A stretch of 64,000 nucleotides of DNA, from IMG/VR virus record IMGVR_UViG_3300007754_000852, one strand, 5' to 3'. Made by a program: the position numbers and the translations under genes. The stretch comes from a virus. Its lineage: Duplodnaviria > Caudoviricetes. Each line of letters begins with the position of its first letter. Position 1 is the stretch's first letter. The notes below the pieces were generated by a model. It saw only the letters and a list, made by a program, of their open reading frames with translations. It searched no databases and was not told the DNA's origin. Positions 1-64,000 of the stretch are shown piece after piece.

Positions 1-360
1 ATAGATCACAGAAAATACTGTTAAAAGGTCTATCCTTGTAGACCCTAGTACGTCAGACACATCTTTAAATGTTGACGTACTATCTATAAGATACGTAGTT
101 GCTGCTGGAATCACAGCAGCTGCGACATCAAGAACATCCTGTGACACGTCAACAAGGTGAACATCCCTTCCATCACTTATCATCTCAGACGTCCAGCACG
201 ATCCAGGTCCCCAGTCTAAGACTGATGTGATATCGCTCATGTCAATCATCTCAATACATCTTGAAAATGATCTTTGAACATGGTGCTTTTTCTTTCTTAC
301 CGCATCTCCAGGAGGCTTAATGTGCTTCCACCCTGGTGAGACGTCTTTCCACGTATCATT
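1..360 (-). CDS. Class I SAM-dependent methyltransferase, truncated by window edge; start uncertain
   Basis: Manual translation of a frame open from ~390 to 1: ...MIDMSDITSVLDWGPGSCWTSE...VHLVDVSQDVL (motif I LDWGPG, acidic motif II). First in-frame ATG is at 249. Not in the ORF track. Confidence 0.65.
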
Positions 361-638
361 TATTTTTTTGTGGATGTCTCTTTTTTTTTGTTATTATTTT
401 TTACCTTCACTGATTTTTTAGCAAGATTACTTATGACTTTTTTCGGTCTAAATAGATCAGGATTACCCAAACCAAATGATGATAGTAAGCTATCTACTGT
501 GTCATCATCCGGTGCACTGATGTCTTCTGCAAGAAGCACATCAATAAACTCCTCTCGTGTTCGAATGTTATTCTTTTTAAAAAACTCCTGAACGTTCACC
601 CTTCTTCTTCCTACAAAAAAATTCCAACTGATACCCAT
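360..638 (-). CDS. Hypothetical protein with Lys-rich tail
   Basis: 92-aa ORF, GGGAGAG RBS upstream, co-oriented with neighbours. Confidence 0.7.
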   Translation of the reverse strand: MGISWNFFVGRRRVNVQEFFKKNNIRTREEFIDVLLAEDISAPDDDTVDSLLSSFGLGNPDLFRPKKVISNLAKKSVKVKNNNKKKETSTKK

Positions 639-677
639 AACAGACTTTCTCTCCCTATAACATTAACTATTCAAAGC

Positions 678-959
678 CTAGTCTAACAGCTTTAACATGT
701 CAAGAATTCCAGACTGGAACCTGGGATCAGATGAGATTCTCTTTACATTTTCATCTGTTAGTTTGATGTCATATAGCCTACAAGTATTCTCAACAAACTT
801 TGTCATCGCAGATAGAAAGATGTTTCTAGCCGTAGAGTGATTCATTTTGTGACCCATTGATGTCATCATCTCAGCGATCTCTCTATATCCTAGACCATCA
901 TCTTGAGATCTAACAGTTGCATATCCATGATCAGTTTTATAACCTTTTGGCATTGACAT
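678..959 (-). CDS. Small HTH protein resembling sigma region 4.2
   Basis: ATG at 959 preceded by GGAGG; LGYREIAEMM...MNHSTARNIFLSAMTKF is HTH-like. The ORF-track start at 1043 overlaps the sigma gene and is unlikely. Confidence 0.65.
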   Translation of the reverse strand: MSMPKGYKTDHGYATVRSQDDGLGYREIAEMMTSMGHKMNHSTARNIFLSAMTKFVENTCRLYDIKLTDENVKRISSDPRFQSGILDMLKLLD

Positions 960-963
960 ATCT

Positions 964-1725
964 TTATCCCTCCACAATCTTGGCCACAGCGGCTTCATCG
1001 ATATCAAATTCATCTGTACTGTTAAAATTATCAGATATTCCAAATCTAAGTCTTAGAATTTGCTCTTCTCTCTGCGAGAGTCTTGACAGACATGATTTGA
1101 TCATGATTAAAACCTTTTCCTTGTCTAGAATACTATCAACATCTACATTATCATTATCAGCGATGACCTCAATAATTGACCTTCCGCCTTCATCATTTCC
1201 CATTGTGCTATCAATTGAAATCATATTTTGAAACTTTATAGACTCAAGGCTTGCCTTGACCATATTCTCTGTAACACCGAGAAGTTCAGATATCTCAGCA
1301 ATGCTAGGCTTCTGTCCAAGATCGCTCTCATATTCCTTCATGATCATTCTGACCTTATAGGCCAAAGATGCTGTGTGTGCTGGAACCTTAACTGTGTTTC
1401 TATTTGTGCTGATGTGTCGACAAACAGACTGCTTTATCCACCAGCATGCATATGTGCTAAACTTGAAGCCCCTTCTCCAGTCAAACTTTTCAACAGCTTT
1501 CATTAGGCCGATATTTGACTCTTGGATGAGGTCTTCCATATCACATCCGCTTTTATAATATTTTTTTGCTATACTAATTGCAAGACGAAGATTAGATTCA
1601 ATCATAATGCTTCTGGCTTCTGCGTCTCCTTTTTCAATTCGCTTAGAGAGAATTACCTCCTCCTCTCTTGTTAGAAGGCTTGTTTTTGAAACATCTTTAA
1701 AGTATGAATCAAGTGATTGCGACAT
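964..1725 (-). CDS. RNA polymerase sigma-70 family factor (RpoD/RpoS-like), C-terminally truncated
   Basis: Region 1.2 LDSYFKDV/LLTREEE; region 2 ESNLRLAISIAKKY, DLIQESNIGLMKAVEKFDWRRGFKFSTYACWWIKQ; region 4.1 LSQREEQILRLRFG; no 4.2 HTH. Confidence 0.9.
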   Translation of the reverse strand: MSQSLDSYFKDVSKTSLLTREEEVILSKRIEKGDAEARSIMIESNLRLAISIAKKYYKSGCDMEDLIQESNIGLMKAVEKFDWRRGFKFSTYACWWIKQSVCRHISTNRNTVKVPAHTASLAYKVRMIMKEYESDLGQKPSIAEISELLGVTENMVKASLESIKFQNMISIDSTMGNDEGGRSIIEVIADNDNVDVDSILDKEKVLIMIKSCLSRLSQREEQILRLRFGISDNFNSTDEFDIDEAAVAKIVEG

Positions 1726-1834
1726 TATAAACTCCGATTCTTAGATCATTTAATCGCTGATTGTGAAAAGTTACACGAAAATACGTGTTCCTAATGATTA
1801 ATATAGACACCCATCTAGAATAGAAAAGGGGTAT

Positions 1835-2068
1835 TTAGAAAGATGTATTTCGACGCCTGTTTTCTAGTGATGCTGTGTAGTTTATGTGAGCAATCTTTCT
1901 GGCACGTCTCACCTCTAGCTCTCTGTGAACATAGCATAGTTCAGTCTCTAGAAACTCTCTACTGCCTCTGTCTCTTGTTCTTTCAATTCGACGTGTCAGA
2001 TTATTGAAGATCCTGTTAAGCTCATGCTCATCCATCTTCAGAAGCTCATCATAGTCTAGTCTTCTCAT
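1835..2068 (-). CDS. Hypothetical protein
   Basis: ATG at 2068 with AGGAGG RBS; helical basic 77-aa product. Confidence 0.7.
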   Translation of the reverse strand: MRRLDYDELLKMDEHELNRIFNNLTRRIERTRDRGSREFLETELCYVHRELEVRRARKIAHINYTASLENRRRNTSF

Positions 2069-2095
2069 GCTACCTCCTTTTAACGGTGCATGTTT

Positions 2096-2124
2096 ATTAT
2101 ACCAAAGCAAAGCTAAGTTTACAT
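2096..2124 (-). promoter_or_regulatory. Sigma70-type promoter
   Basis: ATGTAA-N17-TATAAT with extended -10 (TGG) upstream of the ORF starting at 2068. Confidence 0.55.
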
Positions 2125-2128
2125 GAAA

Positions 2129-2362
2129 CTAAGAAACATTTACAAACGTTCCAAACCTATCCTTTATTAGCAGGTGTAACTGTGATTTTGGAATTCGTGT
2201 CCTGACGGAGACAGCATACTTTTTTACACCCTTGTTGCCTATCTCTCTAATTTCACCCATTGAAACTAAGGCCTTATTTAGCTTTGCCCACCTTATCGCT
2301 AACTGCAAGTCTGTTACATATGTTGCAATAATTATAGATTTTTTTGAATTGGGTCTTTTCAC
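2129..2362 (-). CDS. Hypothetical protein
   Basis: 77-aa ORF abutting the upstream stop. Confidence 0.6.
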   Translation of the reverse strand: MKRPNSKKSIIIATYVTDLQLAIRWAKLNKALVSMGEIREIGNKGVKKYAVSVRTRIPKSQLHLLIKDRFGTFVNVS

Positions 2363-2746
2363 TTAGATCACAATCGGCTTTCCATTATATAAGACCTTCT
2401 TATTGTTTAGCGTCAAAACTGTTACAATCTTAACGCCAGGCAGGCCCTTTATTAACTTTCCTATAGATTTTAGATTTTTTAAATCGCTTCCCGCTCTCGG
2501 TAAAAATTTAACGTACACCTCAAGAATCGTATTTTTATCTCCTGCTCTCTGAACAGGTTCCTTTTGTCCAACAACAGCAACCGTTGGTAGAACCCTGATT
2601 CTTGTAAGTGTGTCAGGAACGTGAGCGTCACTAACCATTGTCAGTCGACAAGTTATGTTCACAAGATCAGACTTTAATCTAAGACCAGCAGACTGCTCGC
2701 TTAAAATCATCTTAACAATGCTTTTTAATAGATGGTTTTCTGACAT
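2363..2746 (-). CDS. Hypothetical protein with N-terminal LLKSIVKMILSE motif
   Basis: 127-aa ORF; ATACCTAT box at 2774-2781 upstream. Confidence 0.7.
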   Translation of the reverse strand: MSENHLLKSIVKMILSEQSAGLRLKSDLVNITCRLTMVSDAHVPDTLTRIRVLPTVAVVGQKEPVQRAGDKNTILEVYVKFLPRAGSDLKNLKSIGKLIKGLPGVKIVTVLTLNNKKVLYNGKPIVI

Positions 2747-2803
2747 GTCTAGGCGTTTTTCACTTCCACATAGATAGGTATGTCGACCAAATTGAAATAA
2801 AGA

Positions 2804-4715
<1,912 letters not shown>

Positions 4716-4719
<4 letters not shown>

Positions 4720-5123
4720 GTAAGACCTTCGATATTAAAACTCGCCTTCGTTCCGTCTCCTAGATCTACAGATATTTTTTCAGAGTATTCATCACTGCCC
4801 GGAGTCTGTGATAAATCGACATCAGGTGCATCATCACCAAATATATTCTTTTTCATCTCGTTTGCCGATAGCACCATACTATTTACTGTCTCTAGCGCAT
4901 CACTTATCAGCTTTTCCTTTAGCTCATCGAGAGATGTAAACACATCGACATCAAGATTGTCAAGAGAAACACAGCTCATTTTTTTATCAGGCAGCTTCAC
5001 GACATACGACACCTCCTCAGATTCAAGAGTTCTTCTTGACACCTGCTCAGTGATCAATGATGGAAAAATACGAGAATTATTCCTTGACAGTAAATACACT
5101 ATCTGACCAACACTATAGCCCAT
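4716..5123 (-). CDS. Hypothetical protein
   Basis: 135-aa ORF, GGGAGAGG RBS, ATGA overlap with the next gene. Confidence 0.7.
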
Positions 5124-5172
5124 AACCTCTCCCGTTGAAGGAAATATACATCATAAATCATCAATAATATAC

Positions 5173-5207
5173 AAAAACAGCCCACCTTTTTAAAGGCAGG
5201 CTGTTTT
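5173..5207 (-). terminator. Intrinsic terminator-like hairpin
   Basis: AAAACAGCC...GGCTGTTTT inverted repeat with inner CCTTT/AAAGG, downstream of the 5231..5674 gene. Confidence 0.6.
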
Positions 5208-5230
5208 ATCTGGAGGTATACTAACGAATC

Positions 5231-5674
5231 TTACTTAAATCCAATTCCAGGAAATGCGAGATTTATCAATCCCTTTCTGCTGTTGGAGGGCTGATTTTCA
5301 CCATACAGCCACTTACTATCACTTTCAAGCATTCCAAGATCTTCAAGAACAGTTCTTATCTCTCCTCGAACTGCCTCGCGAAGTCGTGACTCTTCAAGAT
5401 TTTGTCTTCTCATGCTTAAAACGGCCTCTCTTAGTTCATTCTCATCAACCTCAAGAACCTCATCTTCATCAATAGATTCACCTTCTTCTAAATCACCCTC
5501 TTCATCAGATTGTAACTCATTTAATTGTTCAGCCTGATCTGGGTCATCGACACCAGGGTCATCATGTCTGCTTCTATTCTGCGCTTCTGTTAGCATCTCA
5601 GACTCAGAAGATGGTAATCCTGCTAACTTAGAAAGCCTATTTACGTCAAAGTTCATATTAAATTTCTCCAGCAT
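5231..5674 (-). CDS. Acidic hypothetical protein, possible head/scaffold-associated (likely start 5656)
   Basis: RLSKLAGL, LEESRLREAVRGEIRTVLE; GGAG RBS before ATG 5656. Confidence 0.65.
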   Translation of the reverse strand: MLEKFNMNFDVNRLSKLAGLPSSESEMLTEAQNRSRHDDPGVDDPDQAEQLNELQSDEEGDLEEGESIDEDEVLEVDENELREAVLSMRRQNLEESRLREAVRGEIRTVLEDLGMLESDSKWLYGENQPSNSRKGLINLAFPGIGFK

Positions 5675-5716
5675 AGATTAAATATGACCCATTAAAAAAA
5701 ACATCCCTCACTATTG

Positions 5717-6067
5717 TCATGTTTCAAGATTATTTTTAACATTACTTGATATCGCTTGGCCTTTTTTAACAGCTGCGGCCAGGGGGTCTAGGCCGAGAGA
5801 AACTCTCACAACATCGTATGTATCTCGATCAAGCCTCTCCTTAAGAACAGCCATATCAGCATATTGGTGAAGATCCCACTGTGAAACAGGTACGTCTTCT
5901 CCATCTAGACCTGGCTCAAACTCTCCTGTCTCTCTTGATTCAAAAATGTACAAGAAGGTCGGCATGTCTTCATCTTCAGGAACCATTACAAACGGAATGC
6001 TTGAAGATGATCCGTCAGTATTTTCCTCATATAGTATCTCTGGAACCCAATTAGATGTATTGCTCAT
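5717..6067 (-). CDS. Hypothetical acidic protein
   Basis: 116-aa ORF with AGGAGA RBS. Confidence 0.75.
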   Translation of the reverse strand: MSNTSNWVPEILYEENTDGSSSSIPFVMVPEDEDMPTFLYIFESRETGEFEPGLDGEDVPVSQWDLHQYADMAVLKERLDRDTYDVVRVSLGLDPLAAAVKKGQAISSNVKNNLET

Positions 6068-6122
6068 TTAATCTCCTAATAGAATAAGTGAATTATTTCA
6101 CACACACCCTGAAACGTTTATG

Positions 6123-6887
6123 CTAAATGCTACCTTCTAATCCCAGTGTAACCCTGGCATCATTAAAAATCCCTTTAATAGCTGCAGCCTCACCGGGAAA
6201 ATCCTCTGTCATATCTAGGAACGAAGACTCCCAAGACGCAATCAGAAGGGTAGAAATTGCAGGAATCACATTTGTAACAATAATATGTCGAAGAGAATCG
6301 ATCTGGTCGACATCTAGCTTTGATAAAATTTCTCCAATTATTCTTTCAGCATCTGATTCAGACTTCGCCATCTCGTTGAGTTCATTAACTATCTCGCTCA
6401 CAGTTCCGTCGGAGATGCGTGACAGCATAGATGTTATCTGTTCAACATCCTGACTAAGAGCAGGAATAAATCTTCCAAGATTCCCTTCCTCTATTGTTTC
6501 AATATCATCACCAATTTTACCTCCGAGCACCTCACTAACTCTTGGAAAGTGATCACCGAATAGCGAGCCAGACTTCTGAAAGATGTCATTAAACATATCA
6601 ATAAGACTTTTTGTAATAAAGTCATCTTCAAGACCGATTGTATTCTTGATCTTTTCATACGTCTCTGGTCCATAGACGCCTAAGAGACCTATGATTCCTC
6701 CAGCTCTGCTAATAATTGAGCTCGGTATGAATCGTCCAAGGCCGCTGGTTTGGACCTCTCCAAACATCTCAAAAAAGCTATCATTTCTATTTGTCTGTCG
6801 TTGGGCTCCGAGAGTGAAGCCTATATCACCCATTATTTCACTTATTACCCTAGAAAGTCTCACATTGTCATATTTTTCTGATGTCAC
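6123..6887 (-). CDS. Hypothetical helical protein
   Basis: 254-aa ORF, GGGAG RBS. Confidence 0.7.
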   Translation of the reverse strand: MTSEKYDNVRLSRVISEIMGDIGFTLGAQRQTNRNDSFFEMFGEVQTSGLGRFIPSSIISRAGGIIGLLGVYGPETYEKIKNTIGLEDDFITKSLIDMFNDIFQKSGSLFGDHFPRVSEVLGGKIGDDIETIEEGNLGRFIPALSQDVEQITSMLSRISDGTVSEIVNELNEMAKSESDAERIIGEILSKLDVDQIDSLRHIIVTNVIPAISTLLIASWESSFLDMTEDFPGEAAAIKGIFNDARVTLGLEGSI

Positions 6888-7146
6888 CGAATAACTCCCT
6901 TCTTTCTGCTAGTGTTCTTAGCTTTAGGTCAACCCCTGTTAGATCCTTATAATAACTAATCAGATATATCTCAAAGTCATTGAGCCACTGCTCCTTTGTC
7001 TTTTGATCCCTTCGTGAAAAATTCTTTCTTAAGTGAGATGGTATTCCAAGCATTATCTGTTTTTTTATCGTAACCCAGTCATCACAGTCACCGGCATAGC
7101 TTGCAACAAACTCGACCTGCTCTCTTATTCTATCATTAATTTGCAC
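6868..7146 (-). CDS. Hypothetical protein
   Basis: 92-aa ORF overlapping both neighbours. Confidence 0.6.
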   Translation of the reverse strand: MQINDRIREQVEFVASYAGDCDDWVTIKKQIMLGIPSHLRKNFSRRDQKTKEQWLNDFEIYLISYYKDLTGVDLKLRTLAERRELFGDIRKI

Positions 7147-10100
7147 TTACAGCCTTCTCGTACACAACATATCTTCCCTGCGTTGTTCTCTTAACAAATA
7201 GCCTCTCTTTAGGAGTAAACGAAAGCCTTCCCTTGTGATACCAGATAATTCCCTCAACATCCTTCAATGCTGTGTCTCTGGCGTCTTGAGACAAGACATC
7301 TAAAAATCTCTCAGCCGTCTCTATTACGTCGCCGGTATCATCCTTTATAGAGAATTGACTTACAACATCACGTGCAAATGACTTTAAGGCCACTGAACCG
7401 ATATCACTAAGGTCGCTGTGATAAAGGCCCAGGGACATCAATCTCTTGTAAAGCCTTCCGTCTAAAACCTTTTTTCCCTTTGCTGATCCTAGCTTTATTC
7501 CATTTGACTTTTTTGCTGCTTTAACCTCCCAGTTTAATCCGCCTATTGTAACATCAAATGGAGCTGTGCCGACTGAAACACTGGCATCGTTAAATAAAAA
7601 TGGAACAATCAATTCACCGGCACCTGTTTGACTTCCTCCTCTTCTTGTCGATCTATACTCAGCAAGAGGTAGAAGCTCCTCAGGAACTATAACTCTCTCG
7701 CCGGGTGTAGCTGAAAAGAGAGCGCTGTTTATATTGCCGCGGAGTTGTGACAGGATTTCCATTGTAACTGTTTGTAGACTTTTTGGTATGGAGTTTTTCA
7801 TCACATTTCTCACCCTTTCAGCATTTGTATCATCCAGCATTAGTAGAAACGATTCAAATCCAGACTCAGGCGTAAACTTATCAATCTTTAGATCGTCTCT
7901 AATATATTTTATAACAGAGAGCACCTCTAGGTCTGACATGTCAAATGCGTCATCTCCTAGTTTAATAATTGCTTCTTTGATGAGTGATCTCACCTTTGAC
8001 TCAGACAAAGCTGACGACATCGACTGATTGACATAACTAACAGCCCTTTCAGACTCCTCAGCCGGCAGGTATCCAGGAAGATATTCCTCAAATTCATCTA
8101 ACGCCTGCAACAGTATTTCATCATTAGACTTTGACATGTGATCGACTAGCTCTTCAAATGAGTCAATTTTAAACTTATCAATGCCGCTCAAGCCTATCAG
8201 CGGAAGATACTCATCTGGATCTCTGATCCTCTTAACCTCCTCACCGTTTATATTTTCTGTATATCCTCCTGGCCATCTTAATGTCACCTTTACGACATCG
8301 TCAGGCGTTGTTCTGCTTCTTCCCGTGATGTTTGCAAGAAGAGATAGCATCAGATTTCTATACACACCCTTTACCTTTCCCTTATGTCCGCCCCTTAACT
8401 CCCACCATGTATCACCAGCATGTTCAGGTCTCTCAGAGACAAGATCTATTTGAAATAGCTCATCTTGCAGAGGAGCACTACTGTCATCAGAATCAGGATC
8501 TCTAAGCATTACACTCACCATGCTTCCTCCGACAACAATGTTAGAAACCCCTGGCACCAGCTCTTTCTGCAGGAACGGTGAACTACGAAGCATTGCCTCT
8601 AGTGTTTCCTTTACAGGATCATCTTTCCTCTTTTTCTTTTTTCTCTGCTGCCTTAGCTCTTCTACATCGCTAGAATATTTGTCAATCATGTCATCTGTAA
8701 TGACTGCCAGCAAGTCTATATCACCCAAGATGTCTGCATCTGTTCCCGTGCTTCCAAGAAGGCTATTTCCAGACTCACTTTTCTCTATGTTGAGATCAAT
8801 TCCAAGAGGATCTAAGACGTTCTTTTTTAACGATGAGATAAGTCTGTTTGCCTGGTCCCTAGATATCTTTTCCTGTGATGTGACAACAACCTTTTTCTTC
8901 TTTCCGTCGGCATCAATTATCGATCTCTTGAAGGCCTTTCCTCCTTCAGACAAGATCTTTTTAAATATCTTTAAAGCTTCTGATAGCGCCTCTTCATCAG
9001 AGTCAGACATGTTTACATCTTCAGGTTCATCAATAAAAAGAACTTCACCCCTAGACGGATATCTAAACAGCGTTACAAGCCTATGGACCGGTGTAAACAT
9101 TCCTGTTAACTTAACAGATATATCTCTACCCTCTTTTCCTGGGAGCCTGAGGACGACACCCTCAACAGCCTTTTTAAACATAGACATCTGTTCAACTCGT
9201 GAAATCGACGTATCTAGCTTTGTTGCCCAGGCTGTGTCAACGATGTCGCTTATCTCACCACTTTCAACATTCCTTACATGTATGGTGCTAGACTGTAACG
9301 CACTTTGTATTCTATCAACCTCGCTTGCGAGATCAGCTGTAACACCGTCATTTGTCGCCAAGGTAAATTCTAGCGTCTCAAAGAAATAGTATCCTAATTT
9401 TTGAATAATTTTTTCAAGATCAACAATTGCAGCAACAACGTGTGCTGTTGCCATCTTATCAATTTTTTGAAATACCTTCCAGTGAACAGAATCCATTTCT
9501 CGACTTGAAATTCTTTTTTCTATAAACTTTTCAGAGCCTACGTGAAATTTATCTAAAAGTCGATGAACTGCCCTGGTTCGTATGTCATCAGGCATGCTAT
9601 CTAGCTCAGGAGCATAGTGACTTAGATAGTCTTTCATCACAAGCGTTGCATACTCACCTACTGTCTTGGGTGGGTGATCAAATCTTTTTAAAAGTGAATC
9701 AATTTCACCTTTGAGCTCATTTATCTGGCCTATTATCTCTGATGCGACCTGCTTTGTCTGCTCTAGTTTAGGAACTGTACCGACAGACCACGATCTGTCA
9801 GAATTATCCTGTATCTCAATATCATCATTCATAAAGAGGTCATTGTATATATCAACATCTATGTCGATATCTGGATATGGAGATGAAGGTCTTATAAATC
9901 TAAAGTGATTCTCAGTATAGGGAATCGTGTTGGGGTTTATTGGTGTGAGTATCTGACCCTCTACAACAACCTTACCATTTAAAAATAACTGTCTTACTTT
10001 GTTTATGTCTAGCTTTTTTACATATTCATCTAAGACATCATAGGCTGAGGCAAATGCATCTTTTGTCTTTTCTCCCCACGTCTGAATGTTTCTTATGTCA

Positions 10101-11233
10101 TCTCTTCCCTTTCCGCCTTTTTCAAGAGTAGAAACTCTTGGACCTTTTCCGTACTGTCGTATTTCGCCATCGTCTAAAACTGTAAATGTGAAATTTTGAC
10201 CATCCATCTTTTCCTCGATGTGATCAATTCTTCCGCTAAGAACATCCTCTATTAGCTGTTTCAGATTATCAAACGTAAGATTCATATCTTCAGTTAGGCC
10301 CGGGATGTGACCTTCTGGTCTCGATGTTGCCTCTCTAATCGATTTCATCGCAGTAAATCTAGATGCTGCCCTTAGAATCGTTGAGCTGCTTATAGCTGAT
10401 GATAAACGTGACTCACTGACATTTTCATCACTGATAATTATCTTGACAATCTCGTCTTTTTCAGCATCGCTTAAAACACCCGGAAGATATCTCTTAAATG
10501 ACTCGATGTCACCAGAGCCAATGAACCCTCGAACGTCAGTTCCCCTAACATTGATCATCTCCTCAGATGCGTCTGGATGATAATCTTTCAATAGGTTTAC
10601 GAGGTCCGATACATTAGACATGCCTGATTTAAATGATATCTTTCCTTTGTCAATTAGCTCATACACCTTTTCTCCGATGACTGCGTCACCTCTTTCAGCC
10701 CTTTTTTTCATTCCTAACAAAAAGGCATATGAGTTTATCTCATCGTCTCCTGCATACACGGTTATGCTATCTACTGCAGATAGATCTATGTCACCCTCAG
10801 GACTGCTATGTTTTGTCGTGAGATTTCCAACTGCAAGCGCCGGGTTTCTTGACTGTCCTGCCTCGTCTTTAGCTCTCTTTCTTTCTTCATCTGTTAGATG
10901 GGCGTATGCGAACCTGTCAAGAATATTGTGAATATTATTGATTGGAGACGTGTGCTTTGCAGAAATCACATCAAGCTTGTCAGGATATCTATCCTGTAAT
11001 GCTTTTTCATACACAGCAAATACAGCGTCCTGGAGAGGTTCAGTATATAGCCTGCCTGTATCTCCAAATGTTCTAAACTTTGTTTTTAAAGGCTTTCCTT
11101 TTTTATTTAGCTTTTGCTTTTGAATCCCAAAAAAAGAAAGAACCTTATCATTCTCACCTAAAGCAAGAAGCAATTTTGAAAAGTGACCCGTGTGAAACGG
11201 TTTAAATCCACCACCATAGAGACCTAATTTCAT
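7136..11233 (-). CDS. 1365-aa multidomain protein: HxGH nucleotidylyltransferase-like + KxDG ligase-like + Pol-beta-type nucleotidyltransferase + PD-(D/E)xK nuclease-like
   Basis: GGGFKPFHTGH; EEKMDGQNFTF; LLGSTG...GDIDLL...FQIDLV; GAGE...FDVTIGGLNWEVK. Confidence 0.65.
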   Translation of the reverse strand: MKLGLYGGGFKPFHTGHFSKLLLALGENDKVLSFFGIQKQKLNKKGKPLKTKFRTFGDTGRLYTEPLQDAVFAVYEKALQDRYPDKLDVISAKHTSPINNIHNILDRFAYAHLTDEERKRAKDEAGQSRNPALAVGNLTTKHSSPEGDIDLSAVDSITVYAGDDEINSYAFLLGMKKRAERGDAVIGEKVYELIDKGKISFKSGMSNVSDLVNLLKDYHPDASEEMINVRGTDVRGFIGSGDIESFKRYLPGVLSDAEKDEIVKIIISDENVSESRLSSAISSSTILRAASRFTAMKSIREATSRPEGHIPGLTEDMNLTFDNLKQLIEDVLSGRIDHIEEKMDGQNFTFTVLDDGEIRQYGKGPRVSTLEKGGKGRDDIRNIQTWGEKTKDAFASAYDVLDEYVKKLDINKVRQLFLNGKVVVEGQILTPINPNTIPYTENHFRFIRPSSPYPDIDIDVDIYNDLFMNDDIEIQDNSDRSWSVGTVPKLEQTKQVASEIIGQINELKGEIDSLLKRFDHPPKTVGEYATLVMKDYLSHYAPELDSMPDDIRTRAVHRLLDKFHVGSEKFIEKRISSREMDSVHWKVFQKIDKMATAHVVAAIVDLEKIIQKLGYYFFETLEFTLATNDGVTADLASEVDRIQSALQSSTIHVRNVESGEISDIVDTAWATKLDTSISRVEQMSMFKKAVEGVVLRLPGKEGRDISVKLTGMFTPVHRLVTLFRYPSRGEVLFIDEPEDVNMSDSDEEALSEALKIFKKILSEGGKAFKRSIIDADGKKKKVVVTSQEKISRDQANRLISSLKKNVLDPLGIDLNIEKSESGNSLLGSTGTDADILGDIDLLAVITDDMIDKYSSDVEELRQQRKKKKRKDDPVKETLEAMLRSSPFLQKELVPGVSNIVVGGSMVSVMLRDPDSDDSSAPLQDELFQIDLVSERPEHAGDTWWELRGGHKGKVKGVYRNLMLSLLANITGRSRTTPDDVVKVTLRWPGGYTENINGEEVKRIRDPDEYLPLIGLSGIDKFKIDSFEELVDHMSKSNDEILLQALDEFEEYLPGYLPAEESERAVSYVNQSMSSALSESKVRSLIKEAIIKLGDDAFDMSDLEVLSVIKYIRDDLKIDKFTPESGFESFLLMLDDTNAERVRNVMKNSIPKSLQTVTMEILSQLRGNINSALFSATPGERVIVPEELLPLAEYRSTRRGGSQTGAGELIVPFLFNDASVSVGTAPFDVTIGGLNWEVKAAKKSNGIKLGSAKGKKVLDGRLYKRLMSLGLYHSDLSDIGSVALKSFARDVVSQFSIKDDTGDVIETAERFLDVLSQDARDTALKDVEGIIWYHKGRLSFTPKERLFVKRTTQGRYVVYEKAVSAN

Positions 11234-11874
11234 TTATTCCTTCCGTCCTGTGATCTGTTTATCGTTGAATAAATATGTTCAATGACACCTGAAAAATCAT
11301 GAACATGCACAGCGATGTGAGACCTAATCATATTTCCGCTTACATGACTATCACACCACACATTGTCATCTCCACACTTTTTAACATTTAGCATCGCTAT
11401 TTCATCAATTGAAACAGGTGTATAGTTCCATAAGTCTGAGCAGACATTCACCCTGCCACCTCGAACCCTTTCTCCCTTGTGGATGTGTCCGTGAATTAAT
11501 ACGTCAAATCTTTCAAAGAGAGGCTCAGGAAGGGGGTGATGCTGGACCAGGGCATTTTTTCCACACGGCATATCATATTCTATAGATCGATGATATTCAT
11601 CAAACCCTGCTTCGATCATTCTTCTTTTAGACTGATCATGGTTTCCTTTTATAAGGATCTTATATCCATTTAATCTGTCTATTATACCTTTTGGATCGTC
11701 ACACCCTCTAAGAAATGCATCTCCTACAAGAAAAACCCTATCATCGTCTGTTATAACACTGTTCCAGTTGTCAATTAACGAATCATTCATCTGATTAACG
11801 CTGTCGTATGGACGATCACAGTACTTTATGATATTCCTATGGCTAAAGTGCGTGTCTGCTGTAAAGAAATCCAC
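11230..11874 (-). CDS. Calcineurin-like metallophosphoesterase
   Basis: ADTHFSH, LVGDAF, IKGNHD, QHHP, IHGHIH. Confidence 0.9.
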   Translation of the reverse strand: MDFFTADTHFSHRNIIKYCDRPYDSVNQMNDSLIDNWNSVITDDDRVFLVGDAFLRGCDDPKGIIDRLNGYKILIKGNHDQSKRRMIEAGFDEYHRSIEYDMPCGKNALVQHHPLPEPLFERFDVLIHGHIHKGERVRGGRVNVCSDLWNYTPVSIDEIAMLNVKKCGDDNVWCDSHVSGNMIRSHIAVHVHDFSGVIEHIYSTINRSQDGRNK

Positions 11875-13190
11875 TATTGCTTTCCATTCATGCTAAAGAT
11901 ATCCCCTACGATGCTTAGAACACTATCATTTAATCTTTCAAGTTGTTTATATTTTTTATCATCTATTCCAAGAGAAAGCTTTTTATCAATGTTCTTTCTT
12001 AAGCCGTCTTTATACAGCACAAGAATTTCATCAAGCATCTCATTAGAAGATGATATCACATCATTTTCAGCAAGTGTCAGTGCAAGACCCTTTATTCCAA
12101 GAGATAGACTTCTGATTGTGATATCTTTAGGGTCAACACCGGGATATTGTGTCAATAATTCATTTTCTGTAAACTCATCACCAATAAATTCCCTTGCAAT
12201 ATCTCGTAAAAATGTTTTGATATTCTTGCTAACCAAGACCAAAGATGTATCTTTTCTCTGTCTAAACGGAACTATCTCACCGTCTCTTACCTTTGCAAGA
12301 ACGCCTCTGTCTCCTATTGACATGTTGAAATAGCTTCCAAGTGCTGTATAGAGATTTCCTATCGTATATCCCTTCTTCCCTTTTTCAGGAATCCATCTCC
12401 ACGGCATCCATCCCGACTCATCTTGAGATGAATCGTCCTCTTTTACATAGAGCGGAAATGTAACAATCGTATCTGCTTGAACGTGATCACCGCTTGGCAG
12501 TCTCAGTATGAGCAAAAGAGCTGAATCTGGGTTTTTATCTGCTCCATGAAGAGTTGCTGCAGTGTTAACATATTTTTCAATCTCAACAGACTGGTTTAAA
12601 AAATCAATCAATGAAGAGACATACTTCTTCTTTGTCAGGTTTTCTGCTTTCCTTATCTCATCAGGTGATGCACCAGACTCGACACCAACAGGAAATGACA
12701 CTGATACGTCTATGTCACCATACTCTGCATCGGGATCGTCAACAAGATGATAGTAAGATGATCCCACAGTAGTCACCACCTTGACGGCTTCCATTCCTTC
12801 AGACTCAAGATGCTTATTCCACATGTCAATGACAATCCTATAGACGTCAAATGTCATTGAAACTATCTCTGGATCGATCTTTACATGAGATGTGAGATGA
12901 GGGGCCTTGAGACCACCCTCCTTCAGAATTCCTGATTTTATCCCTTCTCTCTCTGCTACTTTCTTTAGATATCTTAAGGCACCTATGGCATCTTGAATTC
13001 TATGCATCTCTTTTCTATGCTTCAGCCTATTAGGGCCTTTTCTCAAAGAGTTTTTTACGAGAATTAATCTTGATATCATAGACTCTAAGTCATCTATGTG
13101 AACTCTAGACCCATAGTCTGCTGCAGTGCCATCTGACATCGACACAAGAGACTCTGCCACTTGCCTCATTACGTCACTATAGTCACCCAT
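11874..13190 (-). CDS. Pol-beta superfamily nucleotidyltransferase-like protein with N-terminal extension
   Basis: VGSSYY...YGDIDVSV and third acid in HVQADTIV; domain starts at ILKEGG like domain 3 of the 1365-aa protein. Confidence 0.6.
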   Translation of the reverse strand: MGDYSDVMRQVAESLVSMSDGTAADYGSRVHIDDLESMISRLILVKNSLRKGPNRLKHRKEMHRIQDAIGALRYLKKVAEREGIKSGILKEGGLKAPHLTSHVKIDPEIVSMTFDVYRIVIDMWNKHLESEGMEAVKVVTTVGSSYYHLVDDPDAEYGDIDVSVSFPVGVESGASPDEIRKAENLTKKKYVSSLIDFLNQSVEIEKYVNTAATLHGADKNPDSALLLILRLPSGDHVQADTIVTFPLYVKEDDSSQDESGWMPWRWIPEKGKKGYTIGNLYTALGSYFNMSIGDRGVLAKVRDGEIVPFRQRKDTSLVLVSKNIKTFLRDIAREFIGDEFTENELLTQYPGVDPKDITIRSLSLGIKGLALTLAENDVISSSNEMLDEILVLYKDGLRKNIDKKLSLGIDDKKYKQLERLNDSVLSIVGDIFSMNGKQ

Positions 13191-13232
13191 TAGAGAACGC
13201 CTCCAACGATAAATATGTTTTAATATTAGTGT

Positions 13233-13445
13233 TTATGATTCATCAACAACAACCCAGTCTGGATCTGATTCAACATTATCAAGGGCCGACTTTACACTTC
13301 CGTGAATAAACATCCTTATATCATCATCAGTTACATCATCGCCATCAGGAATTTTAAAGTGATTTCTTACATGCAGCAAGAATGACTCAGTCAGATCTAC
13401 CTCAAGACTACCACCACCAGGTAGCTGTATTATTTTTTTCTGCAT
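13233..13445 (-). CDS. Hypothetical protein
   Basis: 70-aa ORF directly behind a promoter-like sequence. Confidence 0.7.
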   Translation of the reverse strand: MQKKIIQLPGGGSLEVDLTESFLLHVRNHFKIPDGDDVTDDDIRMFIHGSVKSALDNVESDPDWVVVDES

Positions 13446-13450
13446 GATTT

Positions 13451-13479
13451 ATCATACAGGGCTTTCTTTAAAAGTACAC
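13451..13479 (-). promoter_or_regulatory. Sigma70-type promoter, probably giving a leaderless mRNA
   Basis: GTGTAC-N17-TATGAT, 5 nt before ATG 13445, no SD. Confidence 0.45.
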
Positions 13480-13484
13480 AATTA

Positions 13485-14165
13485 TTATAGAGACATCAAG
13501 CTTCTTACTTTCTCTCTTATCTCATTTACCCTCTGTTCTCCAACTCGAATCGGAGGAGATGTATCTTCTGGGCCGTGCTTCTCTTCTTCTTCCTCTTCAT
13601 CATCTGTATGATCTATCCCTGCTGTATCTTTCTCTGGCTCTTGAACAATGTCTTCTTCTCCAGCAGACATTTTTATATTTTCTGGGGGCTCACTAGGATC
13701 TTGCGCATCTGCACCGGTCACTGATCCTGTCAATATCCCAGCAAATGATCTCAAGAAAATTAGAAGGACCTGCCTCTCTTGATCATCTAGTCTGTCAAAA
13801 TATGTTCTCATCTGAGCACTTATTTGACTATCATCAACAGACCTTCCGCTTCGTAGAGTCTTGATTGCATCTGCAACACTATCAAGAGATACCTCTATGT
13901 CATTTTCATCGCTTTCAGGCTGCGTAGGCTCATTATCGTCTTCTGATTTTGTAGACAGCGATAGATCATCATCTACGTCACCTGATTGACTGTCTTGTTC
14001 ATCAACCTTATATACATCTTTATCAACCTTAAGCATGTCAGAGATTCTACCTTGCATAGGATCAACATTTGACACTGCAGACGTCGCCTCTTTTACACTT
14101 TCTTCAGCTAAAATCTTTAAAAACATCTCAACATCATCGGTGCTCTTAAGTCTTACTGTGCTCAT
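13485..14165 (-). CDS. Acidic low-complexity hypothetical protein
   Basis: 226-aa ORF, GGAGAG RBS. Confidence 0.75.
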   Translation of the reverse strand: MSTVRLKSTDDVEMFLKILAEESVKEATSAVSNVDPMQGRISDMLKVDKDVYKVDEQDSQSGDVDDDLSLSTKSEDDNEPTQPESDENDIEVSLDSVADAIKTLRSGRSVDDSQISAQMRTYFDRLDDQERQVLLIFLRSFAGILTGSVTGADAQDPSEPPENIKMSAGEEDIVQEPEKDTAGIDHTDDEEEEEEKHGPEDTSPPIRVGEQRVNEIREKVRSLMSL

Positions 14166-14338
14166 TTTTTCTCTCCATACTTTATTCTATTTTGCCATAG
14201 CTCACGATATAGACGATTATACTGTCTCTGGGGAATCTCTTCAGGCCTTCCTGTATCTTCATTTGTCATATTGTGATCAATCTTTTCCCGGTTGCATATA
14301 TCATCGATAAACTTATCAAAATTAAATTTTTGGCTCAT
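14162..14338 (-). CDS. 58-aa hypothetical protein (below the ORF-track cut-off)
   Basis: MSQKFNFDKFIDDICNREK...LWQNRIKYGEKK*; AAGGGTG RBS; TGA overlaps the next ATG. Confidence 0.7.
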   Translation of the reverse strand: MSQKFNFDKFIDDICNREKIDHNMTNEDTGRPEEIPQRQYNRLYRELWQNRIKYGEKK

Positions 14339-14368
14339 GTAATCACCCTTTAAAGATAACTATTTGTG

Positions 14369-14770
14369 TTATTGGTTCGTTACTGTTATCTCACAATCAT
14401 ATTCATCTTCACCAATAAAGATCGACGACTGTCTCATAACATTTACGCTGTCTAAATTAAGCGACGAACCAGAGCTTGTCTCTAGTATCTTAATTTTTTT
14501 AATTCTTCCAGAAAGAAGGTTCATCGCCTTAATTGCATTGCATGAAAATGATATCGTTATCTCATCTTGCTTCTTTTCTATCTTTTTAACATAGCGCTCA
14601 ATTTTATCGTTTTCTAAGATAATTTTGCACATTATGCTAGCTTCTACATCATTATAGAACTGTGTGATATCAATCTTTTCAACCAGTGAATCGCTCATTA
14701 TTACAGATTTTTTATTAATGTTCGTCATCTTATAAGCTGATATATCTTGTGTCATCATATATCTCATCAC
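14369..14770 (-). CDS. Hypothetical protein
   Basis: ORF fills the gap; true start may be an internal Met. Confidence 0.55.
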   Translation of the reverse strand: MMRYMMTQDISAYKMTNINKKSVIMSDSLVEKIDITQFYNDVEASIMCKIILENDKIERYVKKIEKKQDEITISFSCNAIKAMNLLSGRIKKIKILETSSGSSLNLDSVNVMRQSSIFIGEDEYDCEITVTNQ

Positions 14771-15125
14771 AAAATCGTGATATTTTCTGATCCTGTTCTG
14801 TTACACCGTTTACATCTTTGGTAAATGTCTCAATTCTAACTAACAGGCCATCGACGATGATCATAATATCGTGATGTATTCTTTTTTGCTCACCTAGTAC
14901 CTCATTAATAAAGTATCTTGCTCTGTCATAGTTATCAAACTGAAAGCCTTTGACTAGCCTCTCTGGCTCATGTAAAACCTGCCATGATGAAATAGAAGCC
15001 TTTATCGGAGAATCACTAGATGGCATTCCAACAATTGACTCAACAATTCTCTCGCTTCTCTTGCGATCTCCTCGACACTCTATAAATTTTTTATTATCAA
15101 TCAGGTCTAAAAGCGTTCTCATCAC
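14730..15125 (-). CDS. Pterin-4-alpha-carbinolamine dehydratase-like protein with N-terminal extension
   Basis: W...LVKGFQFDNY...FINEV...HHDIMI...TFTKDVNGVTEQD resembles the PCD/PhhB pattern. Confidence 0.7.
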   Translation of the reverse strand: MMRTLLDLIDNKKFIECRGDRKRSERIVESIVGMPSSDSPIKASISSWQVLHEPERLVKGFQFDNYDRARYFINEVLGEQKRIHHDIMIIVDGLLVRIETFTKDVNGVTEQDQKISRFCDEIYDDTRYISL

Positions 15126-16927
15126 TACCTTCTAAACTTTGAAACACGCTTTGGAGCTGTAGCGAGAGCCTTCTCTAACATCCTATATGAAGCCTCTTCA
15201 TCAAAAACAATATTTTCAATATCATTGATTATTCCTATCATATAGTCATCATATTTTTCTGATGAATAAATTTCATCATCGCTAGATCGCCTAAATACAC
15301 CATCGGCATTGAGCTGTTGAATAAATGCACGGACTCCACCCTCTTTTGCGCCTTTTGTCTTGTCTGCATCAAGGACGTCTTTTGCAACCTGTTGTATAAA
15401 TGCAACAACAGACTCAAATGCATTTCTTTTATCAATATATGACTGTGACTCAACATCAACGTCTCTTGTGTTGATGGCAGTGTTTTGAACAACAAGATAT
15501 CCACCAAGTCCATCAGGATCATCAGGATCATCAGAGTCAACATCTGGAAAAATGGAATTGTCTGCATCAAGAAGATCATTGACAATTGTCATCTCAGCGT
15601 CATCATCATATCCAACTGACTCGACATAATCTCTTAAAACAGACCTAAACACATTATAAATTGCTGCAACTATCTGATCTTGCGCCTTTAATTTCAGCGG
15701 ATCATATGTTGATGGAATCTTCTTTGTCGTCGGAAAGCCCAGCGTAGCTGCATCTTCTGGATCGAATCCAAAAACCTTTAAATCATCATATAGAATGTTC
15801 TGAATATTGTTTGTCTTTAATCCCGTCTCATCAGATATTCTATCCTTTAATGCTTGCATTGCTTTTTGTGACATTTGCAATCCAATTCCCTCATCCTCAA
15901 GAATCTCATCTCTCAGCTGCCTTCTTATCTTTGCTGCCTCATCTGGGTTTATATTTTCATCGGCTGCGATCTGATCAACGGTATTTTCTGGCTCTCTTGC
16001 TTCTTGTTCTGTCTCATCAGCAAGAGCTTTGAGTCTTTTTGCTCCTTGCACATCACCCTGGGCCGCGATCTCATCTGCCCTGGCCCTAAGAGCACTAGCC
16101 AAGTTAACACCTGTTAGACCTGTTTCCTTTCTAATCTTTGCAAGCTCTTTGGTTGATGATCTTGATTCTGCCTCTTCTTTTCCTGCTGCAACATATCCAG
16201 CAACCTCTTCAGGGGTGACATCTCTGCTTCCAAGAACTGATGATAGATATTCTAAGACCTTTCCCCTAACCTCTTTCTTTTCATCATCAGAGAGGTCTTT
16301 CATCATCTGCTTAATTCTTCGATTATTTCTCATCTCTCCGATTGCCTTAAGATGAACTAATCTTGTGTCAGTTCCTCTAACCACAGAGTGACCAGTCTCA
16401 GAATCTATATCAACATTGGCAAATAGCGCAGGATTTTTCATAAAATAATCAACAATAGCATCAGTTGCAACCTGAACATCATCTTCTATGCTAAGCGGTC
16501 TGTCAAGATCATCATCTAGATCATCAAGCATTCCCTCAACTATCTGCCTAAACGCTTTCTCATGAATCGTCGTTTGATCATCATCACTTTTTCCATAGAC
16601 TTTTTCATCGTGCTTGTCAATGGACAGGTCTAGAAGCTGATGTAATCGTCTATAGAAAAATTCTATTTGATCAGCAGGAACCTCATTAGATATCACAGAT
16701 GACGCCCTCGATAGCTCCTCCTGATTTGATGGAATGTACTCAGGATCATCAACAGGAGGAATGTCAGCAGATAGCTGGACAGCCATCTGGGGGGTTGGTT
16801 CTATTGGCTCTTCATCACTCTTCGCTGGGATGTCGCTGATATTGCTAGACTTCGGACTTCTATCTTCAGATAGAATTCTTCCTATTGCATCTCTCAGGGC
16901 ACGCTTATTTACTATGACACGCATCAA
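15125..16927 (-). CDS. 600-aa acidic hypothetical protein (likely start ATG 16924)
   Basis: Long ORF; GAGAGG RBS; LRDAIGRILSED motif. Confidence 0.75.
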   Translation of the reverse strand: MMRVIVNKRALRDAIGRILSEDRSPKSSNISDIPAKSDEEPIEPTPQMAVQLSADIPPVDDPEYIPSNQEELSRASSVISNEVPADQIEFFYRRLHQLLDLSIDKHDEKVYGKSDDDQTTIHEKAFRQIVEGMLDDLDDDLDRPLSIEDDVQVATDAIVDYFMKNPALFANVDIDSETGHSVVRGTDTRLVHLKAIGEMRNNRRIKQMMKDLSDDEKKEVRGKVLEYLSSVLGSRDVTPEEVAGYVAAGKEEAESRSSTKELAKIRKETGLTGVNLASALRARADEIAAQGDVQGAKRLKALADETEQEAREPENTVDQIAADENINPDEAAKIRRQLRDEILEDEGIGLQMSQKAMQALKDRISDETGLKTNNIQNILYDDLKVFGFDPEDAATLGFPTTKKIPSTYDPLKLKAQDQIVAAIYNVFRSVLRDYVESVGYDDDAEMTIVNDLLDADNSIFPDVDSDDPDDPDGLGGYLVVQNTAINTRDVDVESQSYIDKRNAFESVVAFIQQVAKDVLDADKTKGAKEGGVRAFIQQLNADGVFRRSSDDEIYSSEKYDDYMIGIINDIENIVFDEEASYRMLEKALATAPKRVSKFRR

Positions 16928-16959
16928 AACCTCTCAACAATAGGTATCTAAGATGTCGC

Positions 16960-17400
16960 TTAATTTGCTGTATTTGCCTGAGAAACAGCCCAAACTCCAA
17001 CAGATGTTGCTAGTATTCCTGTCAAAATTCCTCCTACATACCATGCTGACACTGACGGGCTATTTCTTTTTAACATCTCATCAGTTAAAAGCTCTATGTG
17101 ATCATTCTTTAGATCGATTATTTGACTGCTTCTTTCCTCACAGGATTCTGCTTTAACTCTTTCAACATCAATAAGATATTGTGTTTCTGCTTCTTGAACG
17201 TCTAAAGCCTCACTCATCTTAAGCTCACAAAGCTCCTGTGAGCTTTCTAACTCAATTAACAATCTTGCTGATGCATTTGTGCTAAATAGAGTTCCAGAAA
17301 ACGGTGCTTCCTCACCTGCCTGAATAGTTGTGACCTGCTCAGAGTCCTGTGCGTATGATGATCCACACAAAGGGAACAGAGAAAATAAGAAAAACATCAT
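16960..17400 (-). CDS. Signal-peptide, coiled-coil, C-terminal TM protein
   Basis: Hydrophobic N-terminus, helical middle, WYVGGILTGILATSVGVW tail. Confidence 0.6.
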   Translation of the reverse strand: MMFFLFSLFPLCGSSYAQDSEQVTTIQAGEEAPFSGTLFSTNASARLLIELESSQELCELKMSEALDVQEAETQYLIDVERVKAESCEERSSQIIDLKNDHIELLTDEMLKRNSPSVSAWYVGGILTGILATSVGVWAVSQANTAN

Positions 17401-17801
17401 AGCATTATCTCAAAGCCCGTGATGTCTGCAAGCCTTTTTGTAATTGTATCTGGGTCATCAAGATTTTCCTCAAGAACCTTCTCAACCTCTTTTCTTTTTT
17501 TCTTATCAAGCTTTTTATTTTCAAGCTCATATTTTTCCTCTATCTGTTTTATAGCTACCTTTCTTACATTTTCAAGCTCAAGCATTTTTTCAATTTGACT
17601 CTCATATGATGAATTTATCACATTTATTTCATCATTATATAGCTGTCTTGTTTTATCAAGAGCTTCACTTAATGATCTAGTTTTATTTCGAGATACTACA
17701 CTAATAATAGCAAATGAAAGGATTGCTAGCGATAATTCCCAGTGAGACTTCACCCAGACGCTAATTTTTTTTAATACGTGCCTAAGTTTAAAAAATTTCA
17801 T
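17397..17801 (-). CDS. N-terminal TM plus coiled-coil protein (inner-spanin-like topology)
   Basis: WELSLAILSFAIISVV then charged heptads. Confidence 0.5.
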   Translation of the reverse strand: MKFFKLRHVLKKISVWVKSHWELSLAILSFAIISVVSRNKTRSLSEALDKTRQLYNDEINVINSSYESQIEKMLELENVRKVAIKQIEEKYELENKKLDKKKRKEVEKVLEENLDDPDTITKRLADITGFEIML

Positions 17802-17802
17802 T

Positions 17803-17991
17803 TTAGCTATTGTGTCGGTATGCCTTCATGGCATCAACCGCAGCCTGACTACCGATGTACACTATTGCTATCATGCCCCATGTTTCAGACGTCAATCCAT
17901 CCCACACCATCAGGCCTGTTGCTGATAGAAACACTAACAGCTTTCTAGAGATCATCTTTTCTAGAAGGCTGTCTAAATGACCTTTTATCAT
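17803..17991 (-). CDS. Two-TM small protein, holin-like
   Basis: SRKLLVFLSATGLMVW and WGMIAIVYIGSQAAVD, basic C-terminus. Confidence 0.45.
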   Translation of the reverse strand: MIKGHLDSLLEKMISRKLLVFLSATGLMVWDGLTSETWGMIAIVYIGSQAAVDAMKAYRHNS

Positions 17992-17992
17992 A

Positions 17993-18226
17993 TTAGTTCT
18001 CGTTTTCAGTTGTCTCTGTGTTCGCCTCAGCCGTCTCTGCGGCCTCTGCGGCCTGTGTTGTAGTTTCTGTTGTCTCTGTTGCTACCTCGACTGTTTCAAC
18101 ATCATCTGACTCGACAGCCGACGGTTCATATACACATTTACCATATGTAGTTGCAACAACGAGAGCACCACCTACAAGATAAACCTCAACCTTCCACTTT
18201 TTTAATAATTCTTTTAAGCCATTCAT
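17993..18226 (-). CDS. Small membrane protein with Thr/Glu/Ala-rich tail
   Basis: Single TM then ETTET repeats; CAGGAG RBS. Confidence 0.65.
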   Translation of the reverse strand: MNGLKELLKKWKVEVYLVGGALVVATTYGKCVYEPSAVESDDVETVEVATETTETTTQAAEAAETAEANTETTENEN

Positions 18227-18288
18227 GCTTATTCTCCTGTTTGATTAAAAATTATATATAGAAGTAGTGAAAATATAAAATTTCTTAA

Positions 18289-18612
18289 TCAATTAATTAA
18301 ATCATCGTCGACATCTGGTATTGTGAATATGATACTCCCTGTCCCACCCTTTCCAGCAGTCTTCTGATCAAACATAGATATCGTATCAAGAATTTCATTT
18401 TGAACAGCACCAAGCGTCGATATTACATATGACTGCTTTATAATGACAGTTTCAAGATCATAAATCACATCTTCAAGAGATGATATCTTTTTCATTATCT
18501 CATCTCTATTACTAGGCACACTATCTTTGCCATTGCTTGTAGAAAACCTTTTAAAAAGATTATTTAAAAAACATCTTATCTTCTGAAACATTAGCTTAAT
18601 CCTTCTTATCAA
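18289..18612 (-). CDS. Hypothetical coiled-coil protein
   Basis: 107-aa ORF. Confidence 0.6.
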   Translation of the reverse strand: MIRRIKLMFQKIRCFLNNLFKRFSTSNGKDSVPSNRDEIMKKISSLEDVIYDLETVIIKQSYVISTLGAVQNEILDTISMFDQKTAGKGGTGSIIFTIPDVDDDLIN

Positions 18613-18886
18613 GAGGATTATCTGCAGCTATTATTTCAAATAATGACTCTGCATCAGTCCTTGATAACTTCTTAATGATTTTATCACGTTTTTTCTGCGA
18701 GAGCTCTTCCATCATTCTCATCATGTCAGGAGACTCAGATGCTATTCTCTGTGATATTTCTTCAAATATCTCTTGCATCGATAATCTATTTTTAAAACAA
18801 GCTATTCTTACGGCACTATGTGTTTCTCGAGTTGTTGTGAAGTGAATTGACTTCTTTGTTTCAAAATCAACATAGTCTTTGCTCAC
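18596..18886 (-). CDS. Hypothetical, possibly ribbon-helix-helix-like
   Basis: GTG at 18886 overlaps the upstream TGA (GTGA) with GGAGGAG RBS; KKSIHFTTTRETHSAVRIAC. Confidence 0.55.
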   Translation of the reverse strand: MSKDYVDFETKKSIHFTTTRETHSAVRIACFKNRLSMQEIFEEISQRIASESPDMMRMMEELSQKKRDKIIKKLSRTDAESLFEIIAADNPLDKKD

Positions 18887-19482
18887 ACCGCTCCTCCACC
18901 ACCGCCGCCAAGGCCTCCCGTGCCCCCAGCCCATGCACCTGTAGCAAACGGAGCTACAGGATGATCGGCATCGTCGTCAATGCTGATGTCAAACTGTGTG
19001 TGTAGTATTTCCTTCATCTCACTCACATGATCATTGTCGTAATGATCTGCAAGAAAACTTGATGCTCGATTCACGATCGCTGCCTTTATGTCAAGAAGAA
19101 CCTCATTATTCATTACAAGTCTTGCAACTCTCTTTGTAAAGGCGTCTATGTCAATAGGGGGCTTAGGCGGCTCTAGAGACTCATCACTCTCTTCGCTATC
19201 TGTCTCACTGTCATCATCTACCTCCTCTTCATCATCAGCAGCACCCTCTTCACCCTCTTCAGCATCCTGTTCTAAAAATAGCTTTCTAAGAGATGTTGAC
19301 GACATTGACTCCATCATCATATCATCATCAGATGACATTGAATCCTTTTCAAACTTTATTAAAAATGCATCAATCTGATCATCAACAGAGTCAGCTGATC
19401 TTTTTTCATCACTACTGTCAGGTGACATCATCTCATCCATCTGCTCAAGTATTAGTCTTCTAAGTGTCTTTTTGTCAATCAT
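18883..19482 (-). CDS. Acidic hypothetical protein with Gly-rich tail
   Basis: LRRLILEQ and LRKLFLEQ motifs; GGTGGLGGGGGGAV C-terminus. Confidence 0.75.
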   Translation of the reverse strand: MIDKKTLRRLILEQMDEMMSPDSSDEKRSADSVDDQIDAFLIKFEKDSMSSDDDMMMESMSSTSLRKLFLEQDAEEGEEGAADDEEEVDDDSETDSEESDESLEPPKPPIDIDAFTKRVARLVMNNEVLLDIKAAIVNRASSFLADHYDNDHVSEMKEILHTQFDISIDDDADHPVAPFATGAWAGGTGGLGGGGGGAV

Positions 19483-19483
19483 G

Positions 19484-20191
19484 TTATGTCCTTAAGGCAT
19501 TCTGAATTTTTTCTGCCCTGTTAACTCTTCCCTCGATCACAGTCCAATTTAATTGTTTCATCATTGCATGAACATATGTTCTTACATCTGTTAAATAGTC
19601 TCGATAGTACGCATGTTGCCACAGGTCTAAGGCTATGATCGGATATGAGCCAACAGGAACTTGTATGCTGTGAAGGTCAACGACGCAGTTCATATATCGC
19701 TGAAGATATGAATTATACACCGTCATAGCCCAGCCACATCTAGATGACATGCAGCATGCTATGAAGTCCTCTTGCCAGGCATCAAAGGTCCCAAAGTCTC
19801 TAGAAAGCCGCATATATGAAAGTGAATCCATTGATATATTGCTATGAAGATCACTTATATTTGAGAAGTATAGCTCATGCAAATAAGCTGCGTTCATATT
19901 GTGAACTTCATCAATCTTTAACGATCTAAACTTAGAATAGTTTGAATCTGCCTCTGATCGATTAACAGCGTCTAGCTCAGCACTTATCCTATTAAATTTT
20001 TCAACATAGCCCTCGTATAGTGCGACATGGCTCTTTTTATTTGCCATGCTTAAAAGCTCTGTAGGAAGATCATGATGCTTTGGCTGTGCAACATATGCCT
20101 CATCTAGAGTCTTGTCGTCTCTAGCATCATTGTCTAGACCAAGTGAATCTCGTATGTTCTTTCTTAGATCATCATTTGTAAAGCTTGACAT
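19484..20191 (-). CDS. Fe/Mn superoxide dismutase family protein with ~30-aa N-terminal extension
   Basis: SHVALYEGYV, LHELYF, DFGTFDAW, GWAM, PIIALDLWQHAYYRDY, LNW. Confidence 0.85.
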   Translation of the reverse strand: MSSFTNDDLRKNIRDSLGLDNDARDDKTLDEAYVAQPKHHDLPTELLSMANKKSHVALYEGYVEKFNRISAELDAVNRSEADSNYSKFRSLKIDEVHNMNAAYLHELYFSNISDLHSNISMDSLSYMRLSRDFGTFDAWQEDFIACCMSSRCGWAMTVYNSYLQRYMNCVVDLHSIQVPVGSYPIIALDLWQHAYYRDYLTDVRTYVHAMMKQLNWTVIEGRVNRAEKIQNALRT

Positions 20192-20499
20192 TATTTCCTC
20201 TCATAGTCTTTAAACTCTTTCTTTTGTATCTCTATTGTCATACCAGGCCTATTACATATAACTTTTGGATTTGACCTGTCTGATACGTCAACATATACAA
20301 CTGTATAGTCGATTCCTGTTTCTTTATGCTTTATCTTCAGCCCAGGTCTTACAATTAATCTTTTATCGTCACCTTTTCCGACAAAGAGATCTAAGCCTTC
20401 AATCACACGAGGCCTTATTTCATTAACAATATTTTGTATATCATCTTTTGTGTATGTTTCCAACACTTTCTCCGTGTGATGCCTCAATATAAATATCAA
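20191..20499 (-). CDS. Hypothetical protein (likely start GTG 20466)
   Basis: GGAG RBS before GTG 20466; PGLKIKHKETGIDYTV. Confidence 0.65.
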   Translation of the reverse strand: MIFILRHHTEKVLETYTKDDIQNIVNEIRPRVIEGLDLFVGKGDDKRLIVRPGLKIKHKETGIDYTVVYVDVSDRSNPKVICNRPGMTIEIQKKEFKDYERK

Positions 20500-20519
20500 G
20501 AATTCTTGGTTATTTAATT

Positions 20520-21749
20520 CTAAAAGTCAAGTCTGACCCTGAGAGACAAGCTCTTCTCATTGTTTTTTTCAACGGGTCTGCTTAGTTTAGCAACTGCAAG
20601 AAGATTATCGTGTGCATCATATAGCCCTACAGATGTAAAAAATGTAAATGATTGCTGCCTGTTCTCCACTCCTCCCTCAAGCACGTTTATTGTGTCGCTT
20701 TCATCTGTATATGTTGGATTCGATGAATAATTAAACTCATCTGATCCCACCCTACAAAAAATCAAGGTCGAATTAATATTTGTTGCATTTTGAAATGTCA
20801 TGGCTGTGTATGTTCCAGAGCTAAATCTACATGTACAGACATGATCAAGAATATCATCAACTGACGCAGACACCATGAGATCTGGAATATATCTCGCCTT
20901 AGGGTTGCCTGATCCCGATGACCCTATTACCATAGTTCCAGCGGGTGGTCCAACAGCCGGACTATTTTCATTTATAGCGCATATTACACCTGAAACATGC
21001 TGTGATCCTGACATTATCTTATTTAGATCTAAAACGGCTATTCCTTTTTTATACCATAGAGACCCTACTATCTTTTTTGTAGGATTGTCTGCATTAGCTA
21101 TATGACCAACCTTTCCACCAAACATCGTTGTCTGTGTGGCTGTTGATCCAACGTCTGTGAAGATGTGAGATCCTGTCTCTGATGTAACGCTTAAATTAAA
21201 TCCAGGATTATGAGGATGATCGACAACTGACGCGGTTGAAAAAAACTTCATCGCAAATGTCTCAGGTTTTATCTCATCTCTGGTAAATTGACGCTTAAAA
21301 CTTATAAACAATGCCTCATCTATCTTATCAGACTCAAGTGTGCCAGTTACAGGTGATCTGAACTGAATATCTGCACTACCAAGAAGAAGCTGAGAATACT
21401 GTCTGTATATGTCTATCTTCTCATTCATCATAACAGACTGCGATGAAAATAAAAATTTCCCATAATAATCTACGCTTGTCACTGCATCTGTTACAGTTGT
21501 GCTTCCGCTATATAGACCAACTGTTATGTCAAAGACAGGATTAGCTGAGTGTAGAGAAAAATTATTATCATAGACTGTCTGAAATAATGATGATGTTATG
21601 CCAGGACCCTGGCCTCCTGTCATAAACGTCTGACGCTTCTTTCTTGATGACGATCCAGATATTCTCTGCTGGGATATATCAACCAACTGATGAAGAAACG
21701 ATCTTCCCGCACGTATATCAGACTGCGGTATTTCCTTAAAGATTGCCAA
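20520..21749 (-). CDS. Probable virion structural protein
   Basis: 409-aa Ser/Thr/Gly-rich beta protein with EFNYSSNPT and TSVGLYD...LLAVAKLSRP motifs; function inferred. Confidence 0.5.
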   Translation of the reverse strand: MAIFKEIPQSDIRAGRSFLHQLVDISQQRISGSSSRKKRQTFMTGGQGPGITSSLFQTVYDNNFSLHSANPVFDITVGLYSGSTTVTDAVTSVDYYGKFLFSSQSVMMNEKIDIYRQYSQLLLGSADIQFRSPVTGTLESDKIDEALFISFKRQFTRDEIKPETFAMKFFSTASVVDHPHNPGFNLSVTSETGSHIFTDVGSTATQTTMFGGKVGHIANADNPTKKIVGSLWYKKGIAVLDLNKIMSGSQHVSGVICAINENSPAVGPPAGTMVIGSSGSGNPKARYIPDLMVSASVDDILDHVCTCRFSSGTYTAMTFQNATNINSTLIFCRVGSDEFNYSSNPTYTDESDTINVLEGGVENRQQSFTFFTSVGLYDAHDNLLAVAKLSRPVEKNNEKSLSLRVRLDF

Positions 21750-21809
21750 CTGGACTCTCCAAACTTCTCACAATGTTTTATTATACCAATATATTAAGTA
21801 TGAGAAATA

Positions 21810-22220
21810 TCAGATAAGTTTTTTAACAATGATATTGCTATCTGTGAGAACGCTTAGCCCACTGGAATCCCTATATTCTTCATCATATATCACCTTTTTT
21901 ATTCCTGCATTAATAAGGGCCTTGCTGCACATTCGACATGGACTTAAGGTGACATACATTATTTTGTCCTTTGGATTGTTATAGTCCATCTTAAGCAGTG
22001 CATTAATTTCTGCATGTAGCATTCCAGACTCACCTGGTGTTAGTGACTCCACCTCATTTGGACCACCTTTGTGATCCCCGTTATATCCTACTGCTAAGAC
22101 CTGCGTGTTATCTGACGTTACAACAATTGCACCGACCTTGTGTCTTGGATCAATCGACCTTCTTGCAATTGAATGTGCAAACTCCATCCAGATCTGATCC
22201 CATTTCGGTCTATGCTCCAT
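21810..22220 (-). CDS. dCMP deaminase
   Basis: KVGAIVV, GYNG, HAEINAL, TLSPCRMC. Confidence 0.92.
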   Translation of the reverse strand: MEHRPKWDQIWMEFAHSIARRSIDPRHKVGAIVVTSDNTQVLAVGYNGDHKGGPNEVESLTPGESGMLHAEINALLKMDYNNPKDKIMYVTLSPCRMCSKALINAGIKKVIYDEEYRDSSGLSVLTDSNIIVKKLI

Positions 22221-22234
22221 TGTAACCTCCCGAA

Positions 22235-22462
22235 CTAAAAGGGATTCTCCTCACAGTATCGAATTATCTCCATGATGTCATCAACAAAGGAGTCATCTAG
22301 ATCCTTATAAGACTCACCTAGAATGTCTCTGATTGTCTTCCAGATGTGTGCATGGGCATTCCTACCTTTTGGATGCTTCGAGGTCTCTGGCAGCTTACTG
22401 CTTAGGCTTCTTGCTGCTTCTTCGACCCTTTCCTGCACTCTTTTTTGGTTTTTTGGGCTCAT
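22235..22462 (-). CDS. Hypothetical protein
   Basis: 75-aa ORF, HPKGRNAHAHIW; overlaps the DHH gene tail. Confidence 0.6.
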   Translation of the reverse strand: MSPKNQKRVQERVEEAARSLSSKLPETSKHPKGRNAHAHIWKTIRDILGESYKDLDDSFVDDIMEIIRYCEENPF

Positions 22463-23447
22463 CCTTTTTCTCTGGCTTCTCTAGCTCATCTAGAAGTGAC
22501 TCAAGACCTTCGACGACGACGTTCTTGTCAGTGTCACCCTTCTTCTCAAGTGACTCCTTTATCTTTTTTATCTCCTCACGGGCACTTGACGTGTCAACCT
22601 TCTCCTCAACAACATCAAAGAGATTGTCAACAATTGTGTTTCCAGTCAGTGTAAATCCTGCTGCCTTCGGATGCCCGCCGCCGCCAAACTCCTTTGCAAC
22701 CTCTGACACATCGACCTTGTCGTGAAATGCCCTAAGGCTCACCCTGATGTTCCTCTTCTCATGGTCGTAATACCATATCACCGCAAAGTCACAGTCATGT
22801 GATAACCTTGCACCGATCTCAGACATCCAGTGCGATGCATTGACGACAAGAACATCATGACCCATGTATTTTCTCGGTTTTGCTTTCTCACACACCTTTC
22901 TAACAACTGACTTAGAATACTCAAGGATGTAACTACCTTTCTTAACTGCTGCGTCAAACACTGAGTCATCTTCAAATTTCTCAAACTCCTCAAAGTCAAA
23001 CGGAACCATGTCAAATGACGCTGAAAATTCTTTTGAGTAAGGTAGTTCCCACTTCCACAGGTCACGATCCTCGATATACCTAAGGAATTTAGGTGGTTCC
23101 TTTCCTGGGTGGAAGAAATTCCATGAGATTATCGTCCCAGAATGTTTCAGGTCAAATATTGTCTCCGTGATATCATGTAGCTCAACAACTGCTGACTTGT
23201 GATGATCAAGAACAATTAATGAATTTGCCTTTTCAATCAGCTCCTTTGTTGTCTCATTGCTAAAACTGAAATCGCAGATCGCGACGTTTTTTCCCTCGAC
23301 GTCTGGCGGAGCATCTCCATGAGCACATGCAACATATGCTGCTCTATTACCAAGCAGCTTCCATGCTGCATATGCACTTCCCTGCCCATCACTACAGTTC
23401 TTATGATAGATCACCAAATCTACGTCATTTGGATTAGGTCTTGCCAT
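22395..23447 (-). CDS. DHH/DHHA1 phosphoesterase
   Basis: YHKNCSDG, ICDFSF, LDHHKS, DRDLW, SLR, GGGGHPKAAG. Confidence 0.9.
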   Translation of the reverse strand: MARPNPNDVDLVIYHKNCSDGQGSAYAAWKLLGNRAAYVACAHGDAPPDVEGKNVAICDFSFSNETTKELIEKANSLIVLDHHKSAVVELHDITETIFDLKHSGTIISWNFFHPGKEPPKFLRYIEDRDLWKWELPYSKEFSASFDMVPFDFEEFEKFEDDSVFDAAVKKGSYILEYSKSVVRKVCEKAKPRKYMGHDVLVVNASHWMSEIGARLSHDCDFAVIWYYDHEKRNIRVSLRAFHDKVDVSEVAKEFGGGGHPKAAGFTLTGNTIVDNLFDVVEEKVDTSSAREEIKKIKESLEKKGDTDKNVVVEGLESLLDELEKPEKKDEPKKPKKSAGKGRRSSKKPKQ

Positions 23448-23450
23448 ATA

Positions 23451-24017
23451 TTAGTCCAGATTGTTTACAAAACTATGATATTCCCAACAGCGAGGCTCAT
23501 ATAAATCTGATCCACCAATGGTTATCTCATCAATACAATCACTTTTTCTATGAGTGTAATATGCATCTCTTCCTGTTACTGGACAAACTGCCGGACATAT
23601 CTCGATCTTTGTTGCCCAGGGCATCATGTCTCGAACCTCTTCAAATACCTTTCCTGTCGCAGATAACTGTAGAGATGAAACGACAATCGTCTTTCCCTTT
23701 CTAAAAAGATAAATAAGAGCTCTAGCAACGTCATCGATCATAAATGCCTCATCAACAGCAATAACATTAGCTGAGCCATCTGAGCTCTTGACGTGATTAA
23801 CTATATCGTCTCCGCTCTCAACTATTATAGCCTTCAACATTCCACCATTATGCGTTGTTATATCTCCGCTTGCATACCTATCATCTAACTTTGGCTTAAA
23901 CGATAGAACAGTTTTATTCTGATACCTGAATCTATCAACTGCGCCTAACAGTCTCGTTGTCTTTGATCCAAACATTGGTCCTGTAAATATTATAAACTCA
24001 GGCGATCTCACTTGCAC
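23451..24017 (-). CDS. tdk: Thymidine kinase
   Basis: GPMFGSKTT, KPKLDDRY, VDEA, IGGSDLYEPRC. Confidence 0.88.
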   Translation of the reverse strand: MQVRSPEFIIFTGPMFGSKTTRLLGAVDRFRYQNKTVLSFKPKLDDRYASGDITTHNGGMLKAIIVESGDDIVNHVKSSDGSANVIAVDEAFMIDDVARALIYLFRKGKTIVVSSLQLSATGKVFEEVRDMMPWATKIEICPAVCPVTGRDAYYTHRKSDCIDEITIGGSDLYEPRCWEYHSFVNNLD

Positions 24018-24409
24018 GTTCTCCCATAGTCATCATCTAGTCTTGTGAATTGACTTTTCTTATTATTTCCTATTTCAATAATCTCACTATTTTCAATTGC
24101 AGTAATTCTATACGGGCTACATGACTGGACGTGCAACACATCACCTGGAAAAAACTCATCAATCACATACGGCCTTTCATCCTCTTTTGTCAATGTCAAT
24201 TGATCTCCATGCTGTATTAAAACCTTTCCGCTAAGCACATATAACACCTCATCCTTATGATTATTATATTTTAAACTTGTTCTATTTCCTGCTTCAATGG
24301 ATAAAATTTTTCCATGAACTCCTGGTAGTGCACTCCAGACAATCTCATAACCCCATGGCTTTTTAACTTTTTCACTGCGTCCTTTCCACGAGCACTTATT
24401 CATCTTCAT
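24008..24409 (-). CDS. Cupin, mannose-6-phosphate isomerase type II C-terminal-like
   Basis: VKKPWGYE, GKILSIEAGNRTSL...KDEVLYVLSG, RLDDDYGR. Confidence 0.8.
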   Translation of the reverse strand: MKMNKCSWKGRSEKVKKPWGYEIVWSALPGVHGKILSIEAGNRTSLKYNNHKDEVLYVLSGKVLIQHGDQLTLTKEDERPYVIDEFFPGDVLHVQSCSPYRITAIENSEIIEIGNNKKSQFTRLDDDYGRTCK

Positions 24410-25430
24410 TTACTCCCCACCACCTAAGTGTTCTCTCAAGACCTTCCCAAAATCTCACTTGCACCTCATACCCGAGATCTCGCTGAACCTTAGAGATGTC
24501 TGCCTGTGTATGCATTACATCTCCAGGACGCCACGGAGCGTGTCTAACAACAGCATGACTAAACCTATTAGTAAAAAAGTCAAGAACTTCCTTGTTAGAT
24601 GTCCTATCTCCACACGATACATTATATGCACTTCCTAAAAATGACTTGTTAGATGTTGCTGCTAAGACGTTTGCCTCAACTGCATTGTCAACATAGCACA
24701 TGTCTCTTGACTGACTTCCATCACCGTCACTTCTTAGCGGGAGACCATTTTTAATTGCATTACACCACGCTGATATCGCTGTGGAGTATGGTGAATCTCC
24801 ATACTGTCCTGGCCCGAATACATTAAAGTATCTTAAACACACGATGTCAAGATCATAAAGGTCGCCAAATAGCCTTGCAGCATCCTCTATTGCACTTTTT
24901 TGCCAGGCATATGGTGACTTAGGTGATTTTTGTGTTTCCTCTCCTGTAGGAAGAACTTCTGCGCCGCCATAGACTGACGATGATGATGCCCACACGACAC
25001 GGTCGACGTTATTCACGCATACCTCAAAGAGCCTAATAGTCCCTGCTATATTTACATCAGTTGTCAGCGATGGATTTTCAACTGAATATGATACCCTTGG
25101 AATCGCTGCCTGATGAAATACCACATCATACATTTTTTCTGATATGTTCCTAATGATCTCCTTATGAGAAAAATCTCCCTGTATCACGAGAACTGCCTTA
25201 TCATCTCTATCTGTTACAGCACTGTAAAAATTTTGCAATAAATCTACAGGAACAACTCTCATGGCTACACCTTCAAGCAATTCAAGATGTCCATTTGACA
25301 TATCATCAACTACATCAACCTTCCAGCCATCACTCACAAGACGCTTTGTTAGATTTGATCCAATAAATCCGCAACCTCCGGTCACTAAAGCTCTTTTCAT
25401 CTTTTCTCCATTCTCATTAATTTTACTCAA
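24396..25430 (-). CDS. NAD-dependent NDP-sugar epimerase/dehydratase (extended SDR)
   Basis: VTGGCGFIGSNL, HQAA, ASSSSVYG, YAWQK (YxxxK), LRYFNVFGP, RDMCYV, RPGDV. Confidence 0.93.
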   Translation of the reverse strand: MSKINENGEKMKRALVTGGCGFIGSNLTKRLVSDGWKVDVVDDMSNGHLELLEGVAMRVVPVDLLQNFYSAVTDRDDKAVLVIQGDFSHKEIIRNISEKMYDVVFHQAAIPRVSYSVENPSLTTDVNIAGTIRLFEVCVNNVDRVVWASSSSVYGGAEVLPTGEETQKSPKSPYAWQKSAIEDAARLFGDLYDLDIVCLRYFNVFGPGQYGDSPYSTAISAWCNAIKNGLPLRSDGDGSQSRDMCYVDNAVEANVLAATSNKSFLGSAYNVSCGDRTSNKEVLDFFTNRFSHAVVRHAPWRPGDVMHTQADISKVQRDLGYEVQVRFWEGLERTLRWWGVNEDE

Positions 25431-26334
25431 TTATGTGCGCAGAGTTTAAATTCATTCTAATTCTCGCAGATGTACAATTTACACCAATTCTTTTCCAACA
25501 TTCCGACGCAAGATAGTAAAGAAACCTTAAGTCGTGTTCAAACAGCCTGACAACATCGCATGATCTTATCACACAATGAAAATCCATTATTTTATTTCTC
25601 TGACTAACTTGAATAAATGATATACAAGAATCATCAGTGTATACAAACCTTCTAGAAAAAATATCTTCCTTTCTCAGATACTCATTTTCTCCTGACATCT
25701 CTGATTCTATCTTTTTAAGAAGTGCTAAGAATATCTTTATGTAGTATTCTGACTCTGGCTCAAATTCTAAACTTTTTGGTGTTGCTTCCCTAAATTCTCC
25801 GTCGTCATGCAGTGTCAGCTGGAGCGGGAAGACCTCACTCCTCTCTGTCTGTCTTACAACCTTAGCTACAATACCTGCAACATCTTTGAGCTGAAATTTT
25901 TCATGTGACGTTAATTCATCTATAACATGATCAGCTATATCATTTATTGGTGAGCTTTCAGATGTTATTCTTACAGCTAACGGATGATCATTTAAACGCT
26001 TAAACTCTTTTTTAAACGACCTATGAACAGACTTTAAAGATCTAGCGTCGTGGATCTCATCTCCTCTCTTTTCAAATCTCTTCTTTATTACCCTAAACGG
26101 CAGATCGATGATAACATACCTGTTATTTAAATTGTACATCTCTCTGTGTAGATGGTCTTCCATATAGTCAATAGACCTACCATACATCTCTGAAAACACC
26201 TTTCTAGATAGCTGTGATCTATCCATGAGGTGCCACCGATACCCAGTTTTTTTATGAATCTCCCGAATCAGAGACGTCTTTCCTGAACAGTCTGGACCCT
26301 CTACAAATATTGTATGTGCTGGAAATGATAACAC
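25423..26334 (-). CDS. dNMP kinase fused to a compact thymidylate-synthase/dCMP-hydroxymethylase-like domain
   Basis: P-loop VEGPDCSGKT, MDRS; then SRR, C-x4-Q-x14-RSCD-x7-D, SAH. Confidence 0.75.
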   Translation of the reverse strand: MLSFPAHTIFVEGPDCSGKTSLIREIHKKTGYRWHLMDRSQLSRKVFSEMYGRSIDYMEDHLHREMYNLNNRYVIIDLPFRVIKKRFEKRGDEIHDARSLKSVHRSFKKEFKRLNDHPLAVRITSESSPINDIADHVIDELTSHEKFQLKDVAGIVAKVVRQTERSEVFPLQLTLHDDGEFREATPKSLEFEPESEYYIKIFLALLKKIESEMSGENEYLRKEDIFSRRFVYTDDSCISFIQVSQRNKIMDFHCVIRSCDVVRLFEHDLRFLYYLASECWKRIGVNCTSARIRMNLNSAHIIE

Positions 26335-29300
26335 TATGCCACGTTCACCTGTTTCATCTTATATGACGACGTAGAACACCCCCACGATTCACTGGACGAA
26401 ACCTCAGCCAGCCATATTGTGTACAAGCCTGGGACAGTTTTAAACTTCGTCCACACGCGAAGCCAGGCGCTTTCTGAATTATTGTCACATACCTTCATTC
26501 TATAGAACACCTTTCCATTTTTTGTAGTTCTCTCTTCAATAGATTGAATGCAGAACCATGCAACTGTCTTCTCGCTTCCACTCATGCTAACAACTGACTT
26601 CACGCCAGACTCATTTATCTTTTTCATAAGCTGTGGAGGAAAAATTAGATCCTCATCTGCACCTGCCATTAGATCAACACACATCTCAATTTTTTCAGAC
26701 CTTGACCAGTCGCTAAGATCGTGACTTTCAAGAATCTTCTCGTTGATAAAGACAGGAACTCGACCTGTATCTTTTATCATTCTCTTCACAGCTGTTTTTG
26801 TCATACCGTGTCTACCCTTCTTAAGAAGATCATAATTTCCAACAATTATCTCATGAAGCTGTCTATGATTTAAGATCTTTCCACTTTTCATCTCATCAAG
26901 AGATCCAAATGCCTCAACCTTACAAAGTGAATCGAAACACGTCTTATTCATCTTTGAAGGTTTCCACGTTCCTTCATCGGTAAATAGCATCTGGTCTATG
27001 CATGTAAATGGCCTTCGCATCATTATTTCCTGAACTGCTGACTTACCCACACCCTTTATTGCTGTGAGAGGAGGAACAAATCCTTCTCGATCATCACTGT
27101 AAACCCAGACGTCAGATGATGTATTGATGTCAGGAGGAAGAAACTTATATCCAAGAGATTTTATTTCCGCCATTATCTTTCCAAACTTTGGTGAGCCGTT
27201 CCACGTCTGAAGGCATGTCGCCAGCCACTCTTTTTCATAATATGTGTGAAGCCATGCAGAGTAATATGAGTCAACTGCATACGATACAGCGTGACTTGCG
27301 TTAAAGCCATATCCTGAGAAATATTCTATTGTCTCATATAGCTTCTCGGCCTTTTCCCTATCCATTCCGCTTAGGTTGACTGACCCATCTACAAATTTCT
27401 TTCTAAGATCAATTCTTTCCTGAACCTTTGCTGCGTTTGAATCAAGAGATTTCTTTACAAGAGTCTTTCTCATCTTGTCAGACTCACCTTTATCAAACCC
27501 TGCTAGCTTCTGTGCTAACATCATAAACTGCTCTTGAAAACACAGATAGGAATATGTCTTGCCTGTAACCTCCTCTATGACAGGATGGTCGTATGATATT
27601 TTCTTACCGGCATCAACTTCTTGCTTAGTCTTTACATACTTCTTATCGACCTTTGCTGCTAAAGGTCCTGGACGATATATTGCGGTAATTGTAGCAAGAT
27701 CATCAATCGATCGTGGCTTTGCATTTTGACAAAACTTTCTTGCACCAGAATTTACAAACTGAAAGATTTGAACGAATCGCCCACCATGATACACATATTC
27801 CCACACCCTTTGATCATCCATGTCATGATATCTGCTGTTTAAGTGATCATCAAAGAACTTATTTATCTGATCGAATGAAGGATTTTCAACACCTTTCTTT
27901 CTTAAAACTAGCCTAATGGTGTCCTCCACCATCTTCAATGTCGCAAGACCAAGAAAGTCAAACTTTAGAAATCCATTCTCTTCTAGATGCCTAAAGTTCA
28001 TTCCTTCAGACCACGGTGTCTGCAACTCACCTCTGACTTTGACTATCGGCATGTGGGTCTCAAGATCAGGACACACCAAGACGCCGCCAGCGTGTCTGCC
28101 AATAGACCTCAACTCCATAAATAGTGTTTGAACATGCTCAGAAACCTTAGGGTATTTTTTCATAAACTTCTGGTATGGTTCACTATATTTCATGCAATCC
28201 TCATGAGTCAAAACATATGTTGATTTTTCCTCGTGGTCTCCCATAGCACGAGGCATCACCTCTCTTTCTAAAGGGTTTGTGAGCTTATTGACTTCATCAA
28301 ATGGAATCCCGTAAAACTTAGACACATCTTTGATCAATGATTTGAGTTTTAATGTATTAAAATTTGATACAGGAATTACAGAATCGTCTCCAAAGAGCTC
28401 TCTTGACACATCGATTAAAACATCTCGATCTCCGACGTCTGTATCAATATCAGGCCAGCTTGCTTTATGAAGACCCAAAAATCTCTCAAAGAGAAGATTA
28501 TACTTTATTGGATCAACATGAGTTATTCCTAAGACATAATTAACAAGACTACCCGCACCTGATCCCCTTCCCGGACCTATCAGGGTTTGATTCTTAGCCT
28601 TATCAAACACTTTAGTTAAGGTTAAAAAGTAGTTTTCAAACCCTAGTTCTTTAATGACAGAAAGCTCTTCTTTGACCCTGACGAGATATTCAGGCTTCTC
28701 ATGAAGGTCTGACTTTATCATTCCTTCCTTTACCTGATCAACTAATTGTCCGAATGCTGACCTTTGGGGTGTTGTAAAGTCTGGAAGTTTTGCGCTGTTA
28801 CCGTCAAACCAAACCTCATCACACATATCCCACGCAATGCCATAGGTTCTCCCAATTGAATCCTTTACTGTGTTCTCATGACCGCGATAGAAGTCATATT
28901 GATCATAGCCTTTCTTAAATGACTCCCACATCTGTTGAGCATTCTTTGGGTATAGCTCGCACTTTAGCTCACTCTTCTCTGGAAGTTTTGGCATCTCATC
29001 ATCTCTAGATCCCATTCTTCCTAAAATTTTATACATCTCTCGTGCCTCCCACATCTCAGGCCTGCAATAATGTGAGTCAGCAGTTGAGATAAGCGGGATA
29101 CCAGTTTTATCTGACAGCTCTAGAAGACATCGATTTGTAAGGTGTTGTGCGACAAGATCGTTAAATTGCAACTCTAAAAAGAAATTTTCTCTGCCAACAG
29201 CATCAACAAATCTATCAGTCATGTTCTCAAGCTTTCTCATCACTGACTTGAGAACATAGGGATCATCAACTAATCCTGGTGATAGCTCATCAAATTGCTT

Positions 29301-29936
29301 ATCTGGAAATTCCTGGAATATGTGACCTGATGCTCGGCCTCCCACACATGCTGTAGATACAATAAGCCCATCAGAATTTTCCTTTAGCATCTTGAAGTCA
29401 ATCCTTGGAAATCTATAAAACCCTTCCTTATATGACATCTTAATAAGCCTAAAAAGATTTTGGAGACCTTTGAAATTTTTCGCTATAACAACAAGATGAT
29501 ATCTCCTCTTCCACTCTGGGTATTCACCTCTATCTTTCTTTGTCTCATTTTCATTTTCAACAATGAGACCCTCACTTTCGTCTCCGTCATCTACAGAGAT
29601 CTTTCTTTTGGTCTCTCTCTCAAGCCTAACCCTCTCACGATGCTTATTGTAGTCATTTCTCCATTCTGATAGATCATCAACGAAATAGCACTCACATCCG
29701 TATATGTGCCTATACTGCTTCCCTTTTGTCTTTAGCTTCTTTGCATAGTTATGCGCATGAGCTGCTGAATTCATGTGACCGTGATTTGTTAAGGCTAGAG
29801 AATTCATTCCGTTCTCAAGAATGAAATCGATGTGCTCATTAGGATAGCCTAGACCGTCATAGACACTTGATCCATCATGTGCATGTAATCCGACAAATCG
29901 TCTGGGCGGAGAAATTTTATTAATTGACATTAGCAT
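26334..29936 (-). CDS. dnaE: DNA polymerase III alpha subunit
   Basis: PHP LHAH/TNHG/TADSHY, GRGSGAGSLV, PDIDTD, GRHAGG, KFDFLGL, RPGP, YGFNASHA; no intein. Confidence 0.97.
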   Translation of the reverse strand: MLMSINKISPPRRFVGLHAHDGSSVYDGLGYPNEHIDFILENGMNSLALTNHGHMNSAAHAHNYAKKLKTKGKQYRHIYGCECYFVDDLSEWRNDYNKHRERVRLERETKRKISVDDGDESEGLIVENENETKKDRGEYPEWKRRYHLVVIAKNFKGLQNLFRLIKMSYKEGFYRFPRIDFKMLKENSDGLIVSTACVGGRASGHIFQEFPDKQFDELSPGLVDDPYVLKSVMRKLENMTDRFVDAVGRENFFLELQFNDLVAQHLTNRCLLELSDKTGIPLISTADSHYCRPEMWEAREMYKILGRMGSRDDEMPKLPEKSELKCELYPKNAQQMWESFKKGYDQYDFYRGHENTVKDSIGRTYGIAWDMCDEVWFDGNSAKLPDFTTPQRSAFGQLVDQVKEGMIKSDLHEKPEYLVRVKEELSVIKELGFENYFLTLTKVFDKAKNQTLIGPGRGSGAGSLVNYVLGITHVDPIKYNLLFERFLGLHKASWPDIDTDVGDRDVLIDVSRELFGDDSVIPVSNFNTLKLKSLIKDVSKFYGIPFDEVNKLTNPLEREVMPRAMGDHEEKSTYVLTHEDCMKYSEPYQKFMKKYPKVSEHVQTLFMELRSIGRHAGGVLVCPDLETHMPIVKVRGELQTPWSEGMNFRHLEENGFLKFDFLGLATLKMVEDTIRLVLRKKGVENPSFDQINKFFDDHLNSRYHDMDDQRVWEYVYHGGRFVQIFQFVNSGARKFCQNAKPRSIDDLATITAIYRPGPLAAKVDKKYVKTKQEVDAGKKISYDHPVIEEVTGKTYSYLCFQEQFMMLAQKLAGFDKGESDKMRKTLVKKSLDSNAAKVQERIDLRKKFVDGSVNLSGMDREKAEKLYETIEYFSGYGFNASHAVSYAVDSYYSAWLHTYYEKEWLATCLQTWNGSPKFGKIMAEIKSLGYKFLPPDINTSSDVWVYSDDREGFVPPLTAIKGVGKSAVQEIMMRRPFTCIDQMLFTDEGTWKPSKMNKTCFDSLCKVEAFGSLDEMKSGKILNHRQLHEIIVGNYDLLKKGRHGMTKTAVKRMIKDTGRVPVFINEKILESHDLSDWSRSEKIEMCVDLMAGADEDLIFPPQLMKKINESGVKSVVSMSGSEKTVAWFCIQSIEERTTKNGKVFYRMKVCDNNSESAWLRVWTKFKTVPGLYTIWLAEVSSSESWGCSTSSYKMKQVNVA

Positions 29937-29956
29937 CTTACCGCATGAATATCATA

Positions 29957-29985
29957 ATTTTACCACACGCATGCAAGATGAACAA
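29957..29985 (-). promoter_or_regulatory. Sigma70-type promoter for the dnaE operon
   Basis: TTGTTC-N17-TAAAAT with TGG extension. Confidence 0.55.
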
Positions 29986-30003
29986 GAATTATGACTTAAA
30001 TCG

Positions 30004-31869
30004 TTAGTCAACCTCTTCATACTCTGCTTCAGAGAAGTCATCGCTTTCATGAGATGTCTCTTCATTTTTTGATGCATTCTCATACATTTCCCTTCCGGCA
30101 TTTTGAGATACCTCTTCAAGCTTCTCAAGAGCGCTTAAGAGAGCCTCTCTGTCATCCCCAGACAACGCATCCTTGGCATCAGCAACTGCAGACGTAATAT
30201 CAGCAAGAGTCTGATCTGATATCTGCCCACCTGAATCCTTTGTCATTTTTTCAACCTGATAGACTAGACTGTCGCATCTATTTCTATCTTCTACGTCTTT
30301 CTTTCTAATTGCATCTTCCTCTTCATGTTGCTTTGCATCATTAATCATTCTTTCAATATCGTCATCAGACAGTGATCCTTTACCCTCTATTCTAATAGAC
30401 TGATTTTTTCCTGTCGCCTTGTCTTTTGCTGAAACACTAACAATTCCGTTTGCATCGATATCAAATGTAACCTCGATCTGCGGGATCCCTCTCGGTGCGA
30501 CTGGTATGCCGTCTAGCCTAAACCTTCCAAGACTCTTGTTGTTCTTTGCAAACTGCCTTTCACCCTGAAGAACATGAATATCAACAGACGTCTGACCATC
30601 AGCTGCTGTGCTAAATGTCTCATTTTTTGAACACGGTATTGTTGAATTTCTATCAATTAGCCTAGTCATAACACCGCCCAGAGTCTCAATTCCAAGAGAC
30701 AAAGGTGTTACATCTAGCAAGAGAACATCGTGAACATCACCTGAGAATACCCCTCCTTGAACTGCTGCACCTAATGCGACAACTTCATCAGGATTTACAG
30801 AGCTGTTAGACTTTTTGTCAAAGAGCTTCTCAACTGCAGACTTAACTGCAGGGATTCTTGTTGATCCGCCTACGAGTATTACCTCATCAATGTCACCAAC
30901 ATTTAGCCCTGCATCCTTTAGGGCTCTCTTTGTAGGCTTCAGCGTTCTTTCAACAAATGACTCAATCATCTGTTCAAATTTTGACCTTAGAAGCTCAACT
31001 TGAAGATGTTTTGGCCCTGTTGAATCTGCTGTTAAAAATGGCAAGTTTACCTCTGTTTTTTGGGTGCTGGAAAGCTCTATTTTTGCCTTTTCAGATGCAT
31101 CTTTTAGTCGCTGTAAGACCATCTTATCTCCGCTGACGTCGATACCTGTTTTGTTCTTAAACTCTTCAATCAGCCATGATATTAATATCTGATCAACATC
31201 GTCGCCGCCTAGTCGAGTATCTCCATTTGTGCTAAGCACCTCAACAACGCCTTCTGCTATTTCAAGAATTGATATGTCAAATGTTCCACCTCCGAGATCA
31301 AATACAGCAATTTTTTGATCCTTTTTTTTGTCAAATCCATACGCTAATGCTGCAGCCGTCGGCTCATTAATAATTCTCTTTACATCAAGACCAGCAATCT
31401 GCCCAGCATCCTTTGTGGCCTGCCTTTGATCATCGTTAAAATATGCAGGAACAGTTACTACTGCTTCATTTATCTCACATCCAAAATATGACTCAGCTGA
31501 CCTTTTCAACTTTAAAAGAATCTGTGCACTTATCTCCTGTGGCGTATACTTCTTATCATCTATCTTTACGCTACATAGCTCACCCTCACCTGAGACAACA
31601 TTGTACGGCACATTCTTAATATCATCTTTTGAATCTGAAAATCTCGCCCCCATGAACCTCTTGATAGAAAATACTGTGTTTTCTGGATTAACAACGGCCT
31701 GTCTTCTGGCAGGATCACCTACAAGCCTCTCACCCTCCTTTGTAAATGCAACAACAGAAGGTGTTGTTCTGCTTCCTTCTTCGTTTGTAATTATCTTTGG
31801 TGTATCACCCTCTATGACTGAAGCGCAACTATTTGTTGTGCCCAAATCAATTCCTAGTACTTTTCCCAT
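30004..31869 (-). CDS. dnaK: Hsp70 chaperone DnaK
   Basis: [51 protein letters not shown]. Confidence 0.98.
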
Positions 31870-31944
31870 TTTTATCTCCTAGATTTGTTTTATCGGAATT
31901 TTCCTATCATAAATGTAGACACGATTTTATAAGAGGAAACCCTT

Positions 31945-32991
31945 TTATTGATTTTTTTGTCTTATTTTTTCAAGCTTTTCAATTAAAGACCGTTCTTCTT
32001 CACTTATCTCTTTTGGAATGTCAATTTTAACATGAGCATAATGATCTCCCGGACTCATGTCCCCCCTTATCATTCCCAATCCACATAGTGAAAATACATC
32101 TTTTTCCCTTGTTCCTGCAGGTATGTTAAATGTAACATCACCGTGGAGTGTCTCTATTCTAATACTGTCTCCTAAAACTGCCTGACCATAAGATATCAAA
32201 ACATTTCCATGAATGTCATTCATCTCTCTTTCAAACTTCTCATGGGGCATGACATCAACTCTCACTATCAAATCTCCAAAAATATTTGAAGCGGGATGGC
32301 AATGTCCCATTTTTGAAATCCTTAGCATCTCTCCTGACATTATCCCCTTAGGAATTTTAATATTAATAGACTTACTCTCAGCAGTCCTTCCTGCACCACT
32401 GCACATCGAACAATGTTTAATTACCTTTTTTCCACTTCCACCACAAGATGAACATGTCATTGAAATGTTTAAAAATGCAGCTTTATGATGAACCTTTCCA
32501 GATCCCTTACAAGAGCCGCACTCTTGTAGATCATTAGAATTTTCAATTCCCTCGCCGAGACATCTACTACACTGAATGCCTCTCTCAAACATGATGTTTC
32601 TTTCTGTTCCTGAAAATGCATCTCTTAAAGAGACGTTGATTCCTATGTGTAAATTTTCACCCTGTTGTGGTGGAGGTCGAGTTCCTTGTCTTTGCTGGTT
32701 GAAGAAGTTGTTGTCAAACCCTCTGAATCCAGAAAAAAAACTTTCAAATATGTCGTTTGGATTACCAGAAAATGAAAAATTATGAAGACCTCCTGAATCG
32801 TATTCGCTTCTTTTCTCTTTGTTCGAGAGAACCTCATATGCCTCAGTCGCTTCCTTGAACTTTTCTTCTGCGTCTTTGTCTTCCCTGTTTCTATCTGGAT
32901 GATACTGTAATGCTAGCTTTCTATATGACTTCTTTATATCATCGACGCTTGCGTCTTTTTTTACACCTAGTATTTTATAGTAGTCTTTCAC
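31945..32991 (-). CDS. dnaJ: DnaJ chaperone with J domain and zinc finger
   Basis: [14 protein letters not shown], four CxxCxGxG repeats, GDLIV. Confidence 0.95.
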
Positions 32992-33251
32992 GTCTTTTGT
33001 AGTTTCTTATCAGCTATAGCTATGTGTGCCTTACAATACTCATGATCACTGTTGCATGTGTTTGCTCGACAGGGTTTATCACTATAGTATCCACCGCAGC
33101 ACTTGCTAAAAAATGCTTTATTCCACAGCCTGACTCTTTCTTCCCTATTCAATTGTCCCATAGTACGGCTCAAAAATGAGCTCTCCTTTTTTGCTACACC
33201 TGAAAAGATAGTCGTCAAGCTCATCAAATGTCGTACAAACCTTGATTCCAC
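32988..33251 (-). CDS. Small Cys/His-rich hypothetical protein (start probably internal MGQL)
   Basis: CCGG...C...C...H..C..H pattern; annotated start overlaps the upstream gene. Confidence 0.5.
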
Positions 33252-33585
33252 TTTGAGATAACATCAGATTGAACGGCGCGCCTTCGGGTAGCCCAGCACA
33301 GAAATACACGATCGGAGTATCTGACTGATATGCTACTCCCGCCTCAAAGATGCTACCCATATCTTTATCTCTGGTGTTGCACAGCACAAAATCATTTCCC
33401 AGTATGTGTTCAACATTACCGTCAAACGTTTCACGTTGTGTATTAAGATCAGCAGTTGGCGGGCAGATGAAAAAATCCTTTGGAGAGAAATACTCAAATG
33501 AATGTTTTGTTAACAATTCCTTTATTGTTTCTACCTCCTCATATGCAGTGGGTGTAAACCATGAGCTAGCAATATACGCCTTCAT
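33145..33585 (-). CDS. Nucleoside 2-deoxyribosyltransferase / nucleotide N-glycosidase family
   Basis: YIASSWF, YFSPKD, D.GSIFEAGVAY. Confidence 0.85.
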   Translation of the reverse strand: MKAYIASSWFTPTAYEEVETIKELLTKHSFEYFSPKDFFICPPTADLNTQRETFDGNVEHILGNDFVLCNTRDKDMGSIFEAGVAYQSDTPIVYFCAGLPEGAPFNLMLSQSGIKVCTTFDELDDYLFRCSKKGELIFEPYYGTIE

Positions 33586-34571
33586 TATTCATTCTCCTTT
33601 ATAAGATTATATTCAGCTTCAAGAGCGCTGATCTCACTCAAGATCTCGCGCCATATCTGTCTAAATTTTGTGTTTCCAGCTGACTCCTCATCAGGTGGAT
33701 TCGTTCCATTGAGGTCAGATCTAAGAGCTTGATAGATCGTGTCGTTGGGGTGATACTCAACATGATCGTCGCTATCACTGTCAGGCCAGTACAGATTTGT
33801 TCCAGTTCCTGATCGAACATTCTTTACATAATGCCACGCCGGACTAGTTAGCGTTTTTGTTCCAATGACAGTGCTAGCCTCTGGTAACACCTTGATCACC
33901 TCTAACGCCATCTTCGCTGCGATCAGATTATCTGCAGCCGGCTGGATCTGCTTGTCAGCGCGCTGCTTGACAAAGCCTATGATATCCTTGAGGTTGAACC
34001 TACCATAATAGAATGTTGACAGGCACTTAGGAAGAACTGTTCTAGCGTCCATCATAGAGATCTGCTTCGTGTCAACCATGTCAGCGTAGAGCTGCTTTGC
34101 ATCCTCAACATGACGCTTCCACCGACGATACATCTCTGGACTATTCTCAACAGATGATGGAACCAGGCATGGCTCGTGGTGAAGAAATCTGTCACCTGTA
34201 CATTGAGCTGCGTACGATCCTGCCCTGTGCCTGATAAGATGTGTTACGGTTTGAAGGTCAATTCCTGCAAACTTAAACGTGAAGCTAAAGATCTCCATGG
34301 GCGTTGGTAATGCCCTGAAATTTAGCACATCTTCTAGGTTCTCGCTTAACTCATGTCTTGTAGCGCTGTCTGGATCTGACATCTCTGGGCTATCTGCCCA
34401 CGTCGCCTTGACATATCTCCACGCTGTATCTCTCATCTGCTCAGCGGTCGGGTGGTCAACAAGCTCAATTTGAAGAGCATCGAGATCATTTAAAAATTCT
34501 GTTGTTGGATCCTCATTGAATCTCAGGGACATCGGTAGGGTTACGGGGTCAAGATCTTTATTTTGCGGCAC
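33585..34571 (-). CDS. Flavin-dependent thymidylate synthase (ThyX)-like
   Basis: HLIRHRAGSYAAQCTGDR, DARTVLP, N-terminal E..SF.F; divergent. Confidence 0.7.
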   Translation of the reverse strand: MPQNKDLDPVTLPMSLRFNEDPTTEFLNDLDALQIELVDHPTAEQMRDTAWRYVKATWADSPEMSDPDSATRHELSENLEDVLNFRALPTPMEIFSFTFKFAGIDLQTVTHLIRHRAGSYAAQCTGDRFLHHEPCLVPSSVENSPEMYRRWKRHVEDAKQLYADMVDTKQISMMDARTVLPKCLSTFYYGRFNLKDIIGFVKQRADKQIQPAADNLIAAKMALEVIKVLPEASTVIGTKTLTSPAWHYVKNVRSGTGTNLYWPDSDSDDHVEYHPNDTIYQALRSDLNGTNPPDEESAGNTKFRQIWREILSEISALEAEYNLIKENE

Positions 34572-34572
34572 T

Positions 34573-35544
34573 TCATCTTTCCTTTTTTGTTAAGCTGTGC
34601 ACTAGATCATATACCGAATTAACATCCGTGTACATGGTGACATCTGAAACTTTTTTAAGCTCCTGATTATATGACATCTCAGGTGATAAAACCTTAACGC
34701 CATGCTTAGCATACTCACTCGCATGCTTGGCTGAGTCATCTATCGCACACACAACACCGTCAGCATCGTAGAAATCCTTCTGAACAAGCCATCTAAACTT
34801 TTCTGGTGAAAAATCAAGGTGATGAAACTTTAATCCTGCGTGCTCAAGCCAGAAATATGTGTCATAGAGACAAAGAAGGTTATCGCTTGGCCTCGCTGTG
34901 ATGATCTGAATCCAGTACCCTTCGTCATGTAACCTGTTCAAGACATCTATCATCTCACGATTTCTTGTGATGTGACGTAGCTTTCTCTCCTCAATGAACT
35001 CCTGAAACACCGCCTCTGGAAGAAGACCCGCTGCCTTTACCTCCTTTGAGGAGTAATATTCTGTTGAGTCATCAGGAACGATCACACCCTTTCTTTCCTT
35101 TAGCCACTTTGTGAAATACCCTCTAAACTCATTTAACACATCGTCCATGTCAACGAGAAGGACAGGTTGACCATCCCACTTATTCTTTTCCATCCTGTGG
35201 CGGGCGTGTAAGTAAAGATCCTTGTCCCAAAATGCGCCAATGAAGTCAGAGGGTTCAAACTCCCACATGTTCATCATTGCAAGAAGATATCGAAATGCGT
35301 CGACTGACTTATAGAGGATCTTGACCTTGTCGATGTCATGCTTGACCAATCGATGATCTTTAAAATTAACAGATGTCGCAAGCCCTGTCGCCTCTGCGTG
35401 AATCGCAAGGGCAAATGACTTGGTCATCTCCTCCTTCTGTCGATCGCTCATCTCATTCTTGTCAAAAAACAGAGATGAAAACTCATCCTGTCGATTAAAC
35501 ATCTTAAGAAATGTCGTGCTATGCTTTGTGTCGTCACTGCTCAT
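34573..35544 (-). CDS. MazG-like all-alpha domain fused to a HAD 5'(3')-deoxyribonucleotidase
   Basis: Helical N-domain (HAEA...VDAFRY); LLVDMDDVL, ITARP, AIDDS. Confidence 0.75.
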   Translation of the reverse strand: MSSDDTKHSTTFLKMFNRQDEFSSLFFDKNEMSDRQKEEMTKSFALAIHAEATGLATSVNFKDHRLVKHDIDKVKILYKSVDAFRYLLAMMNMWEFEPSDFIGAFWDKDLYLHARHRMEKNKWDGQPVLLVDMDDVLNEFRGYFTKWLKERKGVIVPDDSTEYYSSKEVKAAGLLPEAVFQEFIEERKLRHITRNREMIDVLNRLHDEGYWIQIITARPSDNLLCLYDTYFWLEHAGLKFHHLDFSPEKFRWLVQKDFYDADGVVCAIDDSAKHASEYAKHGVKVLSPEMSYNQELKKVSDVTMYTDVNSVYDLVHSLTKKER

Positions 35545-35594
35545 AATTTATTGTCCAATTGATATTTTTTCAAACGCAAACATTGATTCAATAA

Positions 35595-35623
35595 ATTCTA
35601 CACAGTTAAGGTAATTTTTACAA
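35595..35623 (-). promoter_or_regulatory. Sigma70-type promoter
   Basis: TTGTAA-N17-TAGAAT. Confidence 0.55.
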
Positions 35624-35636
35624 CACTCTACGCGCT

Positions 35637-36002
35637 TTAATAGCCGCCGAGAATTCTCTTTACGTTTACCTCACCCTTTGACATGTATGTGTCAAAAAGC
35701 TCATCAGACGAGATACCTGAACAGATCACTATGCCAAAGAAATAGTGAAGCACATCACACAATTCCTCGACATAGGCCTCTCGATCAAACTCTGTCACCT
35801 CAGTCGCTCTGTGATACTTGCTATTTTTAAGAAGAATATTTGACTCAAACAGCTCACCCATACACTCATATGCTAGCATTCTAAGAAACTGCTGTGATTT
35901 CTTTTCTGTGATTTCAAGCGGAACATCTGGGTGAGATCTATGTTCTTGCATGAGAGATATAAACTCTTCTTGCTGTTCATACATCTTTTTTAGTCTATCC
36001 AT
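35637..36002 (-). CDS. All-alpha dNTP pyrophosphatase (MazG/dUTPase-2/dCTPase-like)
   Basis: ECMGELFE...EELCDVLHY...YMSKGEVN. Confidence 0.8.
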   Translation of the reverse strand: MDRLKKMYEQQEEFISLMQEHRSHPDVPLEITEKKSQQFLRMLAYECMGELFESNILLKNSKYHRATEVTEFDREAYVEELCDVLHYFFGIVICSGISSDELFDTYMSKGEVNVKRILGGY

Positions 36003-36004
36003 TT

Positions 36005-36241
36005 TTACGTCATCTCAGATGGGTTATTAAGACTGCTGATGTCAGACATAAGCTTTTCAACATGCTCCTCGCCAAGAGATCTATACTCAGGTGTTAAAGT
36101 TAAAATAGACTCATCATCATCTGACGCTGTAACACGTATCATTCTAAGATTGTCAACGACGTCAGTTCCAGTTATGATTGCTAGCTGTACAAGTCTAGCT
36201 ACCTGTGCAACAACCTCATCAGAAAGTTTAAATTCAGACAT
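36005..36241 (-). CDS. Hypothetical protein
   Basis: 78-aa ORF with AGGAG RBS. Confidence 0.75.
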   Translation of the reverse strand: MSEFKLSDEVVAQVARLVQLAIITGTDVVDNLRMIRVTASDDDESILTLTPEYRSLGEEHVEKLMSDISSLNNPSEMT

Positions 36242-36316
36242 TACTACTCCTAATCCATAAGCTTACATTGATATCATGATATTTTTAAGCTTCTATATAA
36301 AACTATCATCATAATA

Positions 36317-37003
36317 TTGTATGTTATAGTAAAGGCATGTTCAATGAAAAGAGTTATCATTTCAGACACTCACATCGGAAGTAATTTCTATAAATCTGAC
36401 ATCCTCTTAGAATTTCTAAAAAATGAGACATACGATCAGTTAATTCTTGCCGGTGATATCATTGACTTTTTAAAGATTCCCATGTTTACAGAAAGGTGCA
36501 TGGAGATTCTAAAGGTAATCAGTTGCAGCAGAGACATCATCTATATCGTTGGTAATCACGACGAGAGCTTTGTCAAGCTCGCAGGCAAGAATCTTCTTGG
36601 GATTAACTTTGTCAAAAAATACGAATTTTCTGAGGGTGGGAGGAAGTTTAGAATAGAGCATGGCGATGAGTATGACAAAGGTGTCATTCATAATAGGATC
36701 TTTGTCAAGCTTCTCTCTGTCATCCAAAACATACTAGAGATCGCATTTAGCTTTGATTTCACGTCATGGTGGACAGAGAAGCAGATCAAAAAGCACAAGC
36801 TACGAAGCGTGATCCACATTCTTAGGCACAATGACGACATTGACGTTTTTATCATGGGTCACACTCACAATCCTGAGGCGTTGATATGGATAAACGAGGA
36901 TCAAAACATTAAAACATATATCAACGCCGGTGATTGGGTCACACACCAGACATATGTTACAATTTGTGACGGTGTCGCACGATTACAAAAATTCAATAAA
37001 TAG
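36317..37003 (+). CDS. LpxH-like metallophosphoesterase (likely start ATG 36344)
   Basis: ISDTHIG, LAGDIID, VGNHD, EHGDEYD, MGHTH, NAGDW; only plus-strand gene. Confidence 0.88.
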   Translation: MYVIVKACSMKRVIISDTHIGSNFYKSDILLEFLKNETYDQLILAGDIIDFLKIPMFTERCMEILKVISCSRDIIYIVGNHDESFVKLAGKNLLGINFVKKYEFSEGGRKFRIEHGDEYDKGVIHNRIFVKLLSVIQNILEIAFSFDFTSWWTEKQIKKHKLRSVIHILRHNDDIDVFIMGHTHNPEALIWINEDQNIKTYINAGDWVTHQTYVTICDGVARLQKFNK

Positions 37004-37415
37004 ATTTCAAAAAATTGTGATAATTTATCAATGCGCCATCTTTTGGTTTCACATCCTGCCACTCACCTAAGCAGAAGATTCGATATGCATCTACGGCATA
37101 CTTTCCGACTCCGTAGAGAACATCTGGACTATCCTTCCAGCTCTCATTGAGGTAACCAATAGACATCATCACCAAGGCCTTAGAACGTCTCTGGGACAGC
37201 CCTAACGGCTGTATCATCCTCTCTATCTCTACGGGATCTGTCGCTGCAGCTGTCTCAGGATCAGGATATCGCTCGAAAAACTTCCACATGTAAGGTTCAG
37301 AGTCAACTCGTCTAGTTAGGTTGCAGAAGATACAAGCGACAAATATCTTCCACGGGTCATGCCACAGTTGTTCCTGAATTAGATTATACGGTGACTTCGG
37401 CGGGGACCAGTACAT
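36993..37415 (-). CDS. MBD4-like HhH-GPD mismatch DNA glycosylase
   Basis: WSPPKSPYNLIQEQLWHDPWK, QPLGL, LYGVGKYAVDAYRIF closely follow the MBD4 catalytic domain, including its Asp. Confidence 0.88.
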   Translation of the reverse strand: MYWSPPKSPYNLIQEQLWHDPWKIFVACIFCNLTRRVDSEPYMWKFFERYPDPETAAATDPVEIERMIQPLGLSQRRSKALVMMSIGYLNESWKDSPDVLYGVGKYAVDAYRIFCLGEWQDVKPKDGALINYHNFLKSIY

Positions 37416-37421
37416 GAGATG

Positions 37422-37451
37422 ATTATAGCATGCAAGATAGGATTTTTACAC
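37422..37451 (-). promoter_or_regulatory. Sigma70-type promoter, probably leaderless
   Basis: GTGTAA-N18-TATAAT with TGC extension, 6 nt before ATG 37415. Confidence 0.5.
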
Positions 37452-37454
37452 ATT

Positions 37455-38165
37455 CTATTCTTCTTCATCTGGCCTATTATTCCACCCTCTTATGTTCGCA
37501 AATATGTTCATTATGTCTGACTTTACATCATCGTCTGCATGTGTCCATTGCCATATGGCACTGCTCTTTATTTCTAATATCTTTTTCTCGAGAGCTGTTA
37601 TCTCATCCCTAAGAAATAAAATGAACTCATCATCATCAACTGTAAAGTCAACACCAAGATCACCAGCAGACTCTAAGAGATTTATATAGTTATCACTTTT
37701 ATATGACTCAGCAGCTTTTTTATAAATACCAATTAACTTTTCCTTAAGCGTCTTATCTAGCGACTGCGGCACCTTGTCAGGATGTGTCATTAGTGCTATT
37801 TTTCTAAATATTTTTTTTACCCACGGAGGTTTCTCCACGATGTCGTTTTCATAAAATTTATCAGCATCCGTGTGATTTATGTCATCTAGATCACCACTAT
37901 CATCAGACTGTGACACCTCTATGTCTCTATCGTCATTTAAAAACTCATTGCTGACCTCGTCGTCTTCTATACCCAGCTTGTCTTTTTTCTCAACAGCGCT
38001 ATTAAAGAATTCAATCTTTGCCTCATCATATATTTGCTGACACTCGTCAAGCTCAGCCTTGAGATATCGAATCTTAAGAGTTAGCTTATTAACTTTTGAG
38101 CTGTTATTCACCTTTGTCTTATCACAGGTCACGACGTCTAAACGCCGCAACAACATCTCTAACAA
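37455..38165 (-). CDS. J-domain-containing protein (start uncertain)
   Basis: IFRKIALMTHPDK; coiled-coil N-terminus. Confidence 0.7.
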   Translation of the reverse strand: MLEMLLRRLDVVTCDKTKVNNSSKVNKLTLKIRYLKAELDECQQIYDEAKIEFFNSAVEKKDKLGIEDDEVSNEFLNDDRDIEVSQSDDSGDLDDINHTDADKFYENDIVEKPPWVKKIFRKIALMTHPDKVPQSLDKTLKEKLIGIYKKAAESYKSDNYINLLESAGDLGVDFTVDDDEFILFLRDEITALEKKILEIKSSAIWQWTHADDDVKSDIMNIFANIRGWNNRPDEEE

Positions 38166-38355
38166 TAAGAAACGGCCATAACGCTGATAGCTTTACTCTA
38201 TCTTTATGGTAATCCTGCATCTTTTTAAAGATCATCTTAAACTCTTTTGATCGTGAAGCCTCACAAGCATGTCTAAATGACAAAAAAGAAGAAAGGTGTA
38301 GCAATAAATAAAATAAGAAAATTTTAAAATACGTTAAAAACATAGGTATCATCAT
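38122..38355 (-). CDS. Small membrane-anchored hypothetical protein
   Basis: GGAGGAG RBS; hydrophobic N-terminus. Confidence 0.45.
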   Translation of the reverse strand: MMIPMFLTYFKIFLFYLLLHLSSFLSFRHACEASRSKEFKMIFKKMQDYHKDRVKLSALWPFLIVRDVVAAFRRRDL

Positions 38356-38356
38356 C

Positions 38357-38866
38357 TTATAACTCCTCCTCTAAATAATCCTTAAACATCCTTATGTCTC
38401 TCACTCTTTCAGGTCTTTGATCTGGAGTTCGTCTCTTTTCTATATCCTCAAGAGCCTCCCCGCGCTTAACTCTTCCGTCTATTCTCTTAAGAGTTTCTAA
38501 ATCACCTTTCTTTTCATCTATGTGCTCGTCAATTGTCTGAATGTATATCTTAAAACCCTCTAACATCCCTTCTTTCCTTATGATTTTCATTCGTTCATTT
38601 ATGACATATTCATTAGAAAATTTATTTATCTGTATAAGTGCGGCGATAGCAATAGAGCACTTCTTGTCAATTGACTCCTGAGCATTTATCTCACCTTCAA
38701 GACTCTTTATAAACTCTGATATCTGTGAGCACGGTTTTTCAGCGCCAGGCAACAACTTTTTATCATTTTCTAAGTTTTTTTCTATCTTTTTAGAATTTTC
38801 ATCTAAGCTTGACCTGATGTTGATAAGAGCATCGATCTCTCCGTTAATTTTTAAAAAATCTGGCAT
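38357..38866 (-). CDS. Coiled-coil hypothetical protein
   Basis: 169-aa ORF, GGGAG RBS. Confidence 0.7.
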   Translation of the reverse strand: MPDFLKINGEIDALINIRSSLDENSKKIEKNLENDKKLLPGAEKPCSQISEFIKSLEGEINAQESIDKKCSIAIAALIQINKFSNEYVINERMKIIRKEGMLEGFKIYIQTIDEHIDEKKGDLETLKRIDGRVKRGEALEDIEKRRTPDQRPERVRDIRMFKDYLEEEL

Positions 38867-38900
38867 ATGACTCCCGACATGTTAGACAATTATAAATAAA

Positions 38901-38929
38901 TCGACCCTGGGAATAAATCCCAGGGTCGA
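38901..38929 (-). terminator. Intrinsic terminator
   Basis: Perfect 12-bp stem TCGACCCTGGGA/TCCCAGGGTCGA, 5-nt loop, followed by TTTATTT on the minus strand. Confidence 0.85.
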
Positions 38930-38962
38930 AGACTTTAGCAAAAAACTAAAATCAATTATATA

Positions 38963-41953
38963 TTACGCTCTATCGTGCTCAAAAGTTGTTACGACATCAC
39001 CGCTCTCAAGTGTAAAGAAGAAAACGATATCAGCTGCACCAAACGAGTCACTAGCAACTGCAAACTCTGGACTAACTGTATAGTCACCATTTGCTGCAGA
39101 TGTACCTGATCTCATATACTGTCCATTAAGATAGACATCTAGAGCATCATAAGGATTATTTTGTGCTGTAGCATTTGTGAATCCAGTCCTTCCTGATTCT
39201 GTGTCTAACGTGAGATTCTGTCCATTTGCATGAGATGCTGTAACAGTGTAGAAGTTTCTAGACCTCTTGATCTCACCAGAAGGTGTTGAGATTGTAAGTT
39301 CACCACTTGACCCTGTTGTGATATCAATACCGCTTCCGGCAATGATGTAATCTGATCCATCGTCTAGCTTTGTTAATGAACCACTGATGTTTGTTGCAAT
39401 AAAAATACTACCTGCATCTACTGTCAGTGTATTAGAACTATGTGTTATAGTCACATCACCATTATCCCAGTTGATAACACCGCCTTCTGCGAGGAAGAGG
39501 TCTGACCACTCACCTCCGTTGCCGATCCCGAGGGATGAACCATTATTAGAGGATGGCATCACAATACCAGCTGTAAACTTTACGTCTCCAGAGCTAACTA
39601 CTGAGAGATCAGTTCCATCACCAGTGATATACTCACCAGCATTACCAAAAGCAAGCCTGTGGTTGGCGGTAGCCATGACACAGTTATTTGCTGCCTGATC
39701 AGTTAGAGTGAACTTGGATGTGCTACCAATGTTAATGATTGCGCTATCAGACAACAGATCCAAGTCATCACCGATAACTGCGCTTTTAGCAACACTCAAA
39801 CCACCATCAGTTTGAAGTGAGCCGTCAGTTGTTGAAGTTGCTTCAGTTGCATCATCAGTTTTGAGAACGCCGCTGAAAGTACCTGCACCCGTTACATCAA
39901 CTAAAGTAGCTGTTATATCAAGATCGCCACTAGAGATGATTTGTAAATCAGTTCCAGTACCAGCAATATAATCATTCGCATCACCAAAGGCTAGACGATG
40001 ATTTGCTGATGCCATCAGGGTGTTGCTTGCGTTTGAATGTGTCAACGTGAACGGTTGGTCACTTCCCACCTTGAAGATAGCTGCGTTGGAAAGTAGATCC
40101 AAGTCATCGCCGATAACAGCGCTCTTAGCAACTGATAGACCACCATCGGTCTGTAAAGAACCGTCAGTTGTTGAAGTTGCTTCAGTCGTGTCATTCTGAT
40201 TGAAAGTACCGCCGTCTACTGCTAATGAGTTTCCAGTTTGGGTAAGAGTTACATCACCACTATCCCAGTTGATGACGCCACCCTCAGCTAAGAAGAGATC
40301 AGACCATGCTGTCCCTGCGACGCCAAGTGCAGATCCATCATTAGCAGAAGGCTTAACATTTCCGCCGCCAGCGTTAATGGCAACATCAGCTGCTGCAACA
40401 ATCTGAAGATCTGTAGAGACATCAAGATAATCACTAGCACCGTCGATCTGGAATTTGCTAGCTCTTATGTCAACAAGTGTCATATCTGCCAGAGTTGTTA
40501 CAGATCCGTTGGTCACATCCTTTCTTCCAGCACCCCACACATCATTGGCCACTCGGCCAAAGACAAGTGATTGATTTGCTACCGATGAACCAGATGCCAG
40601 AGCAAGACCACCATTTGCATTTGATGATGCTGCGCCGCTACCAATGAGAACAATAGGATCCTCAACGAGAAGATTTGTAACATCAGATGTAATAGATGTT
40701 CCTGCAACCTCGAGATTTCCGTTGACTCTTACATTAGCAGAGCCGTCGAATGTGAAAGCAGCGTTACCGCTACTATCAGCTATGTTATTACCATTGACCT
40801 GCAGATTACCATCGAAGTATCCTACTCCAGCGCTGTTAATTGAAAACTGCGTCTGATCAGCATTATCCTTTACAATAAATCCATATGTTCCTGCTGCATC
40901 ACCGAGGTTTGCAGCAATACCACCAGCTGAGGCAGTTAAAGCAATAGCATCTACTGCGGCCTCTGTTGATTTAATGATAATTGCATTTGCCTGTGAAGCA
41001 CCACCAATAGTTAGATCTCCTGAAGATGCGTGCCACGTTGAAGCTGCACCTGCAGTGATATCAACCTTTCCAGATGCTGCAAGCGTTCCACCTGTTCCAT
41101 TGTCATGTGTAATGGTGACATCATCACCAGCACCAAGACTTAGAACTGCTGCATCAGAATCTAGCTTAAGATCATTAGAGATGTTAACTGAAGTAGAGGC
41201 ATTGATATCAACAATTGGTGCTGTTATCTCTAACTCTGCATCTGCGTCGATGTCTAGCTGACCGTCAACTGAAGAGTGAATGACAAGCGCGCTATCTCTA
41301 AACTGAAGCTGTATATTTGCTGATCCACTAAGCAGCAGACCTGTATCTGCTACGTGTGATAGTTGCACATCCTGATCTGAACCGAAATATGAGACACCAC
41401 CGTCTGCAAGGTATAGATCTGACCACTCACCAGAAGTAGAACCAAGAGCACTACCATCAGCTGTTGCCGGATAGATAGATGTTGCATTCATTCGAATTTC
41501 ATCATTTCCATTAACTTCAAATGTTATATCAGTTGCTCCCTGTGATCGAACTGAAACTGTATCACCCGTATCAAGATCAATGCGCCCTGTACCACCAATG
41601 CTAATGCTACCTTGACCATTTAGATCAATTGCATCAACATATAGGTTAGCAAATGCGATTCCAGACGCACCTAGATCTGCACCGCTATCGGCATCAGGTC
41701 TAAACCTTGTGTTAGCTGTAATTGTACCAGCTGTTAACGTTGAAAACGTCGGTGTGGCGCTGCTTGCGGCATCATACCAGTTTGTTGTTCCCTTGATGTC
41801 TTCAACTATCTTTCTCAGGTTGTTCATGTCCTGCTGTAAGTTTGATGCAGACAGCATTGTACTGTCGACAGTAATTGCAGTAACTGTCGCAACTGACATG
41901 TCAGAAGAACCTGTAATTTGCTGTTGTCTAAATTTTGTACTAGAACCAGCCAT
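38963..41953 (-). CDS. 996-aa virion/tail-fibre-like beta-repeat protein
   Basis: Gly/Ser/Thr/Asp-rich; repeats SDLFLAEGGVINWD, ATSTTDGSLQTDGGLSVAKSAVIGDDLDLL, NHRLAFG; C-terminal LDVYLNG...DYTV domain. Confidence 0.75.
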   Translation of the reverse strand: MAGSSTKFRQQQITGSSDMSVATVTAITVDSTMLSASNLQQDMNNLRKIVEDIKGTTNWYDAASSATPTFSTLTAGTITANTRFRPDADSGADLGASGIAFANLYVDAIDLNGQGSISIGGTGRIDLDTGDTVSVRSQGATDITFEVNGNDEIRMNATSIYPATADGSALGSTSGEWSDLYLADGGVSYFGSDQDVQLSHVADTGLLLSGSANIQLQFRDSALVIHSSVDGQLDIDADAELEITAPIVDINASTSVNISNDLKLDSDAAVLSLGAGDDVTITHDNGTGGTLAASGKVDITAGAASTWHASSGDLTIGGASQANAIIIKSTEAAVDAIALTASAGGIAANLGDAAGTYGFIVKDNADQTQFSINSAGVGYFDGNLQVNGNNIADSSGNAAFTFDGSANVRVNGNLEVAGTSITSDVTNLLVEDPIVLIGSGAASSNANGGLALASGSSVANQSLVFGRVANDVWGAGRKDVTNGSVTTLADMTLVDIRASKFQIDGASDYLDVSTDLQIVAAADVAINAGGGNVKPSANDGSALGVAGTAWSDLFLAEGGVINWDSGDVTLTQTGNSLAVDGGTFNQNDTTEATSTTDGSLQTDGGLSVAKSAVIGDDLDLLSNAAIFKVGSDQPFTLTHSNASNTLMASANHRLAFGDANDYIAGTGTDLQIISSGDLDITATLVDVTGAGTFSGVLKTDDATEATSTTDGSLQTDGGLSVAKSAVIGDDLDLLSDSAIINIGSTSKFTLTDQAANNCVMATANHRLAFGNAGEYITGDGTDLSVVSSGDVKFTAGIVMPSSNNGSSLGIGNGGEWSDLFLAEGGVINWDNGDVTITHSSNTLTVDAGSIFIATNISGSLTKLDDGSDYIIAGSGIDITTGSSGELTISTPSGEIKRSRNFYTVTASHANGQNLTLDTESGRTGFTNATAQNNPYDALDVYLNGQYMRSGTSAANGDYTVSPEFAVASDSFGAADIVFFFTLESGDVVTTFEHDRA

Positions 41954-41995
41954 AATTATTTTTCCTTTTGTTTTGTTGTGTTAAATTCCTAACTT

Positions 41996-42010
41996 ACACA
42001 CACACACACA
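41996..42010. repeat. (AC)7A dinucleotide tract
   Basis: acacacacacacaca in the leader of the 996-aa gene. Confidence 0.9.
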
Positions 42011-42084
42011 ACCAAATACAAAAACGAAACTTTTCATCTTTAAATATTACAGCTAGTCAAGATTTTAAAGATAAGGCTGATCTT

Positions 42085-42303
42085 TTATGATCTGTAGAGA
42101 ATTTTCTTTAACGTTCTAACGTGGTTGTCAAATTTTGAAAATTCACTATTGACAAATTCAATTGACAGTTGTATAGCCTTATTATCTGAATCATTAAAGA
42201 TGAATTCAAATTTTCCACTAGTCCTTGTTGCATTGAGCAAAGGAAGTCCCCGCATCACAAGGAATGCTGCTAAGGCTAAATCTGATGTTTTATATTCTGT
42301 CAC
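42085..42303 (-). CDS. Small conserved-looking phage protein (DUF5659-like)
   Basis: YKTSDLALAAFL...KFEFIF pattern; family recalled, not searched. Confidence 0.55.
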   Translation of the reverse strand: MTEYKTSDLALAAFLVMRGLPLLNATRTSGKFEFIFNDSDNKAIQLSIEFVNSEFSKFDNHVRTLKKILYRS

Positions 42304-42351
42304 TTGCCATCTTCATTATGTAATCATAAATATTTGCTCCGAAAGATCATT

Positions 42352-45300
42352 TTAAGAAATATAGGGATATGTTGCAAATATAATGTCTGATGAAAGGGGT
42401 GCGGCATTAAATGTTACATCCTGACCGCTGACGACAACGTCATTATTTACACCTTGAGTGAGAAGCTGTCCGTTCATGTATATCATTACACTGCTTGTCG
42501 TTGACGGAGTCTTTGATATCGTAAATGCTGTATTAGAGCCATTTTGTGTGCCAGCAGGTGTCTCATTGAACTTAACCGTCGCTGTTCCGCCCGTAACAGC
42601 CTTGCTATATGTTGACCTCATGACATCACCCACAATGGGTACCCATGACGCAGCAAACGTTATCGTGTCATCAACAAGCGTATAGTCTGAAGATGATCCA
42701 GACGTCTGAAGCGAACCATTTAGATATAGCATTAGGCTTGTGTCAGGGTTTGGTGTGTTGGCAAGCGTAAACACCCTGTTGACTCCGTTAATTGATCCAG
42801 ACGGTGTCTCGTTGAATACCATCTGATTTTTTATCTGCTCGCTATCAGCATTGATGGTAATTTGGCCGTTTGATCCTGTTGATATTGTAACATTATCACC
42901 TGCAACAAGATATGGTAATCCGCTTGTTAGACTGATCAAAGAGCCTGATAATCCTGCATCAAACTTAACAGCTCCGTTAAACGTTGTGCCTGAAACTGTT
43001 GCGACAACGCTATCATCGATATTAAGTGTAACAGCTCCAGACGTTCCACCGCCTGTCAATCCGGTTCCTGCAGTAACAGAAGTGATATCGCCAGACCCTG
43101 CACCTCCGTCGCTTGTTATTGTTAGCGCTCCGCTGGAGCCAGTCGAGATAGAAATGCCAGATCCGGCAATGAGATAATCAGACCCATCAGACAATGATGT
43201 AAGTGACCCAGACAATCCAGCTGAGTGGACTGTTACACCTGTAAATGTCGTACCTGAAACTGTCGCAACGACGCTGTCATCTATATTTAACGTCACTGCA
43301 CCAGACGTTCCGCCTCCTGAGAGGCCTGTTCCGGCTGTAACTGATGTTATGTCACCAGTACCTGCGCTTCCGTCCGTTGATATTGTTAAAGCACCGCTTG
43401 ATCCAGTTGAAATTGATATGCCGCCACCTGCAACAAGATATTCTGACCCATCTGTTAGTGTTGTAAGAGAGCCGCTTAATCCTGCGCTAAACCCAACTGA
43501 TCCATTAAACGTTGTTCCTGACACTGTCGCAACAACACTATCATCAACTGAAAACTCTGTACTAGAAAGACTTAGACCTGTACCTGCGGTATATGTTGTA
43601 TTTGTGTCTGTGGATGATATTGATATCTGTCCAGATGACCCTGTAGAAATGGTAACGTTGCTACCTGCAGCGAGGTATGATGTTCCATTAGATAGATTCT
43701 GTAACGAACCAGACAAGCCAGACGATGCAACAACATTTCCTGAGAATGTTGTTCCTGAAACAGTTGCGACGACACTGTCATCAATATTAAGAGTAACAGC
43801 TCCAGATGTTCCTCCCCCTGAGAGACCTGTTCCTGCAGTTACAGCTGTTATATCTCCAGTTCCTGCTGCTGTAGATGAAATTGTAATTGCGCCTGATGAA
43901 CCTGTTGAAATTGTAACATTTGATCCGGCAATTAGATAGTTAGATCCATCTGTTAGTTTTGTTAATGATCCAGACAATCCTTGTGAAAAATTAACAACTC
44001 CGCTAAATGATGTTCCTGAAACTGTTGCAACTATACTGTCGTCTACACTAAATGTCGTGCTTGATAAGCTTAGTCCGGTTCCGGCTGTGTATGTTGTATT
44101 TGTGTCTGTTGAAGCAATTGTTATTTGACCATTTGACGCAGTTGTAATTGCTACATTGCTGCCTGCTGAAAGATATGACAATCCTCCTGAAAGGTTCTGA
44201 AGTGATCCTGATAGACCAGATGATGCAACAATGTTGCCTGTAAATATTGCTCCTGATATTGTTGCAACGATGCTGTCGTCGATCGCTAATTCAGTTGAAT
44301 CAATCTTTAGACCGCCAGAAGATTTGACATCGATACTAAACTCTGTGCTAGAGAGATCTAGGCCGTCACCAGCAGTGTAAGTCGTATTGGTGTCAGTTGA
44401 AGCAATTACTATCTGCCCTGTCGAACCAGTTGAAACTGTAACATTGCTTCCTCCCGCTAAATACGACGTCCCATCTGATAGATGGTGTAAAGATCCTGAC
44501 AATCCTGCGCCAAATGAAACTGCTCCTGTGAAATTACTACCTGATATTGTTGCAACAGTGCTATCATCAATATTTAAGGTTACAACTCCAGATGTTCCGC
44601 CTCCTGTCAGTCCAGTTCCAGCAGTTACGGCAGTTATATCTCCAACTGTTCCATCGTTTGTAATAGTTAAAGCTCCGCTTGATCCTGTTGAAATAGAAAT
44701 TCCAGAACCTGCAATGAGGTATTCTGAACCATCTGCTAGAGCTGTCAAAGAGCCGCTAAGCTTATCTGCAAAAACTTGTCCTGATAGATGTAGATTGCTT
44801 TGAATTGCACCTGAGACATAGATGTCAGGCGAAGCTACGCCAAATGTTGCTGAGCCGCTAAGATCTCCTATTACTATTGATCCTGAATTTAGTCTAAAAT
44901 ATGAGCTACCGCTGTACTGAAAATCTATTCCTGTAGCGCCGTTTAGAGTTAGAGTTCCAGCAGATGTTTCTATCTCTGTCGCAACTGAAGACTTTATTAT
45001 CTTAGAAGAAGAATTCTTTATTGTTCCTGTTAATGAGAAATCAGAGACTGATCCAGAAAGATAAACTCCATTATCAAACTTAACAGCGCCATTAAACACA
45101 GCACCAGAAACTGTTGCAACTATAGAGTCGTCTATGCTGAATGTTGTACTAGATAGATCAAGACCTGTTCCGGCTGTGTATGTTGTATTTGTGTCTGTTG
45201 ATGAGACAGTTATCTGTCCAGAGGAGCCGGTTGAAATGGTGACATTAGAACCTGCAGCGAGGTATGATGTTCCATTAGATAAATTCTGCAATGAGCCAGA

Positions 45301-48300
45301 TAGGCCTGATGATGCAACAACGTTTCCTGAGAATGTTGTTCCTGACACAGTAGCAACAACACTATCATCGATGCTAAACGTCGTGCTAGAAAGATCTAAT
45401 CCTGTTCCAGCTGTATACGTGGTGTTTGTGTCTGTGGATGATATTGATATCTGTCCAGATGACCCTGTAGAAATAGTTACGTTGCTACCTGCAGCGAGGT
45501 ATGATGTTCCATTAGATAGATTCTGTAACGATCCAGACAAGCCAGACGATGCAACAACATTTCCTGAGAATGTTGTTCCTGAAACAGTTGCGACGACACT
45601 GTCGTCTATGCTAAATGTTGTGCTAGAAAGATCTAACCCTGTGCCAGCTGTGTAGGTGGTGTTTGTGTCTGTTGATGCAATTGTGACCTGACCTGTTGAC
45701 CCTGTAGAAATAGTTACGTTGCTACCTGCTGCAAGGTATGAAGTTCCATCTGTCAATCTTGTTAGTGATCCAGAAAGACCCTGTGTGTGCTTTGTCACTC
45801 CTGTAAATGATGATCCCGATATTGTTGCAACTGTACTATCGTTTATGTTGAGTGTTACTGCCCCAGACGTTCCGCCACCGGTCAATCCAGTTCCTGCAGT
45901 AACGGATGATATGTCTCCAACTGTTCCGTCATTTGTGATTGTTAGTGCACCGCTAGAACCCGTTGAGATAGAAATTCCAGATCCAGCAATGAGATATTCA
46001 GTTCCATCAGTCAGAGCTGTAAGTGATCCGCTTAATCCGGATGTAAATCTGGCCGTTCCCGTAACTGACATGTCAGACACAGAACCTGAAAAGTGTACGT
46101 TGTCTGTAAATGTTGTTCCAGATGAAACTTGAGCTACGACATTAGTGTTTATTGCAACGGTTATAGATGATCCCACACCAGCATCAGATATTGTCAGACC
46201 AGAGCCTGCTGCAAGAACTCTTTCATTTTGAAGAGACCCTGTTGATGATAGCACAACATATGACGCTGCATCATCAGCACCTCCAGCTGCTGCTGTAACA
46301 GTAACGTTTCCAGACGATCCTGTTGATAGTGTTATGTTTTTTCCTGCAACTAAGTACGGTGATCCGTCAGCTAGTGTTGTTAATGATCCACTAAGACTAT
46401 CTGCAAAAACAGATCCTGACAGATAAATGCTGTTATCTATCTTTGTTGAATCAGATGAGATGTGAACCTGTGGTCCCTTAATTGATCCCGTTAACGTAAA
46501 ATCTGAAACAGATCCTGACAAATACACATCATTGCTAAATTTAACTCCTCCTGTAAAATTGCTTCCTGAAACTGTCGCAACAACACTATCATCGATATTT
46601 AACGTTACTGCACCAGATGTTCCTCCTCCTGAGAGACCTGTTCCTGCTGTTACAGCTGTTATATCTCCAACTGTTCCATCATTAGTGATTGTCAGAGAGC
46701 CATCTGTGCCTGTTGAAATTGAGATTCCAGAACCGGCTATAAGATATTCTGATCCGTCAGACAATGTCGTTAGTGATCCGCTAAGACCACTATTGAACCT
46801 AGCTGTTCCTGTTGCAACAAACGATGACACAGATCCGTGAAAATAAACTCCGGCAGGATCTATCGAAAACAACTGTGTTCCGGCATTTTGAAGAGAGACA
46901 CCCGTCTGTCCGTCAATCGTTACCTTTCCTGACTTTGTCTCTATCTCTGTTGCAACTGATGACTCAATTATCTTTGAAGCAGAGCTTTTTATTGTCCCTG
47001 TTAGAGTAAAATCTGATACAGATCCTGAGAGATGTATACTTCCAGATCCAACATATACGCTTCCTGTCGTTGCAATGATTACATCTGTTCCGCCCTGCTT
47101 GATCTTTATTCCATCTCGTCCATCTAGAGTTAAAAATCCTCCTGCTGTCTCTATCTCTGTTGCAACTGATGACTCAATTATCTTTGAGACATTACTTTTA
47201 ATTGTTCCTGTTAATGAGAAGTCAGACACTGATCCTGATAGGTGTATATTATCATCAAACTTTGCACCCTTGTCAAACTCTGCCTGATTATCAAATCTCA
47301 CATATCCATCAAATTCGACGTCTGGATCACTTGTCGATCCTCCGGTATTTGCAAACCAAACATCTCCTTGATTTTCAAACTTAACATCTCTGCTATCCTG
47401 AACAGAGATAACAGCAACTCCTCCCTCATGAATCGACACGCCTGTCTTTCCATCAAGAACTAGCTTCCCTGCTGACGTCTCTATCTCTGTTGCAACTGAT
47501 GACTCAATAATCTTTGAAGCTGAACTCTTTATCGTTCCTGTTAGTGCGAAGTCAGACACTGATCCTGAAAGGTGAACACTACCACTATGCTGTACTGGAC
47601 CGTTAAAATATGAATTAGATGATACCTCTAATCCAGAGCTTGCCTTTATTGTTCCGGTTGCTGTGAAATCAGAAACTGTTGCAGAAAGATATAGATTATT
47701 TTCAATCTTAGTTGCATCTGATGTTACATGAAGAGAAGGTCCTCGTATGGCTCCGGTCAAAATAAAACCCGAGACGCTTCCTGACATGTGAACAGCATCA
47801 TTAAAATATGATGATCCGGTTACTTGTATTCCTGAGCTTGCCTTTATTGTTCCGGTTGCTGTGAAATCAGAAACAGATCCTGAGAAGTGTACGTTGTCTG
47901 TGAACGTTGTACCTGATACCAGTTTTGCGACGACATTTTCATTAATTCTTAAAAGGTATGTTCCACCAGCGCCGCCATCCGTCGCCCTAAGGCCGTTATC
48001 TAGTCCTAATAATCTCTCATTTGGCAAAGAGCTCGTCAGGCCTAAAACTACAAACTTTGCATCTTTATCAGCGCCTCCTGCACCCGCTGAGGGAGCTGAA
48101 ATGATTACCTGGCCGGCTGCATCTGAACCAGAATCAATCGTGATATTATCACCTGCGCTAAGATAGCTCCTTCCATCTATTAACCTGTGTAAGGATCCTG
48201 TCATTCCTGTTTGAAATTTTGCTGAACCCGTTGCCTCAAACGCTGATATTGACTGTGAAAAATGAACCCTGCTATCAAACAGCGTCGATGAAGCAGATAC

Positions 48301-48861
48301 ATGAAACTGTGCACCTCTTATCGAACCTGTTAAGTTGAAACCAGATACATTTCCAAACAGGTATGTATTGCTCTCCATAGTCACATCAGACTTAAAGATG
48401 CTTGCTGATGAAACAAACGCTAAGTCATTTGTATTTGCAGCAATCGTTATATTTCCGCCAGCGCCTCCATCATTAAATGTTAGACCTGCGCCGGCTGCAA
48501 GGACCCTCTCGGCATTTAATGACCCTGTTGCCTCAAGAACAACAAATGTTGCGTCTCTATCTCCTTTTCCGCTACCAACATTCGCTTTTATGTGTATTGA
48601 TCCTTTTGATCCAGTCGTAACAATAATATTGTCTCCGCCCTGAATAAAGTCTGATCCGTCAATTAGCTTTGTAATTGATCCAGTTATTCCTCCAGATGCA
48701 ACTAAAACACCCTTTGTAGTTAATTGACTTTTAAATGCGTCTGAGTCTAGTCCAACCTGAAAGCTGTTTGGAGAGATAATTCTATCAACTCTTTCAGAGA
48801 GTTTCTTTTGGAGAACTATAAAGTCACTCTTTTTTATATCACTCTTTCTACTAGACGACAT
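42352..48861 (-). CDS. 2169-aa repetitive tail-fibre/virion protein
   Basis: Many copies of GLSGSL..L.DG..YL.AG, GDITAVTAGTGL.GGGTSG.VTL, DTNTTYTAGTGL, IDDSVVATVSG; two C-terminal FNETP.G...Y.NG domains. Confidence 0.8.
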   Translation of the reverse strand: MSSSRKSDIKKSDFIVLQKKLSERVDRIISPNSFQVGLDSDAFKSQLTTKGVLVASGGITGSITKLIDGSDFIQGGDNIIVTTGSKGSIHIKANVGSGKGDRDATFVVLEATGSLNAERVLAAGAGLTFNDGGAGGNITIAANTNDLAFVSSASIFKSDVTMESNTYLFGNVSGFNLTGSIRGAQFHVSASSTLFDSRVHFSQSISAFEATGSAKFQTGMTGSLHRLIDGRSYLSAGDNITIDSGSDAAGQVIISAPSAGAGGADKDAKFVVLGLTSSLPNERLLGLDNGLRATDGGAGGTYLLRINENVVAKLVSGTTFTDNVHFSGSVSDFTATGTIKASSGIQVTGSSYFNDAVHMSGSVSGFILTGAIRGPSLHVTSDATKIENNLYLSATVSDFTATGTIKASSGLEVSSNSYFNGPVQHSGSVHLSGSVSDFALTGTIKSSASKIIESSVATEIETSAGKLVLDGKTGVSIHEGGVAVISVQDSRDVKFENQGDVWFANTGGSTSDPDVEFDGYVRFDNQAEFDKGAKFDDNIHLSGSVSDFSLTGTIKSNVSKIIESSVATEIETAGGFLTLDGRDGIKIKQGGTDVIIATTGSVYVGSGSIHLSGSVSDFTLTGTIKSSASKIIESSVATEIETKSGKVTIDGQTGVSLQNAGTQLFSIDPAGVYFHGSVSSFVATGTARFNSGLSGSLTTLSDGSEYLIAGSGISISTGTDGSLTITNDGTVGDITAVTAGTGLSGGGTSGAVTLNIDDSVVATVSGSNFTGGVKFSNDVYLSGSVSDFTLTGSIKGPQVHISSDSTKIDNSIYLSGSVFADSLSGSLTTLADGSPYLVAGKNITLSTGSSGNVTVTAAAGGADDAASYVVLSSTGSLQNERVLAAGSGLTISDAGVGSSITVAINTNVVAQVSSGTTFTDNVHFSGSVSDMSVTGTARFTSGLSGSLTALTDGTEYLIAGSGISISTGSSGALTITNDGTVGDISSVTAGTGLTGGGTSGAVTLNINDSTVATISGSSFTGVTKHTQGLSGSLTRLTDGTSYLAAGSNVTISTGSTGQVTIASTDTNTTYTAGTGLDLSSTTFSIDDSVVATVSGTTFSGNVVASSGLSGSLQNLSNGTSYLAAGSNVTISTGSSGQISISSTDTNTTYTAGTGLDLSSTTFSIDDSVVATVSGTTFSGNVVASSGLSGSLQNLSNGTSYLAAGSNVTISTGSSGQITVSSTDTNTTYTAGTGLDLSSTTFSIDDSIVATVSGAVFNGAVKFDNGVYLSGSVSDFSLTGTIKNSSSKIIKSSVATEIETSAGTLTLNGATGIDFQYSGSSYFRLNSGSIVIGDLSGSATFGVASPDIYVSGAIQSNLHLSGQVFADKLSGSLTALADGSEYLIAGSGISISTGSSGALTITNDGTVGDITAVTAGTGLTGGGTSGVVTLNIDDSTVATISGSNFTGAVSFGAGLSGSLHHLSDGTSYLAGGSNVTVSTGSTGQIVIASTDTNTTYTAGDGLDLSSTEFSIDVKSSGGLKIDSTELAIDDSIVATISGAIFTGNIVASSGLSGSLQNLSGGLSYLSAGSNVAITTASNGQITIASTDTNTTYTAGTGLSLSSTTFSVDDSIVATVSGTSFSGVVNFSQGLSGSLTKLTDGSNYLIAGSNVTISTGSSGAITISSTAAGTGDITAVTAGTGLSGGGTSGAVTLNIDDSVVATVSGTTFSGNVVASSGLSGSLQNLSNGTSYLAAGSNVTISTGSSGQISISSTDTNTTYTAGTGLSLSSTEFSVDDSVVATVSGTTFNGSVGFSAGLSGSLTTLTDGSEYLVAGGGISISTGSSGALTISTDGSAGTGDITSVTAGTGLSGGGTSGAVTLNIDDSVVATVSGTTFTGVTVHSAGLSGSLTSLSDGSDYLIAGSGISISTGSSGALTITSDGGAGSGDITSVTAGTGLTGGGTSGAVTLNIDDSVVATVSGTTFNGAVKFDAGLSGSLISLTSGLPYLVAGDNVTISTGSNGQITINADSEQIKNQMVFNETPSGSINGVNRVFTLANTPNPDTSLMLYLNGSLQTSGSSSDYTLVDDTITFAASWVPIVGDVMRSTYSKAVTGGTATVKFNETPAGTQNGSNTAFTISKTPSTTSSVMIYMNGQLLTQGVNNDVVVSGQDVTFNAAPLSSDIIFATYPYIS
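43601..45603. repeat. 179-bp direct repeat (43601-43779 and 45425-45603) plus 240-bp tandem units near 45130-45700
   Basis: Manual comparison gave 3 mismatches in 179 bp; TNTTY codons recur at 240-nt spacing. Confidence 0.85.
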
Positions 48862-49003
48862 CTGTAACTCTTAACATAGATAGTTTCACTTAAAGCACAC
48901 TCATCCAACAATAAATATAGTTGTTATGAAGAGTAAGCCAGTTGATTTTAATCAACAGCGATATTTTATAAGGCGACTTACTGTCATAGATTAATTAAAA
49001 TAG

Positions 49004-49960
49004 CTAGCTTTTTGTAAGTGTTTCGATGTATATCAAATCAGTGCCGTCAAATGTTACACCAGTATTTTCATAGCCGTATGTTGCACCCTCAATTCTTCCA
49101 TTCATGTACACCTCACCAATAACCTCTTTTGCATTAAGTGTAAACGTATGTGTTCCCGATGCGAGGCCTTCAAGATACCATATAATTTCTGATGTGTCTG
49201 CACAGTTGTTCCATATGTACCTTGCGCCATAAAATATTGGGCTTAATGACCCATTGCTACCGCTAAACTGATAAACAGCGCCGCCGGCCGAAGCCTCAGC
49301 TATCTGTGATGGATAAAACATCATTTTAACATCTGACGTTTCTGTTAGTGTTATACTGGCACTAACAATACCTTGCATCGTATTTGTAAGAGAAATTTCT
49401 TTATTGTTTGTGCCACTAGCAAATAATATATTTTTGGACACCATTTCTGTAACAGCAACACCAGATATTTTTCCAACCCTCGTTAGCGCACGATTAACTG
49501 TCTCAGCCCATATAATATCAAAACCTTTTCCATTTGTGTCATTGTTTGCATAGTGATTACATGTAATTTGTCCTGCAAGAGGTTTTCCTTTAAAGTAAAA
49601 CGTATGTGATCCAGTGGGTACATTTTCAAAAACATGCATACATGAAAGACTTTGTGCAACATATTGTGTACTTTTGCTAAAAGTTATATATTCCGGACCT
49701 GTTTCATCATAGCTTGTGCTAAACTGTCCCAATGCCGATCCACCATTTTCTTCATATGCAATGCTGGGACAAAATGTCACTTTAACATCTGAGACTGTGT
49801 CAAGCGTCAACTCAGTACTGACAATTGTCTTGTATGGCTTTCCTGATCCGGGTAGGTCTAGCCACGTAGTTCCCTCGTTAGCCCCGCTTGAAAATAAAAC
49901 ATTTGAACCGTCTGATGATGTGATAAATGTTACACCTGTAATTTTTTTTATATTTGACAT
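49004..49960 (-). CDS. Two-domain beta-sandwich protein, possible fibre tip or accessory
   Basis: Internal duplication: VS..LTL...SDVK..F.PS...G.HTF. Confidence 0.6.
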   Translation of the reverse strand: MSNIKKITGVTFITSSDGSNVLFSSGANEGTTWLDLPGSGKPYKTIVSTELTLDTVSDVKVTFCPSIAYEENGGSALGQFSTSYDETGPEYITFSKSTQYVAQSLSCMHVFENVPTGSHTFYFKGKPLAGQITCNHYANNDTNGKGFDIIWAETVNRALTRVGKISGVAVTEMVSKNILFASGTNNKEISLTNTMQGIVSASITLTETSDVKMMFYPSQIAEASAGGAVYQFSGSNGSLSPIFYGARYIWNNCADTSEIIWYLEGLASGTHTFTLNAKEVIGEVYMNGRIEGATYGYENTGVTFDGTDLIYIETLTKS

Positions 49961-50440
49961 TTATCTGTTTATTGTTTCAATATAAAGTACATCTCTTCCT
50001 TCGTTGACGCCGTCGACGCCAGCTACACGATTCATTTTTACCTCACCATTAATTGATTTGACCATCAGCGTAAATGTTTGTGTTCCAGACGGAACATCTG
50101 AAAAAATCCACTGGAAACCTGCAGAGTGTGTTTCCCATGACCACCCACCACGTGTAAAATACCATTCAGGGCTGTTTTCAATTGTTCCGTCACTACAGCT
50201 AATGTATGCAAGCCCACGGCCTTGAGCTACATCTTCACGAATTCGAGAAGGAGACCAATAAGCTTTTACATCGGAAGTAGTTGTAAGAGCCAGACTTGCG
50301 CTAACATGTGACACATAGCTACTTCCAATATCAACATCATCAAATAGCTCATATGTTCCAGATGAAAATAGTTTTGGTAGCTCGTCTACAGGGCTGCTGC
50401 TAGTTGTAAACGTAGCACCGCTAAAGACAATTGCACCCAT
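49961..50440 (-). CDS. Single-domain paralogue of the 49004 protein
   Basis: VSASLALTTTSDVKAYWSPS...GTQTFTL...GEVKMN. Confidence 0.6.
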   Translation of the reverse strand: MGAIVFSGATFTTSSSPVDELPKLFSSGTYELFDDVDIGSSYVSHVSASLALTTTSDVKAYWSPSRIREDVAQGRGLAYISCSDGTIENSPEWYFTRGGWSWETHSAGFQWIFSDVPSGTQTFTLMVKSINGEVKMNRVAGVDGVNEGRDVLYIETINR

Positions 50441-50444
50441 TGTT

Positions 50445-51392
50445 TTATCCTAGCTCAACCCAGTCGCCGCTGGGATTAAAGTAGAATACGTTTGCTGTAT
50501 CTGTGCACCAACCCACAACACGAACGAAATTACCAGCAGTAGAAGGAGCTGTTGTATCAACTTTTCCCGCTGTTGTACTTACAAATATAGCCTCTCCCTT
50601 TATAAAATTATTTAGTTCTGTTGTTCCGTCAAAAAATCCCCTAATCAACAATCCATTTGCAACAGTTGTTCCTAGCGCAATTGCTATCATTTGTGAGCTT
50701 CCTGATGTAATTATATTTGCATCTGCATATTTCCATATGCCGCCTGAGTCTAGGCACATTAACTTTCCTGCAGCAAGTGTATCAGTTACGTCTTCTGTGC
50801 CGAATGTTATAACTTCGCCGCCGCCAGTATCATTTGCCAAACTAGAAGGATCATGATGCACATCTAATCCAACCTTTGGAGATGTTGTTCCAATCCCAAC
50901 AATGTTATTTGTGTCATCATAAAAAATTCCAGATGTGCCACCAAAAGAGCTATTATTGTTATACTGAATTTGACCATCTGATCCACCTGGGCTTCCTCCT
51001 CCTCCTCCGGATCCAGATGTCAAATCTGTTTCTGCAACATCAAAAGATTGCCAGTAAATTTTTCCGTCTGTCTTTGTATAAAGCCAGCCTTCTCCGTCAC
51101 CTGGCGCGGATGGTGTCGAACCTTGCTCAGACGTAATTGCTATTTTCCCAGATACATCTAATAATGATATTGGTGTTGATGAGCCTACTCCCACACGATC
51201 GTTTGCGCCGTCGACAAATAACATGTGTGCGTTACTATCGCTTTCAACCCTAAAATCATGTATAGACCCCTCTTCGTTGAATATTGCTGCTCCAGAAACT
51301 ATCAGCGTTGCATATGTCGTACCTTCAGACCCAGAGACAATAATTCCTTCATTGAACTTAACAGTTCCTGCACCGTAATTCTTAACTGCCAC
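50445..51392 (-). CDS. Tail-fibre-like protein
   Basis: DFRVESDSN...LFVDG..DRVGVG, PGGSDGQIQYN, VGIGTTSP. Confidence 0.65.
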   Translation of the reverse strand: MAVKNYGAGTVKFNEGIIVSGSEGTTYATLIVSGAAIFNEEGSIHDFRVESDSNAHMLFVDGANDRVGVGSSTPISLLDVSGKIAITSEQGSTPSAPGDGEGWLYTKTDGKIYWQSFDVAETDLTSGSGGGGGSPGGSDGQIQYNNNSSFGGTSGIFYDDTNNIVGIGTTSPKVGLDVHHDPSSLANDTGGGEVITFGTEDVTDTLAAGKLMCLDSGGIWKYADANIITSGSSQMIAIALGTTVANGLLIRGFFDGTTELNNFIKGEAIFVSTTAGKVDTTAPSTAGNFVRVVGWCTDTANVFYFNPSGDWVELG

Positions 51393-51440
51393 ACTTTCTC
51401 CCGATAGATAACCTATAATCTAACTATCAAAGAAATACTG

Positions 51441-52379
51441 CTATTGTCTCCTGTCAAGACAGTATACAGGTGTTTGTTTAACTTCTTCTAGCAAAGAATC
51501 AAGATCAAGACCAGCACAATCAATTTTATTTTTTGTGAAGTTGTAGTGGTTGCAGAATCCATTGAACCTTCCTTTTGCTACGTCATCATTCATCGTTGTG
51601 TCAAGAACACCTTGGGAATTTTTTGGGAACTCAAGCGGGATACCAAGGCCGACATGGATCGCCTTCCAGAGAGCCTTAAGCGCCTCGATCTGAACTGGGT
51701 AGAAATCTAAAAATGGCTTTTTCTTATTACCGTGCACCCATCCTTCTGTCTGAAGCGGCCGCTCTCCGAAGCCATTCTTGACATACCAGTCCTGATATTT
51801 TGTATAGTACGCATCAGAAATTTCAACTCCGATACCTTTCTTGTTTCCGTGTCGATTTCCTGCATGCCAGGCGCCATGCTGTGTGTCAAGAAGCTGGTAT
51901 ATCGTTCCGTCATTATCGATGCAAAAGTGAATTGATATTCCCCGATTATTTAGAACCTTTGCACAAGACTCTGAGCTGAGACACACGTCCCAGTGGTTGA
52001 CAAAGTGTGTCGGCTGTCTGTCCTCTTTGCTGCTATTATCATAGTATGTTCCTGGATTCATCTTTAACCCGCCTGGCTCATCCCAAAGCACAACCTTGTC
52101 CCACTCAATTGAAATAAAATGACTATTGTGAACTATGTGCTTAGACCCCTGACGGTGAGGAACAGATCTCGGCTTGTAGTCTGAGATGTTAGACTGTCTT
52201 TCCGTCCATATCCTTCTATGCGTCATCGGACCGACAAGCCCGTCAGACTTTAGATCATTCTCTCTCTGCCACTTTCTTACAGCCTTTAGAAGATCATCGT
52301 CAAAATATTCAGCCCCGAACCAGGAGGGATCCCAATCGAGGCTGTCTGCGCTTGACTTATTGTAAAATATTTTATCCAT
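51441..52379 (-). CDS. N-acetylmuramoyl-L-alanine amidase with N-terminal peptidoglycan-binding domain (endolysin candidate)
   Basis: WQRENDLKSDGLVGP; VNHWD, IHFCIDNDGTIYQ, WHAG, IGVEI, NHYNF..K.DC. Confidence 0.85.
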   Translation of the reverse strand: MDKIFYNKSSADSLDWDPSWFGAEYFDDDLLKAVRKWQRENDLKSDGLVGPMTHRRIWTERQSNISDYKPRSVPHRQGSKHIVHNSHFISIEWDKVVLWDEPGGLKMNPGTYYDNSSKEDRQPTHFVNHWDVCLSSESCAKVLNNRGISIHFCIDNDGTIYQLLDTQHGAWHAGNRHGNKKGIGVEISDAYYTKYQDWYVKNGFGERPLQTEGWVHGNKKKPFLDFYPVQIEALKALWKAIHVGLGIPLEFPKNSQGVLDTTMNDDVAKGRFNGFCNHYNFTKNKIDCAGLDLDSLLEEVKQTPVYCLDRRQ

Positions 52380-52791
52380 CGCTTTCCTTTATCTCTCCTT
52401 CTAGCTTCTTCCACCTCCCTTTACCAGAGAATCTTGTAATTCCATGCGGACGAGGTTCATCAAATTCATCTAGTGATACAAATATAATCTTATCAACTGA
52501 CAATAGTATCTTTTTTGTTCTTTTATTTCTTACTTCCATCTTTAGTGTTATTGATGTTGTTCCAAATTTAACTATATCAGTTCCAAACTCAACAACGTCT
52601 CCCAGCCTGGCAGGATATCTAAAGTTTATTTCTGACATGTGAACTGTTGCAATATTTCTAGTTCCAAGCTGGCAAAAACAAAATATTGATGCCTCTTCAT
52701 CACACCACTCAAGAAGTCTTCCTCCAAATAGTGTCCCTCTCGCATTGAGATCTTCAGACTTTATAAGCCTTCTAGCTCTATATTCTATCAT
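52372..52791 (-). CDS. Hot-dog fold acyl-CoA thioesterase
   Basis: DLNARGTLFGGRLLEWCDE, INFRYP. Confidence 0.85.
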   Translation of the reverse strand: MIEYRARRLIKSEDLNARGTLFGGRLLEWCDEEASIFCFCQLGTRNIATVHMSEINFRYPARLGDVVEFGTDIVKFGTTSITLKMEVRNKRTKKILLSVDKIIFVSLDEFDEPRPHGITRFSGKGRWKKLEGEIKESDG

Positions 52792-53396
52792 TCAAAATCG
52801 ATATCTGCGGTAATTGTAATATTGAGCTTAGGCACTCTTAACTGATTTGCAAGCCCATGCTTTTTAGCCTCTTCAGAATCTAAAAACCAATCTGCGTGAC
52901 CTTTTTTATGAACTAGCTTCAAAAAATAATCATCCCTTTTTCCGCAGTTTCTTGCCATCATCTTATAAATGATCTGATTTAATCTCTCAGTCTCCTCTGC
53001 AGAAGCCTTAATCTCTTCCACCTTTCCCCGTTCCATTGAAGACACATCATGGATCATCAGCGTGGCATCAGGATCCATGAACCGCAATCCATCCGCTCCA
53101 AATGAAAAAAGAATGGCGCCACATGACATTGCCTTACCTTCAACAATTGTAGCAACAGGTAACTCAGAATGTTTTATAGCTGAAATCATTGACATCAAAC
53201 TGTAAACCTGTCCTCCATATGAGTCTATGGTGATCGGAATAACTTTTTGACCTGTGTTATGAGCTTGTGCAACTGATTCATGAAATTCTTTTGCGGATTT
53301 CTCATCAAACTTATTTACTCTCACTATTACAGGATTCTTTCTCAGCTCAAATTCTTTAAGCAAGGGTGATATTTTTGTCGTCCACTTCATACACAA
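52788..53396 (-). CDS. ClpP-family protease
   Basis: IDSYGGQVY, AMSCG (Ser), LMIHD (His), DWFL...EA..HGLA. Confidence 0.88.
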   Translation of the reverse strand: MCMKWTTKISPLLKEFELRKNPVIVRVNKFDEKSAKEFHESVAQAHNTGQKVIPITIDSYGGQVYSLMSMISAIKHSELPVATIVEGKAMSCGAILFSFGADGLRFMDPDATLMIHDVSSMERGKVEEIKASAEETERLNQIIYKMMARNCGKRDDYFLKLVHKKGHADWFLDSEEAKKHGLANQLRVPKLNITITADIDFE

Positions 53397-53428
53397 TACC
53401 TATAGAAGAAATATTTTTTTTTATTTAA

Positions 53429-55882
53429 CTAACACTTGCTATATCCGCATGATTTACATGCGACACATCCTTCCTGATATGCCAGGCTATTCTCAGACCC
53501 ACAACTAGAACACGACTTATTTCCTCCGGGCTCTAAGCCATCAATAATGTAATTTTTAAGAACTCTTGCAACAACCTTTGAGAATGAAAATAGATCAGCA
53601 TCTCGATCACCCTTCTGAAGCTGCTCACAGATATAGTGAACGGGTGCGCCGTGACGAAGAGCAAGAGATATCGTCCTTGTAAAAGATGTATGATTTGGAT
53701 TATCAAACACCTTCACAATATTCTTAATAACAACCTCATCTCCATTCTCACCAAATCTTAAATCATATATTGAATTCATCGTCTTTCTTAGATGCTTTAC
53801 AATAATGCCTTTTCGATATTTTCTGGGAATTTCAATATACTCAGACAGACCGCCCAGAATTTCGTAAGGCTTGCTATTCATCAGACCTATGAGTATTGTC
53901 CACTTCTCACCCTTAATTGACACATGATGAATGTCACACTCAAGATCATTTGGTCTCTTTGGCGCAGAATGTGTTGTAAACGTTTCGTTGTTATTTTTCT
54001 TATCAACTAGAACGCCTGCACGAGAACCCTCTCTATACACTGTGAAACCCTTGCAACCTGATTCCCACGCCTTCTCGTAGATCTCTCTAACAGCTTCCTT
54101 TGACACGTTAGCAGGAAGGTTGCAGGTGCTTGCTATTGAGTGATCTATCCACTTTTGTGCTGCAGCTTGGATCTCAACCCTCCGCAGCCAGTCAATTTCT
54201 GAAGCCGTTGCTTCCCAATACGGTGATTCCTCAATATTATCGTTTTCTGTTACGTCAACCCATCTCTGGACACCGTGATGATGAACGTCATACTCGACCC
54301 ACTTATCACCCATGTCGTCGACGAAGCTTGCCTCAACATTTTCACCATGAGTTATCTTTCTTCTACGAGTGTATGTTAACATAAAAACCGGCTCAATTCC
54401 TGATGATGTTTGGGTTAAAGTTGAAACTGAACCAGCGGGCGCCGTTGTAGTAAGCGCAATATTTCTCCTACCGTTTCTTTCATATAGATCATAAAGCTCA
54501 TCGCTTGATCGCAAGAGCTTTTCAAGATGTGGGTTACCTGACTCACTCGCATGAGAGAAGACAGGAAATGTACCTCTCTCTCCAGCCATTATACACGATG
54601 AGATGTGAGAATTGACGCCGAGGTTTTTGTAGATCTTTTCAACAACCTTGACAGATTTCTCTGATCCGTATCTGATGCCTAGCATCGCAAGAGTGTCGGC
54701 GACACCTGTAACACCCAAGCCTGTTCGACGGCCTCGTAGTGCCTGTCGCTTGACTCCCTTCCATAGGTCGATCTCAATTCTCTTAATGTTTTCAGGCTCA
54801 GGATCGTTAGCTATCTTATCTATTATCTTATCAACCTGCTCTACCTCAAGATCGATCAGATCATCCATTAGCCTCTGGGACTTCTGAACAACTGTTGCAA
54901 ACTTTGTCCAATTGAACCTAGCATGAGTCTCAAACGGCTTCTGAACAAACTTTGTGAGGTTCACAACCATCAACCGGCAACTGTCGCGCGGGCTCAAAAT
55001 TATCTCTCCGCACGGGTTACTTGACACTGTTTTAAAGCCTACATCTGCATAGCAGTCAGGAATTGAGTTATTGATCACATTATCCCAGAAAAATATTCCA
55101 GGTTCGGCCATTGACCACGCTGAATCTACAATCTGATCCCAGACTTCTGACGCTCTTACAGTTTTTGTGATTGCTGGATTATCAGAATCAACTGGCCATT
55201 GAAGCTGATATTCTTCGTCGTTTTTGGCGGCGATCATAAATTCATCATTCAAACGAATTGAAATATTGGCACCGGTTACCTTCTTGAGATCGCGTTTTAT
55301 ATTGATGAACGTTTCGATCTCAGGATGACGGCAATCGATCGAAATTAATAAGGCTCCGCGTCGTCCGCCCTGGGCTACTTCTCTCGTAGAGTTTGAAAAG
55401 CGCTCCATGAAGATGCCGATGCCGTCAGTTGTTCGAGCAGCATTTGACGTTGCGAGGCCCTTTGGTCTGATATTCGAGATGTCAAAACCCACTCCTCCGC
55501 GGCGTTTCATTATCTGGACCTGCTCCTGATCAGTGTGAAGAATTCCTGCATATGAGTCAGAAGGAGAGTCGATGACAAAACAGTTTGATAATGACTGTAG
55601 CTGGTGATCATTTCCAATTCCAGACATGGGTGAACCTTGCGGAACCACCTGCCACGTCGAGAGAAGGTCATAGATCTCATCCTCAGTCATTGGGTTGGGA
55701 TAATTTGACTCAATCCTTGCAAACTCAGAAGCCAGTCTTCGATGCATATCGTCTGGCGTTAACTCAAGAACATCTCCATTGCTGTCTGTTAGCGCATATT
55801 TTGTGGCAAAAACTGTTGCTGCTAAGTGATCTCCGCTAAAATAATCAACACTAGCATCAATCACTTTATCAACTTTTGCCAT
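53429..55882 (-). CDS. nrdJ: Class II (B12-dependent) ribonucleotide reductase
   Basis: SLSNCFV, GGVGFD, TGANIS, SNPCGE, RRTGLG, TTAPAGS, KGFTVYREGSR, C-terminal Zn ribbon. Confidence 0.93.
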   Translation of the reverse strand: MAKVDKVIDASVDYFSGDHLAATVFATKYALTDSNGDVLELTPDDMHRRLASEFARIESNYPNPMTEDEIYDLLSTWQVVPQGSPMSGIGNDHQLQSLSNCFVIDSPSDSYAGILHTDQEQVQIMKRRGGVGFDISNIRPKGLATSNAARTTDGIGIFMERFSNSTREVAQGGRRGALLISIDCRHPEIETFINIKRDLKKVTGANISIRLNDEFMIAAKNDEEYQLQWPVDSDNPAITKTVRASEVWDQIVDSAWSMAEPGIFFWDNVINNSIPDCYADVGFKTVSSNPCGEIILSPRDSCRLMVVNLTKFVQKPFETHARFNWTKFATVVQKSQRLMDDLIDLEVEQVDKIIDKIANDPEPENIKRIEIDLWKGVKRQALRGRRTGLGVTGVADTLAMLGIRYGSEKSVKVVEKIYKNLGVNSHISSCIMAGERGTFPVFSHASESGNPHLEKLLRSSDELYDLYERNGRRNIALTTTAPAGSVSTLTQTSSGIEPVFMLTYTRRRKITHGENVEASFVDDMGDKWVEYDVHHHGVQRWVDVTENDNIEESPYWEATASEIDWLRRVEIQAAAQKWIDHSIASTCNLPANVSKEAVREIYEKAWESGCKGFTVYREGSRAGVLVDKKNNNETFTTHSAPKRPNDLECDIHHVSIKGEKWTILIGLMNSKPYEILGGLSEYIEIPRKYRKGIIVKHLRKTMNSIYDLRFGENGDEVVIKNIVKVFDNPNHTSFTRTISLALRHGAPVHYICEQLQKGDRDADLFSFSKVVARVLKNYIIDGLEPGGNKSCSSCGSENSLAYQEGCVACKSCGYSKC

Positions 55883-55899
55883 AGTGAGCTCCTGTCGGC

Positions 55900-57303
55900 C
55901 TATTTGTCATTAATTTCCTTCCATTTACTTCTAAGAAGCCCTTTCATAGATGCATTGTCTGACGCCATCACCTCGTCAATAGATAATTCATCGCTACCTT
56001 CTACAATAACAAATTTTGACATAGACGTATCTAGTTTGACAGGAAATAATATTCCATCCTTTCCCGCCCTGTTTTTTGCAACAAACAACCTACCCTCTCC
56101 AGATGCCTTCTCAGATGACTTCCTTGAGAGAGATAAAACAATATCTGACACCATCGCCTTGCCATAGGCTTCAGACATATTTTCAAGACCTATGATTGAT
56201 GAATTCGCCGATTCTCTATGGGCTTGGCTTGCGGTCCAGACAGGTACGTTTAGGTCCATTGCAAAATTTCTTATCTCTTCATAGATTGATTTTAACTCGT
56301 GCCTTAGACTTTCATGCTTTCTTGATGATCTCATGATATCAGCATAGTCAATTATGATGAGACTTGGAATAAATGACCTAAGCAATAATTTTTCTAAGTG
56401 ATTTCTTATAGTCATGATCGTTGCTGAACCTGTTGGGAATGACTTTATGATCAGCCTTCCAAGATCCATCCCCTCATACATAGATAAGATCTCATCCTTT
56501 CTATCTATCACATCATTATTTGGTATATTACAGAGGTTTGAATCATATCTAAGACCCACACATGCTTCAGACAGCTCAAATGTATAGTGAACAACATTTT
56601 TTCCTATTCTTAATGCCTCTGAACCCACATGAACGAGAAAATGTGACTTTCCTCCTCCTGTGCTTGCAATGATGACGCCTATCTCTCCTCTTCCCAGCCC
56701 TCCATTCAGAACGCTCTTTTTATCAAGCTGCTTAATTCCAGTCGGACATGTTGATCTCGCAGTCTTAGAAAATCTAACGTTTGCATCGTCAAAAAAATCA
56801 TGACCGATAGATGATGGTGTTCCGACAGAAAGGGCATCTTTTATTACATCAATAACAGACTCATATCTATCTGTTGATATAAGCTCAACAGCCTTTTCTA
56901 GAGCATCTTTTAAAGCCTGCTTTTTGCAAAAGTCAAGCGTCTTATCCTTGACAAACTGTAGATCTCCCATATCAGGATTTGTCTTAACCCTGTGAAGAAA
57001 CTCAATTATCTGATCTCGCAAAAGAACATCGTGACCTTCACGCAGCTCGTCTCTAATAATTGTTATAAGTAGAGACAATGTTGGAAATGACTTATACGTC
57101 TCATGATAGTCAAAATATTTTCCCGTTAGATACTTTAGATATCTTACATCAAAATAGTCAGGTGTCATCACCTCAGATAGCTGTGATGCCCACTGTTTAT
57201 CTGTCAATAAGCACTGAAATATTTTCTCCTGAAACTGTTTTCCATACTGTTTAAAGCATGCTGTGTCTATCTCAGTGCTCACTTTTTCTCCAGGTTTCTG
57301 CAT
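55900..57303 (-). CDS. Replicative DnaB/gp41-like helicase
   Basis: STGGGKS, YTFELSE, IIIDYAD, WTASQ, KNRAG. Confidence 0.92.
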   Translation of the reverse strand: MQKPGEKVSTEIDTACFKQYGKQFQEKIFQCLLTDKQWASQLSEVMTPDYFDVRYLKYLTGKYFDYHETYKSFPTLSLLITIIRDELREGHDVLLRDQIIEFLHRVKTNPDMGDLQFVKDKTLDFCKKQALKDALEKAVELISTDRYESVIDVIKDALSVGTPSSIGHDFFDDANVRFSKTARSTCPTGIKQLDKKSVLNGGLGRGEIGVIIASTGGGKSHFLVHVGSEALRIGKNVVHYTFELSEACVGLRYDSNLCNIPNNDVIDRKDEILSMYEGMDLGRLIIKSFPTGSATIMTIRNHLEKLLLRSFIPSLIIIDYADIMRSSRKHESLRHELKSIYEEIRNFAMDLNVPVWTASQAHRESANSSIIGLENMSEAYGKAMVSDIVLSLSRKSSEKASGEGRLFVAKNRAGKDGILFPVKLDTSMSKFVIVEGSDELSIDEVMASDNASMKGLLRSKWKEINDK

Positions 57304-58250
57304 GCTAAAAACATTCTATCAACATTAAACGTCTGAATTCCCTCTCTAATAAAAATTCTCATCATTTTCATCTTGTTTCTTGTAGGATCAAACATATCAA
57401 TACTGTCATTTATCTTCTTTATCTGACTTGCAGATAAGTTGTTCGTGTCAAGTAGTATTAGTTTCCAATTTCTTCTAATTACACCTTCTAAATTAAGAAT
57501 GTTCAAGTATGCTTTTACTTTACTTCCAGACTCAACCATGTCACGTGAGTGCCTGATGACGTCATCAATCAAAACATCAGACTTTTCACTCATCATTGGA
57601 AACCTATTGGCAAGAGTTTTAAATCCAACACCTTGCACTCCGTCAATATTGTCTGCCGGATCTCCGCAAACTGACTTTGCAAGACAAAAATTTTGTGGAG
57701 ATATTTTAAACTTTTCTCTTACCTCTTTTGACGTCACTAATTTTTTCCAGGTTGGTGAAAATATTATTGTACTTTTATCTAGAAGCTGATAAAAATCTTT
57801 ATCTGATGAAATTATTAGCTTTTTATTATCTGCATATTTGTATTTACAGATATATCCGATTACGTCATCTGCTTCACAGTCTGGAACATATATCTGACAC
57901 ACAGGAGTGTTATTTAACAGCTCTATGATGAGAGAAACCTGACTGTTTCTATTATTAACAGTATCTGGAAGTTCATCACCATAGAATCTATTTAGCTTTG
58001 CCGGTCTTCGCTTCTGTTTATACTCAGAGTAGATTGATCTTTTTCTAGACGACCCACCCGACTCCCAGGCAACAATTACTTTTTTAGGGTTGTATTTTTC
58101 AACCATTCCTATCATTGAATATAGAAATCCTACGACACCACCTACCTGTTCACCTGTCGATGACACAGCAGGATTTGCAACAAAGTGACGAGTAAACAGA
58201 TTTAATCCATCAATAATCAGAATTAAATCACGAGACCCTGAGCCTTGCAA
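57279..58250 (-). CDS. 5'-3' exonuclease (PolI N-terminal / T4 RNase H-like)
   Basis: IDGLNLF, EADDVIG, SSDKDFYQL, GDPADNIDGV.GVG.KT. Confidence 0.92.
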   Translation of the reverse strand: MQGSGSRDLILIIDGLNLFTRHFVANPAVSSTGEQVGGVVGFLYSMIGMVEKYNPKKVIVAWESGGSSRKRSIYSEYKQKRRPAKLNRFYGDELPDTVNNRNSQVSLIIELLNNTPVCQIYVPDCEADDVIGYICKYKYADNKKLIISSDKDFYQLLDKSTIIFSPTWKKLVTSKEVREKFKISPQNFCLAKSVCGDPADNIDGVQGVGFKTLANRFPMMSEKSDVLIDDVIRHSRDMVESGSKVKAYLNILNLEGVIRRNWKLILLDTNNLSASQIKKINDSIDMFDPTRNKMKMMRIFIREGIQTFNVDRMFLACRNLEKK

Positions 58251-58253
58251 AGC

Positions 58254-58751
58254 TTAATCCTCTGGATCAACAATTAAAACGTCTTCAGATAGAGATTTCA
58301 TCTCTTCATACGACTCTAAGTCAATGCTAGCTTCATCTATGCTGAATTGTTTTACCATCGCTATCTCAAGAATGTCATCGACATACTGGCTATATTCTGT
58401 GTTTCTCATGATATCGCAAAATTCATTTTTTCTAAATTTTTTATCTATGACGATCTCACCTGTCTTTACATCTGTTACACTCATGGTCTTCCATCCACCT
58501 GTGCCTGCTAGCAAGATCTCCTTTCCATTAACAGTCTCAGGCCCGTGCTTTCTCAAAAGATCAAAAATTTGCTCGTGCTCTTTAATTCCCACACCAAAGT
58601 GAATCTCAAAATTTATTTTTCTAAATGGAGGGGCAACCTTATTTTTAATTGTCTTTGCAGACACATGAATTCCGATGACATCATCACCATCCTTTATCTG
58701 CTGTCCAGCTCCTAGCTTTATTCTAGTTGAAGCATGAAAAGGTATTGCTCT
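58254..58751 (-). CDS. recA: RecA 3' exon (165 codons plus stop)
   Basis: Frame open to 58751: RAIPFHASTRIKLG...KTIKNKVAPPFR...GI, the direct continuation of TTPGG. Confidence 0.92.
   Translation of the reverse strand, partial: RAIPFHASTRIKLGAGQQIKDGDDVIGIHVSAKTIKNKVAPPFRKINFEIHFGVGIKEHEQIFDLLRKHGPETVNGKEILLAGTGGWKTMSVTDVKTGEIVIDKKFRKNEFCDIMRNTEYSQYVDDILEIAMVKQFSIDEASIDLESYEEMKSLSEDVLIVDPED

Positions 58752-64000: not shown

Follow-up and report, generated by a model that had tools for sequence, protein, structure and literature searches.

The locus examined here raises the question of why a phage should carry an enzyme resembling the glycosylase domain of MBD4, and whether that enzyme repairs a genome in which cytosine is modified. 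The window, which is the whole 64,000-nt stretch of DNA that was analysed, belongs by gene content to a jumbo phage (DnaE, DnaB, gp32, RecA, sigma70, amidase and RNR), and CheckV estimates place the relatives of this phage at 250–350 kb. The chaperones GroEL, DnaK and DnaJ are encoded, as is another J-domain-like protein immediately upstream of the glycosylase (2804–4414, 30004–32991 and 37455–38165). The recA gene (58254–60967) is interrupted by an insert that carries an endonuclease and by an intein-like piece. Across positions 1–64000, CG is depleted (observed/expected 0.67), as is CGCG (0.46), and other C/G palindromes are not avoided; the palindrome avoidance measure (mean 0.96, sd 0.17) was uninformative.

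The ORF at 36993–37415 (minus strand) is intact, begins with ATG, and specifies a stand-alone MBD4-type HhH glycosylase of 140 aa, as judged by alignment and predicted structure. In phmmer searches of the PDB, its residues 3–136 matched the glycosylase domains of human and mouse MBD4 with an E-value of 1e-40 and a single one-residue insertion, the next matches being MutY (1.6e-4) and MIG (1kea, 0.063). The AlphaFold model (pLDDT 91) superimposes on human MBD4 bound to T:G DNA (6vjw) with a TM-score of 0.95, an rmsd of 0.8 Å and 46% identity, compared with TM-scores of 0.6–0.69 for MutY, Nth and MIG. The hallmarks of those three families (an Fe-S domain, and family-specific wedge and pocket) are missing: there is no Fe-S cluster, the last helix being the end of the protein, and no lyase lysine in the HhH, which reads G-x-G-K-Y with Tyr at the position of the Nth lysine. 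Sequence, fold and tree grouping (99/97) all favour the MBD4 catalytic domain over MutY, Nth and MIG, and with the U/T-reading pocket and catalytic Asp also intact, the family assignment made in a first-pass annotation is borne out. The methyl-CpG-binding domain is absent, the 140-aa ORF having its own start and promoter motif, and near homologs are of similar size (139–159 aa). The match to Pfam HhH-GPD (PF00730) falls below the cut-off, and no family was found for the protein in PHROGs. Comparison with six relatives gave pS values of 0.62–0.81 and pN values of 0.13–0.18, so the gene is under strong purifying selection. By sequence and predicted fold, then, this is a real, conserved, stand-alone MBD4-type enzyme, and it belongs to a viral subfamily whose finger loop has been rebuilt.

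That loop requires closer attention. The annotation had described the sequence as following MBD4 almost end to end, which is true of the length aligned but conceals that the DNA-wedge loop carries substitutions, all of them invariant (L466C, R468L, G471R and K562A). Similarly, the motif GVGKYAVDAYRIF, like the other one quoted, is present in the ORF, but its Asp corresponds to Asp543, and the catalyst is Asp560 (D126, in KPKD). Residue numbering follows the PDB alignment, anchored on two publications (PMC3479182 and PMC12073362), and gives the equivalences (phage = human) I13/Q14 = V448/Q449, C31 = L466, L33 = R468 (the finger), R36 = G471, L71 = L506, Y106 = Y540, D126 = catalytic D560 and A128 = K562. 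The set that reads U or T is kept: I13 (Val448, by its main chain), Q14 (Gln449) and Y106 (Tyr540); and Q14, Y106, D126 and L71 are invariant or nearly so across 58 viral loci and 120 near homologs. The loop that enters DNA, L466-N-R468-T-S-G471 in the human enzyme, has become C-N-L-T-R-R, Lys562 has become Ala, and three of the nine pocket-lining residues are changed (L466C, G471R and K562A). With L33 invariant at the finger throughout the clade, the basic Arg/Lys468 of the human enzyme is missing. More widely, the finger is Leu, Gln or Cys and never basic in 258/258 viral rows (partly redundant), so that the specificity of MBD4 cannot simply be assumed for these enzymes, and position 471 is Arg or Lys in 242 of these 258 partly redundant rows. 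Among eukaryote-type rows, 155/168 have a basic finger, none of the 155 having Arg/Lys471; the other 13 of the 168 also lack a basic finger, and a non-basic finger therefore marks a variant subfamily. The simplest reading of the alignment is that positive charge has shifted from 468 to 470/471 in the viral enzymes.

Human MBD4 carrying R468L is reported to be completely or nearly inactive (PMC12073362), so the human substrate range that the annotation had carried over, T, U or 5hmU opposite G, cannot be transferred to the phage enzyme. It may be asked whether the phage protein cuts DNA at all, or is instead a weak or non-cutting binder of mismatches or abasic sites that passes them on (e.g., to Nei), or even a slowly decaying passenger. 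The patchy presence of the gene would suit such a role, as would the frequent replacement of the catalytic Asp by Asn in the distant marine clade of S-TIM54-like phages. However, Asp126, Gln14 and Tyr106 are unvarying within the protein's own clade, the finger Leu is invariant and has not drifted, and strong purifying selection is accompanied by a conserved promoter motif, all of which make this explanation improbable.

Arg468 has also been proposed as the sensor of the T:G pair itself (PMC12073362). Its replacement could then mean an active glycosylase with a rebuilt wedge and shifted or widened specificity, acting on uracil-like or oxidised pyrimidines (plain U:G, or dU and its modified forms misincorporated opposite A) in a housekeeping role with Nei, for which neither modified cytosine nor a G partner would be needed. 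Against this, a T-accepting pocket would destroy normal T:A pairs unless G were required. In the MBD4 structure the orphan G is read by the main-chain carbonyls of 468 and 506 (PMC3479182), so G recognition can survive a side-chain change at 468, and in the phage model this main-chain recognition is structurally kept. The 5-hydroxymethyl group makes no contact with the MBD4 protein, and Q449A is dead (PMC3479182); since the C5 substituent is uncontacted, several modifications fit the pocket. Judged from the model, G-specific repair of several C5-substituted uracils by the phage enzyme is possible despite R468L.

The surroundings of the gene bear on these readings. Six nt before the ATG lies a candidate promoter, TGTAAA-17 nt-TATAAT with a TG extension (37422–37450, minus strand, within 37416–37450). 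Of 50 distinct relatives, 35 have TGTAA within 60 nt of the gene's start and 1 has it in a control window placed 200 nt farther upstream; the motif may serve as the promoter of a leaderless mRNA. Motifs of the TGTAAA-N17-TATAAT type recur at a few other intergenic sites, including 35622 and 2123 (minus strand), and are candidate promoters for a host or phage sigma70 (964–1725). At its 3′ end the glycosylase gene overlaps by 11 nt a convergent calcineurin-like phosphoesterase gene (36317–37003, plus strand); in the window's subclade this fills the slot where most relatives have Fpg/Nei. Downstream of the glycosylase is a conserved pyrimidine-nucleotide cassette (33145–36241, minus strand), comprising a 78-aa protein, a dUTPase/MazG-like NTP pyrophosphatase, a MazG-NT5C fusion, ThyX, and a nucleoside deoxyribosyltransferase-like (NDT-like) glycosidase. 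The long ThyX-like protein (33585–34571) has a Cys in its motif, and in several relatives the slot holds an additional, shorter ThyX-like gene (L255, L256, L259, L260 and L261), so the long form may serve another role.

An early-type promoter motif of its own, a leaderless start, and salvage neighbours such as TK, NDT-like and NT5C might be expected of an offensive or discriminating enzyme, which would nick host or competitor DNA or strip unmodified bases while modified phage DNA was spared. We consider this very improbable, as the pocket reads U/T-type edges and not C, the structure gives no hint of activity on normal pairs, and loss of a homolog in the Bosavirus group, described below, raises mutation of the phage's own genome. 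Several features of the neighbourhood speak for the housekeeping role: the glycosylase adjoins sanitising genes of the Nei, dUTPase and MazG type and lies 10.7 kb from the candidate cytosine modifier, and no UDG family member (PF03167) was found in the 29 jumbo-clade records searched, a result that also favours the repair of deaminated cytosine proposed below.

That candidate modifier is a kinase fused to a truncated TS-fold domain (25423–26334, minus strand), recognised by its residues and a fold match, and in one operon with genes for dCMP deaminase, a DHH phosphoesterase and thymidine kinase (21810–24017, minus strand). It keeps Cys146, Arg166 and His207 and has an invariant Asp at 177, and the folate-binding half is missing. 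An Asp at TS position 177 is a mark of dCMP preference. Both C237 (the catalytic Cys146) and D268 (the Asp at Asn177) are unvarying in 17 fusion homologs. The best fold match, a weak one, is the HY126 dCMP hydroxylase AfhB (9iqu; E 7e-7, TM 0.36/0.47). In TS homologs a folate site goes with a methyl or hydroxymethyl product and D169N with a 5-hydroxy product (PMC13326640); position 169 is Asp here and Asp, Asn or Glu in relatives.

The glycosylase had been taken as independent support for such a dCMP modifier, with co-occurrence across phages as a check. Of 48 records with the glycosylase, 32 also have the fusion, including 21/21 of those at least 22% complete, but 14 fusion-bearing relatives lack the glycosylase although their syntenic slot is covered, and only 4 of 41 further fusion-bearing records have a full homolog. 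Co-occurrence within the jumbo clade is shared descent, as it is with RecA and DnaE, and the claim of independent support fails here. MBD4 removes U arising from the decay of plain cytosine too, so the enzyme is not independent proof of a modifier.

The homologs identified comprise 276 stand-alone proteins; the top 120 are 139–159 aa long, with 66–78% identity. At 62 viral loci the gene order is syntenic, the glycosylase lying between ClpP/amidase and the cassette of dUTPase-like, MazG-NT5C, ThyX and NDT-like genes; Fpg/Nei is present in 39 of the 62 and abuts the glycosylase (-1 to 54 bp) in 22. Three clusters contain glycosylase-Fpg/Nei fusions with the Nei start motif retained at the junction, seen as Met/Val-PEGPE (P0121–P0123; L267:4886–6160). 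Nei requires a free N-terminal Pro, which in these fusions is likely to be exposed through an internal start or by cleavage. On a ThyX+dUTPase tree the presence of the glycosylase changes state 6–7 times, and the gene is a conserved accessory of one jumbo-phage clade. A replacement mismatch glycosylase in the slot of relatives without the gene was considered and rejected, as the slot holds Nei or nothing recognisable. Neither C5 methyltransferase (PF00145) nor canonical TS (PF00303) was found in the jumbo-clade records searched, and the lack of the former makes methyltransferase-made 5mC an unlikely target. Raw fourfold-site GC is 0.28 with the glycosylase and 0.17 without it, and as a proxy for repair, third-position (fourfold) GC was null on independent pairs (1.4 the same way, 1.5 opposite).

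A plasmid search gave only weak MutY-like matches, and 185,579 GTDB genomes yielded a single match, on a 6.4-kb MAG contig where the gene has its usual phage neighbours. It was rejected as a cellular gene because of the phage gene order on that contig (NYZO01000017.1, L086, from an archaeal MAG), which is probably a mis-binned phage fragment. With this as the only GTDB match, viruses are the only prokaryote-side reservoir of MBD4 seen.

Support that is independent of the jumbo clade comes from other phage lineages, in which cytosine modifiers accompany homologs and C-to-T change follows loss. Among cultured phages, homologs (34–37% identity) occur only in Xp12 and its kin and in cyanophage S-TIM54. 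Xp12 DNA is fully 5mC, and its TS has been shown to make 5mdCMP (10.1101/2024.12.05.627091). The Xp12 homolog has a Leu finger and lies two genes before TS, in the order glycosylase, NTP pyrophosphatase, TS, dCMP deaminase and DHFR. A thymidylate synthase with Asp177 was present in 11/11 Xp12-like records tested, and only 13 of 74 records with the Xp12-type TS carry the homolog. In S-TIM54 (L155, OP053362, 145421–146233) an Asp177 TS lies beside a C5 methyltransferase, and ThyX is also annotated; the kinase-TS profile had no match in S-TIM54-like records, all of which are fragments. In another viral clade the homolog is next to a DNA alpha-glucosyltransferase, as in L102, or to base-hypermodification genes. 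Other contexts would favour the housekeeping role: some homologs lie beside Dam, and a marine lineage keeps its homolog inside a 7-deazaguanine cluster. In these marine phages of about 350 kb (L110–L153, e.g., L138:902–8269), the short MBD4-like gene sits among GTP cyclohydrolase I and QueE-, QueD- and DpdA-like genes, and many copies have Asn where the catalytic Asp would be.

A natural experiment is provided by Bosavirus, where the homolog is cleanly deleted in DoCa10, Bosa and DLP4. In seven Bosavirus genomes, C-to-T/G-to-A changes account for 69% (929/1343) of polarised changes on branches that lack the gene, against 30% (342/1146) on those that have it, a contrast that represents one loss event, concerns a homolog of 34% identity, and is open to recombination. 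Fourfold-site GC is 0.84–0.85 without the gene and 0.89–0.91 with it. There are exceptions, DoCa6 having the gene yet 71% C-to-T, and Xoo-sp2 lacking it with no excess. The excess matches the prediction for lost T:G repair and suggests, by analogy, that a Leu-finger enzyme is active. It also counts against the housekeeping role, since a C-to-T signal after loss in 5mC phages is what T:G repair predicts, and together with the arguments from T:A pairs and G recognition it leaves that role rather unlikely. The proposal that the enzyme is the repair partner of a modified-cytosine genome thus gains from modifiers nearby in unrelated lineages (Xp12-like, S-TIM54 and L102) and from the Bosavirus loss, but is weakened by the homolog of the 7-deazaguanine cluster and the null result for jumbo-clade composition.

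On balance, the phage glycosylase probably repairs deaminated, and probably modified, cytosine opposite G. As a monofunctional base-excision enzyme it would flip a uracil-like base (T, U, 5hmU or 5-hydroxy-U) from a mispair with G and cut it off, the substrate arising by deamination of phage cytosines that are probably modified at C5 by the kinase-TS fusion. Leu33 would act as the wedge, and the invariant Arg36 (Gly471) and Lys/Arg35 may take over phosphate pinching. In most relatives the phage's own Fpg/Nei would then take over the abasic site; in the window's subclade, AP enzymes of the host would do so. Such an enzyme would be needed if, as we infer, the phage genome is cytosine-modified, as host uracil glycosylase presumably leaves T and most C5-substituted uracils. 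The judgement stays at probable after counting against it the inactivity of human R468L, the three of nine pocket changes, the dispensability of the gene, the null GC pairs and the Bosavirus exceptions.

The annotation had also suggested a bearing on the origin of MBD4. In a tree with MutY and Nth as outgroup, all MBD4-like rows separate from these two and from MIG (99/97). Support for the clade of the window is firm (100/98), and an unstarred group (89/91) unites this clade with core eukaryotic MBD4, leaving several further viral clades and two algal sequences outside. Grouping with MBD4 is thereby upheld, but AU tests (LG+G4, 149 columns, many of the eukaryote-labelled rows being identified by no more than their length and domain content) do not reject monophyly of the eukaryotes (p 0.37; 0.34 for the core set) or of the phages (p 0.33), and no direction of transfer emerges. 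Three algal proteins (P0249, P0264 and P0298, in clusters including Phaeocystis cordata and Prasinoderma coloniale) have a non-basic finger, Arg471 and Ala562, and the first two of them fall outside core eukaryotic MBD4 in the tree, a possible virus-to-alga transfer or viral contamination. It could be speculated, though we think it doubtful, that the stand-alone viral enzymes with a non-basic finger are an old and widespread subfamily repairing modified-cytosine phage genomes by a different wedge, that this viral pool was the source of eukaryotic MBD4, and that at least one phage-type copy later passed into algae.

A viral reservoir bears on the origin of MBD4, and a naturally invariant R468L/G471R enzyme bears directly on what the arginine finger of MBD4 has been proposed to do. 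Deamination in phages with wholly modified cytosine has been little studied, and this glycosylase is a small candidate for such work, for which Bosavirus offers a cultured contrast (AXL1 and Xp12 with the gene, DLP4 and Bosa without). It could also yield a compact T:G or hmU:G tool for methylation sequencing. No publication on MBD4 in phages turned up in the literature searches.

Among known systems, the closest is the glycosylase domain of mammalian MBD4/MED1 (human ~426–580; 6vjw, 3iho, 4dk9, 4e9g and 4evv), with 46% identity and a TM-score of 0.95. The two share Gln449, Tyr540, Asp560, Leu506-Gly-Leu508, Arg512 and the HhH hairpin, and both lack an Fe-S cluster and the lyase lysine, having Tyr instead. 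Unlike the mammalian protein, the phage enzyme is phage-encoded and often coupled to Fpg/Nei, has no methyl-CpG-binding domain or linker, and differs by its finger Leu, L466C, S470R/K, G471R and K562A. The ENDO3c-domain protein of Xp12 and AXL1 (Bosavirus; Xp12 QNN97216, AXL1 gp65) is likewise stand-alone, with a Leu finger and the Gln/Tyr/Asp set, in a phage with a dCMP-directed TS, but it is only 34% identical, forms a separate clade, has Trp at 471, keeps Lys562, and lies inside a 5mC cassette; it is known from sequence, and the published account of AXL1 gp65 goes no further than calling it endonuclease III-like, with a putative Asp141 (PMC9206674). The HhH-GPD fold is shared by MutY and endonuclease III (Nth), but these match the phage enzyme at E 1e-4 or worse and have a different pocket. 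MIG (Mig.MthI), from plasmid pFV1 of Methanothermobacter thermautotrophicus, follows the same logic, as an HhH T/U:G glycosylase on a mobile element beside a C5 methyltransferase, but differs from the phage glycosylase in being of the Fe-S type, 221 aa long, distant in sequence and fold (E 0.063, TM 0.65), and outside the MBD4 group (99/97).
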